NCBI RefSeq assembly: GCF_963921235.1 | Contig: NC_086097.1 | Span: forward strand, 172,548,001 to 172,612,000 | Reading direction: 5' to 3' | Source of the DNA: Mobula hypostoma | Lineage: Eukaryota | DNA length: 64,000 bases | In this document: positions 1 through 64,000 of the stretch, piece after piece | Position numbering within the stretch: position 1 is the first letter of the stretch | Layout of the letters: the number at the start of each line of letters is the position of its first letter | Translations under genes and position numbers: made by a program | The notes under the pieces: model-generated | The model's database searches: none | What the model was told of the DNA's origin: nothing | What the model saw: only the letters and a program-made list of their open reading frames with translations

Positions 1-435
1 TGACCATCAGCACCTTGAAGACAAAAGGCAATTGCACGGGTACCTGGATAAAAAGGTTTTAAAAGGTTATAGGTCAAACACTGGCAAATCAGACCAGTTT
101 GGGTGAACATCTTGTTTTGCGTGGATCAATTGGGCTAAAAGGCTTGTTTCTATGCCATATGAAACTGTGACTCTAAGGACTTATTCATACTCATTCAACT
201 GTAATATACAATGGTGTTCCAAAGGCTACTTGCAATGGAGATGACTGATATCAGATGTGTGATATGTTTGGTGAAATCTCCCCAACTCTGCTAAAGTTTT
301 GATTGATGCTTGATGCACTGGACACTATTTCGTGCTTTCAAGACATTGGACATCTAAATCAAACTATCCAAACCAGGCTCTCATTGCCATGTGTCAAACA
401 AACAGTAACTTCCAAACAGCTTGATAAAGCAAAAC

Positions 436-912
436 AACAGTGCAAGAGCTGGCTATTAACTTCAAAAACGCACACATTCCTGTACGTATAAACTGTGTTC
501 AGGGTGAAAGGATTGAGTGCTTCAAGTTTCTAGGTGGAAACATCACCAATAGCCTGTCCTATGTCTTCATCAACTCTTACCAGTTTTCACTGATGCGCCA
601 TAGAAAGCAATCTGTCTGGATGCATAATGGCTTGGTATGGTAACTGCTCTGCACGTAACCACAAAAACCTGAGGAGTTGTGGACACAGCTCAGCAAAACA
701 CAGGAACCAGCCTCCCCTCTGTAGACTCTGTCTATACTACTCACTGCCTCAGTAACGCAGCCAGCATAATCAAAGTGCCAGCACATCAAACATTTTCTCT
801 TCTCCCTCTCCCATTGGGCAGAAGATATAAAAGCCTGAAAGCATGTACAACCAGGCTCAAGGACAGCCTCTGTCCCACTTGTATCAGACTCTTGGACACA
901 CCTCTTATGCGA
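436..912 (+). mobile_element. Rex/Babar-type LINE, degenerate RT C-terminal fragment
   Basis: Translations ERIECFKFLG and IIKVPAHQTFSLLPLPLGRRYKSLKACTTRLKDS match the RT tail seen in other copies (26-27 kb, 47 kb, 59-60 kb); frameshifted. Confidence 0.7.
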
Positions 913-1309
913 TGATTCAAGGTTGTTCAATGCCATTTCCAGTACACAAGTGTAAAGGAGAATGAAATAATTATTACTCCAGGTCCAAAGCAGCACAAAA
1001 AACACAAGAAGATAAAGAACACCATAATTAAAAAGAATAATAAATATTAATACATAAGATATTTTATATACATATATTTGATTGTATGTCCATAAAGTGA
1101 CGCTAGGCACAGGAGTGTCTGTACATAAGATAACTGACAGTAGTGGTGGTGGGGGGGGGGGAGGTTGTGAAAGAATAGGTTAGTGGGTGGAGGTCTACCG
1201 CATTATGATCTTGCACTTCATCTTTTACACTTTATTCTGCATTTTTAAACCTTATTCTAGCTCTAAGCAATGACTTTCCACTTTATCTTACGACATGAGA
1301 CAACAGTAA

Positions 1310-1835
1310 ACCAGTACAAATCAGCCTTACTGCTTAGGGAAAGTGACTGCTTTTGAGTCTGCTGGTCCTGGCGTGAATGATTCATAGCCTTCTCACTGAC
1401 AGGAGTAGGACGAGCAGGGTGGGTGGGATTCTTCGTGATATTACTGACCCTTTTCCGGCACCTCTCTGCATATATGCCTTGATGTTGGGTAGGTTGGTGC
1501 CAGTGATGCATTGGACAGTTTTGACTACCTGTTATAGGGACTTCTTGTCCGCTATACTATACAGTGATGCAGCATATTAGGATGCTCTCTACTGCACACC
1601 TGTAGAATGATGTGAGTCTAGATGTGTATAGTGCAGCTCTCTTCGGCCTCCCCAGTAAGTAGAGACAATGCTGAGGTTTTTTGATGGTGTAGGATGTGTT
1701 CTGGGATCATCAGAGATTGTGCGAGATTTGCACTCCCAGAGGTTTAAAACTGTTGTCATTTACAGTATCTTAAGTACATTGCTGTGCTACTGATGTAAAG
1801 AGAGGTGTGAGATGTGCCTGTTCTCCTAAAGTCTG
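1310..1835 (-). mobile_element. Rex/Babar-type LINE fragment
   Basis: Minus-strand remnant IYAERCRKRVSNITKNPTHP; same RT C-terminal region, degenerate. Confidence 0.55.
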
Positions 1836-2159
1836 ATGGTCTCTTGGCCCCACCATCTACCTCATTATGATCTTGCATTTCATCATTTACCTGCACTGCA
1901 CTCTTTTGGTAGCTTTTACACTTTATTCTGCATTGTTTTTTTAACCTTATTCTAGCTCGATGCTTTGTGTAATAATTTGATTTGTATAAACACTATGCAA
2001 GACAAATCTTTTCATTGTACATGTGTCAATAGTAAACCGATCCTAATACTAATAAATTACTAATAATTATAAATCAGGATGCTTCAGTTACAGTGGATTC
2101 AATTACTTTGATATCTTTTCAATATCAATTAAAGAGGCACCCAGCACCTGAAACCCAGG

Positions 2160-3115
2160 TTCAAAGTTCAAAGCAAATTTATTATCACTGTACATTTACA
2201 TCACCATATAGAACCCTGAGATTCATATTTTGTGGGCATTCGAATTAAATGCAAAGAAACACAATAGAATCAATGTAAAAATGCACACAATATGAACAAA
2301 CAATATGCAAAACTAACAAACTATGCAAATACAAAAAGACAAAATAAATAAACAAGTAATAAATATCGAGAACATGAGATAACAAGTCCTTGAAATTTAG
2401 TCCATTGGTTGTGGCAATAGTTCATAATTGGGGCAAGAGAACTTGAGAGGAATTGTCATCTCTGGTTCAAGAGCCTGGTGGTATGGATCCTGAGGCTCTT
2501 GCATCTCCTTCCTGATGACAGCAGCAAAAAGAGAGCATGGCTGAATGGTGGTGGGGGTCCATGATGATGGAATCTGCTTCCCTGCAACAGAGCTCCTTTA
2601 AACGTGCTCAATGGTGGGAAGGTTATTACCCACCCGCGAGGGACTGGACAGTATCCACCACTTTTTGTAGGCTTTTTTATTCAAGGGCACTGTTAATTCC
2701 ATACTGGGCTGTGATACAACCAGTCAATATACTCTCCACCGCACATCTGTCGAAGATTGTCAAAGTTTTAGATGACATGCCAAATCTTTACAAATTTCTA
2801 AAAATGTAGAGGCTTTCTTTGTAATGGCACTTGCGTACTGGAGCCAGGACAGATCCTCTGAAATGATAACAGCAAGGAATTTAAAGTTGCTGACCCTCTC
2901 TATCTTTGATCTCCTGATAAGGACTGGCTTGTGGACCTCCTGTTTCCTCCTCCTGAAATCAATAATCAGCTCCTTCGTCTTACTGACATTGAGTGATAGG
3001 TGGTTGTGGTGGCATTGCTCAGCCAGATTTCCAATCTTCCTCTTAAATGCTGATTCATCACCACAGCCATTTGATTCAGCCAATGACAGTGGTGTCGTCA
3101 GCAAACTTAAATATG
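2160..3115 (-). mobile_element. Rex/Babar-type LINE 3' part (RT tail plus 3' UTR)
   Basis: ORF 2760-3104 contains LSLNVSKTKELIIDFRR and FKFLAVII. The 3' UTR ends in short ttcaaag repeats near 2160. Confidence 0.75.
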
Positions 3116-4811
3116 GGTTGGCCTAAAAGGCCTGTTTCTGTACTTGTCTGTGCTCTATGTCCAAATATGTAAAAAAAAACAAGGATTTTCATTTCCGTAT
3201 CACTTTCCTGGTCCTCTGGACATCCAAGACACTTCATAACCAACAGGGTATATTTTACTTCATTTATTTACAGATACAACACAGTAACAGGCCCTTCCGA
3301 CCTAATTATTATGGTGCAGAAACTGCAACGACCAATCTGTGCACAGCAAGATCCCAAAAATGAAGGACTGTTGCTTTTCCTTTACAGGTGTTGGCTGACG
3401 CATATGTACAGGTCGAGGATGCCATGGGAATGCACTGTGTTCACTCCCCTAGCTCACACTCCAGTTTACCTCTTCCTCTGCTTTGTACATTGGACATTGG
3501 ACTCACTCCAAGGCTCCTTCTTAGACCATAAGGCCATAAGACATCAGAGCAGAATTAGGCCATTCAGCTCATCAAGTCTTCTCCGCCATTCCAACATGGC
3601 TGATCCTGGATCCCACTCAACCCCATACATCTGCCTTCTTACCATATCCTTTGATGCCATTACCGATCAGGGAACTATCCACATCAGCCTTAAATATACC
3701 TACGTAATTGACCTCCATCACAGTCTGTGGCAGAGCATTCCACAGATTCACCACTCTCTGGTTAAAAAAATTCCTCCTTACCTCTGTTCTAAAAGGTCTC
3801 CCCTCATTTTTAAGGTTCTTCCCTCTAGTTCTGGATACACCCATCATAGGAAACATCCTCTCCACATCCACCTTATCTAGTCTTTTCAACATTCAATAGG
3901 TTTCAATGAGATTCCCCCACAATTTTCTAAATTCTAGTGAATACAGGCCCAAGGCTGCCAAACGTTCCTCATGTGTTAACCCCTTCATTCCTGGAATCAT
4001 CCGCATGAACCTCCTCTGGACCCTCTCCAATGATATCACATCCTTTCTGAGATATGGGGCCCAAAACTGTTAACAACACTCCAAGTGGAGTCTGCCTAGT
4101 GTCTTATAAAGGCTCAGCATTACCTCTTCGCTTTTATATTCTATTCCCCTTGAAATAAATGACAACATTGCATTTGCCTTCTTTACCACAGACTCAACCT
4201 GTGAATTAATCTTGTGGGAGTCTTACACAAGGACTTCTAAGTCCCTCTGCACCTCTGATGTTTTTTTTTATTTTATTTTTATTTGGATAAGGAATTCACA
4301 ATTATCATGTACTTTTTTCACACATATAACCTTTTCCATTTTTTTATATGTATAAAACTACAATTATTTATACATTCTTAAGTACACATTGAGATGATAT
4401 AAAAGGAAAATAAACATTTAAATAGATAATTATGTACTGTGGTAAATCTAACCTATTAGGCTAAGTAATGAAATTAGTTGTTAAGAAAAATGGTAATAAT
4501 AGTTTCCATACAACCCTTCTAGACCATTTCCACTGGTCCAAAATGTTGCATACAAGCCTATATACCAACCATTGTAGGTGTTTATATCTCAATTTGCTCG
4601 TGCTTGTTCCTGCCCGCAGACATAATTATCTAATCCCTATGTACTTATTTACTTAATTTTTTCATTTTTTTTTTATCCCTTTCCCAAATCTTTCCCTTTA
4701 CTTGTGTTAATTCTCTATTTTCCAAAAAAAAAACAAACATTTAGACTAGGGGTGCTTACGTTAGCAATATTACTGTGTTGATGAGAAGAGCAATATAAAT
4801 CATTAGGAGAG

Positions 4812-7800
4812 TCATCTAAAGTCTGCTCGCATTGGGGTTATATATTCAATCCATTTATTCCAGATTTGATAAAATGTTTCTTTTTGAGTTCTCAGGGAGT
4901 AAGTCAACTTTTCCATTTTAAATATTTCCAAGATAATTTCGTACCAATCTTCTAATGTAGGTGGTATTGGATTTAGCCATTTTCTAGTGATTGATTTCTT
5001 ACTTGCCGCCAAGAGGGCCTGCAGCAACTTTATATCTTCCTTCTGTTCAAGGAACAATACATGCCCCAAATAGAGCGTCTCAAAGTTCAGAGGTATCTGG
5101 GACCTAAGTACCTTAACTAATGTTCTATGAATACCTTCCCAAAATAGACTTAATTTAGGGCAATCCCAGAAAATATGAAAATGATTTGCCTCCTTGGAGC
5201 CGCACCTTCTCCAACACATCACATTTGTATCTTTATATTTTTCCTGATATGGGGTCTTGAAGTATCTTATAATGTTTTTCCAACAATGTTCTCTCCAAGT
5301 CAAAGAATTAGTCGAGGACCATTGAAAGCTGCAGATTTTCCCCCAAGCCTCCTCTGAAAGCACCAACCCCGCTTCTTTCTCCCACTTCTCTTTAATATAC
5401 AGTGTATTTACATTTTTAGCATGGGAGAGTGCATTATATAGGCGAGAAACTGATTTACTAGGTATTGAACTGCAAGCCGAATTCAGAATCTTGAAAAATT
5501 CTAATTCTACTGTTGATAGGTCTGTATATCTACAACTCTGGTTAACATAGTTTCGTATTTGAAGGTACCTAAAAAAGTCATTATGTTCTAGGCCATGTTT
5601 GTCCTGCAGGATTTGGAAACTTTGTAATACTCTTTTATCTATAAATGAGAGGTAGGTTGTAAGACCTTTCTTTATCCATAGCTCAAATCTTTTATCTCCT
5701 CTGTTGGGAAGGAATTCGGTATCATATGCACACCATCTAAAGAGTTTTAACATGTTATTAATTCCACATGAATTAACCACCTTCTGCCATACTTTTAATG
5801 TAAGATTTATCCAAGCATTATTAAATTTTTCCAACTGGGCCATCAATCCTTTGTCAGCTATTGAGGCCTGAAGAGGAAAACTGTCAACTAATCCAAATTC
5901 TATTTCCTTCCATCTAGCCTTATATTCCCTATTACACCAATATAACAGAGGGGTTATCTGTGAGGCATAAAAATAATTTCTCAGGCAAGGAAGAACCATA
6001 CCTCCTCCTTCCTTCCCTAACTGTAAGGTGTTATATCGAATTCTAGGTTTCCTTCCTTGCCAAATGAAGCGGGAAATCCATTTGTCCCATTCCCTGAATT
6101 GATTATCATCCACCTCCACTGGTAAAGTACGGAAAAGATATAATAACCGAGGAAGAATATTCATTTTTATAGTATTTATCCTTGAATTTAAAATTAAAAA
6201 GGGGATAAGATTCCATCTATGCATATCTGCTTTTATCTCTGAGATAATGGCCCATAATTTACCTGTGACAGTGTTGAAAGATCCTTCGGCAGGGTTATTC
6301 CTAAATATTTTAATGATTTAGCTTCCCACTTAAGATCGTATGTATCCTGCAATTTTTTGGATGGTGTATAATTTAGGGACATAACCTGCGTTTTCTTTAC
6401 ATTTATTTTATAACCTGATATTTTCCCAAAGTCATCCAACAGTGTAAACAATCCTATAAATGATTTTTCTGGTTCACTCAGATAGACCAAAACATCATCT
6501 GCGAATAACGCCACTTTCTGTTCAATCCCTGCCACCTTGATACCTTTTACGATTTCGCTCTGTCTTATTAGTTGGGCAAGTGGTTCAATATATAGCGCAA
6601 AAAGGAGAGGAGAAATTGGGCATCCCTGTCTAATGCCTCTCTCTAAAATGAAGGAGTCAGAGAGGTCCCCATTTATCTTAATTCGGGCTGTAGGGCTGTC
6701 ATATAGAGTCTGAATTACTTTAATAAACCTTTCTTGAAAGCCGAATCTTCCTAACACTCTGTATAGGAATGCCCAACTAACCGAATCAAAAGCTTTTTCA
6801 GCGTCCAATCCTACTACCATTGTCTCTGTCTCGTTCTTATTAACCTGTTCTAATATGTGCAGAGTTCTCCTTATGTTGTCCTGTGTTTGTCTTTGTTGAA
6901 TAAATCCAGTCTGGTCTAAATGGATTAGGCCAGGTAAGAGCTTTTCCAATCTGCGCGCTAATATAGATGTAAATAGTTTGTAATCTAAATTAAGAACACT
7001 AATTGGCCGATAATTGCCACATTCTAGTTTATCTTTACCCTCTTTAGGAATAACTGAAATAATCGCTTCTCTCCAGGAAGGTGGAGTTTCTCCTCTCTGC
7101 AAGATCCAATTAAAGGTGTTAAGTAGTAATGGGGCTAACTGTGTCTTCAGGGACTTGTACCACTCTGAGGTAAACCCATCAGAACCCGGGGACTTTCCAG
7201 CCTTTAACCTAGAGATGGCCACGTTCAGTTCTTTGACAGTTACTGGTTCTAATAAACTTTCATTTTGTAAATCTGTAAGTTTAGGTAGATCTAAAAAATT
7301 CAATACACTGTCTATATAGGGCTCAATGGGGGCCCGGGGTTGGGAGTACAGCTCTCGATAATATGTTTCAAAACTCTCTTGAATTTTCCCTATTGTACTC
7401 TCCACAAGCTTTGTCTTTGGATTCTTTATTTTATGAATTGTATTGTCTGCTTGTTGTTTTCGTAATTTATATGCTAATAATCTAGCTGATTTACCTCCTA
7501 CTTCATAATTCTTTTGTCTCAGGTAAAGAAAATTTCTTTGAGTTTCCAACGTATAAGTATCATCAATTTCACTTTGCAATTTCCTAATTTCCTGTTTTCG
7601 ATTTGAGTTACTTTTGTTGCTATCTACAACTTGAAGTTGTTTTAATTTTCTTTGAAGGTCTGCTAATTTTTGTGCATTGATTTTTTTCATGTGAGTAGTA
7701 ATGGAAATAATTTTCCCTCTCAGTACAGCTTTCAATGTATCCCATAAAATCACTGGTGATGTTTCTCCCGTGTCATTAAGGTCTAGATATTCTTTGATTT

Positions 7801-8600
7801 CTCCCCTTAATCTCTCCATTACTTTCGGGTTATTGAGTATATGTGAGTTTAGCCTCCATAGTGTTTTCCTAATTTTCCTTTCCAGGATTAGAGACATAGA
7901 GACTGGGCTATGATCCGACAGATCAATTGTTGCAATATTACAGTTTTTTATCCTGAGTCTATCTGTATTAAAGATAAAAGAAATAGTCTATCCTTGAATA
8001 GGCTGAATGAGGGAAAGAGTAATATGTATAATCTTTACTAGTAGGGTGTAATTCCCTCCAGACATCTATAATTCCCAACTCCTCCATCAATGAATTCACT
8101 TTCCGAGTCAGAAGTTTATTCTGAGTAACTATTCTTGAAGAATCTAATATAGGATTTAATCTAATATTAAAATCCCCTCCACAAATTACTACCCCTCGAG
8201 AACTGACCATTAGGTCAAAAATGTGTCTATAAAATGACCATTCACTACCTGGAGGAGCATAAACATTCAGCAATGTTATTTCTGTACCTTCTATTCTTCC
8301 TGTGATTTTTACAAACCGTCCTTCTTTGACTCTAGTCTCTGAAATATGTTCATAATTAAGAGTACTTGATATTAAAGTAGCTACCCCTCTTTTGTGACTC
8401 AATTTATATGATGAATAAAATACATGCTTAAAGCCCATTCTTTTTAATTTTCCATGTTCAGATTGGCTCATATGTGTTTCCTGGAGGAAAGCTATTTGTG
8501 CCCTCTCTTTTTTCAATTTAGACATAATCTTATTTCTTTTAATTGGATTCAAAACCCCATTAACATTATAGGAAATTATTTTTACCAATTCAGTTTGCAT
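4812..8600 (-). pseudogene. L1 ORF2 (APE endonuclease plus reverse transcriptase), two single-base frameshifts
   Basis: EN motifs SYNVNG, LQETH, GDFN, SRIDY, SDH. RT motifs NYRPISVLN, DAEKAFD, RQGCPISP, FADD, KYLG. One extra base near 7976-7979 and one missing base near 6245 join the three ORFs. Confidence 0.95.
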
Positions 8601-8962
8601 TTTTCTCTAGTAGAGAAAAAGCACTCTCCTTTTCTAACCAAACAGTAAGCAATCCCTTCTCAACAGTAAACCAAGACATATAACCACACCCTAGACATTT
8701 CTGAACGTATAACATTTGAAAATTTTTCCCAACTTCCCACAGTGAGGCCTGAGCACCGACCCGCCTCAGTTCAGAGGGATAACCTGTATCTTCACCCTGT
8801 GTTAGAGGGCCCTCAGCAGTTTGAATAATCATAGAGAACTTTCTCCTATTTATGTCTTGACCATATTGCTATCATTCAAGTTATTCCGCCTAGTTTATTT
8901 TCAGTTACCAGTTTTCATTTTACTTTTAAGTCCGATTTACTCTTTTCAGTCATTTCTCTTAA

Positions 8963-9949
8963 TTAATCTGTATTCTCTGTACATTCGCGTCTGAATATTT
9001 GCAGCTTTTCCTTGTAGTTTGACACTCTGGTTCGAGTGGAGCGTCCTCACCCCACTAACTGCCACGACTTCTGCCGAATCCTCTCCAGTAGCAACTCCGG
9101 TTGGATGATAACTTTAATAGGTAGTCCCCGGTCCGCCAGGTCCAACGTTGCCTCCTCCACCGTAGCGTAAGTTTTTGTCCCTTCGTCGTAAAAGACTCTC
9201 AGCTGAGCTGGATACAGGGTCTGGAATCTGATGTTGTTTTCCTTCAGGACCCTCCGTGTTTCCATATATTCCTTCCGTCTGGCAAGAATCCCCGGTGCGT
9301 AGTCGTGGTCTAAACTGATTTTGCAGTTGTTCCACATGAAACCTTTCTTTTGCCATGCTCTTTTAAGCACCTCTTCCTTCGTTCTGTAACTGAGAAATCT
9401 GACCAGAATCGATCTGGGCTAGGCGCCTGCCGGAGGCTGTGGTGTCAACGCGCGGTGAGCCCTTTCTATCTGTCGGTCTTTTGCGGCCGGTATATCAAGG
9501 TTCTCTCTAAGCAGCTTCTCCACGAAAGGAATCATCAATCCGGGTTTACCTTCGGTTCCTTCGGGAACTCCGTAGATCCTCACATTTTCCCTTCTCGAGC
9601 GGCCTTCTTGATCTATTAGTTTCCACTGGAGCTGGTCTTGTAGCTTCAGCATTTCTGCTATCACTTCCTCGGCGTTTTGTAGCTTCTCTTCAATTCCAAC
9701 AATCCTCGCTTCGGCTTCATCTATCCGCGAGTTAGTTTTTACTATTTCTCCTTTAATATCTTCCAGCTGTTTGCTGTTATCTTGTCGGAACTCGCGAATC
9801 TCTCCGAGAATCAAAGACAGAGTCACCGATTCCCCCTCATTATCTCCGTCCTGGCTTGCCGTGGGGGAGCTAGGCCCGTCGCCTTGCTGCATCTCTTTAT
9901 GTTTATCAGCCTTCGAAGTGGACTTTTTATTCTTGTTCTTAGACATCAT
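8963..9949 (-). pseudogene. L1 ORF1 (coiled coil plus RRM/CTD, Transposase_22-like), two in-frame stops
   Basis: EGRSRRENVRIYGVPE, IERAHR and TLYPAQLRV motifs. ORFs 9419-9949 and 9047-9370 are in the same frame (TAG at 9419-9421). Past the TGA at 9047-9049 the frame reads GRSTRTRVSNYKEKLQIFRRECTENTD to a TAA at 8963-8965. Confidence 0.9.
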
Positions 9950-11091
9950 CCTTGCCCCTTTTATTAATATAGTTATGCAATATTAAGTATTTGTCTAAAT
10001 TCGATTTTGGGGCAGTTTACCTTCTTTTTTGTCGAGAGACCTTTTCCTTACGCCGCCATTCCCTTGATGACCCGCGGACAATCCGCACCTCTGATGTTTG
10101 AACCTTCTCGCCATTTAGATAATAGTCTGCACTATTATTCCTTTTACCAAAACGCATTGTCATACATTTCCCAACATTGTATTCCATCTGCCACTTTTTT
10201 GCCCATTCTTCCAACTTGGCTAAGTCCTGCTGTAATCACATTACTTTCTCAGCACTACCTACCCTTGCACCTATCTTTGTATCATCAGCAAACTTTCCTA
10301 CAAAGCCATCAATTCCATTACCGAAATCATTGACAAACAATGTGAAAAGTAGCAGTCCCGACACTGACCACTAGTCACCAGCAGCCAAGCAGAAAAGGCC
10401 CCTTTTATTTACACTTGCTACCTCATGCCTGTCAGCCATTCCTCTATCCATGCCAGTATCTTTCCTGTAACACCATACGATTTTATCTTGTTAAAAAGCC
10501 TCATGTGTGGCACCTCATCAAATGACTTCTGGAAATCCAAGTAAATGACATCCGCTGCCTCTCCTTTGTCCATGCTGCTTGTTACTTCCTTGAAGAACTC
10601 GTAACAGAATTGTCAGGCAATGTTTCCCTTTACAGAAACTATGCTGAATTTGACTTACTTTATCATTTGTCTCCAAGTACCCCGAAACCTCATGCTTAAC
10701 AGTAGACTCCAACACTTTCCCAATAACTGAGGTTAGGTTAACTGACCTTTAATTCTTTTCTTTTGCCTTCCTCCCTTCTTAAAGAGTGGAGTGACATTTG
10801 CAATCTTCGGGACAATGCCAGAATCAAGTGATTCTTGAAAAATTATGACCAATGTATCCGTTAACTCTTCACTAACCTCTCTCCAGACTTTGGGATGTAG
10901 TCCATCCAGTCCAGGTGACCTATCCACCTTAAGACCTTTCAGTTTGTCTAACACTTCTTCCCTTGTAATGGCAATGGCACTCACTCCTGCTCCCTGACAC
11001 TCACGGTCCTCTGGAACACGGCTAGTGCCTTCCACAGGGAAGACATACGTAAAGTATACATTAAAGTACACTTCTTTTTACTCTTTATATA

Positions 11092-11619
11092 CAGTCAGCC
11101 CTACATATCCACGGGTTCCGCATTCGCGGATTCAACCAACCGCGAATTGGGATCAGAAAAAAACCCGGAAGTTCTCCCTCCAGCACTCGTTGTTTGAGCA
11201 TTTTTCGCCTCACATCTCATTCAGTTGCTACTTGTGTTGTGAGCAAGAGGAAGGCTAGTAAGGGATGGCTGGCTAGCTATGTAAAGCGCTACAGCCTCAA
11301 GAATTTGAAGATCACAGGAGAATCAGCATCGGCTGATGCCAAGGCAACATCAGCGTTCCCAGAAGATCTACAATGGTTGTGTCTGTAGTAAACATGTACA
11401 GACTTTTTTTCTTGTCATTATTCCCTAAACAATACAGTATAACAACTATTCACATAGCATTTACATTGTATTAGGTATTATAGGTCATCTAGAGCTGATT
11501 TAAAGTATATGGGAAGATGTGCGTAGGTTATATGCAAATACTACGCCATTTTATATACAGGACTTGAGCATCCGCGGGGGTCCCGGAACCAAACCCCCGC
11601 AGATACGGAGGGCCGAAAG
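11092..11619 (+). mobile_element. Tigger/pogo non-autonomous DNA transposon (Tigger3/MER7-like)
   Basis: TA TSD at 11090-11091 and 11620-11621. Imperfect TIRs cagtcagccctacatatccacggg / cccgcagatacggagggccgaaag. Transposase remnant ASKGWLASYVKRYSLKNLKITGESASAD. Confidence 0.85.
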
Positions 11620-12437
11620 TAACTGAAAAAAACATCTGATATCCCGCTTTATATTATTGGCTAATTTACCCTCATATTTCATCTTTTCCTTTTTTATAGT
11701 TTTTTTTTAGTTGCCTTTTGTCAGATTTTAAAAGCTACCTGTTTGTTATCAATTGAAACTGTAACTATTCAATTCCCATGGCTGTCTTAACCATACCTTG
11801 TCTCCTGTAAAAATCTGATTTTCTTTTCTCAGTTCCTTTGTCTCCATCACATCTGTTCCCAGGATGAAGCTTTCTTTTCATGAATCAGAGATGTCCTACT
11901 TCTTCAAAGAATTATGATATTGTAGACATCTGTGAGATTTGGTTACTGGAGGGGCAGAACTGGCAGCTGGGTTTCCACTGTTTCAGACGTGATAGGGTGG
12001 GAGAAAGTGGTGGCATTACTAGTCAGGGAAAAAAGTTAAGACAATGTTCAGTCAGGACAGAACTCATCTAATGAGGCTTTAAGGGTGGAACTAAGAACTA
12101 AGAAAGGTATGACCATGTTAATATGGGCTATATTATAGACCACCCAACAGTCAGCGGGATTAGAGGAACAAATTTGAAGAGAGATCGCCTGTTGCAGGTG
12201 ATTTTAACTTTCCACACATTGACTGAGAACTGTAAAAGGACTAGATAGGATAGAGTTTGTTAAAGGTGTTCAAGAAAGTTTCCGTAACCAATACATAAAA
12301 GTCCCAGTGAGTGAATGTGCAATACTGGAACTTCTATGAGGGAAATGAGACAGCACAGGTGTCAGCAGTTTGTGTAGGGGAATGTTTTGCATCTAGTGAC
12401 CATAATGCTCTAAGTTTCAATATAATTATGGAATTTA

Positions 12438-12745
12438 ACATCTCAACCTGGTCCCTTCAAAATTTCACTTTGAAGGATTCCCACTCATCAAATACATCTT
12501 TGCCAGAAAACATCCTGTCCCAATTCACTCTTGCCAGATCCTTTCTGATACCATCAAAATTGGTCTTTCTCCAATTTAGAATCTCAATCTGAGATTCTGG
12601 GGACCAGGTTGAGATTCTAAGTTGGAGAAAGACCAATTTTGATGGTATCAGAAAGGATCTGGCAACAGTGAATTGGGACAGGTTGTTTTCTGGCAAAGAT
12701 ATACTTAATAAGTGGGAATCCTTCAAAGTGAAATTTTCAGAGTAC
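12438..12745. repeat. Fold-back inverted duplication inside CR1
   Basis: About 12457-12590 is the reverse complement of about 12606-12740 (aaatttcactttgaaggattcccact / agtgggaatccttcaaagtgaaattt), with a short spacer. Confidence 0.9.
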
Positions 12746-13189
12746 ATTGTATGTATGTGCCTGTCAGAAAAAAAAGGCAAGGATAACAGGTTTACAGGAC
12801 CTTGATTTTCAAGAGATATTGATTTTCTTAACAGATATTTCATGGTTAAGAAAAATAAGGAGGTGCATAGCAGGTATAGCAAGGTAAAAACCAATGGGGT
12901 ACTTGAAGAGTATAGGAAATGCAAGAAAACACAGGAGGAAATCAGGAGGGATAAATAAAGGCATGAGGTTGCTCTAGCAGACAAGGTGAAGGAGAATCCT
13001 AAGGGCTTCTACAGATATGTTAAGAGCAAAAGGATTGCAAAAGACAAAATTAGTCCTCTGGAAGATTGGAATGGTAATCTATGCATGGAGCCAAAAAAGA
13101 TGGGGGAAGTCTTCCTTCTGCTAAAATGGCGACACATGTAGACGCAGCGGCCTCTCGGGGGCCAACCAAAGATGCTTTTTTCTTTGTTA

Positions 13190-13400
13190 GCAGCACAAAC
13201 AGAATGCTGGTGGAACTCTGCAGATCAGGCAGCTTCTAAGAAAAGTGTACAGTTGACATGTTGGCCCAAAACCCTTTGACAGTCCTGCCGAAGGATTTTG
13301 GCCCGACACATCAATTGTACATTTTTCCTAGATGCTGCCTGGCCTGCTGAGTTCCTCCAGTATTTTGCGTGTGTTGCTTGGATTTCCAGCATCTACAGAC
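13190..13400. mobile_element. Head-to-head pair of Penelope pLTR-derived units (decayed hammerhead motifs)
   Basis: atgctggtggaactc...ggcagc is mirrored by gatgctgcctggcctgctgagttcctccag; junction at about 13280. Confidence 0.75.
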
Positions 13401-16400
13401 TGGACTTCAATAACTCTAAGTACAGCAGGTCTACTGCATCAGCGAGCTGCTCATTTTTCGGAGTAGCCGGCCAGGATATCGTAGGAGCTGGCCGTTCAGA
13501 GAAGGGGAGGCTATCCATCGGGCTGATAGGCCGTGGGAGGAGCTGGATTAGATTTGGAGAAGAAACTGTCCTAGGTGCTGTTGCCTGCTACTCAAAGGCG
13601 CCAGTGTTGGTGCGCAAAGGTGGCGTGCAGAGAAACCATGATGCCTTGGATGCTTTTTTTCCAATCACAAAACACTGTTAGACATTGATTGCCACAGGCC
13701 TATTTCCCTTGTTTGGTAGTGAGACAGGAGGCGAGGCAGTATCTGTGTTGGAGGCAGATGCAGAAATTACGGGGGCCCCTAGCAGAGATATTTAAATCAT
13801 CCTCAGCAACAGGTGAGGTACCAGAGGTTGGAAGATAGCTAATGTTGGTCTGCTGTTTAACAAAGGCTCTAAGAATAATAAGGAAATTATGGGCTGGTGA
13901 GCCTGACATCAGTGGTGGGAAAGTAATTGGAAGGTATTCTAAGGGACCGGATATATGAATATTTGGATAGACAGGGACTGGTTAGGAATAGTCAGCTTGG
14001 ATTTGTGTGTGGTAGGTCATGTCTATCCAAACTTATGCAGTTTTTTGAGGAAGCTACCAGGAAAGTTGATGAAGCCAAGGCAACGGATGTTGCCTACATG
14101 GAACTCAGCAAGGCATTTGACACAGTCCCACATGAGAGATTGGTCAAGAAGGTCCAGTTACTTGGCATTCAAGATGAGGTAATAAATTGGATTAGACTTT
14201 GGCTTTGCGGGAGAAGCCAGATAGTTGTTGCAGACAGTTGCCTCTGTGGCTGAAGGCTTGGGACTAATGGAGTGCCACAAGGATTGATACTGGTTCCGTT
14301 TTTGTTTGTGATCCATATTAAAGACCTGAATGTTGGTGTAATTAACTGAATCAGCATATTTGCTGAAAACACCAAGAATGGGGTTGTAAAGGACAGTGAG
14401 GAAGAATATCAGAGCTTGCAATGGAATCTGGACCAGCTAGAAAAATGGGCTGAAAAATGGCAGATGGACTTTAACATAGACAGGTGTGAGGTGTTGCACT
14501 TTGGGAAGGCCAACCAGGGTAGGTCTTATACAGTGAGCGGGAGGTCACTGAGGAATGCAGTAGAACATAAGGATCTGTGAATACAGGCCCATAATTTATT
14601 GAAAGGAGCATCAGAGGTAGATAGGGTTGGAAAGAAGGCATTTGACACGTTGGCTTTCATAGATTGAAGTACAGAGTACAGGTGATGGGATGTTACGTTG
14701 AAGTTGTATAAGGCAATGGCAAAGCCTAATGTGTGCAGTTTTGGTCAGCTACCTACAGGAATTATGTAAATAAGGTTGAAAGAGCGCAGAGAAAATTTAC
14801 AAGGATGTTCCCCTGACTGGAGGACCGGAGTTATAAGGAAAGCTTGAAATGGTTAGAACTTTATTCCCTGGGAAGTAGAAAATTGAGAAGGGGTTTGATA
14901 GTTTACAAAATTATGAGGGGTATAGATAGGGTCAATGCAAGCAGGTTTTTTTCCACTGAGGTTGAGTGAGACTTGAACTAGAGGTCATGGGTTAAGGGTA
15001 AAAGGTGAAATGTTTAAGGAGAACCTGAGAAGAAACTTCACTCAGAGGGTGATGAGAGTGTTGAATGTGCTGCTAGTGCAAGTGGGGTTGTGATGTTGAT
15101 TTCAACTTTTAAGAGAAGTTTCGACAGGTACATGGATGGGAGGAGTATGAAAGGCCAGGTGCAGGTCGATGTGACTGGGCAGCTTAAGTGGTTCGACATG
15201 GACTGGATGGGCCAAATGGCCTGTTTCTGTGCTGTACTTTTCTATGGCTCTATGACTCTAACAGGGTTTCCTTCCTCCACCATTGATGCTGCTCTCACCT
15301 GCATCTTCTCCATTTCCCAGACATCCACTCTCACAGCATCTTCCCACCGCCTAAACAGGGATAGAGTTCCTCTTGTCCTCACCTACCACCCAAAGAGCCT
15401 CTGCATCCAACATATCATTCTCCACAACTTCTGCTATCTTTAATGGGATCCTATCACCAAACACATCTTTTCCTCCCCTTAACTCTCCGCTTTCCGCAGG
15501 GATTGCTCCTTGCATGATTCCCTTGTCCAATCATCCCTCCCCACTAAGCTCCCTCCTGGCACATATCTCTGCAAGCAACAGAAATGTTATACCTGCCCAT
15601 TCACCTCCTCCCTTACCTCCACTCAGGACCCCAAACAGTCCTTCCAGGTGAGATAACACTTCACCTGCGAAGCTTTTGGGATCACCTATAATATCCAGTG
15701 CTTCCGATGCAGCCTCCTCTACACTGGTGAGACCCAATGTAAATTGGGGGACAGTTTTGTTGAGTAGAATTTCCCGGTGGCCAACTATTTTAATTCCTAT
15801 CCCCATTCCTGTTCTGACATGTTGGTTCATAGCCTCCTGTTTTGCCATAATAAGGCCACCCTCAGACCAGAGGAGCAACAACATTTATTTCATCTATGTG
15901 GTTTCCAACCTGATGGTAAAACATTGATTTCTCCTTCCAGTAATTTGTTTTCCTCCCTCTTCTCTCTTCTATTCCTTATTGTGACCTCCTGTGTCTTCTC
16001 CTCACCTGCCTATCACTTCCTTCCCCCAGTACCCCTGCTTCTTCTCTTTCTCCCATGCTCCACTCTCCTCTCCTAGTAGATTCTTTCTGCTCCAGTCCTT
16101 GACCTTTCCCACCCACCTGACTTCACCTAGCACCTTATGGCTAGTTCTCCTTCCCCCCAACCCCACTCCCCACTCCCACCTTTTAACTCTGGTGTCCTGC
16201 CCCTTTCTTTCCAGATCTCAGATAGAATCTAGGCCCAAAGCATCAATTGTTTTTTTCATTTTGATAGATGCTTCCCAACCTGCTGAATCCTTCCAGCATT
16301 CTGATTCCCAGCATCTGCAAAATCTCTTGTGTTACTCTTCATTCAGTGTTATATTTATGTTGAATATGTATAAAGCATTGTCTCATAAGCATGAGATTCT

Positions 16401-17349
16401 CTGACTTTACTCTTTTGGGGGTTTGCTGTGAATAAAGACTTTTATATTTCCTGGTTACAACTGCTGTGTTGCTCAGTTTTAGTTTGTCACAGTGCGAGTG
16501 TTCAGAAATCAGGCATTCATAACCAGAGTATGGTCTGTAGAGTAGGTAGGGAACTGGAGGTGGCTCTCTGGCTCCCATACAGTCTACACCTGTGCTAGAC
16601 TCCGGGGAGCTACCATAATTTAACAAACACCCCCAGTCCACACTGACGGTGATAGCCTGGATCATGTGCAGAAGGCACTGCAGTGGACAATTGAATCCAG
16701 AACCTCTACAGAGGTGGGAATGTCCATGCACATCAACTGTGCTGCACATAATAACACACGAGATGATGACACAATTGTTGCTTAGTTCTTGCCTTAAAGT
16801 AGAATCAAAATCTTTCCTCTGATCCTATCTGCAATAGGGTTTTCTCTCCAATATTAACATATGTTGAATCTGTCTGAGTTATTTAATGACTGAACAAGCT
16901 GAGATCACACATAAACCAGATGATCTTGTCCTCCAGTGGTTTGCCGCTCATTCACTCGAACGGTTTCTGTCTTGTGAGGAATGGCAAGCAATATCATCAA
17001 ATTTGAAAGACATCAAAATATATTTGAGATGGATTAACAGTTCAGATGATAAGGTTTTTCCCCAATATGTGCCTTTTAATTTCTTTCATCCCACTACAGA
17101 ACTTCCCATACATCCTCGTCTCCCCTTCTCTTTCCTCTGTGTCTCTCACCTTTCCCAGTCCTGAGCAAGGCTTGCTTCCTTTATTTCTCTGCATTTTCTG
17201 AGCATTTCCAGCAGTTTCAGTTTTTTTTTAATTTTAGAATTCAAAGTCAAAGCTGAAATCAAAATAAAGCTTATTGTCATATGTGCAAGTACATGTGTGC
17301 ACGGGGGGGGCAATGAAAAACTTAATTGGTAAATTTAATGAATAATATT

Positions 17350-17780
17350 AGTTTATTATTGTCACAAGCATTGAGGTACAGTGACAAACTAAGTTCTGCA
17401 TGTATCATCTCATCACATCAGTACATTGAGGTAGTTCAAGGGGAAGGCAAATCCGAAAACAGAATAAAGTGATACAGTTGGAGGAATTGCAGGAATCCAA
17501 TAAGATACAAGGCCATGACGAGGTAGATTGTGAAGCCAAGAGTCAATCTTATCAAACAAGGGGACCATTCGGTAGTCTTACAACTGATAGAAGCTGTCCT
17601 TGAGCCTGGTGGTATGTGCTTTGAAGTTTTTGTGGAAAGGCAGAAAAGAGAGAGTGCCTAGAGTGGGTGGGGTCATTGATTATGCCAGATTCCATAGAAG
17701 GGAAGCTGGTTTCTGTGATGTGCTGAGCTGTGTCCAAAATTCTGTACTTTTTGCAAGATATTATGTCAATGCTCCACCCT
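17350..17780 (-). mobile_element. Rex/Babar-type LINE 3' fragment
   Basis: DTAQHITETSFPSM...INDPTH remnant plus the 3' UTR shared with 49630-49915 and 61970-62250. Confidence 0.6.
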
Positions 17781-18679
17781 ATCATGAGTTCTGTGGAGCA
17801 TTCGCAGCCTTGGAGTTTCTAAATTCTTGCTAACAAATTGACAGAACAAGCATTTACCTTAAAGAATAGTTGTCAGCTCTCGGGATGTGCTGACAGAGAC
17901 AGTGCCCAGTTAGTCCCTTGGTAGTTCAAAGTGAGATTTTTAATGAATATGTCAAAAACTAGAATCAAGTTTAAATGTGACCGCCTCAGGGTTGCCAGAA
18001 GCATTTTCTTTTATGTAGCAGGATGCTACATACAAAAACTTTGACTGTTCCATGCCAGTGAAATCATTTAGATGTTGCTGCCAAGGCAGATGTCGTCTTT
18101 CAGATTTCACACCAATGAAACAAGACCTTCTTTGCATCTATCTAAGTAGATTTTCTTCATAATCTAAGGCGTCAGATTGTTTTAAATTTTTTCAGTTGTG
18201 GAATTCTGAGAAGCATGTGTTTTTCCTCTCATAGAGTCACATAGTATGGAAACAGGCGCTGGGCTCACTGAGTCCACAATAATCAGTTTTTACACCAATC
18301 CCATATTCATTTCCACATTTTATTTTCCCCACATTCCAATCCGTAAGCACATAAAAGCATCAGAAAGTAAGAGCAGACGTTAGCCACTCAGCTCCTCAAG
18401 TCTACTCCGTTCAATTTCCATCAGGGCTGACCTACCCCAGGCCTCAACGCTTCTTCTGTGCCAGTTCACCAAAGCCCTCAGTTCCCGGCTCTTTCAAAAA
18501 AATCTATCTACTGCCACTTTAAATAGTCCCTGTGATTTAGCATCCACAATCTTCTGGAGCAAAAAATCTCAAGGATTAGAAAGCATCTTCCCGTCATGGA
18601 CTTACACAGAACTTTGGTTTAATCGCTTCGTTCTGACTATTGTGTCCGCCTGAGTTAGTTCCCATTGACCTCTGTCAGA

Positions 18680-19050
18680 ACCAGAATCAAAGTTAGGTTT
18701 GTTATCACAGACACATTCATGAAATGTGTTGTTTTGTGAAAGTAGGACAGTGCAAGACATAAAAAAAATTCTGAAGTTACAATAAGAAGTAAAATAAATA
18801 AATAGTATAAAAGTGAAATAGTGAGGAAGTGCTCACCAGTTCATGGACTGTTCAGAAATCTGATGGCAGAGGGGAAGAAGCTGTTCATAAATCATTGAGT
18901 GAGCACCTTCAGGCTCCTGTACCTCCTCCCTGATGGTGGTAATGACAGGAGGACGCGTCCCAGATGGTGAGGGTCTTTAATGATGGATGCCACCTACTTG
19001 AAGCACCACCATTTGAAGACGTCCTTGATGGTGGGGAGGGTTGCCTACCA
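18680..19050 (-). mobile_element. Rex/Babar-type LINE 3' fragment
   Basis: cagaat terminal repeats and RT tail sequence homologous to 26041-26520. Confidence 0.6.
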
Positions 19051-19131
19051 TCAAGGACATCTTTTGATCCTATACATTGGAGCCTCCATACCAGATGATC
19101 TGGCCCATACTTTTTCAATCCTTACCGAAAT

Positions 19132-19400
19132 GTAGCACGTGGCCAAGTGGTTAAGGCATTGGACTAGCGATCTGAAGGTTGTGAGTTCAAACACCAGCCA
19201 AGGCACTTAACCACACACTGCTCCAGTCCACCCAGCTGAAAATGAGTACTGGCAAAATGCTGGGGGTTAACCGTGCGATAGAGTGGCATCCTATCTGGGG
19301 CGGGGGAGTCTCGTACTTTCAGTCGCTTCACGCCACAGAAACTGGCCTAAGTACCGGCCTGATGAATCTATAAGGCTCGGGACAGACTTTAACTTTACCT
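19132..19400 (+). mobile_element. tRNA-derived SINE
   Basis: A box tggccaagtgg and B-like box gagttcaaac, central cagtccacccagctgaaaatg domain, tail ending in actttaactttacct. Confidence 0.75.
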
Positions 19401-19807
19401 GTCCTTTAACCTTACCTGACCAAATGACTTTCAAATGTTGCTATTTTACCTGCCTCTACCACCGGCCTGTATCACCACCTCTAGCAGCTTATTCCATACA
19501 CCTACAACCCTCTGTGAAAAAGATCTGCTCCTCAGATTCTCTTCAGCTCTTTCCTGTCTCAGTTTAAATCTATGTCTGCTAGTTCTATATTCCACTAGAC
19601 TGGGAGAAAGACGGTGCCCATCAAAAGTTTATGACATCTATTAGGTCCCCCTTCAGCCTCCCTCACTCTGGGGATAACAGTCCCAGTCTATCCAATCTCC
19701 CATAGAGTAGTACAGCACAGGAATGGGCCCTTCGACCCACAGTCACTGTGCCAACCATAATGCCAGTCAAGACTAATCCTATTTGCCTGCACATGGTCTA
19801 TATCAAA

Positions 19808-20285
19808 AGACCATAAGACAAAGGGGCAGAATTAGGCCATTCAAATCATCGATTCTGCTCTGCCATTCAATCATGGCTGATGTAATTTCCCTCTCAACAC
19901 TATTCTTTTGCCTTCTCCCACATGACTTGGCATCCATAGCCATCCGTGGCAATGAATTCCACAGATTCACCACCCTCTGGCTAAATAAATTCTTCCTCCT
20001 CTCTGTTCTATTCTGAAGCTGTGCTCTCTGGTCTTAGATTCTCCCATTATTGGAAACAGTCTCTCCCTATCTTCTCAACCTAGGCTTTTCAGTATTCAGT
20101 AGGTTTCAATAACATCTCCCCTCATTCTTCTAAACTCCAGCAAGTACAGGTTCAGAGCCATCAAACACTCCTCAATCATCGAAGCTTTCATTCCCTGGGT
20201 CGTTGGCATAAACCTCTACTGGGACCTCTCCAATGTCAGTACATCCTTTCTTAGATACAGGGCCCAAAACTGCTCACAATATCCC
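19808..20285 (-). mobile_element. CR1 3' fragment
   Basis: agaccataagac terminus and body homologous to 3521-4080 and 50007-50570. Confidence 0.75.
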
Positions 20286-20584
20286 ACTATTACCTGCTTG
20301 TTCACGTCTGTCTAAATGGAACATAGCTATCATATCTGCCTCCACCACACACCAGCATCCACCACACTATGTGTAAGATTTGTCACATCTCCTTTAGATA
20401 TTCCCCCTCTTATTCAGAACCCTCTGTCCTCTCATATTCGACATTTTCTCCCTGAAGGGAAACACTGACTATCTACGTAGCTACACCTCTCGTAATTTTA
20501 TAAACTTCTATCAGGTCTTCCTTCTGCCTCCGGTGCTCCAGTGAAAACAATGTATGTTTGTCCTTTCTTTCCTTATAAGTCTAG

Positions 20585-21745
20585 TACTGCTTGTTCACCA
20601 GCTGAATTATGTACATGCTGTGTCAAGAAACTCTCCTGGATGCACCTAACAAATGCCGCCTCATTTAAACCTCTGGAACTAAGGGAGATCCAGCCAATAC
20701 TGGAAGATTAAAGTTGCTCACTACAGATAGCCAGTTGTTTTCACATCTTTCCATAACCTGCCTACATATCTATTCCTCCATCTCCTGCTGGCTATTAGAA
20801 GGGCAGTACTGTAGTCTGTCATAGTGGTTGCACCTTTATTATTCCTGAGTTCTAACTCATATTGCCTCACTGAATGAGCCCTCTGGGACATCCTCTCCAG
20901 TTAGTGCTGTGAAATTCTCCCTGATCAGTGCCTCAACACCCCACCTCTCTTACAGCCCTCCCTATCACATTTGAGGCATTGAAAACCTGGAATGTTAAAC
21001 TCCTGTGTGCTGTGTTGTTCCGCCAAGCATTGCAGGAATGCTTTATTGGCATCGGAATGTGTGACAACACCTGGGGACTGAGCCAGCACATCCTTGGGTA
21101 TGATGTATTGTTGCTATGCGATAAGTAACAAGAATCTGATTCTGCTAGTGCTTCTCGCCCCTCAATTGTTTCTGTAATCGCTACAACATTGAAGTTCTAT
21201 GGACTAACATAAGTTTATTGAAATTAATTGCATTAAAATGAATACTCGTCACTGCATCAGTCAAACCCTGCTCGCCCTTCTTTCCAACCTTACTTGAGCT
21301 TTCTTCTCAATCCCACTGCTTGCTGACCTGGTGACTGGTTCCCGTCTCTCTGCCACGTTAGTTCAAATGCTCCTGATCTGCCCCGCAAACCTCCTTACAA
21401 GGATATTGGTGCCTCTCCAGTTCAGGTGCCAGCAGTCCCTCTTGTACACATCCCACCTGTACTGGGAGGGAACCCAATAATCCAGAAACCTGAGGCTTCT
21501 TGCAAAGGCTCCTTAGTCATATACTGTATTGAACTGTACTATCTTCCTATTTCTTGCCCCATTAACACATATTGCAAAGATTACTCCAAAGATTAGTTCT
21601 TCTTTTTAATTTCCTGCCTAACTCCCAAACATCACATTGTAGGACTTCACCTCTCTTCCTGCCTATGTTGATATTATGGATCACAGGATTTGGCTGATCA
21701 CTCTCTCCTTTCAGAATGTCCTGTGCCTTCTCAGAGGCATCCACG
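20585..21745 (-). mobile_element. Old CR1 fragment covering the ORF1 esterase end and EN start
   Basis: ORF 21562-21744 (ILKGESDQP...ELGRKLKRRT) aligns by eye with ORF1 at 53196-54104; junction variant tttgaactaa at 21358-21367 (minus). Confidence 0.6.
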
Positions 21746-23720
21746 TGAATCTTTATAACTCTTTATAATCTTATAAATCAAGAACACTAGGCTTGGCAAC
21801 ATCCTTGTGAATCTTTCTCTCTAGCTTAATGATATCCTTCCTTTAGCATGGTGAACAGAACCATGTACCAATAGGCACTATAGGTAACTAATACCTTTTG
21901 CTTCCACATTGTCTATAACGCTTCATTCTCTGCACATTCATGTGCTATCTAAGAACCTCTTAAATGTCTTTATCGTATTTGCTGCCAATGTCACCCTGGC
22001 TCCAATCAATCTCTGTGTAAAGAACTTGTCCTGTACATCCTCATTAAACCCGCTTCCTCAAATTTTAAGAGTTCGACCCAATTTCAGAGGACTATGTACT
22101 TACACCCCTAATTCTTGCTGCTCATCAATACTCTCTAGGGTCCTGCCATTCACTAGGGGATGTCCTGTACTAGCTTAACATCCCAAAAAGCATCATTTGA
22201 TGCTTGTTGCTGATTCCAATGAGACAGGAGTTCTGCAGTGACAGTATCAAATCACTTCACCCTCAGCATAACCCCAATTTGCTTGAACAAATATTATTAA
22301 ATATTTATCCAGGTTTCTGCAGATGGCTTTTATCCTATTGACTATCTGTAGTTCATTTTTTATTTTCCAGTATGCTAATTAACTCTGACAACAGGCCAAC
22401 AAGCTGTTCTTGTGCAATCTATATTTATGTTGAAGCCTGAAGGAAGTTATGTATCACAATCTGCTTTTCAAGAGCAATCAAAGCAAATTTGATTCCAAGA
22501 TGTATAAGGTTATTATTATGATTACAATAATATTAATGATGATAACCAAAAACTTGATCAAGATGTACATCTGTAGGAGAGAAAGGTATGAAGTGAAAAG
22601 GTTTAGTGGATGGATGGGTGGGGGGGGTGAGGTGCAAACTCCTGTGTTTGGGACTTAATCTGTTTAGAGCACAACTGGGAATGGAGGAGCGATTAAATTC
22701 TGAGCTAAATGAGAGGTCAGAATTGGTGAAGGGCAGAAGATGCTGAAGTATTTCAGCCCTGCGGGAGATTAGAGAGAATGACACAGGGAATTTGGAAACA
22801 GAGTGAAAAGGTTAAGATGTGACTTAGCTGGATGATGTTGCAGATCAATAAGTCCACGGGGATTGCATGAGTCAGTGAAATTGCAGTAGAGCTTCTGTCT
22901 GGCCATGAGCTTAATGAAGATGGGGAACAGGATGTCAGGTGGTTATCAATCAATGTAGTTAATCCTGGAGAAAGTGAAGCATCTGCCGATACCTCTCATT
23001 GCCTCAAGAAACCAGCCAGCATAATCAACTCCACTCATCCAGTGCAATCTCTCTTCTCCCCTCTCCCATTGGACAGAAGATTTAAAAGCCTGAAAGCACA
23101 TACCACCAGGCTAAAAGACAGCTTCCATTGTTATCAGGCTCTTGAACAGACCTCTTGAATGACAAAATGGACTCAGTTTTACAATCTACATTGTGATGAT
23201 CTTGCATTTTATTATTTATGTGCACTGCAATTTCTCTGAAGCTTTTACAATTATATTCTGCTTTGTTATTGTTCCATCTCAATTTGCTGTGTAATGATTG
23301 ATTTGCATGAACAGTATTTAAGACAAGCTTACAATAATAAAGATAAACCAAACCAAAAGAAATGTAAGTAGGCTTTATTGCTGGGTTAGAGGGAGTAAGG
23401 CAAGGCTATGGAAGTTGGAAAAAAGCCATCTCAGGGACAAGAGTTTATTCCACCAAGACAGTAAACAGAATAGTTCAAACTCAGAGATTCACCTGGGAGA
23501 GCCATGAATTTGGTGACTAGGGAATGGAGTCTGTGAAGGCAATGACTTCTATCAACACACACTCCCACTTCCACCCAGCCACCCACCAGCTCCAATATTT
23601 ATTTGGAGGAAATATCCTCTCATTCAGTAGTAATTCCATACATGTCTAAGGACCATTTGGGACATGCCCTTTCTTGTATTCCTACTATCAAGGAAGAGGT
23701 ACAGGGGCTTGAAGACCCAA

Positions 23721-24352
23721 CAGACAATAGACAATAGACAATAGGTGCAGGAGTAGGTCATTTGGCCCTTCAAGCCAGCACCACCATTCACTGTGATCAC
23801 AGCTGATCATCCACAATCAGTATCCAGTTCCTGCCTTATCCCCATAACCTTTGATTCCACTATCTTTAGGAGCTCTATCCATCTCTTTCTTGAAAGCATC
23901 CAGAGACTTAGCCTCCACAGCCTTCTGGGGCAGAGCATTCCATATATCCACCACTCTCTGGGTGAAAAAGTTTTTCCTCGACTCCTTTCTAAATAGCCTA
24001 CCACTTATTCTTAAACTGTGGCCTCTGGTTCTGGACTCACCCATCAACGGGAACATGCTTCCTGCCTCCAGCGTGTCCAATCCCTTAATAATCTTATATG
24101 TTTCAATAAGATCCCCTCACAGCCTTCTAAATTCCAGAGTATACAAGCCCAGTCGCTCAAATCTTTCAACATATGATAGTCCCGCCATCCCGGGAATTAA
24201 CCCTGTGAACCTACACTGCACTCCCTCAATAGCAAGAATGTCCTTCCTCAAATTTGGAAACCAAAACTGCACACAGTACTCCACGTGTGGTCTCACCAGG
24301 GCCCTGTACAGCTGCAGAAGGACCTCTTTGCTCTTATACTCAATTCCCCTTG
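23721..24352 (-). mobile_element. CR1 3' fragment, relatively young
   Basis: (caataga)n terminus; RKNFFTQRVVDIWNALP. Confidence 0.85.
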
Positions 24353-24481
24353 TTATTCCCCACCCTCAATGATTCAGGAAAGCTATTTCCTCTCTACCAT
24401 CAGTTTTCTGAACAGACCATTAACAGATGAACACTACCTCGTTACTCTTTTGTTCACACTATTTATTTATTCCCATAATTT

Positions 24482-25149
24482 TAGATTAGATTAGATTAAA
24501 TTATGAGGACACTCAGTCCTCGTTTATTGTCATTTAGAAATGCATGCATTAAAAAATGATACAATGTTCCTCCAGAGTGATATCACAGAAACACAGGACA
24601 AACCAAGACTAAAACTAACAAAACCACATAATTATAACATATAGTTACAACAGTGCAAAGCAGTACAGTAATTTGATTAAGAGCAGACCATGGGCATGGT
24701 AGAAAAAAAAGTCTCAAGTCCCGGTAGCCCCATCATCTCACGCAGACGGTAGAAGGGAGAAATTCTCCCTGCCATGAAACTTTAAGTGCCGCAAACTTGC
24801 CGATGCAGCATCATTGGAAGCACCCGACCACAGCGGACTCTGAGTCCGTCTGAAAACTTTGAGCCTCCGACCAGCTCTCCGACACTGAGCGCCAAGCGCT
24901 TCGACCCCACCCCAGCCACTGAACAACAAGCAAAGCCGAGGACTTGGGGCCTTCCCCACCGGAGATTCTGGATCACACAGTAGCAGCTGCAGCAAAGCAG
25001 GCATTTCAGAAGTTTCACCGGATGTTCCTCCGTGCTCACACGTCCGTCTCCATCAAATCAAGATTGTGCACGGCACCCTACTTGACAGATAACAGACATC
25101 ACCACCGGAGTGGCCGCTGCGAACTGCGTCACGCCACCATCTTCCCCTC
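24482..25149 (-). mobile_element. Non-coding retroposon with a LINE-like 3' tail
   Basis: 3' (ttaga)n tail with AATAAA on the minus strand; GC-rich 5' part starting aggaggggaagatggtggcg; no credible ORF. Confidence 0.55.
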
Positions 25150-26040
25150 CTCTGTTTTAAAAATAAAATTTAGAGTACTTTTGTGCCTTTACACTGTACT
25201 GCTATCACAAGAAAACAAATTTCACGTCCTGTAAGTCAGTGATAACAAATCTGATTCAGATTCGGATTCTATGTCTGAAAGCTTTCACAATTTGGAGGCA
25301 GTGGAGGGCTCAGGGAAGGTGAAGGCATGCATTGTGTGAAGAATTACCTAGTGATGTCTTGCCTGAAACAACTGCCTCCAGTTTTAATATTGTAGCCACT
25401 CATCCAGGGACACACCGGAGAAGAAGGTACCTCTCTGGAAACTCCCTTAACCAGATTATATACTTTCTATAGGTTACTGTATATGTTATGCAGAATTAGG
25501 AACACAAGCCAAGTCAAGGTAATGCAAAGCAACACATTTCACAGCATCTTCAGTGATAATAATCCTGATTCTGATTCAGTTAATTGTCATGTGCACAGGT
25601 ACTTCGAGGTACAGGTACAATGACAAAATAGCTTGCAGCAGCATTACAGGTATGTAGCTACAGAGAACAAAACTGGAAGGACATAAATTGCACATAAGAT
25701 GTTCCTCAAGAAAAATGTATTCTCTACATTCTCTGCTTCACACTAAATTTAATGCCTTCTTCCTTGCATTTATAACATTTCTGTGAAGAACTACATTAAA
25801 AGAAGCACATACGTGAAATCCATCTCTTCAGGTCAAGCTTATTGTCATGTGTATGAGGTAGAGGTTCAATGAAAAACTTGCTATCAGCAGCATCATAGGC
25901 TCATAGATTCAGATACACAAAATATAAGTTACGCATATATTGTGCATAAGTTACACAAGGCAGTGGAAAAAAAACTAATGAAAGTCAACAGTGAAAAAAA
26001 CAATACAATTACAGTCAAGTCCATGGTAGTGCAAGAGGGC

Positions 26041-27775
26041 AGAATCAGAATCAGATTTATTATCACGGGTATGTGTCATGAAATTTGTTAACTTAAAGCA
26101 GCAGTTCAATATAATGCATAATCTAGAAGAAAAAGAAAAAAATAAGTAAATAAATATACATATATTGCACGATTTTTAATCTATTCAAAGTTTCAAAAGA
26201 ATTTCAAGATGTATAATGTATACATTTCTCTAACATTAAATGTACCTTTGAAACTTTGAATAGATTAAAAATCATGCAAAAACAGAATTAATATATATTT
26301 AAAAATGAGGTAATGTTCACCAATTCAATATCCATTTAGGAATTTGATGATGGGGGGAAGAAACTGTTCCTTAATCACTGACTGTGTGCCTTCAGGGTTC
26401 TGTACCTCCAATCTGACGGTAGCAGTGAGAAAAGGGCATGCCCTGGGTGCTAGGGGTCCTTAATAATGGACACTGCCTTTCTGAGACACCGCTCCTCGAA
26501 GATGTCCTGAGTACCCAAGATGGAGCCAACTAAATTTGCGACCCTCTGCAGCTTCTTTCAATCCTGTGTAGCCACACCCCCCATACCAAACAGTGATGCA
26601 GCCTGTCAGAATGCTCCCCACAGTATATCTATAGAAGTTTTTGAGTGTTTTTGTTGACATACCAAATCTCTTCAAAGTCCTAAAGAAATATAGTCATTGT
26701 CTTGCCCTCCTTATAACTACATCAATATGTTGGGACCAAGTTAGGGCCTCAGAGATCTTGACACCCAGGAACTTGAAACTGCTTACTCTCTCCACTTCTG
26801 ATCCCTCTATGAGGATTGGTATGTGTTCCTTCATCCTACCTTCCTGAAGTCCACCATCAGCTGTTTCGCCTTACTGATGGTGAGTCCAAGATTTTTGCTG
26901 AGACACCACTCCAGGATGTGGAAGCATTGGAAAGGGTACAGAGGAGATTTACCAGGATGCTGCCTGGTTTAGAAAGTATGCATTATGATCAGAGATTAAG
27001 GGAGCTAGGGCTTTACTCTTTGGAGAGAAGGAGGATGAGAGGAGACATGATAGAGGTGTACAAGATAATAAGAGGAATAGATAGAGTGGACAGCCAGCGC
27101 CTCTTCCCCAGGGCACCACTGTTCAATACAAGAGGACATGGCTTTAAGGTAAGGGGTGGGAAGTTCAAGGGGGATATTAGAGGAAGGTTTTTTACTCAGA
27201 GAGTGGTTGGTGCGTGGAATGCACGGCCTGAGTCAGTGGTGGAGGCAGATACACTAGGGAAGTTTAAGACACTACTAGACAGGCATATGGAGGAATCTAA
27301 GGTGGGGGCTTATATGGGAGGCAGGGTTTGAGGGTCGGCACAACATTGTGGGCCGAAGGGTCTGTACTGTGCTGTACTATTCTACGTTCTATGTTCCACT
27401 TGTTGGCATATCTCGCTCCTGTACGCTCTCTCGTCTCCATCTGAGATTCTACTAACAATGGTTGTATCATCAACAAATTTAGAGACGGTATTTGAGCTAT
27501 GCCTAGCCACACAGTCATGGGTATAGATGGAGTAGAACAGTGGGCTAAGCACACACCCCTGAGGTGCACCAGTGTTGATTGTCAGCGAAGAGGAGTTATT
27601 ATCACCAATCCGCACAGATTGTGGTCCTCCAGTTAGGAAGTCGAGGATCCAATTGCAGAGGGAGGTACAGAGGCCCAGGTTCTGTAATTCATCAATCAGG
27701 ATTGTGGGAACGATGGTATTAAATGCTGAGCTATAGTCGATAAACAGCACCCTGACATAGGTGTTTGTATTGAAT
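26041..27775 (-). mobile_element. Rex/Babar-type LINE RT region plus 3' UTR, interrupted by a CR1
   Basis: [28 protein letters not shown] (27382-27804); (agaatc)n 3' tail at 26041. Confidence 0.85.
26914..27394 (+). mobile_element. 5'-truncated CR1 inserted in the Rex element
   Basis: Open frame DVEALERVQRRFTRMLPGL...FFTQRVVGAWN; ttctatg-type terminal repeats; short tcca duplication at the flanks. Confidence 0.9.
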
Positions 27776-27782
27776 TGTATTG

Positions 27783-28139
27783 TCTGTAGCGTAGTGGTTA
27801 GCACAACACTTTACAGTTCAGGCAACCTGGGTTCAATTCCCGCCGCTGCCCGTAACGAGTTTTATGTTCTCCCCGTAGCTGCGTGGGTTTCCTCTTGATA
27901 CATCAGGTTCCTCCTGAGGTGCAAAGATGTACTGGTCGGTAGGTTAATTGGTCATTGTAAATACTTTATACTTCATACTTTATTGTCGCCAAACAATTGA
28001 TACTAGAACATACAATCATTGTGCAAACGTACAAATTGTTTCAAGATTAGGCTCAAATTAAATTAGTGGATTGCTGAATGGAGTGGCTGATTTGAAGGGC
28101 CAAAAAGGCCTTTCCAGTGCTGTATCACAATAAAAAAAA
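27783..28139 (+). mobile_element. V-SINE (HE1-like), with a short LINE-tail insert at about 27961-28030
   Basis: tRNA head (tagcgtagtgg, gggttcaattcc), V-domain tgttctccccgt..gcgtgggtttcctc, CR1-like tail gaagggcc...gtgctgtatc followed by an A-run. Confidence 0.75.
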
Positions 28140-28297
28140 GTCCAAATTTTAAGGTGATTGCTGGTCTGTAGTATTCCGTCGCTGAGGTAGGGTTAGGGTA
28201 ATGCAGATCAGATCAAGAACCTAATGGAGACAGGAAAGCAGCTGTTCCTGAAACAGATCACATATTAATCATTAATCCCCATATATGCTTAATATAC

Positions 28298-28302
<5 letters not shown>

Positions 28303-28338
<36 letters not shown>

Positions 28339-28401
28339 CTTAATCCCCATTAATAGATATTCCCCTATACCATAACACACACACACACATATATATATAT
28401 A
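28303..28401. repeat. Compound microsatellite (TA)n(TG)n ... (CA)n(TA)n
   Basis: Directly visible; the two blocks are in inverted orientation. Confidence 0.9.
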
Positions 28402-31194
28402 GGGACTTCAGGCTTCAGTACTTCTCTGACAGTAGCAAGTGATAAGACAAAACACTCAGTGGCCAATGACACCAGGACAGATAAGTAACTTCAACAACGC
28501 AATCTGCCCACTTGCCCCAATTAGTACAGTTAAAGACTGATCCCATCGTTGCAACAACAAAAGACATGTATTCACAGAGACTGATCTATCAGCTGTGTAG
28601 TATGTCAAAAGGCAGTGGAGTCAGCTCTTTCTCCAGAGACAAGTGCATAAAATCTAGGCTAATGCCAAAGGGCACACTACATTGACAGGTGGGTCATCTT
28701 ACGGATGGGACATTAGAGCAAGGCCCAGACAGGCCTTTCTGGGGAAGGAAATCATCTCCTGGATGCTCCCACTCTGGTGAAGTTCCAAATTAACAGCCAC
28801 AGTTCTGCACCATTAATCCATGGTTCAGATTACACCAGGGCAGCTGGAAAATTAAAATTTAGTAGTTATATATATATATATGGATTTTAAGGTAATTGTC
28901 AATATCAACCTCTGAATTATCATAAAAATTCATTTTTTACACATTTTTTCATGGAAAGGAATCTGCTGTTCTTATTCAGTTTGATCTTAATGTGGATCTT
29001 GAGCCAACAAAGTGTATCATTTTTAACAGTTCAGGGTTTAATCAGGGATAGGGTATTAGCAGTAACATTCAACAACAACCTGAAAGTTAATAAAGAATGC
29101 TTCAAAGAAGAACAGCCAAGTAAAACAGGCTCTGATTAATGTTGTAAGGAAAGGCTAGAAAAAATAGGGCTGTTTCCTCTGGAGTGGCACAGGCTGAGGA
29201 GAGACCTGATAGAGATTTATATAGACAGCTCCTATCTTTTTCCCAGGATCAAAATCTCTAATATTAGAGAACATATATTTGAGGTCAGAGGAGAGAAGTT
29301 TAAAAGTGATGTACAGGGCAAGTTTTTATACACAGAGAGTAGCATTTATAAAGCAGCAGCTTAACTTCCTGACTCATGAACAATGCCTCAACTAATGAAG
29401 ACAAGCATGCCATATGCCTTCTTTACCACCCTATCAACCTATGCAGCCATGTTCAGGAGCTAAGGACTTGGACTTATTGTATTGAGATCCCTCTGTCATC
29501 AACACTACTAATGGTGCTGCCTTCAACAGTGTACTGTTCCTATACATTTGATCTCCCAAAGTGCAACACCTCATACTTGGCCGGATTAAGCTCCATCTGC
29601 CATTTCTCCGTTCATATTGGCAAGTGTTGTACATCCCACTGAATCCTTTGATGATCTTCTACACCATCCACATGCTTTAATTTTTTGTATTGTCTGCAAA
29701 CTTACTAACCCATTCATCGACATCACTTATAAATATCACAAACAACAGTGGTCCCTGAAAGAATTCCTACAGAACACCACTGGTCATAGACATGCAGCCA
29801 GAATAAGTCCATTGACCACTACCGTATGTCTTCTATGGACAAGCTACTTCTGAATCCAAATCGCCAGTTCACCATTGATCTCTGATCTATTGATTACTTC
29901 CAGCCTTTATTGCTTTTGTGTCAGATTTCCAGCATCTGCAGTATTTTCTTTTTTCAGGATCCATCAGCCCTTAACTTTTCCACTCTCCATAGGCTTTAGC
30001 AACTTCAAAGAATGCATAGACCACTTATAGAATCATTGAAAAACTCACTGGGTATAAATCAGCAACAAACCTGACAGCAGTTGATGGTTTCTTTAAATAT
30101 AACTATTTCTAGTGCCATTCATGTTACTTAACCACAGCTGTGAGAATTAGAGAAGGTATTAGTAGGAACACTGAGCTCCAAAACACCAATGCTGACATCA
30201 AATCAGTTTTGAACTCTGACAATAAGAACTGCTAACTCTGCAGGGTTCTGCCAGTGCTCTCACTAATACCGCACTAATCCCTGATGTGACCAGCATCACA
30301 ATTTGTGCACTGCAGATACCTATAGTGGGGTCCAAAAATACAGCTGTGTGTATCTATGTTCTCCATCCATCACCGAGCAGGTTGTCCTTCTTACCAAATC
30401 CTAAATATTTCATAATTTTTTCAATAAAATCTTCCCTTAGTTCACTTTGACTTATGTGAGGGGATTTTCAATTAATACTGCCACTTGCAAAAACAGACCT
30501 GTCTCAATAACCTCAGTCTCTATGTTACATTGGAGACTGATAGCTACCGATTTAGTTGCAATCTAAATCCCCAGACCATTTATTATTAATAGCAAGGATT
30601 TTTACGAGGACTTTGAAAGTCACTAATGATTGATCAGCTTGCCTTTAGCTATTCTAGTGCAATATACCATGACTTCTAATCCAGTGCATTGTGGCCGAGG
30701 AGGGATACCCATGTTTTATTGTAACAAAGCAGTGACTATAGCTCAAGATTTTTGGGTTATTCTGAGATTATAAGTAGCGGAAATATTTTGTTTTTCTCTA
30801 ACTCCATTCTCATCACTTTCAGGACATCTAAAAGTACTTGAGAACCAATGAGGTGCATTTGGAACAGAGTTACTGTTAACATAAAATGTAGAAAAGTACA
30901 GTACAGGAACAGATCCACAATCTTTCAACAAACTAATTAGGCCAACAACATCTAATCCCTTTTGACTAAATATAGTCCATATCCCTCCATTCTCTGCATA
31001 TACATGTGCCAATCTAAGACCTTTTAAATGTGTAGGATCAGTACACTGTTGAAGGCAGAACCATGATGTTGGCCAGAAGAAACTGCAGTCTGTCAAGGAC
31101 AGGGGAAGCAGACAAGCCAACTGTCTTTGTTTTCCCCCACTTTGTGGACTCTGAACAGTTTCTTGCTCTTGGATAATCTAATCAGAGCAACTGA

Positions 31195-31976
31195 GGCTAC
31201 GTCCACACTAGTAACTGAAGCTTTATCTCTTCGTTTTGATCCTCCATCTACACTGAAACGGTGTTTTCCTCCCCTGAAAACAGAGCTTTTCTAAAACAGT
31301 CTCCAGAGTGTTTAAATCTGAAAATGCCGGTTGGGCTTTGTGGTGTGTACAGGGTAACTGGAGGTTTTAAAAAACTTGTCGTCCCTTTCATTGATGAAGG
31401 GACTATGGCTGTAGAAAACGTTTCCAGGGTGACCCCTCTGTGGGAGTGGGGAAGCTGTTGGTGGGGCCACCCGGGGGTCTGTGTGTCCGTATGTGTAGCT
31501 ATTGTAGTGGCTGTGAGGCTGGTATTGCGGCAGTAAAAAGTACTGGGGGGGGAGCCATCATATTCCTCATCATTGCAAATCCCTCTGCAACAGAGTTAGA
31601 CAGTTTTTCAATGTTCATTGTCAGCCGGGTCATACTGTCCGCGAACTCCCTGTCAGTTGCCTCCATACGCCCCAGTATCTGTTTTTTTAGTTTTAAGTCC
31701 TCCAGCATGACAGCCAACAGCTGTCTGTCGTTTGGCAATTACCTTATAAGTTTTTCTAGTCTGTAACTGGACAAACGCGCACCAAGTACTGTATACTGTT
31801 TCCTCTTCGCTTGTCTTCTGTAGATGTGTCCTGCACATGCCCAGTAGGAGGAGATTTGCCCAAATATTCATTCTAATGTGGACGGAGGTATTTTCAAAAA
31901 CGCCTGGTGTGGACACCTATCGTTTTTATGCGAAACCGACGTTTTCAGGATTATCCGGCCTAGTGTGGACGTAGCC
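31195..31976. mobile_element. PIF/Harbinger non-autonomous element
   Basis: Perfect 17-bp TIR ggctacgtccacactag; 3-bp TSD tga/tga. Minus-strand remnant 31499-31738 (RQLLAVMLEDLKLKKQILGRME...SVAEGFAMM) resembles the C-terminus of the Harbinger Myb/SANT partner protein. Confidence 0.85.
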
Positions 31977-33032
31977 TGAATGTGAACACAGGAAGCTTCA
32001 AGTAATGATCTGCTAAACCTGAGACCATTCTCAAACAAATAGCCATTTGTTATGTAAAGGGCATGGACTCTGAACTGATCCTTGCTCTGCGACAATCTAA
32101 TCAGACCAACATACCTAAGGCTACTTCCACACTACACTGGATAATTTTGAAAACAAAGCTTTTTCTCTTCGTTTTGACCTTCCGTCCACACTGAAATGGC
32201 GTTTTCAGCCCCCGAAAACGGAGATTTTCAGAAACAGTCTCCAGAGTGAATAAATCTGAAAACGCCTAATATCCGTTGCAGTGTGTACGGGGTAACCGGA
32301 GCTTTTTAAAACCGCTGTCGTGACGTGCCGGAACAGATGGCGACAGTGCAGCATTTCATTGTTTTCTTATTATTATTACTACTACTACTTTATTGTCGCC
32401 GAAGAATTGATACTAGAGCATACAATCATCACAGCGGTATTTGATTCTGCGCTTCGCAGAACCTAACAATTTCAGAACAGACAGCAACAAGACTAAAGCC
32501 AGAAGAGTTAGAAATGTACTCACCAAATACTTTGACCCATAGCTTACTGAATAAATAAGTATACTCACTTTGCCCTGTTTTCTGTCCTAGCTTGTATGAA
32601 GGTGGTTTACCTATTTATGCCAGTCCTTCTCTGACAATAGATGTGTAACAGCCTAATGTAACATTGTATGGAAATACAGGTGTCCCCCGCTTTTCAAACG
32701 TTCGCTTTACGAAACTTCACTGTTACGAAAGACCTACATTAGTACGCTGTTTTTGCTTTCAGAAGGTGTTTTCACTGTTACGAAAAAAAAATTCAGCGTG
32801 TGAAAAAAATCAGCGCATGATAAAAGGCAGAGCGCACCCCGAGCAGCCGCTCTCCCCCGGATTTGGAACGGCATTCTCACCGGCATTGCTGAAACACGTG
32901 CCTATGAGCAGCCGTTTGCAAGATGAGTTCTAAGGTATCGGAAAAGCCTGAAAGAGCTCGTAAGGGTGTTACACTTAGGGTAAAACTAGACATAATTAAG
33001 CGTTTTGATCGTGGTGAACAAAGTAAGGACAA

Positions 33033-33135
33033 GCAACATACATCAAGGTTGCTGGTGAACGCAGCAGGCCAAGCAGCATCTGTAGGAAAAGGTGCAGTCG
33101 ACGTTTCAGGCCGAGACCCTTCATCAGGACTATAT
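33033..33135 (-). mobile_element. 103-bp Penelope pLTR-derived insert
   Basis: Perfect 10-bp TSD gtaaggacaa at 33023-33032 and 33136-33145, interrupting the Tigger transposase remnant. Confidence 0.85.
33096..33131 (-). ncRNA. Minimal type I hammerhead ribozyme motif
   Basis: Minus strand reads AGUC-CUGAUGA-AGG gucucgg CCU-GAAA-C-GUC-GACU: both core motifs, stem I AGUC/GACU, 3-bp stem II, GUC cleavage triplet and a palindromic ACGU stem III, as known for Penelope minimal hammerheads. Confidence 0.75.
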
Positions 33136-33560
33136 GTAAGGACAATGTGAGTTTGGCTTGTGGAAGCTGATGAACATGAAGAGGTTTTGGCATCCCATCA
33201 CCAAGAACTGATAGATGAAGAGCTGATGCATTTGGAAGAAAAAAGGATAACAATCGAAACCGAATGAGTAATGATAAAGTACGACTTTAATTTTGAAAGG
33301 GTACGTCGGTTTAGGAGATATTTGCAGGATGGTTTGAGTCCTTATTAAAGAACTGTGTGATAGAAAAATGCGTGAGGCTCAGCAGTCAAGCAAGCCTTCC
33401 ACATCAGCCACAGCAGTTGACGAACCTCGACCTTCGACATCGAGGCGGGCAGAGATAGAAGATGAGCTGCCTGCTCTAATGGAAAGAGACGACGAGATGA
33501 CACCCCAGCGTCCCACCACCCCAACTCCCAGGCCATGGACAGATACCGATTCGCGGAAAA

Positions 33561-33793
33561 TGCAACGGTAGCCGGGACGCACACAGCACTTCTTTAAGAA
33601 AAGCCGAAAGAAACATGCTAATTAATTAGGTGCCGCCGACACATAATTGTCGGCCCAGATCAGAGATGACACAATTGGAAATCGGCACTGATCTGGGCCG
33701 ACAATTACGTGTCGGGCAGCACCTAATTAATTAGCTAGTTTATTTCGGCTTATTTCTTAAAGATGTGCTGTGTGCCTCCCAGCTACCGCTGGA
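33561..33793. repeat. Long imperfect palindrome inside the Tigger element
   Basis: About 100-bp arms (33561-33663 and 33688-33793), e.g. gctaattaattaggtgc...taattgtcggcccagatcag / ctgatctgggccgacaatta...gcacctaattaattagc. Confidence 0.9.
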
Positions 33794-35372
33794 CTCCTGC
33801 GTGCTTCGCGGCAATGTATCGCTCAGCGGCCTGGAGGGTGGGGACCACTGGACCACCCAAACTCCGACTCAGCCTAACACACCATCATAAATGTGCTTGG
33901 CACTGTCCCAATTCCAGTAAGTGATACTACACTGTACATACATTATTTCTACTTTATATAGGCTGTGTATTTTACATGTTATTTGGTATGATTTGGCAGC
34001 TTCATAGCTTAAAGGTTACTGGAGAGAGTGTTTCTGCTGAGAGCGCTTGCGTGAGATTTTCTGCCGGCGGCGCTTGCGTGAGATTTTCGCTACGGAGAAC
34101 AGTGCAGTAATGATTGTGGAAAAGTATTTCTACTTTATATAGGCTGTGTATTTATCATATCATTCCTGCTTTTACTATATGTTACTGTTATTTTAGGTTT
34201 TATGTGTTATTTGGCATGACTTGGTAGGTTATTTTTGGGTCTGCGAATGCTCACAAAATTTTTCCATATAAATAAATGGTAATTGCCTCTTCGCTTTACG
34301 ACATTTTGGCTTACGAACCGTTTCATAGGAACGCTGTACTTTCAGATGGCGGGGGAAACCTGTACAAGATAACACTGATGCAGACATGTTTTATACATTT
34401 AACAAGGTGCTTTATTAATGCAACAGAGTTAGTCAGTTTTTCAATGTTCATCGTCAGCCGGGTCATACTGTCCGTGAACTCCCTGTCGATTGCCTCCTCG
34501 CTCCAGTATTTGTTTTTTTTTGTTTTAAGTCCTCCTGCGCGAGAGCCAAGAGCAATTCCTTTTAAGTTTTTCTACTGTGTAACTGGACAAATGCGTACTA
34601 AGTATATCGTTTCCTCTTCATTTGTTTTCTGTGTGTCTTGCACATGCCCAGTAGGAGGAGATTCGCCCAAATATCTGTCTAATGTGGACAGAGATATTTT
34701 GAAAAACGCTTAGTGTGGATGCTGTCATTTTTACTTGAAACTGGCATTTTCAAAATTATCCGGCGTAGTGTAGACATAGCCTGAGACCATTCTCAGAGGA
34801 GTAGCTACTTGTTATGTGAAATGCCAGACCTGCAATCGGTAATCTCGTTAGACTCTGTCTGGGTTGCCTCATTTAACTGGTTTGGACCAGTCAGAGTGTA
34901 AAGGCACAAATACACAAGGCTGGAGTGGGCAGAACCATGAAACAATGTTGGTTGTAGACCTGTACAGTGACCGGGAAGAAGGTGACCCAGGTAGGTCAGG
35001 TGACCTTGAGCCAATGGGATGGAGATCCGATGGTTCAATTGATGAGGAACAGTATAAGAGTCAGGAGCTCCAAATGCACAGGGGTGATAACTCTCCAGCA
35101 GCCAGAGACCAACCATCATGGATAACGAGGACCCCACGGACTCGTGGAGATTGGGACCACGGGGAAAGCTTGGCCAGCGTAGACTCCTTTCCCGGGTAAT
35201 GCCTCTTCTCTTCATTGACTGTTCATGGACTGTCAGGGATTCTAGTAGGGTGCACACAGAGACAGTTTGTGAACCCATGTGCTTTTAGTTGAAACAATAA
35301 TAGTTACTTGTCGGTAACTACAGATTCTCTGTGCCTCACCGATCATTATTACAAGCGGTGATTCTTGTAACA

Positions 35373-36245
35373 ATTAGTAGTGTTGATGACAGAGGGATCT
35401 TAGAACCCAAGTCCTTAGCTCCTGAAAATGGTTGCATTGGTTGATAGGGTGGTGAAGAAGGCATATGGCATGCTTGTCTTTATTAGTTGAGACATTGTTC
35501 ATAAGTCAGAAACTTATGCTGCTGTTTTATAATACTCTGGTTAGACCAAATCTGAAGTACTGCTTTCAATTCTGGTCGCATCCATTATAGGAAAGATGTG
35601 TAGGCTTTGGAGAGGGTGCAGAAGAGATTTACCAGGATGCTGCCTGGATTAGAGGGTTTACGTTTAAGGAGAGGTTAGGCAGATTAGGGTTGTTTCACTG
35701 GACAGGTGGAGGTTGAAGGGAAGGCGGATAGATGTTTATTAGCTTATTAGAAGAATAGGTAGCTGTCTACATTCTTCCCAGGGACGAAAAGTCTAATACT
35801 AGGGTGTAAGCATTTAAGATGAGAAGGAGTAAGTTCAAAGAAGTTTTTCTTTTTCAATCTTTTTTATTGAGTTTCAAATTGATAAACATAACAATGATAA
35901 TGATACAAAGAGATCTGGGTTACATTAATAACGGTTAACGTATACAGACACAGACTCCGAGTAACATATTTAATTTAAATCTCCCAATCTCTTAATAACT
36001 GAACATAAAAAATGGTGCAAGTTTTTCACACTGGAATATGCTGCCGGGGTGGTGGAGGAGGCAAAAATGATAGAGAAGTTTTAAGAGGCTCTTGGGCAGG
36101 CACATGAATGAGCAGGGAATGTAGGGATACGGACATTTGCAGTCGGAAGGGTTTGGTCTGGTTAGGTACTTAATCACTAAATTTGCTTGGCACAGCAGCA
36201 TGAGCTGAAGGGCCTGTTCCTATGCTGCTCTTTTCTAAGTTCTAC
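35373..36245 (+). mobile_element. Degenerate CR1 3' part (host of the solo LTR)
   Basis: ttggagagggtgcagaagagatttaccaggatgctg (ERVQKRFTRML) and a CR1 3' UTR; interrupted near 35845-36000. Confidence 0.7.
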
Positions 36246-36261
36246 TTTCTTTAAAAGCAGA

Positions 36262-39200
36262 ATAAGACTATAAGACCATCAGGTATACAAGCACAATTAG
36301 CCCATTTGGTCCATTGAGTCTGCTCCGCCATTCCATCATGGCTGATTTATTATCCATCTCAAACCCATTCTCCTACCTTCTCACTGGAACATTTGGCACC
36401 CTGATTAAGCAAGGACCTATCAGCCTCTGCTTTAAATATATCCCATGACTTGGCCTGCACAACCATCTGTGTCAATGAATTCCAAAGATTCACCACCTTC
36501 TGGCTAAAGAAATGTTTCCTTTTCTCTGTTCTAAATCGATGTCCCTCTATTCTGAGGCAGGGCCCTCTGGTCCCAGACTCCCCTACTATAGGAAACATTC
36601 TCTTTACATCCATTTCATCTAGGCCTTTCAATATTTGCTAAGTTTCAAACAGATTCCCCTTCATTCTTCTAAACTCCAGTGAGTACAGGCCATCAAACAC
36701 TACTCATATGTTAACCCTTTCATTCCTATGATAATTCATTTGGATCTCCTCTGGACCCTATCAATGTCAGCACATCCTTTCTTAGCTAAGAGGCCTGAAA
36801 CTTCTCACAATTCTCTGTGCAGTCTGAACAATGCCTGATAAAGCCTCAGCATTACATTATTGCTCTTGTATTCTAGTCCTCTCAAAATGTATGCTAACAT
36901 TGGATTTGCGTTCCTTATCACCAATTCAGCCTGTAAGTTAACATTTAGGGACTCATATGTGCCTTTGCAACTCTGAATTTTCTCTCCATTTGACATACAA
37001 CATGAGAAGAAGCAGTCCCAACACCGACCCCTATGGAACACCAAGGAAAATCACCGGCAGACAAGCAGAAAAGGCCCATTTTGTTCCCACTCTTTGCCTC
37101 CTGCCTGTCAGCCAATCTTCTATCCATGCTAGTGTAGCCTGGGGAAAAGTACACACGCAGGACAACAAATACTTTTTTCGGGTTTTAATTCCTTTATCTG
37201 TTTTAGACGTTTAAGTGCCAGAAGAGGGTCGCAAAACAAAATGAACGAATTTACAACCAGTTCTTGCCGTTAAAATCTCAGTTTAACTTTCGATCCACAC
37301 CCTTGTGTATGGACAGAATTGCATATGCAGTATAAAAATACCAGAGCTAATACGGTAGTAGCAATCCTGAAGGAACACAATACAAACAACATTAGAATCC
37401 CACCCACCCTGCATCTTATACATAACAGCAAAAAATGTAAGCGAACACATCTCATTCAAGACATACACACATGCTGAACTTCCGAACAGAAACTAGACAT
37501 TCACGTTACGCGGTTACATGCACAATCAGTCCTGATACAATAAAGTTAGACAAAAGGTACACTTTGGCACAACTCTTACATGATATTGCCTGGTAGTTAA
37601 ATTACAGGAAGAATGACATACTTGGCTGGTGAGAAACTTTGCATAAGCCACACTATCCAGCATCGATTTCTTCACTCGTGGAAATCTAAAGCATCCACAT
37701 GTAAAACATGTCAAATTACTGATATTCTCGATTCGCCAACAAGCATAAACGAATTCACATGGATATCGTCAATTAATGCTCACCTTTCCTCAACATGCCC
37801 AGTCTCGGGGAGGAAATCAATTCCAACGCCCCACCAGCGTCTTCAGCAGAAAACAAAATGCTCTCCCCACTATCCAGTGCATGCGTAATGACATTACCGT
37901 CTCCACTTAAAGGCACAGACAACTATTCTAGCATTACCCGGATGGATGCCTATGTACACTTTTAATGATACTGAATAAGATCCAACGGTCACCCGATTAC
38001 ACTAGTATCTTCCCTGTAATAACTTAAGCTCTTATCTTGTGAAGCAGTCTCACATGCAGCAGCTTGCCAAAGGCCTTCTGAAAATCTACATACAAAACAT
38101 CCACTTTTGGCTATCCTGCTTGTTACTTTCTCAAAGAATTCCAACAGATTTTCAGGAAAGATTTCCTTATTAAAAAACTGTGCTGATTCGGGCCTATTTA
38201 ATAATGTGCCTCCAAGTATCCCAAACCTTGATCCTCAGTAATTAACTCCAACATTTTCCCAACCACTGGCTAACTAGTCTATAATTTCCTTTCTTCTGCC
38301 TCCCTCCCTTCTTAAAGAGTGGAGCGATATTTGCAATTTTCCAGTCCTCTGGAGCCATTGCAGAATCTAGTGATTCTCAAAAGATTATTAGTAATACCTC
38401 CACAACTTCTTCAGATACCTCTTTCAAAATCCTGCGGTGTAGACCATCTGGGCCAGAAGACTTATCTACCATCAGACTTTTCACCTTCCCAGGCATCTCC
38501 TCCTAGTAAAGACACTCACTTCTGCCTCCAAACACCCTCACATTTTTGGCATTCTGCTGCTGTCTTCCACAGTGAAAACTGATGCAAAATGCTTATTGTT
38601 TATCCGCCGATTCACTGACCCCCATTTCTACATCGCCAACATAATTTTCCAGCAGTCCAACATCCACTTTCATCTCTCTTTTACTCTTAACATAACTGAA
38701 AAAACTTTGTGTGCCCTCTTTTATATTATTGGCTAGCTAATTTCATCTTTTCTGTTCTTATGGCTTTTTAGCTGACTTCTGTTAGTTTTTAAAAACTTCA
38801 CATTCCTACACATTTTTGTTACGTAATATGCCTTCTCTTTTGCTTTTATGTGGTCTTTGACTTTCTCTGTCATCCACTGTTGCCTCTTCCTACCTTTAGA
38901 ATACTTCTTCATCTTTGGGATGTATCTTTCCTCACCTTCGGAATTCCTTCCGGAAATTCCAGCCATTAGTTTTCTGTTGTCATCCCCGCTAGCCTCCCCT
39001 TCCTATCCATTTTGGCCAGCTCATCTCTCTTGCCTCTGTAATTCCCTTTTACTCCACTGTAATACTAACACATCCGATTTTAGCTTATCCTTTTCAAACT
39101 GCAGGTTGGCTTCTATCACATTATGATCATGCACTCCTCAGGGTTCCTTTACCTTAAACTCTCAAATCAAATTTATATTATTACATAACACCTAATCCAG

Positions 39201-40660
39201 AATTGCCATACCTTTGGTGGGCTTAACCACAAGCTGCTTTAAAAAACCGTCTCGGAGGCATTCTACAAATACCTTCTCTTAAATTCAATACCGACCTGAT
39301 TTTCTCAACCTACTTGCTTATTAAAATTCTCTACCATAATCTCAACATTGCCCTTTTTACATGCCTTTTCTATCTCCCATTGTAATTTGTAGTCCACATC
39401 CTGGCTATTGTCCAGTGGTTTGAATATAATTCCCATCAAGGTCTTTTTACCTTTGAAGTTTCTAAACTCTAACAACAAGGATTCCACATGCCACCTCTTT
39501 CTAAGGATTTGATTTAATTTTTTTTTACCAACAGAGCCACCCCAACCCCTCTGCCTATTTGCTTTATGCTTTTGATACGATGTGTATCCTTGGATGTTAA
39601 GCTCCCAACGATGATCTTCTTTCAGCCACAACTCAATAATGTCCACAACGTCATATCACTAACAATGTCTAACTCTGCTACAAGATCACCTACTTTATTC
39701 TGTATACTACATGCATTCAAATATAACACCTTCAGTTCTGTACTCAGAGCCCTTTTCGATTTTGGCCCACTATTCCAATACACCTCACTGATTGCAATTT
39801 TGCGCTATCATCTGCCTGTCCTTCCTCACAGTCTCACTACACATTGCACCTAATTGTATACCAACTTCAGCCCTGTCATGCTGGCTCACAACCCCCTGCC
39901 AAAGTAGATTAAACCCTCCCTAACAGCTCTAGCAAATGTACCCACAATGATATTGGTCCTCCTTGGGTTCAAGTATAAACCATCCTTTTTGAACAGGTCG
40001 TACCTTCTCCAGAAGAGATCCGAATGACCCAGAAATCTGAAACCCCGGCCCCTGCACCAATACTTCAAGCATGCATTCATCTGCCAAATCATCTTATTCT
40101 TACCCTCACTGGCACACAGCACAGGCAGCAATCCAGAGATTACTACCTTGGACATCCTGCTTTTCAGCTTTCTACCTAATGCCCTATATTCTCTTTTCAG
40201 GACCTCCCCCTTTTCCTACCTATATTATTGGTACCAATATATATCACAGCTTCTGGCTATTCATCCTGCACATTTAGAATGCTGTGAACCTGATCTGAGA
40301 CACCCCTGACCCTGGCACCTGGGAGGCAACATACCATCCCGGTGTCTCTTTCACGTTCACAGAGGCTGCTGTCTGCTCCTCTAATCATGGAACTGCCCAT
40401 CACTGCTGTTTTCCTCTGCTCCTCCCTTCCCTTCCAAGCTACAGAGAGACTCAGTGCCAGAGATCAGGTCACTGCCGCCTCCCCCGGCAGGTCGGCCTGC
40501 CCAGCAGCATTCAAAGTGGTAGATTTATTATTGAGGGGAACAGCCACAGGAACACTCTGCCCTGGTGCCTATTCCCTTGCCCTCTCCTGACAGTCACCCA
40601 GTCATGCTGACCTCCCTGTAGCTTCTGTCTATCACATCCTCATCCAGCTGCAACTCCAGT
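36262..40660 (-). mobile_element. Degenerate, internally deleted near-full-length CR1 (ORF1 esterase, EN, RT pieces)
   Basis: SKVVISGLLPV...LYLNPRRTNII (39886-40155); WLKEDHRWELNIQGY; FFSQKVVNLWNSL; colinear with 50007-54000. Confidence 0.85.
37133..38001. mobile_element. 869-bp TG...CA element, probable solo LTR
   Basis: Termini tgtag...ttaca; perfect 4-bp TSD ctag at 37129-37132 and 38002-38005; host CR1 ccatgctagtatctt is restored on removal; no ORF. Confidence 0.75.
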
Positions 40661-40939
40661 TCCTTAAGTATATGCTGGAAATAGTTTCCAGGTCAGGCAT
40701 CAGCTGTGGAAAGAGAAACAAAATTAATGTATCAGGTTAACCAGTTGTCAGTTGGAAGAATTGTTAGTAATCAACAGAATGGTGGGGAGAATTAGGAGAT
40801 GGTGTAGGTCAGGATACGGTGGAGACAAGAAACTAAATGACATAGCAGTTATAAATACAAGAGATTCTGCAGATGCTTTGCTAGCCAGGGAAAATGTCAG
40901 TGCTCAGTCTGGAGAGCTCAGCTAGCGGTCCTTTGTGAA

Positions 40940-43910
40940 TGGTACTGAGAAATAAGAAAGGTATAACCACATCTACAGGGCTATATTATAGACCACACAG
41001 CAGTTCGCAGGATTTAAAGGAAGAAATTTGTAGAGAGATCACACTGTTGCAAGAAACATACGGTTGTGATAGTAGGTGATTGTAAGTTTCCACATATTGA
41101 CTCGGACTCCCATACTGTAAAACGACTAGATGAGATAGAGTTGTCAAGTGTGTTAACAGAAACGTGACAGAACTTCGTGTAGGGGAACACTGCATCTCAT
41201 GATCATAATGCCATTAGTTTAAAGATAATTATGGAAAAGGATAGGTCTGGTCCTCAGGTTGAGATTCTAAATTGGAGAAAGGCCAATTTTGGTGGTGTCA
41301 GAAAGGATATGGCAAGTGTGGATTGGGACAGACAGTTTTTTGGCAAAGGTGTAGTTGGTAAGTGGAAGGCCTTCGAAAGTGAAAATTTGAGAGTACAAAG
41401 CCCATCAGAGTAAAATACAAGGATAACAGGTTTAGGGAACATTGGTTTTTGAGAGATGTTGAGCCCCCAGTTAAGAAACAAAGAAGGTGCATACCAGATA
41501 TAGGCAGGTAGGAACAAATGAGGTACTTAAGAATGATAAGAAATGCGAGAAAACACTTACGAGGTGAAGGAGAATCCTTAGGCCTTCTACAGGTATGTTA
41601 AAGGAAAAAGGATTAAATTCAATTTGTTTAATTGTCATTTAACCACATATGAATACTCATGAGTCCAGCCAAACGAGACAGCGTTACTACGGGGTGAAGG
41701 TGCAAAAACACATAACCAACAGTCACACACAGTAAGCACACACAAGATCACAGTCACGTAATTAGTGTCCTGAGGCCCACCTCCCTCCAGCCCCCTCCCC
41801 ACAACACCGCTGCTTGATGCTTATAAGTCAACAAACGCATATAAAGTATCGGCAAAAAATACGATGCAGAATTTGTAAATATTTATAGTCCAGACTCCCC
41901 TAGATAACTGATATCATCTATCGACTGGACCTCGATGCCCGCCAGGCAACACCATGGCTTTGAGACCCAGTCCTCGTCCCAACACCGGACTCCCGCGAGG
42001 CAAATCCGTGGCTTTGAGTCCCTGACCTTGCATATACAGGCATATAAAGAATATTAGTAAAAACGCATCCAGGTACGTATATAGTCCAGACCCCTCAGTC
42101 CATTTCAAACCTTCAGTTGCCACAACTGTGCTTCGCCACCCCTGGGTGAGCACAATGGCTCAGTGCCTGAAAAGTAAACGATGCCGCAGCGTGAGGCCTG
42201 AATCCATTGAGTACCACTAAAAAATCTGCAGTCAGCCACAAAAGAGCTTGTCTTCTGCCGAGCAAAACTCTGGGAGGGCAGCTCCGACTCCATTCTGGAC
42301 ACCGTGGCACACCACCCCCGGTGAAGCACAACGGCTTCATCACCTCACTCCGGGTGGCTGCAAACAGGCTTCAGGCCTCCGGGTGGCTTCAGGCCTCATC
42401 CCTGCTATGACCAAGGACTAAGCCCTCTTCATCTGCTCCTGTCCACATCCAATAAATCAGCTAATCGAACTGATGCCATACCAGATTGACAATGTCTAAA
42501 GGGGTCTTGCATTCACAAGAAAAATGACCATGATGGCCACTTGCTCAGGCAGCAGCACACTGCACAGCTCCTTCATTATCTCTGCCAGTGAGCACCTCGC
42601 TGATGGTGTAGACCCGCAGTCATCTCAAGATCATTAGATGTACGTTTCAGTAGAACAGTAGCACCTTTTGTCGATGCTGTAGAAGCTGCTGCGACCAGCC
42701 ACACCGCCACCTTGACAGAAGGGGCAAAATTCGTCCTCTGGAAGATCGGAATGGTAAACCTTACGTGGAGCCAAAAGAGATGGGGGAGATTTTAGATGGA
42801 TTTTTTGCCTCTGTATTTGATTGGGGGCCAGATACTGAGTCGATAGAAGTGAGGCAAAGCCGTAGTGAGGTCAGGGACCCTATTCAGATTGGAGAGGAGG
42901 AGGTGTTTGCTGTCCTGAGGCAAATCTAGGTGGACAAATCCCCAGGGCCTGATAAGGTGTCCCCTCGGGCCCTACAGGAGACAAGTGCAGAAATTGCAGG
43001 GGCCCTAACAGAGATATTTAGATCATCCTTAGCAACAGGTGAGGTATCAGAGGACTGGAGGATAGCTAATGTTGTCCCACTGTTTAAGAAAGGCTTCAAG
43101 AATAAACCAGGAAATCATAGGCTGGTGAGCCTGACTTCAGTAGTGGGAAAGTAGTTGGAAGGTAATCTAAGGGATCAGAAATGTGAGTATTTGGATAGAC
43201 AGGGACTGATCATGGCTTTGTGTGTGGTAGGTCGCGACCAACCCATTCTATAGAGTATTCAGGGAAGTGACCAGGAAAGCTGATGAAGGCAAGGCAGTGA
43301 ACGTTGTCTACATGGACTTCAGCAAGGCCTTTGACAAAGCCCTGCATGGGAAGCACGTCAAGATGGTTCAGTCACTTGGCATTTAAAATGAGGCTGTAAA
43401 TTGGATTAGCCATTGGCTTTGCAGCAGAAGCCAGAGATTGGTAGTAGATGGTTGCCTCTCTGACTGGAGACCCGTGACTAGTCAGTAGCTGCAGGGGTCT
43501 GTGCAGGGTCTGTGGTTGCTTGTCATCTACATCAATGACCTGCATGACAATGTGGTTAACTGAATCAGCAATCTTGCGGAAGGCACCAAGATTAGGAGTG
43601 CAGTGAAGAGTGAGGAAGACTATCAAAGCTTGCCACAGGGTCTGGACCAGCTGGGAAAATAGGCTGAAAGGTGGAAATGAATGCGGACAAGTGTGAGGTG
43701 TTGCATTTTCAGAGGACCAAGCAGGGTAGGTCTTACGCACTGAGCAGTAGGGCAAAGAGTGAGGTAGAACAAAGGGATCTGTGAATACAGTTCCCCAGTT
43801 CATTGAAAGTTGCATCAGAAGTAGATAGGGTTCTAAAGAAAGCTTTTGGCAAATTGGTCTTCATAAATCAAAGTACTGAGCTCAGGAGTTAGGATGTTAT
43901 GTTGAAGTTA
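40940..43910 (+). mobile_element. Degenerate CR1 ORF2, same subfamily as 11910-15259
   Basis: EILNWRKANF, DKSPGPDKV and WRIANVVPLFKKG; interrupted at about 41615-42720. Confidence 0.8.
41615..42720 (-). mobile_element. Non-coding retroposon inserted in CR1
   Basis: LINE-like 3' UTR end (tttaattgtcatt) on the left; GC-rich 5' end cttctgtcaaggtggcgg on the minus strand; internal short direct repeats (ggctttgag.ccc, atagtccagac.ccc). Confidence 0.5.
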
Positions 43911-43914
43911 AGAG

Positions 43915-44166
43915 AGTGGTGAGATTCCTCACCTGCCCCTCCTTCTTCTCTTTCTCCTATGCTCCATTCTCCTGTCCTATCATATTCCTTTTTCTCCAGC
44001 CCTTTATCTTGCCCACCCACCTTGTTACACAGATCACCTTCTAGCTAATCCCGCTTCCCCTCCCTCCACCTTTTTGATTCTGACACTTTCCCCCTTCCTT
44101 TTCAGCCCTGAAGAAGGATCTCAGCCCAAAATATCAACTGTTTGTTCATTTCCATCGATGCTGCCT
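43915..44166 (+). mobile_element. Penelope pLTR fragment with decayed hammerhead
   Basis: cagccctgaagaaggatctcagcccaaaatatcaactg follows a pyrimidine-rich tract homologous to 16000-16280. Confidence 0.7.
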
Positions 44167-44167
44167 A

Positions 44168-46094
44168 TCAGGATCTCAGAAGCAATCTAGGTAATGATAG
44201 AGATCTAGAAGCTTATAAGGCCAGCAGGAAGGAGCTCAAGAAAGAAATTAAGAGAGCCAGAAGGAACCATAAGAAGGCCTTGGCGGAGAGGATTAAGGAA
44301 AACCCCAAGGCGTACTACAAGTATGTGAAGAGCAAGAGGATAAGACGTGATGAGAATAGGACCAATCAAGTGTGGCAGTGGAAAAGAGCGTATGGAACCG
44401 GAGGAGATAGCGGATGTACTTAATGAATACTTTGCTTCAGTATTCACTACAGAAGAGGATCTTGGCAATTGTAGGGATAACTTGCAGCGGACTGAAAAGT
44501 TTGAGCATTAATAAAGACGATGTGCTGGAGCTTTTGGAAAGCATCAAGCTGGATAAGTCACGGAGACCGGATGAGATATACCCCAGGCTACTGTGGGAGG
44601 CGAGGGAAGAGATTGCTGAGCCTCTGGCAATGATCTTTGCATCATCAATGGGGACGGGAGAGGTTCCAGAGGATTTGAGGGCTGCAGATGTTCTCCATTA
44701 TACAAGAAAAGGAGTAGAGCTAGCCCAGGAAATTATAGACCAGTGAGTCTTACCTCAGTGGTTGGTAAGTTGATGGAGAAGATCCTGAGAGACAGGATTT
44801 ATGAACATTTGGAGAGGCATAATATGTTTCGGAATAGTCAGCAGGGCTTTGTCAAAGGCAGGTCGTGCCTTACAAGCCTGATTGATTATTTTGAGGATGT
44901 GACTAAACACATTGATGAAGGTAGAGCAGTAGATGTAGCGTATATGGATTTCAGCAAGGCATTTGTTAAGGTACTCCATACAAGGCTTATTGAGAAAGTA
45001 AGGAGGCATGGGATCCAAGGGGACCTTGCTTTGTGGATCCAGAACTGGCTTGCCCACAGAAGGCGTAGAGTGTTTATAGACGGGTCATATTCTGCATGGA
45101 GGTTGGTGACCAGTGGTATGCCTCAGGGATCTGTTCTGGGACCTCTTCTCTTTGTGATTTTTATTAATGACTTAGATGAGGAAGTGGAGGGATGGGTTAG
45201 TAAATTTGCTCTTGACACAAAGGTTGGGGCTGTTGTGGATAGTGTGGAGGGCTGTCAGTGGTTACAGCAGAACATTGATAGGATGCAAGACTGGACTGAG
45301 AAGTAGCAGATGGAGTTCAACTCAGATAAGTGTGAGGTGGTTCATTTTGGTAGGTCAAACATGATGGCAGAATATAGTATTAATGATAAGACTCTTGGTA
45401 GTGTGGAGGATCAGAGGGATCTTGGGGTCCATGTCCATAGGACACTCACAGCTGCTGCGCAGGTTTACCATGTGGTTAAGAAGGCATATGGTGCATTGGG
45501 ATTGAGTTCAAGAGCCAAGAGGTGATGTTACAGCTGTATGGGACCCTGGTCAGATCCCACTTGGAGTACTGTGCTCAGTTCTGGTCACCTCACTACAGGA
45601 AGGATGTGGAAACTATAGAAAGGGTGCAGAGGAGATTTACAAGGATGTTGCCTAGATTGGGAAGCATGCCTTACGAGAATAGGTTGAGTGAACTTGGCCA
45701 TTTCTCCTTGGAGCGACGGAGGGTGAGAGGTGACCTGATAGATTGTATAAAATGATGAGCGGCATTGATCATATGGGAACTCAGAGGCTTCTTCCCAGGG
45801 CTGAAATGGCTAGCACAAGAGGGCACAGTTTTAAGGTGCTTGGAAGCAGGCACAGAGGAGATGTCAGGGGAAAGCTTTTTATGTGGAGAGTGGTGAGTGC
45901 GTGGAATGGGCTGCCAGGGACGGTGGTGGAGGCGGATACAGTGGGGTCTTTTAATAGACTCCTGGATAGATACATGGAGCTTAGGAAAATAGAGGGCTGT
46001 GGGTAACCCTAGGTAATTTCTAAAGTAAGTACATGTTCGGCACAGCATTGTGGGCAGAAGTGCCTGTATGGTGCTGTAGGTTTTCTATGTTTCT
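44168..46094 (+). mobile_element. 5'-truncated CR1 (RT and 3' UTR)
   Basis: GRSCLTSL, MDFSKAF, GMPQGSVLGPLLF, FALD (mutated FADD), HLEYCAQFWSPH; tttctatg terminal repeats. Confidence 0.9.
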
Positions 46095-46104
46095 AAGCAT
46101 CCAG

Positions 46105-47461
46105 TGACCATATGATCTCTGTCTTGGAGGCCGACGTCAGAAGATTTTTCAGGTGAGTGTTCCCTCACAAGATGTCTGGCCCCAATGGTATACCAGCTAT
46201 GGTTCTGAAAACCTATGCCAATCAACTGGTGGGTGTGTTCAAAGACATTTTCAAACTTTTATTGCTACAGTTGGAAATTTCCACTTGCTTCAAAATGACA
46301 ACAATCATACCAATGCCCAAGCCAGGCCTGAACAAAGAGTTACAGAACCTCGGCCTCAAAGATGAAAAAATCTGCGGACGCTGGAAATCCAAGCCACACA
46401 CACAGAATGCTAGAGGAACTCAGCTGGCCAGGCAGCATCTACAGAAAAGAATAAACAGTCGGCACTTCGGGGCAAGACCCTTCATCAGGCCTCTGTACTT
46501 CACTCTGCAACTGAATTCTTGACTTCCTCACTGGAAGACCATAGACTGTGTGGATTGGAAATAACACCTCCGTTTTGCTGTTAATCAATACTGGTGCATT
46601 TCAAGGATGTGTGCTTAGCCCACTGCTCTACTCTCTGTACACCCATGACTGTGCGGCTAGCCACAGCTCAAATCCCACCTATAAATTTGCTATCTATTAT
46701 TGGCAAACCACACAAAATGCTGGAGGAACTCAGCAGGCCAGGCAGCATCTATGTATAGTCGATGTTTTGGGACGAAACCCTTCAGCAGAACTGGAGAAAA
46801 AGAAACTGAGTAGATTTGAAAGGTGGGGGGAGGGGAGAGAGAAATGCCAGGCGATAGGTGAAACTTGGAGAGGGAGGGAACTTTTTCTTCCATCAGTTTT
46901 TCCCATCACTGCAAGATGTTTGAACTTCTCTTTCCTCAGTACCTGTCCCAGAAATTCCAGTTCCATTTCCTGATTGATGATATCAACTCTCTTCTTATTT
47001 TGGCTTTTCACAACACTTATTCATTTGTCACGCTGTTGCTCTGGGGCCACTGCACAGGATCGAAATAAGCTGCCAAAAGCTGTAAAATCAGTCAGCACCA
47101 TCATGGGCACTAGCCTCCCCAGCATCCAGGACATCTTCAAGGAGCGATGCCTTAGCAAGGTGGCATCCATCATTAAGGACCTCCATCTCCCAGGACATGC
47201 CCTCTTTTCATTTCTACCATCTGGGAGGAGATACAGGAGCCAAAAGGCACACGGTCAACAATTCAGGAATAGCTTCTTCCCCTTTGCCATCAGATTTTTG
47301 AATGAACATTGAACCCATAAACACTTTATTTCATTTAACATTTTAATATATATACTTCTTACTATAACTTACACTTATTATTATGCATTGCCATGTACTG
47401 CTCCCACATAACATCAAATTTCACAACATATGTCAATGATATTAAACCTGATTCTGATTCT
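46105..47461 (+). mobile_element. Rex/Babar-type LINE, internally deleted, with Penelope-derived inserts
   Basis: [30 protein letters not shown]; (ctgatt)n terminus; inserts at 46358-46487 and about 46704-46878. Confidence 0.75.
46358..46487 (-). mobile_element. 130-bp Penelope pLTR-derived insert with mutated hammerhead
   Basis: TSD ggcctc at 46352-46357 and 46488-46493. Minus strand cctgatgaagggtcttgccccgaagtgccgactg (GAAA and GUC mutated). Confidence 0.75.
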
Positions 47462-48002
47462 GACCTGCTGAGTTCCTCCAGCATTTTATGGCTGTTGACA
47501 TTAGTGTTATCCACAAAGGGAGGAGCTGTTAATCACAGCTCATCCCTCTGGAAGAGGTGTAAATGGAAGGATATGTATGAAGTCAAAGGAAGCAGAGAAA
47601 AACAACCTTGAAAAGCCTTGCTCTGATCATAAGACTGCTCAAAAATCAGTTTTAACCAGACATTAGACAATTTCTTTGGATGAAACATCCTGGAGAAATA
47701 GAGAGCATGTTGTCATGACACCACGTTCCTTAACTGTCTATCTCCTTGCTGTACACTGACTGACCATTATTTGAGATACGGCCCACTACAATGGTATTAT
47801 CTGCAAACTTGAACCAAGCATGAGGTTTCCAAGTAATATCCAGTATTGTTAGTGGGACTACTTGGTTGCACACTTCAATCAGAACTAAATTTAACAGTGA
47901 GAAGTTGGCATGCCACTTGTGGTGCTTAATGCTGCATTATGGTTACCCTCCCAGTTGGAGACGAGGGTGTGAAATTATACCCCACCCCCACCTGCAAGGT
48001 TA

Positions 48003-48503
48003 AGGCTGATTCATACTTGTGCGTCAAATGAACGCCGTAGCCTACACAAGTGGCCTACGTGCGTTGTGAGCATTTATACTTGTACGTAGGTGTATCTACA
48101 TCGCTCTGCAATTCGGGCATGTTGCGCATGCTCACACACCTCCCCGCACAAGGCTTCATGGTCATGGTAGTCTTCTCGGGGTAAACAAGTTTAAAGCAAG
48201 TGTCTGTTTTCGTAAAAGCGTAATGTGTCCTCCATAATTTCGGAGGTCTGTAAACCTTTATGGAAAGCATTGCAGCCAGAGTTCCTTCCCTGCCCTTCAG
48301 TCGCCCAATGGGAAGCTATTGCAGCGCAGGAGGAAATGCATTGCTACCAAGCGGACCAATCACAGTTTGGTCTACGTTTCCGCGACACGTAGTTACATTT
48401 TAGGAGAGGTGCGCGTCAGGCTACGGCGTAGGGATCTGCGTGGGCTCTGCTTAGGATTCGCGGCGATGCGGCGTTGAATTGATGCAGAGGTATAAATCAG
48501 CCT
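48003..48503. mobile_element. PIF/Harbinger-type MITE (501 bp)
   Basis: About 25-bp imperfect TIRs aggctgattcatacttgtgcgtcaa / ttgatgcagaggtataaatcagcct; 3-bp TSD tta/tta; CpG-rich interior. Confidence 0.85.
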
Positions 48504-48656
48504 TTAGAGTCAGGACAGTAAGCTAATGAATGTTTTCTTAATGCTTAAAACAACAGCAGACTGCTCAAAGATGAAGTCTATTGTCCCTACCACCACCATC
48601 TGCATCCCTGGGTTGAAACTGCTCGCAACCGCACACCAGCACCATCAATACTCATG

Positions 48657-48870
48657 GCAACACACACAAAATCCTGGAGGAACTCGACAGCTCAGGGAGC
48701 ATCTATGGAAAAAGTTAAACAGTTGATATTTTAGGTCGAGATCCTTCATCAATCCTAATGAAAAGTCTCAGCCCAAAACGTCAGCTGGTTACTCTTTTCC
48801 ACTGAGTTCCTCCAACGTTTTGTGTGCGTTGCTTGAATTTCCAGTATCTGCAGAATTTCTCGTGTCTGTG
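48657..48870. mobile_element. Palindromic head-to-head Penelope-derived insert (214 bp)
   Basis: Perfect 15-bp TSD ccatcaatactcatg at 48642-48656 and 48871-48885; two inverted units joined at about 48752, at the 5' edge of decayed hammerhead motifs. Confidence 0.85.
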
Positions 48871-50106
48871 CCATCAATACTCATGTAAAATTCACCGAGG
48901 ACACAGAGATGGCCAGCTTATGTTTCAGAATTAGATTGACTTCAGTGATCCTTTGAAGACAGAGATAAATTATTCGGCAAGCAGAAAGCAGTGGACTTAA
49001 TTAGTGTGGATTTTCCTTCAGGAATTTATAAACACATACATAAATCAAGGAAGTTAGGAATAATGGGAATTGATGGCATTAGCTGGATAGATTGAAAAAC
49101 GACGAAGGTTGTGGCTGTTGAACCATTGAAACCTGGAGGGCATACCTGGGGTCAGCAATACTCAGACGAGGTCCAGGACCCAGAGGGAGGGGAGCCTAGC
49201 TTCTAGAGAAACCAGAGTCACTGAAAGCGAGGAGCTTACATTCCAAAAGAATTAAGGTGTTCTTGCAAGGGCCATAGATGCTCTGTAGGAGACTAAGGCT
49301 CAATTAACTGGAAATGGAGTGATGAAACAAGAGGGAGTTTTAGATTGCCAGAGCTTGGAGTCCCTGGTGTCGGAAAGGTGGCTTAATAATTAATTGTCAA
49401 CCCCCACCATAGTGGTTTGTTTACATAGGATTAAACTATTGATCCAGTGATCTAGGGGCTTTGTTTAATAGTCTGCATGTTCCAATCCTATCATGTCAGC
49501 TCTGGATAAATATCAATACAAAATTGGCATCAATCGAGGCAAGCATGAAATTACCAATCGCATGAAAGCTAGCAGGTTATGTAGACCAATAATTAGTAAA
49601 TCCAAGCCCTTATAAACAATTTGTAAATTGGTAAGTGTGTTGATAATTGTCGTATGTATTGAAGTATAGGGGCAGGTCATTTCATCACAACAGTACGTTA
49701 AGGTAGTACAAAATAATTCAATAACAGAATGCAGAATAAAGTGTTACATTTACAGAGGAAACGCAGAGCAAGCAGGCAGTAAGGTGCAAGCCATAACAAG
49801 GTAGATTGTGAGGTCAAGTATTCATCTTATGTCAGCAGCCTGACAGTGAAACAGTGGGATAGAAGCTGTCCTTGAGCCTGGTGGTACATGCTTTCAGGTT
49901 TTTCTATCTACTGCCCAATGGGAAGGTGGGGGGGGGGGGGAAGGAAGTGAAGTAACCTCCTTGTTTTTATGGAATACAAAAGCAAAGAAATTATACTGAA
50001 TCACAAATAAGACCATAAGACCATAAGAGAAAGGAGCAGAAGTAGGCCATTCGGCCCACTGAGTCTGCTCCGCCATTTTATCATGAACTGATTCATTTTA
50101 TCCTAT

Positions 50107-53106
50107 TTAGCCCCACTGCCCCGCCTTCTCACTATAACTTTTGATGCCCTGGCTACTCAGATACCTATCAATCTCTGCCTTAAATACGCCCAATGACTTG
50201 GCCTCCACTGCTGCCCGTGGCAACAAATTCAATAGATTCACCACCCTCTGACTAAAAAAATTTCTTCGCATTTCTGTTCTGAAAGGGCGCCCTTCAATCC
50301 TGAAGTCATGCCCTCTCGTACTAGACTCCCCCATCATGGGAAACAACTTTGCCACATCCACTCTGTCCATGCCTTTTAACATTCAAAATGTTTCTATGAG
50401 GTCTCCCCTCATTCTTCTAAACTCCAAGGAATACAGTCCAAGAGCGGACAAATGTTCCTCATATGTTAACCCTCTCATTCCCGGAATCATTCTCGTGAAT
50501 CTTCTCTGTACCCTCTCCAACGTCAGCACATCCTTTCTTAAATAAGGAGACCAAAACTGCCCACAGTACTCCAAGTGAGGTCTCACCAGCGCCTTATAGA
50601 GCCTCAACATCACATCCCTGCTCCTATACTCTATTCCTCTAGAAATGAATGCCAACATTGCATTCGCCTTCTTCACTACTGACTCAACCTGGAGGTTAAC
50701 TTTAAGGGAATCCTGTATGAGGACTCCCAAGTCCCGTTGCATCTCAGAACTTTGAATTCTTTCCCCATTTAAATAATAATCTGCCCGTTTATTTTTTCTG
50801 CCAAAGTGTATAACCATACACTTTCCAACATTGTACTTCATTTGCCACTTCTCTGCCCATTCTTCCAATCTATCCAAGTCTCTCTGCAGACTCTCCGTTT
50901 CCTCAGCACTACCGGCCCCTCCACCTATCTTCATATCGTCAGCAAACTTAGCCACAAAGCCATCTATTCCATAATCCAGATCGTTGATGTACAATGTAAA
51001 AAGAAGCGGCCCCAACACTGATCCCTGTGGAACACCACTGGTAACCGGCAGCCAACCAGAGTAGGATCCCTTTATTCCCACTCTCTGTTTCCTGCCAATC
51101 AGCCAACGCTCTATCCACATATGTAACTTTCCTGTAATTCCATGGGCTCTTATCTTGTTAAGTAGCCTCATGTGTGGCACCTTGTCAAAGGCCTTCTGAA
51201 AATCCAAATATACAACATCCGCTGTATCTCCCTTGTCTAGCCTACTGGTAATTTCTTCAAAAAATTGTAATAGGTTTGTCAGGCAGGATTTTCCTTTAAG
51301 GAATCCATGCTGAGTTCTGCCTATCTTGTCATATGCCTCCAGGTACTCTGTAACTTCATCCTTGACAATCGACTCCAACAACTTCCCAACCACCAACGTC
51401 AAGCTAACAGGTCTATAATTTCCTTTTTGCTTCCTTGCCCCCTTCTTAAATAGCGGAGTGACATTTGCAATCTTCCAGTCTTCCGGAACCATGCCAGAAT
51501 CTATCGACTTTTGAAAGATCATCGCTAATGCCTCCGCAATCTCCACAGCTACTTCCTTCAGAACACGAGGGTGCATTCCATCTGGTCCAGGAGATTTATC
51601 GACCTTTAGCCTATTCAGCTTCCTGAGTACTTTCTCTGTCGTAATTGTGACTGCGCACACTTCTCTTCCCTGCCACCCTTGAGTGTCCGGTATCCTGCTG
51701 TCTTCCTCAGTGAAGACTGACGCAAAATACTTGTTCAGTTCCTCTGCCATCTCCTCATCTCCCATTACAATTTCTCCAGTATCATTTTCTATCGGTCCTA
51801 TACCTACTCTCACCTGTCTTTTACTCTTTATATACTTGAAAAAGCTTTTAGTATCCTCTTTGATATTATTTGCTAGTTTCCTTTCATAGTTAATCTTTTC
51901 TCTCTTAATGACCTTCTTGGTTTCCTTTTGTAAGGTTTTAAAAACTTCCCAATCCTCTGTCTTCCCACTAATTTTTGCTTCCTTGTATGCCCTCTCTTTT
52001 GCTTTAACTTTGGCCTTGACTTCTCTTGTCAACCACGAATGCATCCTTTTTCCACTCGAAAATGTCTTCTTTTTTGGAATATACCTGTCTTGCACATTCC
52101 TCATTTTTCGCATAAACACCAGCCACTGCTGCTCTGCCGTCTTTCCCGCCAGTGTCTCTTTCCACTCAACTTTGGCCAGTTCCTCTCTCATGCCACTGTA
52201 ATTTCCTTTACTCCACTGAAACACCGACACATCAGATTTCGGCTTCTCTTTTTCTAATTTCACAGTAAACTCAATCATGTTATGATCACTGCCTCCTAAG
52301 GGTTCCTTCACCTCAATCTCTCCAATCACCTCCGGTTCATTACACAATACCCAATCCAGTACAGCCGATCCCCTAGTGGGCTCAACAACAAGCTGTTCTA
52401 AAAAGCCATCTCGCAGACATTCTACAAATTCTCTCTCTTGAGATTCAGTGCCGACCTAATTTTTCCTTTCTACTCGCATGTTAAAATCCCCCACAATTAT
52501 CATAACACTGCCCTTCTGACAAGCCTTTTCTATTTCCAGTTGTAATTTGTAGTCCACATCCCTGCAGCTGTTTGGAGGCCTATAAATAACTGCCATCAGG
52601 GTACTTTTACCCCTGCTATTCCTTAGCTCAACCCATAAAGATTCTGCACCTTCTGATCCTATATCACCTCTTTCTAATGATTTAGTATCATTTCTTACCA
52701 ATAAAGCCACGCCTCCCCCTCTGCCTACCTTCCTATCCTTCCGATACACCGTGTATCCTTGGACGTTCAGCTCCCAGAGACATGCATCCTTTAGCCAGGT
52801 CTCAGTGATGGCCACGATATCATACCTGCCAATCTGTAGCTGTACAACAAGATCATCCACCTTATTCCTTATGCTGCATGCATTTAAGTACAACACCTTA
52901 AGACCAGTATTTGATACTTTTTGCTTTGATTTCACTGCAACTTTATTGCACTTCAACTCATCCCAATGGCTACACATTTGCCCCATCACCTGCCTGTCTT
53001 TCCTGACATCTTTACTGCTCACTATCTTAGATTTATTTCTGTTTTCCCCTTCCTCCGCTCTATCATTCCGGTTCCCATCCCCCTGCCAAATTAGTTTAAA
53101 CCCTCC
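50107..53106 (-). pseudogene. CR1 ORF2 (APE endonuclease plus RT), two in-frame stops
   Basis: YLNACSIRNK, ITETWL, GDFN, SDH, NYRPVSLT, DFQKAFD, GVPQGSVLGP, FADD. ORFs 52456-53022, 50383-52347 and 50107-50382 share one frame, which opens at 53106. Confidence 0.95.
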
Positions 53107-54104
53107 CTAACAGCTCTATTAAACTTTCCCGCCAGGATATTGGTCCCCTTCGGGTTCAGGTGTAACCTGTCCTTTTTGAACAGGTCATACTTTCCTCAGA
53201 AGAGATCCCAATTATCCAAGAATCTGAAGCCCTGCCCCCTACACCAGTCTCTCAGCCAGGCATTCATCTGCCTGATCCGACGACTCTTGCCCTCGCTAGA
53301 ACGTGGCACAGGTAGCAATCCCGAGATTACTACCCTGGAGGTCCTGCTTCTCAGCTTCCTTCCTAACTCCTGGAAATCTCTCTTCAGGACCTCCTCCTTT
53401 GTCCTATCTATGTCATTGGTACCAACATGTACCAAGACAACTGGCTGCTCACCCTCCCCCTTTAGAATATTCAGGACCCGATCCGAGACATCCCGTACCC
53501 TAGCACCTGGGAGGCAACACACCATGCGGGTATCTCTGTCAAGCTCACAGAATCTCCTGTCTGTTCCCCTGACTATGGAATCCCCCACGACTACCGCATT
53601 TCTCTTCTCCCTCCTTCTCTCCTGCACAACAGCGCCAGGCTCAGTGCCAGAGACCCGGTCACCGTGGGCATCCCCTGTCAGGTCATCCCCCTCAACAGCA
53701 TCCAGAACAAGATATTTGTTGCTGAGGGGCACAGCCACAGGGGTGCTCTCCACTATCCCGGCATTTCCCTTCCCTCTCTTGACAGTGACCCAGTGTTCTG
53801 ACTCCTGTAGCCTAGGGATGACTACTGACTCCTGTAGCCTAGGGATGACTACCTCCTTGTAGCTCCCGTCTATCACCTCTTCACTTTCCCTGATAAGCAG
53901 TAGGTCATCAAGCTGCAGCTCCAGATCCCTAACACGGTCTCTGAGGAGCTGCAACTCGGTGCACCTGGCGCAGATGTGGCCATCAGGGAGGCTGGAAGTC
54001 TCCCAGGATTCCCACATCTGACACCCTGAACAAAGCACTAACCCTGCAGGCATGCTATCTAATTCTACAGGAATGAAACAGGAAAAATAAGTCTGCTCAC
54101 CCAC
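53091..54104 (-). pseudogene. CR1 ORF1 (Cys-rich zinc finger, coiled coil, SGNH/GDSL esterase), one premature TGA
   Basis: CSGC...CARC; VVGDSIVR, LPGAR, HVGTND. After the TGA at 53196-53198 the frame continues GKYDLFKKDRLHLN (DxxH)...EGLN to a TAA at 53091-53093. The true start is uncertain. Confidence 0.9.
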
Positions 54105-54320
54105 TTATCTCGCCAAACAGACAAACTTTTTAAACCGTTAGCTGTGAGAGCCCTGCTGTTCCTGTCTGTCCGGGGCGATTCGCGAAAGGGGTTGGGGGGG
54201 GAGAGAAAAAAGAGTTGGCACTTCACTCTAGCCTCTTCCCGTTTACCGCCTAAACCCGTTGAAGCCAAAGCCCTACACTCTGCTACCGCTCACTCCGCTG
54301 CCCGCTGTATAGAGTGGTCT

Positions 54321-54526
54321 CCTTTTTAAACTCCACGCGGTCCTGCTGACATCATGCGCCTGCGCAGTCTTGCCCTTCTTGCACTCGAAGAAGTTTTACA
54401 AAAACTGCCTTCCTTCACAATTCAGCTCCCACGACGCTCTGTAGTCCCGATCCAAAGAGCCGTTGGTAGCAACCTGCCTTTTTAAACTCACTGCGCGGTC
54501 CTGCTGACGTCACGCGCCTGCGCAGT
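54321..54526 (-). promoter_or_regulatory. Duplicated putative internal Pol II promoter module in the CR1 5' UTR
   Basis: Two copies (54321-54368, 54477-54526) of minus-strand actgcgcaggcgc (NRF1-like), tgacgtca (CRE, mutated in one copy) and tttaaaaa (TATA-like). Function is inferred. Confidence 0.5.
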
Positions 54527-55147
54527 AATTCTGGTTTAGCTGGTAGTAGAGGAGTCTGAGAAGAATGTGACTGTCCTTATATCTTAGCCCATACCTGTCT
54601 TTCCTACCCAGGTACTTGCCCAAATACTTTCGAATTTTGTAATTGTACGTGACTTTACCACTTTCTTGGGCAGCTCATTCCTTATACCCACCACCATCTC
54701 TAGGAAAATCTGGCCCTTTAGGTCCCTTTAAGTCTTTCTCTCCTCAGCTGAAATCTATGCCCTTTAGTTTTAAACTCCCCCATGCTGAGGAATTGACTGG
54801 GACTATCTATGGAATAATTTTGTGTGCCTAATGTATAAGTCATTGGTGAGACCACACTTGGCAAACATGGTTCAGCTGGAAAGGATGCAGAGAAAATTTC
54901 CAAGGATGATGCAAAGACTAGAGGGCTTAAGATATATGGACAGGCTAGGTTTTTATTCCTTGAAATGTAGGAAAATGAGGAGAGACATAATGGATTATGG
55001 GGGGGCATAGATAAAGTGGGTGGTATTAATTTCTGCATTGTAATGAGTCCAAATCTAAGGGGCATAGATTTAGTGTAAGACTGTAAGACCATAAGACATT
55101 GGAGCAAAATTAGGCCATTTAGCCCATTGAGTCTGTTCCACCATCTA

Positions 55148-58100
55148 GAAGAAGCAGATGAAGAGACAGCATGTCCCTACAACATGTTTGCAGTGGAAAC
55201 ATTTGAGGAACCACCTGAACCATATTATGCCACAGTCACCGTCAGGGGAAAGGACAGTAAGTTTGAGATTGATACAGAGGCTACTGCATAGGTCATTAGT
55301 GAGGAGACCTACAGGAGGACATGGGGGTCCAACCTGCCTCCCATTAGACCATCAAAGCTCAAACTTAGGACCTATACGGGCAGCCCATACCTCATTTAGG
55401 GATGTCATATTTGGACATTTCAGCCAGGGGTCAGAAGGCTGAAGTCAGTCTAGTGATAGCTAAGGGCACGGGGCCCAGTCTTTTGGTTCCACGATTGGCT
55501 TCGCAAAATCCAGCTCAACTGGCATGAAATTAAGTTTGCACATACGACGGAGGACATTCTGCAGTGGTACAGTGACGTTTTCGGGACGAGCTGGGAACAC
55601 TGATGGGTGTGACAGTGAAACTCCATGTCAACCCTCAGGCCACACCATGTTTTTTTAAGCGCAGGTCAGTGCCCTATGCCATGAAAGGCAAAGTCGAGGA
55701 GGAGGTGGAACGTTTACAGAGGCTGGGCATTATTGAGCCCATCCAGTTTTCAAGGTGGGCAGCTCCCATTGTTCCAGTTCTGAAGGCAGACAACACTGTG
55801 AGGATATGTGGGAATGATAAGCTTACGGTGAATCAGATCTCTAGGCTGGAGGAGTACCCATTGCCACAGGTGGATGACCTGTTTGCGACCCTGTCAGGGG
55901 ATAAGCTGTTCACAAAGCTGGACATGAGCCATGCCTACTAACAGCTGCTGCTCGATGAGGATTCAAAGGAGTACATCACAATTAATACGCACAATGGATT
56001 ATTCAAGTACAATCACCTGGTATTTGGAGTGGCGTCCAGCCCTGCCATTCTCCAAAGGACAATGGGCACTTTGCTGTAGGGGATTCCGCACATAGCAGTG
56101 TACTTTGATGATATTTTGATCATGAGGGCTACAGAGGTGGAGCATCTGGCTAATTTAGAACGGGTGCTGAAGAGGCTCTCAAATGCAGGGCTGCAGTTGA
56201 AATGCAGAAAATGTGTGTCCCTGGCATCGAGTGTGACTTACCTGGGACACAAGATCACCGCTGAGGGGCTTTGCCCTGTGGAGGACAAAGTGAGAGCTAT
56301 TAAGGAAGCCCAAGCCCTAAGACCATCACGGAACTCAGATTATTTTTGGACATGGTGAATTACTATGGCAAGTTTCTTCCTGAATTCTCCAGGGTTTTGA
56401 CCCTACTGTATAGGCTGTTACACAATGACACTAAGTGGCAATGGGGTGAAGAGCAGGAGAAAGCTTTCAAGGAAGTGAAAGAACTCCTCCACTCAGCGAT
56501 GCTGCTTGTTCACTATGACCCAGACAAGGAGATCACCCTTGCATGCGATGCCTCACCCTATGGATTTGGGCAGTTCACTCACATGTAATGGAGGACCGTT
56601 CAGAGAAGCCTATTGGTTTTGCTTCACGTACCCTGACAGCTGCTGAGAAGGGATATTCACAGCTAGACAAAGGAGGTCTGGCCATTGTTTTTGCGGTCAA
56701 ACGCTTTCATCAGTACCTTTATGGATGCGTATTTACAATTTATACGGACCGTAAACCACTGATGAGCCTGTTCAGTGAGACTAGATGCATCCCACCGCTA
56801 GCCTCAGCCAGGATACAGCGCTGGGCTCTTACATTGTCAGCCTACCGGTGCACTATAGTGTACAGAGCGGGTGGGGATAATGCAAACGCCAATGCACTGA
56901 GTTGACTACCTTTATCTGAGACACCTGTTACTACATATGTGCCTCCAGAGACAGTGTTTTCATTGGACAGGCTGTCAGAGACGCCTGTAAAGGCGACCCA
57001 GATCAGGCAGTGGACAGAGAGGGACCCAGTCCTGTCCCAAGTCAAGACTTTTCTTTTACAAGGTTGGTCCAGAGTCATGGAAGGAGAGGAACTGAGGCCT
57101 TATGCCAAAAGAAAGACAGAACTCAGCCTGCAGGATGGCCGCATTTTCTGGGGGGGGGGGGCGAGGGTCATCGTGCCTCCCCCTGGCCGTTCACAGATTG
57201 TGGAGGAAATTCATAAGACTCACCCAGGAGTGTCTTGAATGAAAAGCCTTGCAAGATCCTACGTTTGGTGGCCAAGAATGGATCAGGATTTGGAGAACAA
57301 GGTAAAATCATGCACGCAATGTCAGGCTAATAGAATATGCTACCACCAGCTCCTTTGTATCCATGGGAGTGGCCAGACCACCCCTGGTGTAGGCTACATT
57401 TGGACTTTGCTGGCCCTTTTATGGGGCAGATATTTCTTGTAATGGTAGATGCGCATTCTAAATGGATCAAAGCTCATATCATGAGCGCCATCACAGCCCC
57501 CTCAACCACAGACAAACTCAGGCAAGTGTTTGCAGTCCACGGGTTGCCTGACACTCTGGTCACTGATAAAGGCCTGACGTTCACCAGTGAACTGTTCAGT
57601 GAGTTCATGCAGCAGAATGGCATTCATCACATTCGGGTGGCCCCTTTCCACCCGAGCTCCAATGGTTTGGCTGAGCGGGCTGTTCAAACAGTGAAGGAAA
57701 GCCTGAAGCGGATGACATGGGACTCTCTTAGCATTCGGCTTTCACGTTTCCTGTTTAAGTACCACCTCACGCCACAGACTACGACTGCCCGCACTCCAGC
57801 AGAGATGGTTATGGGGCGTAGGCCCAAGTCAAGATTGGACCTGTTGCACCTGGACATGAAGACAAAAGTGAAGAGAAAGCAGGGAAAGCAGAAGGAAGGA
57901 CATGGTCAACATGCGCAAGAGAGGCAGTTAAAACCGGATGACAATGTCTATGTGAGAAACAATCAGCAATGGCTGCCTGGGGTTATTCTTAAGCGGAGTA
58001 GTCCCGTCTCTTATGTTGTTAAGCTGACTGATGGGCATGTTTTCTGCAGACATCAGGACCATGTGCGCCTGTGTCATGATACTGGCTCAGAGGCAGACAG

Positions 58101-58359
58101 TTCCATAGAGTTTCCATTTGTGAGACAGACTATGGTAGAAGCATGTCCACCAGTGACTTTGCCAGAGGGTGTGACGCTGGCAGAGGGGTTGGGGTCCCCT
58201 GCAGAGGATGGACATTCTCACGCAGACACACAGACCCCTCTCATGCCCCCAAAACCAGACCCACCCAAAACACCATTATCAGTGGTGCCTGCTGGGTTAC
58301 CGGGGGTAGTGCGCAGATCACAACACACTCGTAAACCTCCTGACAGACTGAATCTTTGA
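55148..58359 (+). pseudogene. Gypsy pol (protease, RT, RNase H, integrase), multiple stops and frameshifts
   Basis: FEIDTEA (decayed DTGA), WAAPIVPV, LDMSHAY, YFDD, CDASPYG, ASRTLT, H..H/CTQC zinc finger, LHLDFAGPF, LVTDKG, SNGLAERAV. Confidence 0.92.
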
Positions 58360-58551
58360 TGGGACAGTTCTTTTTTTGTTGTTGTTGTTAGATTGAATGT
58401 TGAATCTGTCACATTTTCCAGATGTTTTATACTGATAAACTGTTGCTGAGATACCAGTATAAGTTTTCAGGTGTACGTAAGTTAATAACACCACTGTTTT
58501 TATTTCCCAGTTTTTTACATTTGGGGATGTTGGATTTTAAAGGGGGAGAAG

Positions 58552-58763
58552 TGTTGTAATGTGAGCATTATTAAAAGTAAGTTAATACTAATTAGGATAA
58601 TGGGAGGTTTTACTTCCGGTGGGCTTTGTATACAGTGTGCCTGCCATGCCTTATGGGTTGTAAAAGCCTCTGTATATACATAATGGTTTTGAAGTTCAAG
58701 GTAAAGTTGTTTCTTTGGCATGAAGTTGTTGAGTGTGCCTTTTTCAAAGTAGAAGTTACTACA
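58552..58763 (+). repeat. 3' LTR of the Gypsy element (about 212 bp)
   Basis: Starts tgttgtaat right after the PPT; ends gttactaca. The end is inferred from terminal complementarity only. Confidence 0.7.
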
Positions 58764-58877
58764 CACAGCATAAAAGATTCTTCTAGTTCCTGAAACTAAA
58801 ACTTCCATATTATCTCAGAAAAACTTATATACATTTTGTTTCCAATCCAAACTTTTAAGCCAATTGCAACAGACAAG

Positions 58878-59115
58878 ACACAGAGATTCTGCTGATGCTA
58901 GATATCTTGAGCAAAACGCACAAAATGCTGCAGGAACTCAGCAAGTCAAGCAGCATCTATGGAGGGGAATAAACAGTCGATGTTTTGGGTCGAAACCCTT
59001 CAGCCAGACTGGAAAGTGAGGGGGCAGAAACCAGATTAAGCAGGTGGGGGAGGAGAAGGTGTACAAGCTGGCAGGGACCTGGTGAGTGGGAAAGTGGATG
59101 ACTGGGGCAGGACAG
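58878..59115 (-). mobile_element. Penelope pLTR fragment with decayed hammerhead
   Basis: acaaaatgctgcaggaactcagc...acagtcgatgttttgggtcgaaacccttcagccagactg, homologous to 33033-33135. Confidence 0.75.
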
Positions 59116-60655
59116 GATAGAATAGAATTGAATTGAATTGACTTTATTACTTACTGCCTTCATATACACGAGGAGTAAAAATCTTTACGTTATGTCTCCA
59201 GCTAAATGTGCAAGGTACGATTTATAGTAATTTGTAATAACTAGTATGTACAACAGTCAATGTAGCATAGAAATACAATTGTATCAGCATGAATTAATCA
59301 GTCTGATGGCCTGGTGGAAGAAGCTGTCCTGGAGCCTGTTGGTCCTGGCTTTCATGCTGTGGTACCATTTCCCAGATGGTAGCAGCTGGAACAGTTTGTG
59401 ATTGGGGTGACTTAGGTCTACAATGATCCTTCGGACTCTTTTTACACACCTGTCTTTGTAAATCAAAAGTTTCAAAGGTACATTTAATGTCAGAGGAATG
59501 TTTACAATATACATCCTAAGATGCTTTTTCTTCACAAACATCCACGAAAACAGAGGAGTGCCTCCAGAGAATGAACAACAGTTAAATGTTAGAACCCCAA
59601 AGTCACCCATCTCCCCTCCCTCCCACATGTAAGCAGCAGCAAACAACAATCCCCCCTCCCACCGGAAAAAAAAGCATCGGCACCCACCACCAAGCACTCA
59701 AGTGTGAGCAAGGCAACAGCAAAGGCACAGACAGTACTTGCAGTACTCCAAAGACTACTTGTTCACCCAGCATTCGATGTACCACAGGCTCTCTCTCTCC
59801 CTTATAAGGGAGAAAGAGGTGTCAGCGAGAGTGGAGACATAACAAACAGCTCGCTGGTTTATGATGTTAAAAGTCTGTTGCGTCGCTTTTTCCAAGCTCT
59901 GTGCCCTAAGATCTCGGGTCTCTGGGCACACAGCCTTAGATCTTCCATCTCCCACGACACACCGCTCTTCTGCTCAGACACCGACCCCCGATTCCCCTGT
60001 CTCCGGAGCCACAAAATCTCGGTCCTCCAAAGGTGAGCGAAGCTCTTAGGCTGAGCCCTTAGCGTGCTGAACAAAGGCCAATTGTGAATCCCCGAGAGCA
60101 GGTCCCACTCCCACAAAGAACTGTAGTCAGCGTGTAACTCCAGGTCAGTGTCTTCAAAGGAACCCTGAAAGGGAAAAATAGAGATGGAAATAGAACTGTT
60201 TCCGAAGATGCAAGCATAGGTGTCGCCATTAGGTGACATTAACCCTCCTAAGGTCCTGAACAGTGGGAAGTTCACATCTATAGATGCACTGGGCTGTCCA
60301 CACCACTCTCTGCAGAGTCCTGCGATTGAGGGAAATACAGTTCCCAGGCCAAGAAGCGATGCAGCCAGTCAGGGTGCTCTCAATTGTGTTCCTGTAGAAA
60401 GTTCTTAGGATCTGGGGGCCCATACAAACTTCTTCAACCGTCTGAAGTGAAAGGGGCGCTGTTGTGCTTTTTTAACCACACAGCCGGTATATACAGACCA
60501 CACGAGATCCTCGGTGATGTGAATGCCAAGGAACTTAAAACTGTTCACCCTCTCAACCCCAGATCCATTGATGTCAATGGGGAGTAGCCTGTCTCCACTC
60601 CTCCTGTAGTCCACAATGAGCTCCTTTGTTTTTGCAACATTGAGGGAGAGGTTGT
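59116..60655 (-). mobile_element. Rex/Babar-type LINE 3' part with a non-coding retroposon insert at about 59463-60237
   Basis: VERVNSFKFLGIHITEDL; LLPSGKWYHSMKARTNRLQDSFF; (aattg)n tail at 59125-59140. Confidence 0.8.
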
Positions 60656-60703
60656 CATAGTCATAGTCATACTTTATTGATCCCGGGGGAAACTGGTTTT
60701 CAT

Positions 60704-61085
60704 TGGAAGATGTGGAAAGAGAAAAAGGGCTGAAGAAGAAGGAATCTTTAAAGACAGGATGGAAAAAGGGAGGAAGGGAGGAGGGAAAACAGAGGGTGAT
60801 GATGGGAAGATGGGAAGATGAAAAGAAGAGAAGGTGTGAAAGGGTAACTGGAATGGGGAATGGAAAACAAGAGAAGGTTGGAGGGGGAGAAATTAGCAGA
60901 AGTTAGAGGAATCAATGTTCATGTTATCATATTGGAGGCTACCAGGCAGACAATGAAGTATTGTTGCTCCAACCTAAGTATGGCCTCATCATGGCAGTAA
61001 AAGGGGGCCATGGACAGATGTGCCAGAATGGGAAGTCAAGTTGAAACAGGTAGTCACTTGGAAATCCTGCCTTTTGCAGCAGACA
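60704..61085 (-). mobile_element. Penelope-like remnant (endonuclease end plus pLTR start)
   Basis: Reverse complement matches 15770-16080 (gaggccatacttaggttggagcaacaatacttcatt...gtagcctccaa). Confidence 0.6.
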
Positions 61086-62549
61086 GAATGAGTCATTTTA
61101 TTTCCAGGGAAGCAACACAGTCTGGAACGAAACTTGATACAAAATCTTACAGTGAAGCCTTGTAACATACAGCGCAGTTTTCTAAAAAAAAGAATTCATC
61201 AGTCACAGGCAAGAGAATAATGGTGCATTCTCATGCACCAGGAATGTCTGGATGTTCAGCTATGGCTTTACAGAAACAAACATTGTACTAAGAAAAAAAG
61301 TCATAAATTATCTTTCACCTTGAATTTAGCTGACTAGATATTTTCACGTCAAAAGTGCAATGTTTTGAATACATACCGGTTGGATTAATAACCTCTTAAA
61401 ACATTATCCCCTGCTTTGCTCCCAAACATTATGATATATTAGTTCTTAATGTCTTGCCATAATCTATTCCCTTTTCCAGATGGAAATAATTTTCTCCCAA
61501 TATTTTTTATAAAATTTGCCCTGTCCTCCACTTGCCAACAGAGCATTTCCTGGAATGCATTAACATTTCAATTCCTGTTTGCATTAGTCTCTCAAAGCCC
61601 ACAAGATCAAATCTATAAAGGATCAAAAATAAATACATCGCTTCTCAGCACAACTGCAATCCAGTGAATGGTTTTTAATAGTGTTTGCTCCATTTCCCCA
61701 GAGAGGGTTCAAACTTCGGGGGATATCATATGCAGAAGTGATGGTAAAGTGATGAATTACAGGTTTCCAATCAAACAAACCCAAATATTACACTGACATA
61801 TTTTTGACATGGACCACAGCACAGAGAAGGGGGAGCTGCTTCACTAATCTCAATGAAGAATGACTTTTCTACAGTCAAATATGACTTGCAATTTGTGCAC
61901 AGCATTTAAATAGACCATTTTGCGCAACTGATCTATGTTTCATCCCCACTCCTATCATGGATAAAATGGTAAATTGGTTTTTATCATCACATGCACGAAG
62001 GTACAGTGAAAAGCTTTGTTTTGCTTGCTATCCATACAGATTATTTCATCACAACCGTATATTGAGGCAGTACAAGAGAAAAGCAATAACAGAATGCAGA
62101 ACGAAGTATTCAGAGCAGGCAGACAATAAGGTGCAAGGGTATGACAAGGTAGGTTGTGAGGTCAAGAGTCCACTTTTTCATATAGAGGACAGTTCAATAG
62201 TCTTATAAAAGCCGTCCTTGAGCCTGATGCTCTGTGTTTTCAGGCTTTTGCATTGCCAGGAATATGTTGATCAGGTGACTGTATGACAAGTATCCTGAGG
62301 TCTACTACTTTGAGTTAGTGATACGAGTTTGATTCCTACCACAATGGTTGAGAAATTAACTTTGAATAAATCAAAACATCTGCTATAAAATGCTGATGAA
62401 ATTGTTATACAGACTAATGCCCTGAGGAGAAAGAAATCTGGTACAGTATTTCATTCTGTCTGACCTAAATGCAATCTACAGCAATGAAGCTGACCCATTA
62501 AAAAGGCCCAGCAAGCCATCCAGTCCAAGGGCAAATAGGGATGATGATA

Positions 62550-64000
62550 ACTGCTGTCCTGGCCAATGAAACACATCAGCTCCTGCCTGAGAATCGAATT
62601 GGATCCACTCCAACTGGCCCACTGCAGCAACAGGTCCACAGCAGATGCCATCTCATCAGCTCCTCACTCAACCCTGGAGCACCTGAACAGCAGCAACGCA
62701 TACATCAGGATACTCTTCACCAACTACAGCTCAGCATTTAGTACCATCATCTCCTCAACACTAACCAATAAGCTCAAGTCCCTGGCCTCAATACTTCCTT
62801 CTGCAATTGGATGCTTGATTTCGTCACTTGCAGACCCCAGCAAGTTTGGATTGGCAAAAGCATCTCCCCTACAGTCTCCATCAGCACAGGTGCACCACAA
62901 GGCGGTGTGCTTAGCCCCTGCTCTATTCACTTTACACTAATAACTGTGTGTCTATATTCAGCTCCAATGCCATATTTAAGTTTTCTGATGATACCACTAC
63001 CGCCGATGAATCAGCATATAAGAGAGAGACTGAAAAACTGGCTGAGTGGTGTCATAACAGCAATCTCATACTCAATGTCAGCAAGACCAGGGGGTTGATT
63101 ATTGACTTTGGGGGGAGCAAACCTGAAGTCTGTCATGATTGTAAATGAAGCCACCGGAAAGACATAGCTAGTAGATATAAACATCTTTATTCAGGACACA
63201 CACAAGCTGACAGCCTTTGGAGTCACTTGAGACAGAGAGAGAGAGAGAGAGAGAGGCTCTCCAACCAACATTACAGCGCTTTTTTATATGTTAAACAAAG
63301 GTAACATTACAATTTATATAGCTACAATGCTTTCATAATGCTCCTTTTGAGTTACATGTAATATTTCAAATGTCTGGATCTTCCCACCAACACGCACAAA
63401 ATGAATGTTAATTACTGTGATCTCAGAGTCAAATTCATGACCATGCAGAATCTCAGGTCATAGGGATGTCATTTGCATTCATGCATACGCAGACATCTCA
63501 GTCAATTGGGTACTTCCTGATCTGCCATTTATTCTAAAATGAAGCTTCAGGAAGTCTATTGTTCTGAGCTACATTTTAAATTCAATCTACAATCCATATT
63601 CAGATCTGAAGACTGGTAGCTGTTGAAATTAATATTTCCAATCTTGCATATCTCCAGAATACGCTCTGATAAAGTCTATGAGGCAGTCCTCATTGGAGGA
63701 TCAGTGTTAGAGAGGGTCAGCAACTTTAAATTTCTTGATGTTATTGTTCAGAGGACCTGTCCTGGGACTTGTACGTAAATGCAACTATACAGAAAGCACA
63801 GTAGCTCCTCTACTTCCTCAGGAGTTTGCAAAGATTTGTCATGTCATCTAAAATTTTGACAAACTTCTGTAGATGTATAGTGGAAAGTATATTAACTGCA
63901 TGAATCACAGTCTACCATGGAAATACCAGTGACCTTGAATAGAAAATCCTACAAAAAGTAACAGAAATGGCCCAATCCATCAAGAGGAAAGAACCTCCCC
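62550..64000 (+). mobile_element. Rex/Babar-type LINE RT region, interrupted at 63131-63671, running off the window
   Basis: [48 protein letters not shown]. Confidence 0.8.
63131..63671 (-). mobile_element. 541-bp probable solo LTR containing (GA)n
   Basis: 5-bp TSD aagtc at 63126-63130 and 63672-63676; termini tgtca...tgata; minus-strand AATAAA at about 63186-63191. Confidence 0.6.

Follow-up and report, generated by a model that had tools for sequence, protein, structure and literature searches.

An old DNA transposon of Mobula hypostoma carries a 103-bp insert that is most probably a fairly young insertion of a Penelope-like element (PLE), namely a clipped pLTR end that bears a single minimal hammerhead and was made from the PLE's own RNA, and to this reading we would assign a probability of roughly 0.78. 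On this reading it is an insertion of a known kind, a dead-end passenger and not a replicon. The evidence comes from the 64,000-nucleotide stretch of DNA around it (hereafter the window) and from contigs of four runs, of which X1 and X3 are DNA by guess, X9 is RNA by guess and X15 is of unassigned kind.

The insertion itself is well delimited. Within the window the 10-mer GTAAGGACAA is present only at 33023 and 33136, with no copy on the other strand, and the 103 bp between its two copies (33033-33135) hold an element that reads on the minus strand. The corresponding empty site is visible in other copies of the host transposon, which skip 113 bases from 33022 to 33136 with ten letters fitting either side, in three contigs of X1 and six of X3 among the matches listed; a shifted equivalent of this skip is found in X1, X15 and X9, again among the matches listed. 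This empty site contains a single GTAAGGACAA, and the target-site duplication (TSD) is therefore genuine. The 3' end of its left copy would have provided the primer for reverse transcription. At the 3' end of the insert the junction can be placed only to within 3 nt, since TTG starts both the TSD, read on the minus strand, and the element's own continuation; the ATAT preceding helix I at the opposite end is probably mostly non-templated (Table 1).

The host is a multi-copy remnant that we take to be Tigger/pogo-like, its frame from 32923 scoring 21.3 bits against the CENP-B N-terminal domain at a cut-off of 21.2. A 229-bp inverted-repeat (MITE-like) piece at 33563-33791 lies beside or inside the same transposon, and farther away the window contains a long inverted repeat (12459-12737, LINE-like, with ~90% arms and microRNA-model matches below gathering score), a nearly complete L1-like element broken by stops (4812-9982, minus) and a Gypsy-like pol region, likewise broken by stops (55576-58359, plus), the last two labelled from their translations. 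Summed depth over the insert unit exceeds that over the host transposon by a factor of 8-10 in X1, X3 and X15 and of 22 in X9. Such depth is no copy number, but the hammerhead pLTR-end family is plainly very abundant.

Table 1. Positions in the window of the insert, its parts, its host and the related copies.
Feature	Position	Strand	Basis or remark
Host: multi-copy DNA-transposon remnant, CENP-B N-terminal domain from 32923	32677..33550	+	Pfam, contig joints; right end provisional
TSD, left copy (GTAAGGACAA)	33023..33032	+	repeat search, empty-site joints
103-bp insert, read as hammerhead-bearing Penelope-like pLTR end without the optional tail	33033..33135	-	
TSD, right copy (GTAAGGACAA)	33136..33145	+	repeat search, empty-site joints
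ATAT preceding helix I	33132..33135	-	not host sequence; does not resemble the C/T-rich stretch upstream in extended copies
Helix I, 5' arm (AGUC)	33128..33131	-	
Core CUGAUGA	33121..33127	-	
Bulged A and helix II (GGGU/GCCU, loop CUCG), 13 nt	33108..33120	-	11.1 is U at 33108
Core GAAA-C-GUC, palindromic ACGU (33101-33104) replacing helix III	33100..33107	-	
Predicted cut site	between 33100 and 33099	-	
Helix I, 3' arm (GACU)	33096..33099	-	
63 nt up to TTGC, where tail-less copies share their 3' end	33033..33095	-	
Decayed PLE: thumb, CX2-5CxxC linker, GIY-YIG region, C/T-rich 3' region, ending in unit copy ~16214-16335	15261..16335	+	profile, protein comparison, motifs
Head-to-head inverted pair meeting at helix I with a CAG/CTG overlap; tail on the right arm, none on the left	13190..13377		
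Second inverted pair, same CAG/CTG junction, 15-bp TSD (CCATCAATACTCATG)	48657..48868		
Copy with ~180 nt of upstream pLTR	44104..44166	+	
Older solo copy starting at helix I, then tail	46393..46492	-	
Tail-less copy with ~90 nt of upstream pLTR	46703..46792	-	
Tailed copy with ~120 nt of upstream pLTR	58911..59010	-	

Read on the minus strand, the insert runs ATAT, AGUC, CUGAUGA, A-GGGU-CUCG-GCCU, GAAA-C-GUC, GACU, and then a further 63 nt. It thus combines the core CUGANGA/GAAA/UH with a palindromic 15.2-16.2, an extra base between positions 9 and 10.1 and a short helix I, and has no helix III. A minimal-hammerhead descriptor matched once in the window, and only 1 of 200 shuffled windows gave any match. 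An earlier, sequence-only reading of this DNA had proposed a 103-bp insert with a perfect 10-bp TSD, a complete minimal type I hammerhead within it, and the sole intact core of the window. The exact 10-mer pair and the empty-site joints in other host copies bear out the first of these, and the descriptor, having matched core, ACGU palindrome without helix III and short helix I, bears out the second; the third holds among the nine aligned copies with the reservation that the conserved G10.1-C11.1 pair is a G-U in the insert. The reservation arises from the register of helix II, which with a bulged A comes to -6.0 kcal/mol against -4.6 for the register of the earlier reader. In the bulged-A register position 11.1 is U in the insert and C in seven of the eight other aligned copies; the conserved pair is therefore a G-U wobble in this copy, whereas the family retains it. 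The hammerhead fold has a probability of ~0.01 in a 36-mer and of ~0.08 per stem pair (stem I) in the 103-mer, the insert folds no better than its shuffles (z +1.1), and the 103-nt monomer is predicted to misfold. A search of the whole window against Rfam returned 15 matches at E<=1, none of them a hammerhead and all below gathering score. The hammerhead core also includes an AUG, 25 nt before the predicted cut site. A second pyrimidine tract ending in YAG (33063-33089, minus) is followed in most copies by an ATG ~25 nt behind the cut site, possibly an acceptor or a start codon.

The origin of the unit emerges from its relatives in the window. An nhmmer profile built from six unit copies was searched against the 64 kb, which contain 12 copies including the insert, the 11 others decayed. 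One of these, at ~16214-16335, stands directly behind a decayed PLE coding region (15261-15930), and the two together form an older relative of the insert's parent. Read with X at its four stops, the coding remnant has matches of 51-66% identity in five out of 284 candidate proteins, every one of them from a ray (Mobula, Hypanus); on a reading of their motifs these five proteins carry reverse-transcriptase and GIY-YIG-type motifs. Pfam matched no family on the decayed piece, and its domain names rest on motifs. The linker of the remnant reads CKQQKCYTC and fits CX2-5CxxC, a motif found between RT and EN in Neptune-type elements (PMC8557442; this and the other publications cited were available to us in part), and this linker motif points to a Neptune-type EN+ PLE as the probable parent, with Nematis as a formal alternative. 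Five of the 12 copies, one of them weakly, extend upstream past helix I into a common C/T-rich sequence, for >950, ~180, 120, 90 and weakly 60-110 nt, and among the matches listed, loose ends past helix I most often start, in each of the four runs, with GGAAAGG, the complement of the C/T tract. Coding remnant, upstream extensions and GGAAAGG loose ends therefore mark the unit as the terminal end of a PLE pLTR; judged from sequence, it is the pLTR end of the autonomous PLE itself, the coding link passing through the older-subfamily copy at 16214. A second PLE coding remnant (60883-61087, minus) has its hammerhead end replaced by other repeat sequence.

At 68-74% identity to all six window copies compared, the insert falls in a subfamily distinct from theirs and probably younger, and it differs from most aligned run contigs at 33072 and 33089. 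Its distinct 3' sequence recurs, at 88% and 91% identity, within in-frame cassettes of two Mobula gene models, the only two returned by a protein search with the insert's open frame. The cassettes occupy residues 150-182 in one model and 175-207 in the other, one of the two being a STARD3NL isoform, and are probably cases of predicted exonisation; since their borders may be splice joints, the gene models do not map insertion ends. Pattern scans of viral and metagenome contigs for the unit gave no match, and literature searches, which took in two supplement files of PMC4209133, found no description of this family in sharks or rays.

The 3' end of the insert is shared with several of these relatives. 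Nine 3' ends are printed, of which four fall exactly after TGC (33033, 13190, 46703 and 48657), one a base earlier, and four continue into a tail, 35-40 nt long where present; the family thus shows an optional 30-40 bp tail, with 4/9 copies tailed versus 5/9 tail-less. Among the matches listed, X1 and X3 also have loose ends at 33030 that consist of tail sequence. A PLE of Anolis has two internal start sites for reverse transcription, ~111-118 nt into an ORF starting in the hammerhead, together with an optional 30-40 bp tail (PMC11167929), and by analogy the 3' end of the insert would match a fixed, tail-less start point of PLE reverse transcription. Target and template share 3 nt here (CAA/UUG); at the other three exact tail-less ends they share 0 or 1 nt, so this match is not required.

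The two inverted pairs likewise conform to PLE habit, each having one tailed and one tail-less arm. Their form suggests that two copies of equal length, one primed from each strand, were annealed to each other, and inverted, 5'-truncated partners are a standard PLE form (PMC8557442); frequent 5' truncation and inverted 5'-truncated partners are both seen among the window copies.

Because the cut site of a type I motif follows the entire core, any core-bearing copy derives from RNA uncut at that site. Such RNA is what one would expect: a single minimal motif showed no cleavage and dimers were cleaved poorly, and most genomic minimal motifs are single and have been ascribed to truncated PLEs (PMC4209133). 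For the Anolis PLE, insertion was normal when the hammerhead was mutated, the template was predominantly uncleaved RNA, and the RNA-seq described contained no reads beginning or ending at the cut (PMC11167929). By the same token, plain uncleaved RNA would suffice to explain the 5' part kept in the insert, and circular or multimeric RNA would be unneeded; a unit cut from a multimer or circle should, moreover, start at GACU and not at helix I.

The insertion may thus be pictured as follows. The PLE endonuclease would have cut the strands of the old DNA transposon 10 bp apart, a distance given by the observed TSD. Reverse transcriptase would then have begun at a fixed internal site after TTGC, before the optional 35-40 nt tail, as modelled on the Anolis element and perhaps aided by the 3-nt CAA/UUG match. 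Copying would have continued through the hammerhead on uncut RNA, as published assays lead one to expect of a lone minimal motif, and stopped at the front edge of helix I, where the product may have been joined with ~3 extra bases. The most likely cause of this end point would be that many templates start there, whether by transcription start or by splice-acceptor-like processing.

That the edge of helix I is a recurrent end point is suggested, weakly and on a small sample, by the other copies. Six of the 12 copies start within 4 nt of helix I, which reduces to four of ten insertion events, namely the insert, the copy at 46492 and the inverted pairs 13190-13377 and 48657-48868. Directly at this edge, four extended copies (16214, 44104, 46792 and 59010) have a pyrimidine tract followed by AG, which in sequence resembles a 3' splice site. 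Among the listed loose ends, agreement beyond helix I is low (0.38-0.49), fitting either many unique flanks or a variable purine tract; since the element part of the reference runs out there, loose ends at 33129-33131 do not tell truncated copies from ones that run on. The preferred, though unproven, explanation is that many templates begin at the helix I edge, so that the enzyme would run off ~100 or 135 nt from its start sites. Two other explanations were considered for the end point. A cDNA fold-back stop at helix I received no support (z from -1.8 to +1.1 over five copies, +0.1 for the insert), and stalling at the hairpin was ranked low, since a reverse transcriptase that stalls at a hairpin is expected to stop at the 3' foot of the stem and not at its 5' edge. 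It is possible, although we would wager against it, that the ~100-nt (tail-less) and ~135-nt (tailed) units have a template starting at helix I and constitute a discrete class, made up either of strong-stop-like run-off copies, single or head-to-head, from a defined 5' end of PLE RNA, or of a self-propagating hammerhead SINE. If true, this would mean that the Penelope insertion cycle is linked to the edge of the hammerhead and not to the site where it cuts.

The alternative that survives best, unlikely as it seems to us, is an independent ~100-nt non-autonomous family, SINE-like or retrozyme-like, that arose from the pLTR end, has its own transcription, possibly passes through dimers or circles, and uses PLE proteins in trans. 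The four of ten events starting at helix I would suit it, as would the low loose-end agreement there, which allows many copies to start at this point, and the presence of the insert's distinct 3' sequence in cassettes of two ray gene models. A recent study describes retrozyme families as short as 51 bp and monomer-rich families, derives retrozymes from pLTRs and counts solo monomers among them (bioRxiv 10.64898/2026.07.22.740005). A single head-to-tail joint of the unit, in X3 among the joints listed, runs from 33132 to 33032 with an 11-letter spacer and may be counted in favour of this family too; its depth of 54.5 is about that of a single locus, versus millions for the unit, and no abundant head-to-tail joint occurs among the joints listed. 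This joint is a possible seed of a retrozyme-like dimer; one short go-back joint is found in X1 among the joints listed. Both ends of the insert, however, coincide with landmarks of the parent, and at the 3' end tail-less and tailed forms alternate as they do in PLE insertions; GACU is where a monomer released from a multimer would have started, and the ribozyme is minimal with a weakened helix II. Nor does the locus have the tandem arrangement of a retrozyme, whose definition combines circular RNA with an array of units in which two hammerheads or more occur (PMC7229834; bioRxiv 10.64898/2026.07.22.740005). No tandem copy of the unit was found at the insert locus, and hence no tandem repeats with at least two hammerheads; in place of a canonical type I hammerhead with a small helix III and loop-loop contact there is a minimal form without an Rfam match; and the 10-bp TSD does exceed 4 bp, but this trait is shared by PLE insertions. 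The sequence-only reading had favoured a separate, non-autonomous and retrozyme-like unit, mobilized by Penelope machinery from an uncleaved, multimeric or circular RNA. Penelope machinery stands, given a Penelope-type minimal hammerhead in a pLTR end behind a PLE coding remnant, and so does a template uncut at GUC; the multimer or circle loses its ground with no tandem at the locus and published templates of uncleaved RNA that suffice, and the separate unit gives way to the pLTR end of an autonomous PLE, lacking as it does a tandem, a canonical ribozyme and an abundant head-to-tail joint among those listed.

Somewhat less probable again is plain random 5' truncation of a PLE, under which the stop at helix I would reflect chance or detection bias. 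Other copies do end in scattered places, inside the 3' segment or ~60-110, 90, 120, 180 and >950 nt upstream, and the search profile was derived from the unit itself. If truncation were random and mean lengths were 100-400 nt, the clustering would have a corrected p of 0.012-0.0004 when the insert is counted. When it is left out, three of nine events still fall in the same 10-nt window, with a corrected p of 0.094 for the shortest mean, a value compatible with chance, but 0.034 and 0.007 for means of 200 and 400; these p values without the insert include a 10-fold window correction. The identical junction of the two inverted pairs also argues against random ends. Within the window, then, the 5' ends do not seem to form the smooth truncation series that the earlier proposal would have had to yield to, and 4/10 events at the front edge of helix I look like a recurring size class. 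As for the notion that no retro-insertion took place and that a chance repeat, an assembly artefact or a recombination patch was mistaken for one, the insert junctions are bridged by none of the contigs listed in the four runs, but an exact 10-bp duplication, empty-site joints and ends that coincide with family landmarks leave it a negligible probability.

Taken singly, the PLE insertion at 33033-33135 is ordinary, one of very many Penelope end fragments. It is useful as a sample, since what hammerheads do for PLEs has yet to be settled (PMC8557442) and TSD-bounded copies of this kind allow insertion starts to be counted at helix I, at the cut site and elsewhere; such a count would probe whether the template is shaped by self-cleavage in vivo.

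Among known systems, the animal non-LTR retrozymes (PMC7229834; bioRxiv 10.64898/2026.07.22.740005) resemble the insert in being non-coding, in their type I hammerhead, in a TSD above 4 bp and in their kinship to PLE pLTRs. They are tandem, however, with units of 150-450 bp (PMC7229834) and a mean of 363 bp in the one chondrichthyan (bioRxiv 10.64898/2026.07.22.740005), whereas the insert is a solo 103-bp piece with a minimal motif. Penelope of Drosophila virilis (PMC2377424) offers a parallel at the 5' side, since its intron runs up to the 5' edge of helix I, the point at which the four extended window copies have their C/T tract and AG; it also has inverted ends and a 34-bp repeat, and its transcription starts 46 bp before the 75-bp intron, ~120 nt upstream of helix I.

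Also comparable are the min-HHRs of metazoan PLEs (PMC4209133), which like the insert lack helix III and have a palindromic 15.2-16.2, a helix I of 4 bp and an extra base at 9/10.1, and which likewise reside in pLTRs, are mostly single in the genome and form opposite-strand pairs. No shark or skate entry occurs in the two supplement files of that work that were searched. Helix II has 4 bp in the insert versus 7-8 bp in the schistosome min-HHR, and the highly conserved G10.1-C11.1 pair is G-U in the insert. The Poseidon element of Anolis, PAc (PMC11167929), differs in type from the insert's family with its Neptune-type zinc-finger motif in the linker, in a primer described as non-homologous where the insert has 3 nt in common with its template, and in that the cluster of 5' ends at helix I seen among the window copies is not part of the PAc description in the portion available. 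Even so, it shares with the insert's family two start sites and an optional tail of 30-40 bp a little over 100 nt behind the hammerhead, its core AUG precedes the cut by 26 nt where the insert has 25, and an uncleaved RNA template, established for PAc, is the reading that we propose for the insert as well.

Follow-up and report, generated by a model that had tools for sequence, protein, structure and literature searches.

A probable programmed -1 ribosomal frameshift site at the ORF1-ORF2 junction of esterase-type CR1 LINEs

The ORF1-ORF2 junction of a CR1 element lying in the window, the 64,000-nt stretch of Mobula hypostoma DNA analysed here, is probably a programmed -1 ribosomal frameshift site giving an ORF1-ORF2 fusion, and one that is common to esterase-type CR1 LINEs. 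An earlier note on this DNA had proposed such a fusion from the letters alone; the conservation of a slippery heptamer and of its phase now supports that reading. On the minus strand, the ORF1 frame ends GAG GGT TTA AAC TAA and, as the earlier note had it, the ORF1 phase holds two X_XXY_YYZ heptamers, G_GGU_UUA starting at 53103 and U_UUA_AAC starting at 53100. The -1 frame, which is the ORF2 frame, is indeed closed by a TAG and open from 53106, with its first ATG far downstream (Table 1).

We infer that the majority of ribosomes would end translation at the ORF1 stop, and that a minority would slip back one base onto UUU AAA while Leu-tRNA sits on UUA and Asn-tRNA on AAC, thereby bypassing the stop and reading a variable linker into the endonuclease and reverse transcriptase. 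The predicted product, joined as ...REGLN-LIWQGDG..., would be an ORF1-ORF2 fusion of about 1,300 residues and would carry a few ORF2 units into the ORF1p particle in the manner of Gag-Pol; the adjacent stop codon and a run of G residues are the putative stimulators. Among the classical features of -1 sites, the junction has an in-phase heptamer, a downstream ORF in the -1 frame that is open from the heptamer, and conservation beyond coding; a shared stimulatory 3' stem-loop or pseudoknot was not found in the 12 junctions folded. Since the X_XXY_YYZ pattern has 253 matches on the minus strand of the window, the heptamer by itself is unsurprising, and it is its place, phase and conservation that exceed chance.

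The CR1 element and its junction

The element has what characterizes esterase-type CR1, namely the ORF1 layout, an APE endonuclease and a reverse transcriptase in ORF2, and a 3' hairpin followed by an octamer microsatellite, the arrangement described for the 3' UTR of amniote CR1 (PMC4316615). ORF1 carries two Cys pairs close to its N-terminus, matches Pfam Lipase_GDSL_2 (E 1.8e-15) and PDB 4C1B, the solved L2-type esterase (E 2.5e-41), and a structure model of one ORF1 protein (P0002) places a helix at residues 62-102. ORF2 matches Exo_endo_phos (E 2.1e-10) and RVT_1 (E 6.4e-32), its endonuclease beginning at about 52902. The same ORF1 layout (type IVB: zinc finger, leucine zipper, esterase) is that of CR1 subgroup 7 (PMC4120745), which also has the APE-RT ORF2, the 3' hairpin and the octamer tail in common with the window element (PMC4120745; PMC4316615). 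In a reverse transcriptase tree (FastTree, 24 rows, no curated CR1 or L2 references), the window element falls in one group (support 95) with three loci of bird/reptile type and an element from a swallow. The window copy itself is dead and makes nothing; its ORF1 is interrupted by a stop at 53198-53196 and its ORF2 frame by two stops, at 52458-52456 and 50385-50383. Two older copies in the window keep junctions where the earlier note had placed them, with heptamer equivalents starting at 39913 and 21367.

Table 1. Features of the CR1 copies in the window (positions within the window)
Feature	Position	Strand	Description or basis
Probable 5' UTR	54321..54526	-	two copies of a ~50-nt unit: 54321-54368, 54477-54526
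ORF1, 320 codons	53091..54053	-	Cys-pair zinc finger, long helix, SGNH/GDSL esterase
Stop closing the -1 frame in the window copy	53107..53109	-	two codons before the heptamer; family-variable
Overlapping second heptamer G_GGU_UUA	53097..53103	-	in phase; ray-type family only
Slippery heptamer U_UUA_AAC	53094..53100	-	last two codons of ORF1 (Leu-Asn) and preceding base
ORF1 stop codon	53091..53093	-	immediately 3' of the heptamer; frame reading
Run of five G, candidate stimulator	53079..53083	-	10 nt past the heptamer
First ORF2-frame ATG	52984..52986	-	104 nt past the ORF1 stop
ORF2 frame, -1 relative to ORF1	50107..53100	-	~66-codon linker, APE endonuclease, reverse transcriptase
3' UTR hairpin	50033..50071	-	z -3.84 for 50007-50110; 0/200 shuffles equally stable
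3' tail, 8-nt repeat	50007..50027	-	~2.6 units; sequence
Junction of second, decayed CR1 copy	39904..39913	-	ORF1, endonuclease and RT remnants ~40670-38000
Junction of third, more decayed CR1 copy	21358..21367	-	heptamer equivalent found

Conservation of the heptamer and of its phase

Of 38 loci examined, eight foreign ones had ORF1 in frame to its L-N end, and all eight read T TTA AAC TAR, a spelling that the ORF1 codon usage of such loci predicts at 0.24 x 0.10 x 0.375 = 0.009 (~1%). An endonuclease match lies in the -1 frame in each of the five of these loci that have one, the distance from the stop to the match being ~84 to 135 nt, versus ~190 in the window. A family-wide tally of variants was also made, in contig pieces of two organisms (18,135 and 16,983), whose depth is maximal at 53081-53102. 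Among the variants listed, none reaches at least 5% within 53087-53107, a 21-nt interval chosen after inspecting the data, and in the same pieces the Leu, Leu and Asn codons of an L-N further upstream (53163, 53159 and 53154) show synonymous changes reaching 9-30%. Outside this interval, base 53108 differs in 15% and 26% of depth, so that the TAG closing the -1 frame, although present in the window copy as the earlier note claimed, is not invariant. The three bases ahead of U_UUA_AAC likewise vary across junctions; of the two heptamers first described, U_UUA_AAC is thus the conserved one and G_GGU_UUA is limited to the ray-type family. The ORF1 stop column reads TAA or TAG in 11 of 15 junctions and differs by one base in the other four, and the columns of the G run hold G in 14, 13, 14, 13 and 14 of 14 junctions. 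Other collections yielded little: the exact junction pattern had no match in metagenome contigs, viral contigs scanned for CR1 gave no element (the single locus, L039, is an unrelated SGNH gene), and genome contigs gave four loci, none with a junction, the genome containing L035 having matches on that locus's contig only.

The protein ends extend the comparison to more distant relatives. All 41 aligned ORF1s have Asn as their last residue, and LN ends were found in rays, sharks, a chimaera, a bony fish, a frog, a snake, a turtle and a swallow. Among 117 distant representatives reaching the end of the domain, 59 end in LN, 10 in GN and 4 in KN, LN rows being favoured because the ranking profile contains the L-N end. 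After collapse into 76 tail clusters, LN is preceded by a residue with only pyrimidine-ending codons in 13 cases and by one with only purine-ending codons in a single case, as against 0 and 7, respectively, before GN (Fisher p 7e-5, kin not being independent). End tripeptides that fit an in-phase heptamer occur in 36 of the 76 clusters, versus 728 of 20,792 internal tripeptides; the other 40 clusters have no heptamer-compatible end. Judged from these protein ends only, the preceding residue appears to switch as U_UUA_AAC (LN), G_GGA_AAC (GN) and A_AAA_AAC (KN) would require, and these three are among the most shifty heptamers on mammalian ribosomes (PMC5009743). The end types switch more than once on the esterase tree (FastTree), and a clade of five rows that have DGLHP, a motif of the solved L2-type ORF1, has no heptamer-compatible end. 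The earlier note had asked whether heptamer and phase are kept beyond what an x-L-N protein motif needs; the eight loci, the contig variants and the end tripeptides all indicate that they are, and at the level of sequence the heptamer is conserved beyond protein need.

Start codons, stimulators and rival explanations

Among other accounts of the junction, termination followed by reinitiation, as in SART1 and human L1, fares best, but is an unlikely one; ribosomes would restart 2 nt past the stop (UAG NN AUG) or further on, and make a separate ORF2p. L1 ORF2 tolerates the loss of its AUG, which suits such a route. According to reviews, LINE ORF2 is usually translated by reinitiation (PMC2881922), and an in-frame AUG, overlooked in the earlier note, lies 2 nt past the stop in five of the 15 junctions, each of the five being of bird/reptile type, with GUG there in one more; these five keep reinitiation alive as a rival or as a second route. 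Two junctions (L004 and L010) also fold a 6-7 bp hairpin ~27 nt past the heptamer, downstream hairpins being confined to some bird/reptile-type loci, and SART1 requires downstream structure (PMC3708506). Against this, the codon 2 nt past the stop is a non-start codon (TGG, TCG, TCC or CCG) in the nine other junctions, the three of the window among them, and the family-wide variants listed include no ATG at this codon. The first in-frame AUG of the window copy is, moreover, behind three ATGs in the ORF1 frame (53078, 53066 and 53009). TURBS-type reinitiation drops off beyond ~30 nt (PMC10275272), and an in-frame start codon within ~20-30 nt of the stop is absent from the window copy and present in the five junctions of other lineages. 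Reinitiation also leaves unexplained the switching among exactly heptamer-compatible end tripeptides. On this account, the conserved bases would shape termination or tether the 40S subunit, and in bird/reptile-type lineages reinitiation may run alongside frameshifting.

The search for a conserved ATG equivalent to that of the window copy, which the earlier note had called for, found none: in the eight junctions with a readable endonuclease motif, the first in-frame Met is at codon 4, 21, 22, 38 or 58 of the -1 frame. Seven of the eight have some in-frame AUG ahead of the motif and, given also the five AUGs close to the stop, ORF2 is not generally AUG-less; at the locus L006, the first in-frame Met is within the endonuclease, 16 codons beyond its first motif. 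Upstream of the heptamer, the open -1 frame contains an ATG in just 1 of 15 junctions; dual coding of the overlap from an ORF2 start further upstream was therefore rejected, since the F-K-L cannot come from such a start in the 14 others. The predicted N-termini of 24 ORF2 proteins are uninformative because gene callers choose starts, and a search of longer proteins for a natural full-length ORF1-ORF2 fusion, itself a weak test, found none, apart from one unrelated chimera. One Hypanus protein (P0036) crosses at the junction from ORF1 to the ORF2 frame; it may reflect a one-copy insertion or an annotation fix and was not counted.

Stimulation of the proposed frameshift by RNA structure found little support. 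In agreement with the earlier impression of no clear downstream hairpin, no stem-loop 3' of the heptamer is shared among the 12 junctions folded (pseudoknots not being explicit), the window giving z of +0.67 and +1.09 and only L002 attaining about -2. The G-quadruplex put forward as a possible aid is predicted in 3 of the 12 junctions, two-tier only, and was discarded as a shared stimulator. Long-range pairing of the G run has no common downstream partner in seven elements. C-rich candidate matches ~650-670 nt upstream, seen in four of the seven, were not counted. U_UUA_AAC, the stop and the run of five G are conserved, with no local structure found.

A near-invariant G run in such a setting is what a single-stranded binding site would look like, and the bases might be kept for another RNA- or DNA-level purpose, be it a signal for protein binding or packaging, or polymerase slippage producing a fused mRNA. 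This is nonetheless very improbable: a binding site need not keep the ORF1 phase, nor ORF2 at -1 over differing linkers, and has no need to covary with the preceding codon, and for polymerase slippage the like-base runs are just three long. Finally, that the ORF1 protein needs a C-terminal Leu-Asn, the DNA spelling being chance and shared descent, is largely refuted: although the tail has a constant 26 residues from the DGxH motif in vertebrate-type ORF1s and many rows are kin, synonymous positions are fixed at the end and free in the upstream L-N, Gly or Lys replaces Leu, N-ending tails have between 23 and 39 residues overall, the alignment with the solved L2-type esterase stops at profile position 307 of 311, and in a structure model the last two residues are placed beyond the final helix (block mean pLDDT 60).

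Relation to known systems and significance

A programmed -1 frameshift in CR1 would have a precedent among LINEs in TRE5-A and TRE3-A of Dictyostelium, APE-type non-LTR elements which differ in being amoebozoan and tRNA-gene-targeting and in having an ORF1 unlike other LINE ORF1s; the passages covered of the source (PMC5006619) give no slippery site or measurement. The coronavirus IBV uses U_UUA_AAC, the heptamer of the CR1 junction (PMC5009743), and in both IBV and retroviral gag-pol a structural ORF lies upstream and the polymerase in the -1 frame, as in CR1. The CR1 junction differs from these viral sites in that it has no shared 3' stem or pseudoknot, the stop adjoins the heptamer, the G run follows 10 nt on, and the host element is a non-LTR one. 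Arteriviruses have a C-rich motif ~10 nt downstream, whereas the CR1 motif is G-rich and its stimulatory role a candidate only. Arterivirus frameshifting is stimulated in trans by proteins (nsp1beta with PCBP), and pea enation mosaic virus shifts efficiently only with a stop 3 nt 3' of its shift site (PMC5009743). It is conceivable, though doubtful, that X_XXA_AAC, the stop and a run of five G 10 nt on make up a structure-free cassette shared from rays to birds and by older lineages, whose G run a protein acting in trans, either a host G-run binder or ORF1p itself, would read, so that frameshifting would be switched or self-regulated.

SART1 and human L1 resemble CR1 in their bicistronic mRNA, their ORF2 depending on ORF1 translation (PMC2881922). 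SART1 has an overlapping UAAUG (PMC3708506); at the CR1 junction, by contrast, the start is not conserved, the heptamer is, and the predicted product is a fusion. The word 'frameshift' does not occur in the main text of PMC4120745, PMC4316615 or PMC2734521, and the parts covered of the last, a chicken CR1 paper, use 'frame-shift' for mutations only. No report of CR1 frameshifting was found in the literature searched, which left out the primary CR1 papers Kajikawa 1997, Haas 1997, and Kapitonov and Jurka 2003.

Reviews describe the mode of LINE ORF2 translation as an open question (PMC3894237; PMC3708506), and the LINE cases that have been worked out favour reinitiation. In the chicken genome, the dominant repeat is CR1 (11.8%; PMC11835228). 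If the frameshift reading is true, the CR1 enzyme would bear ORF1 at its N-terminus, annotated CR1 ORF2 starts would be wrong, and a LINE would set its protein ratio as retroviruses do, with a cassette of ~25 nt that may serve as a compact stimulator free of RNA structure.

The element carrying the junction

The LINE that contains the ORF1/ORF2 junction is near full-length. A profile of its ORF1 aligns with 4C1B, the solved esterase of a LINE ORF1 (E 2.5e-41); the ORF2 frame codes for APE endonuclease and reverse transcriptase (RT), and the 3' end bears a hairpin followed by a tail of 8-nt repeats. This layout agrees with that of CR1 subgroup 7 and its type IVB ORF1 (PMC4120745, PMC4316615). 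Among named proteins, those of rays are nearest (Hypanus, 83%; Mobula, 93%), which suggests a ray-like host. The window copy itself is dead, since it has one stop within ORF1 and two within ORF2, the former being absent from 97% of the aligned contig-piece depth. Its ORF1 also holds a 27-nt duplication, and repeated units lie in the probable 5' UTR; we take these to resemble repeated promoter modules. The second LINE is presumably L1/Tx1-like, and its RT falls far from the CR1 RT in a tree. The plus-strand open frame presumably resembles a Ty3/gypsy-type integrase remnant.

Features of the CR1-type element and of its surroundings (window coordinates)
Feature	Position	Strand	Remarks
CR1-type LINE	~54530 to 50007	minus	near full-length
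Probable 5' UTR	54321-54526	minus	a ~50-nt unit present twice (88% alike); both copies contain a palindrome-like stretch rich in CpG, an octamer of the TGACGTCA type and a run of A/T
ORF1	54053-53091	minus	two Cys pairs, long helix, SGNH/GDSL esterase
Duplication within ORF1	53798-53851		exact 27-nt tandem; 9 extra residues, frame kept
G_GGU_UUA	53103-53097	minus	overlaps U_UUA_AAC
U_UUA_AAC	53100-53094	minus
ORF1 stop	53093-53091	minus
Second LINE, other kind	4812-9982	minus	pieces of ORF1, endonuclease and RT, their frames shifted
Open frame	57334-58359	plus	341 codons

Anatomy and DNA conservation of the junction

The earlier note described ORF1 as ending GAG GGT TTA AAC TAA, with both heptamers in its phase, and this was borne out, as were the opening of the -1 frame at 53106 and its first ATG at 52986; the frame reaches the endonuclease at ~52902, and three ORF1-frame ATGs precede the ATG at 52986. 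Heptamer-pattern matches number 253 on the window's minus strand, which makes a lone heptamer uninformative, and the case therefore rests on conservation.

A 41-row ORF1 alignment used as query retrieved 34 metagenome and 4 genome loci. The ORF1 match has no stop inside the locus in 19/38, mostly because the contig ends, stops elsewhere in 11/38 (broken copies or unrelated genes) and runs in frame to an L-N end in 8/38. The proposed heptamer proved conserved: all 8 intact ends are spelled T TTA AAC TAR, for which ORF1 codon usage (7 of the 8 loci) predicts a share of 0.009, a value not raised to a power because the 8 loci are kin. The endonuclease lies in the -1 frame in 5/5 intact L-N loci with an endonuclease match, and the frame stays open from the heptamer for 963 and 953 codons in loci L003 and L009. 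In a gapless alignment of 15 junctions (12 loci, partly chosen by motif, and the 3 window copies), the heptamer columns are kept in 14-15/15 while the bases to either side vary; a G5 run begins 10 nt past the heptamer and is kept in 13-14/14. Most of the 12 loci are of bird/reptile type as judged by likeness to a swallow element.

Proposed frameshifting, downstream sequence and possible reinitiation

This arrangement probably reflects tandem -1 slippage on U_UUA_AAC, the next codon in the zero frame being the stop; the resulting ORF1-ORF2 fusion would have ~1,300 residues and the junction REGLN-LIWQG. In a plant virus, a stop codon 3' of the shift site is known to be important (PMC5009743), and a -1 frameshift is required by Dictyostelium TRE5-A and TRE3-A according to a review legend (PMC5911963).

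No structure common to the 12 junctions folded was found after the heptamer, in agreement with the lack of a clear hairpin noticed earlier; in the window copy, the 60 and 100 nt that follow it are less stable than shuffled sequences (z +0.67 and +1.09). The G-quadruplex once suggested as stimulator was rejected as a shared feature, a two-tier quadruplex being predicted in just 3/12 junctions, and no shared downstream pairing partner of the G run was found among 7 elements. The fixed 10-nt spacing of this unstructured run suggests contact by a bound protein, or by rRNA at mRNA entry, a speculation that we hold to be rather doubtful; protein-stimulated frameshifting is known in arteriviruses (PMC5009743). 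Some bird/reptile-type junctions (L004 and L010) have a 6-7 bp hairpin ~27-52 nt past the heptamer, absent in the ray type, which could aid reinitiation at a nearby AUG, or frameshifting.

LINE ORF2 translation is treated as unresolved or attributed to reinitiation in PMC3894237, PMC3708506, PMC10275272 and PMC2881922, and the earlier note likewise named reinitiation as the usual attribution. In 5/15 junctions the stop is followed at 2 nt by an in-frame AUG, and 7/8 with a readable endonuclease motif have one somewhere before it (L006 being the sole exception); where this AUG falls is not conserved (codon 4, 21, 22 or 38). ORF2 is therefore not generally AUG-less, and reinitiation may be at work in some lineages. 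As the way in which ORF2 is made, it nonetheless appears improbable given the shifting AUG position and the ray family, where TGG follows the stop and the variants listed include no ATG at this codon.

No paper on CR1 frameshifting was found in the literature searched, including passages of PMC11835228, PMC5006619, PMC4316615, PMC4120745 and PMC2734521, nor is CR1 mentioned in the searched portion of a large frameshifting review (PMC5009743); primary CR1 papers or Repbase notes may already remark on the junction.

Conservation within the family and among ORF1 proteins

Contig pieces of two organisms (18,135 and 16,983) were aligned on 52960-53260 at 80% likeness. Depth is highest at 53081-53102 (in one set of pieces, 3.6-3.7 million versus 1.1-2.1 million over most flanks) and loose piece ends pile up at 53051-53070; the junction is therefore common to other subfamilies and the linker is not. 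No variant of 5% or more falls within 53087-53107 among the 40 of 50 variant rows listed; the probability of 0/34 variable places in this 21-nt stretch, picked after inspection, is 0.0075. That these bases are kept for another nucleic-acid role is very unlikely. Their retention as a protein motif is scarcely credible, since the upstream Leu-His-Leu-Asn shows synonymous changes of up to 13/9%, 17/30% and 18/30% (two organisms).

An LN end is found in 92/120 ORF1 homologs listed, 45 rows being close kin, and 117/150 representatives (50% identity) reach the domain end, with LN in 59, GN in 10 and KN in 4. PMC5009743 singles out four heptamers as the shiftiest on mammalian ribosomes, and U_UUA_AAC, G_GGA_AAC and A_AAA_AAC are among them; the first needs a U-ending codon before LN and the second a G-ending codon before GN. 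With protein tails collapsed to 76 tail clusters, the ratio of residues whose codons all end in a pyrimidine to those whose codons all end in a purine is 13:1 before LN and 0:7 before GN (Fisher p 7e-5, protein ends only, kin not independent). End tripeptides are heptamer-compatible in 36/76 tail clusters, versus 3.5% of internal tripeptides, and incompatible in 40/76. A tree built without the tail places one FLN and one SKN end among GN ends, and its clade of 5 with a DGLHP motif shows no heptamer-compatible end. Judged by these comparisons, the junction is a real, deeply conserved recoding-type signal.

In other ORF1 clades (proteins P0203, P0211, P0248, P0254, P0205, P0239 and P0182), K-N is conserved 12-14 residues ahead of the stop, or F-F a single residue ahead of it; these may be candidate A_AAA_AAC or U_UUU_UUY shift sites away from the stop, with a longer ORF1 tail. 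A shark/ray-type CR1 ORF1 labelled as a Pseudomonas aeruginosa hydrolase (P0022, 4 kb contig) is probably host contamination. Esterase-type ORF1s with longer tails also occur in L006, L012 and L018, loci of one distant lineage, and in proteins P0077-P0121, P0136 and P0160. This ORF1 type is found in vertebrate subgroups only according to PMC4120745, and an invertebrate host for the longer-tailed ORF1s, if true, would widen its range.
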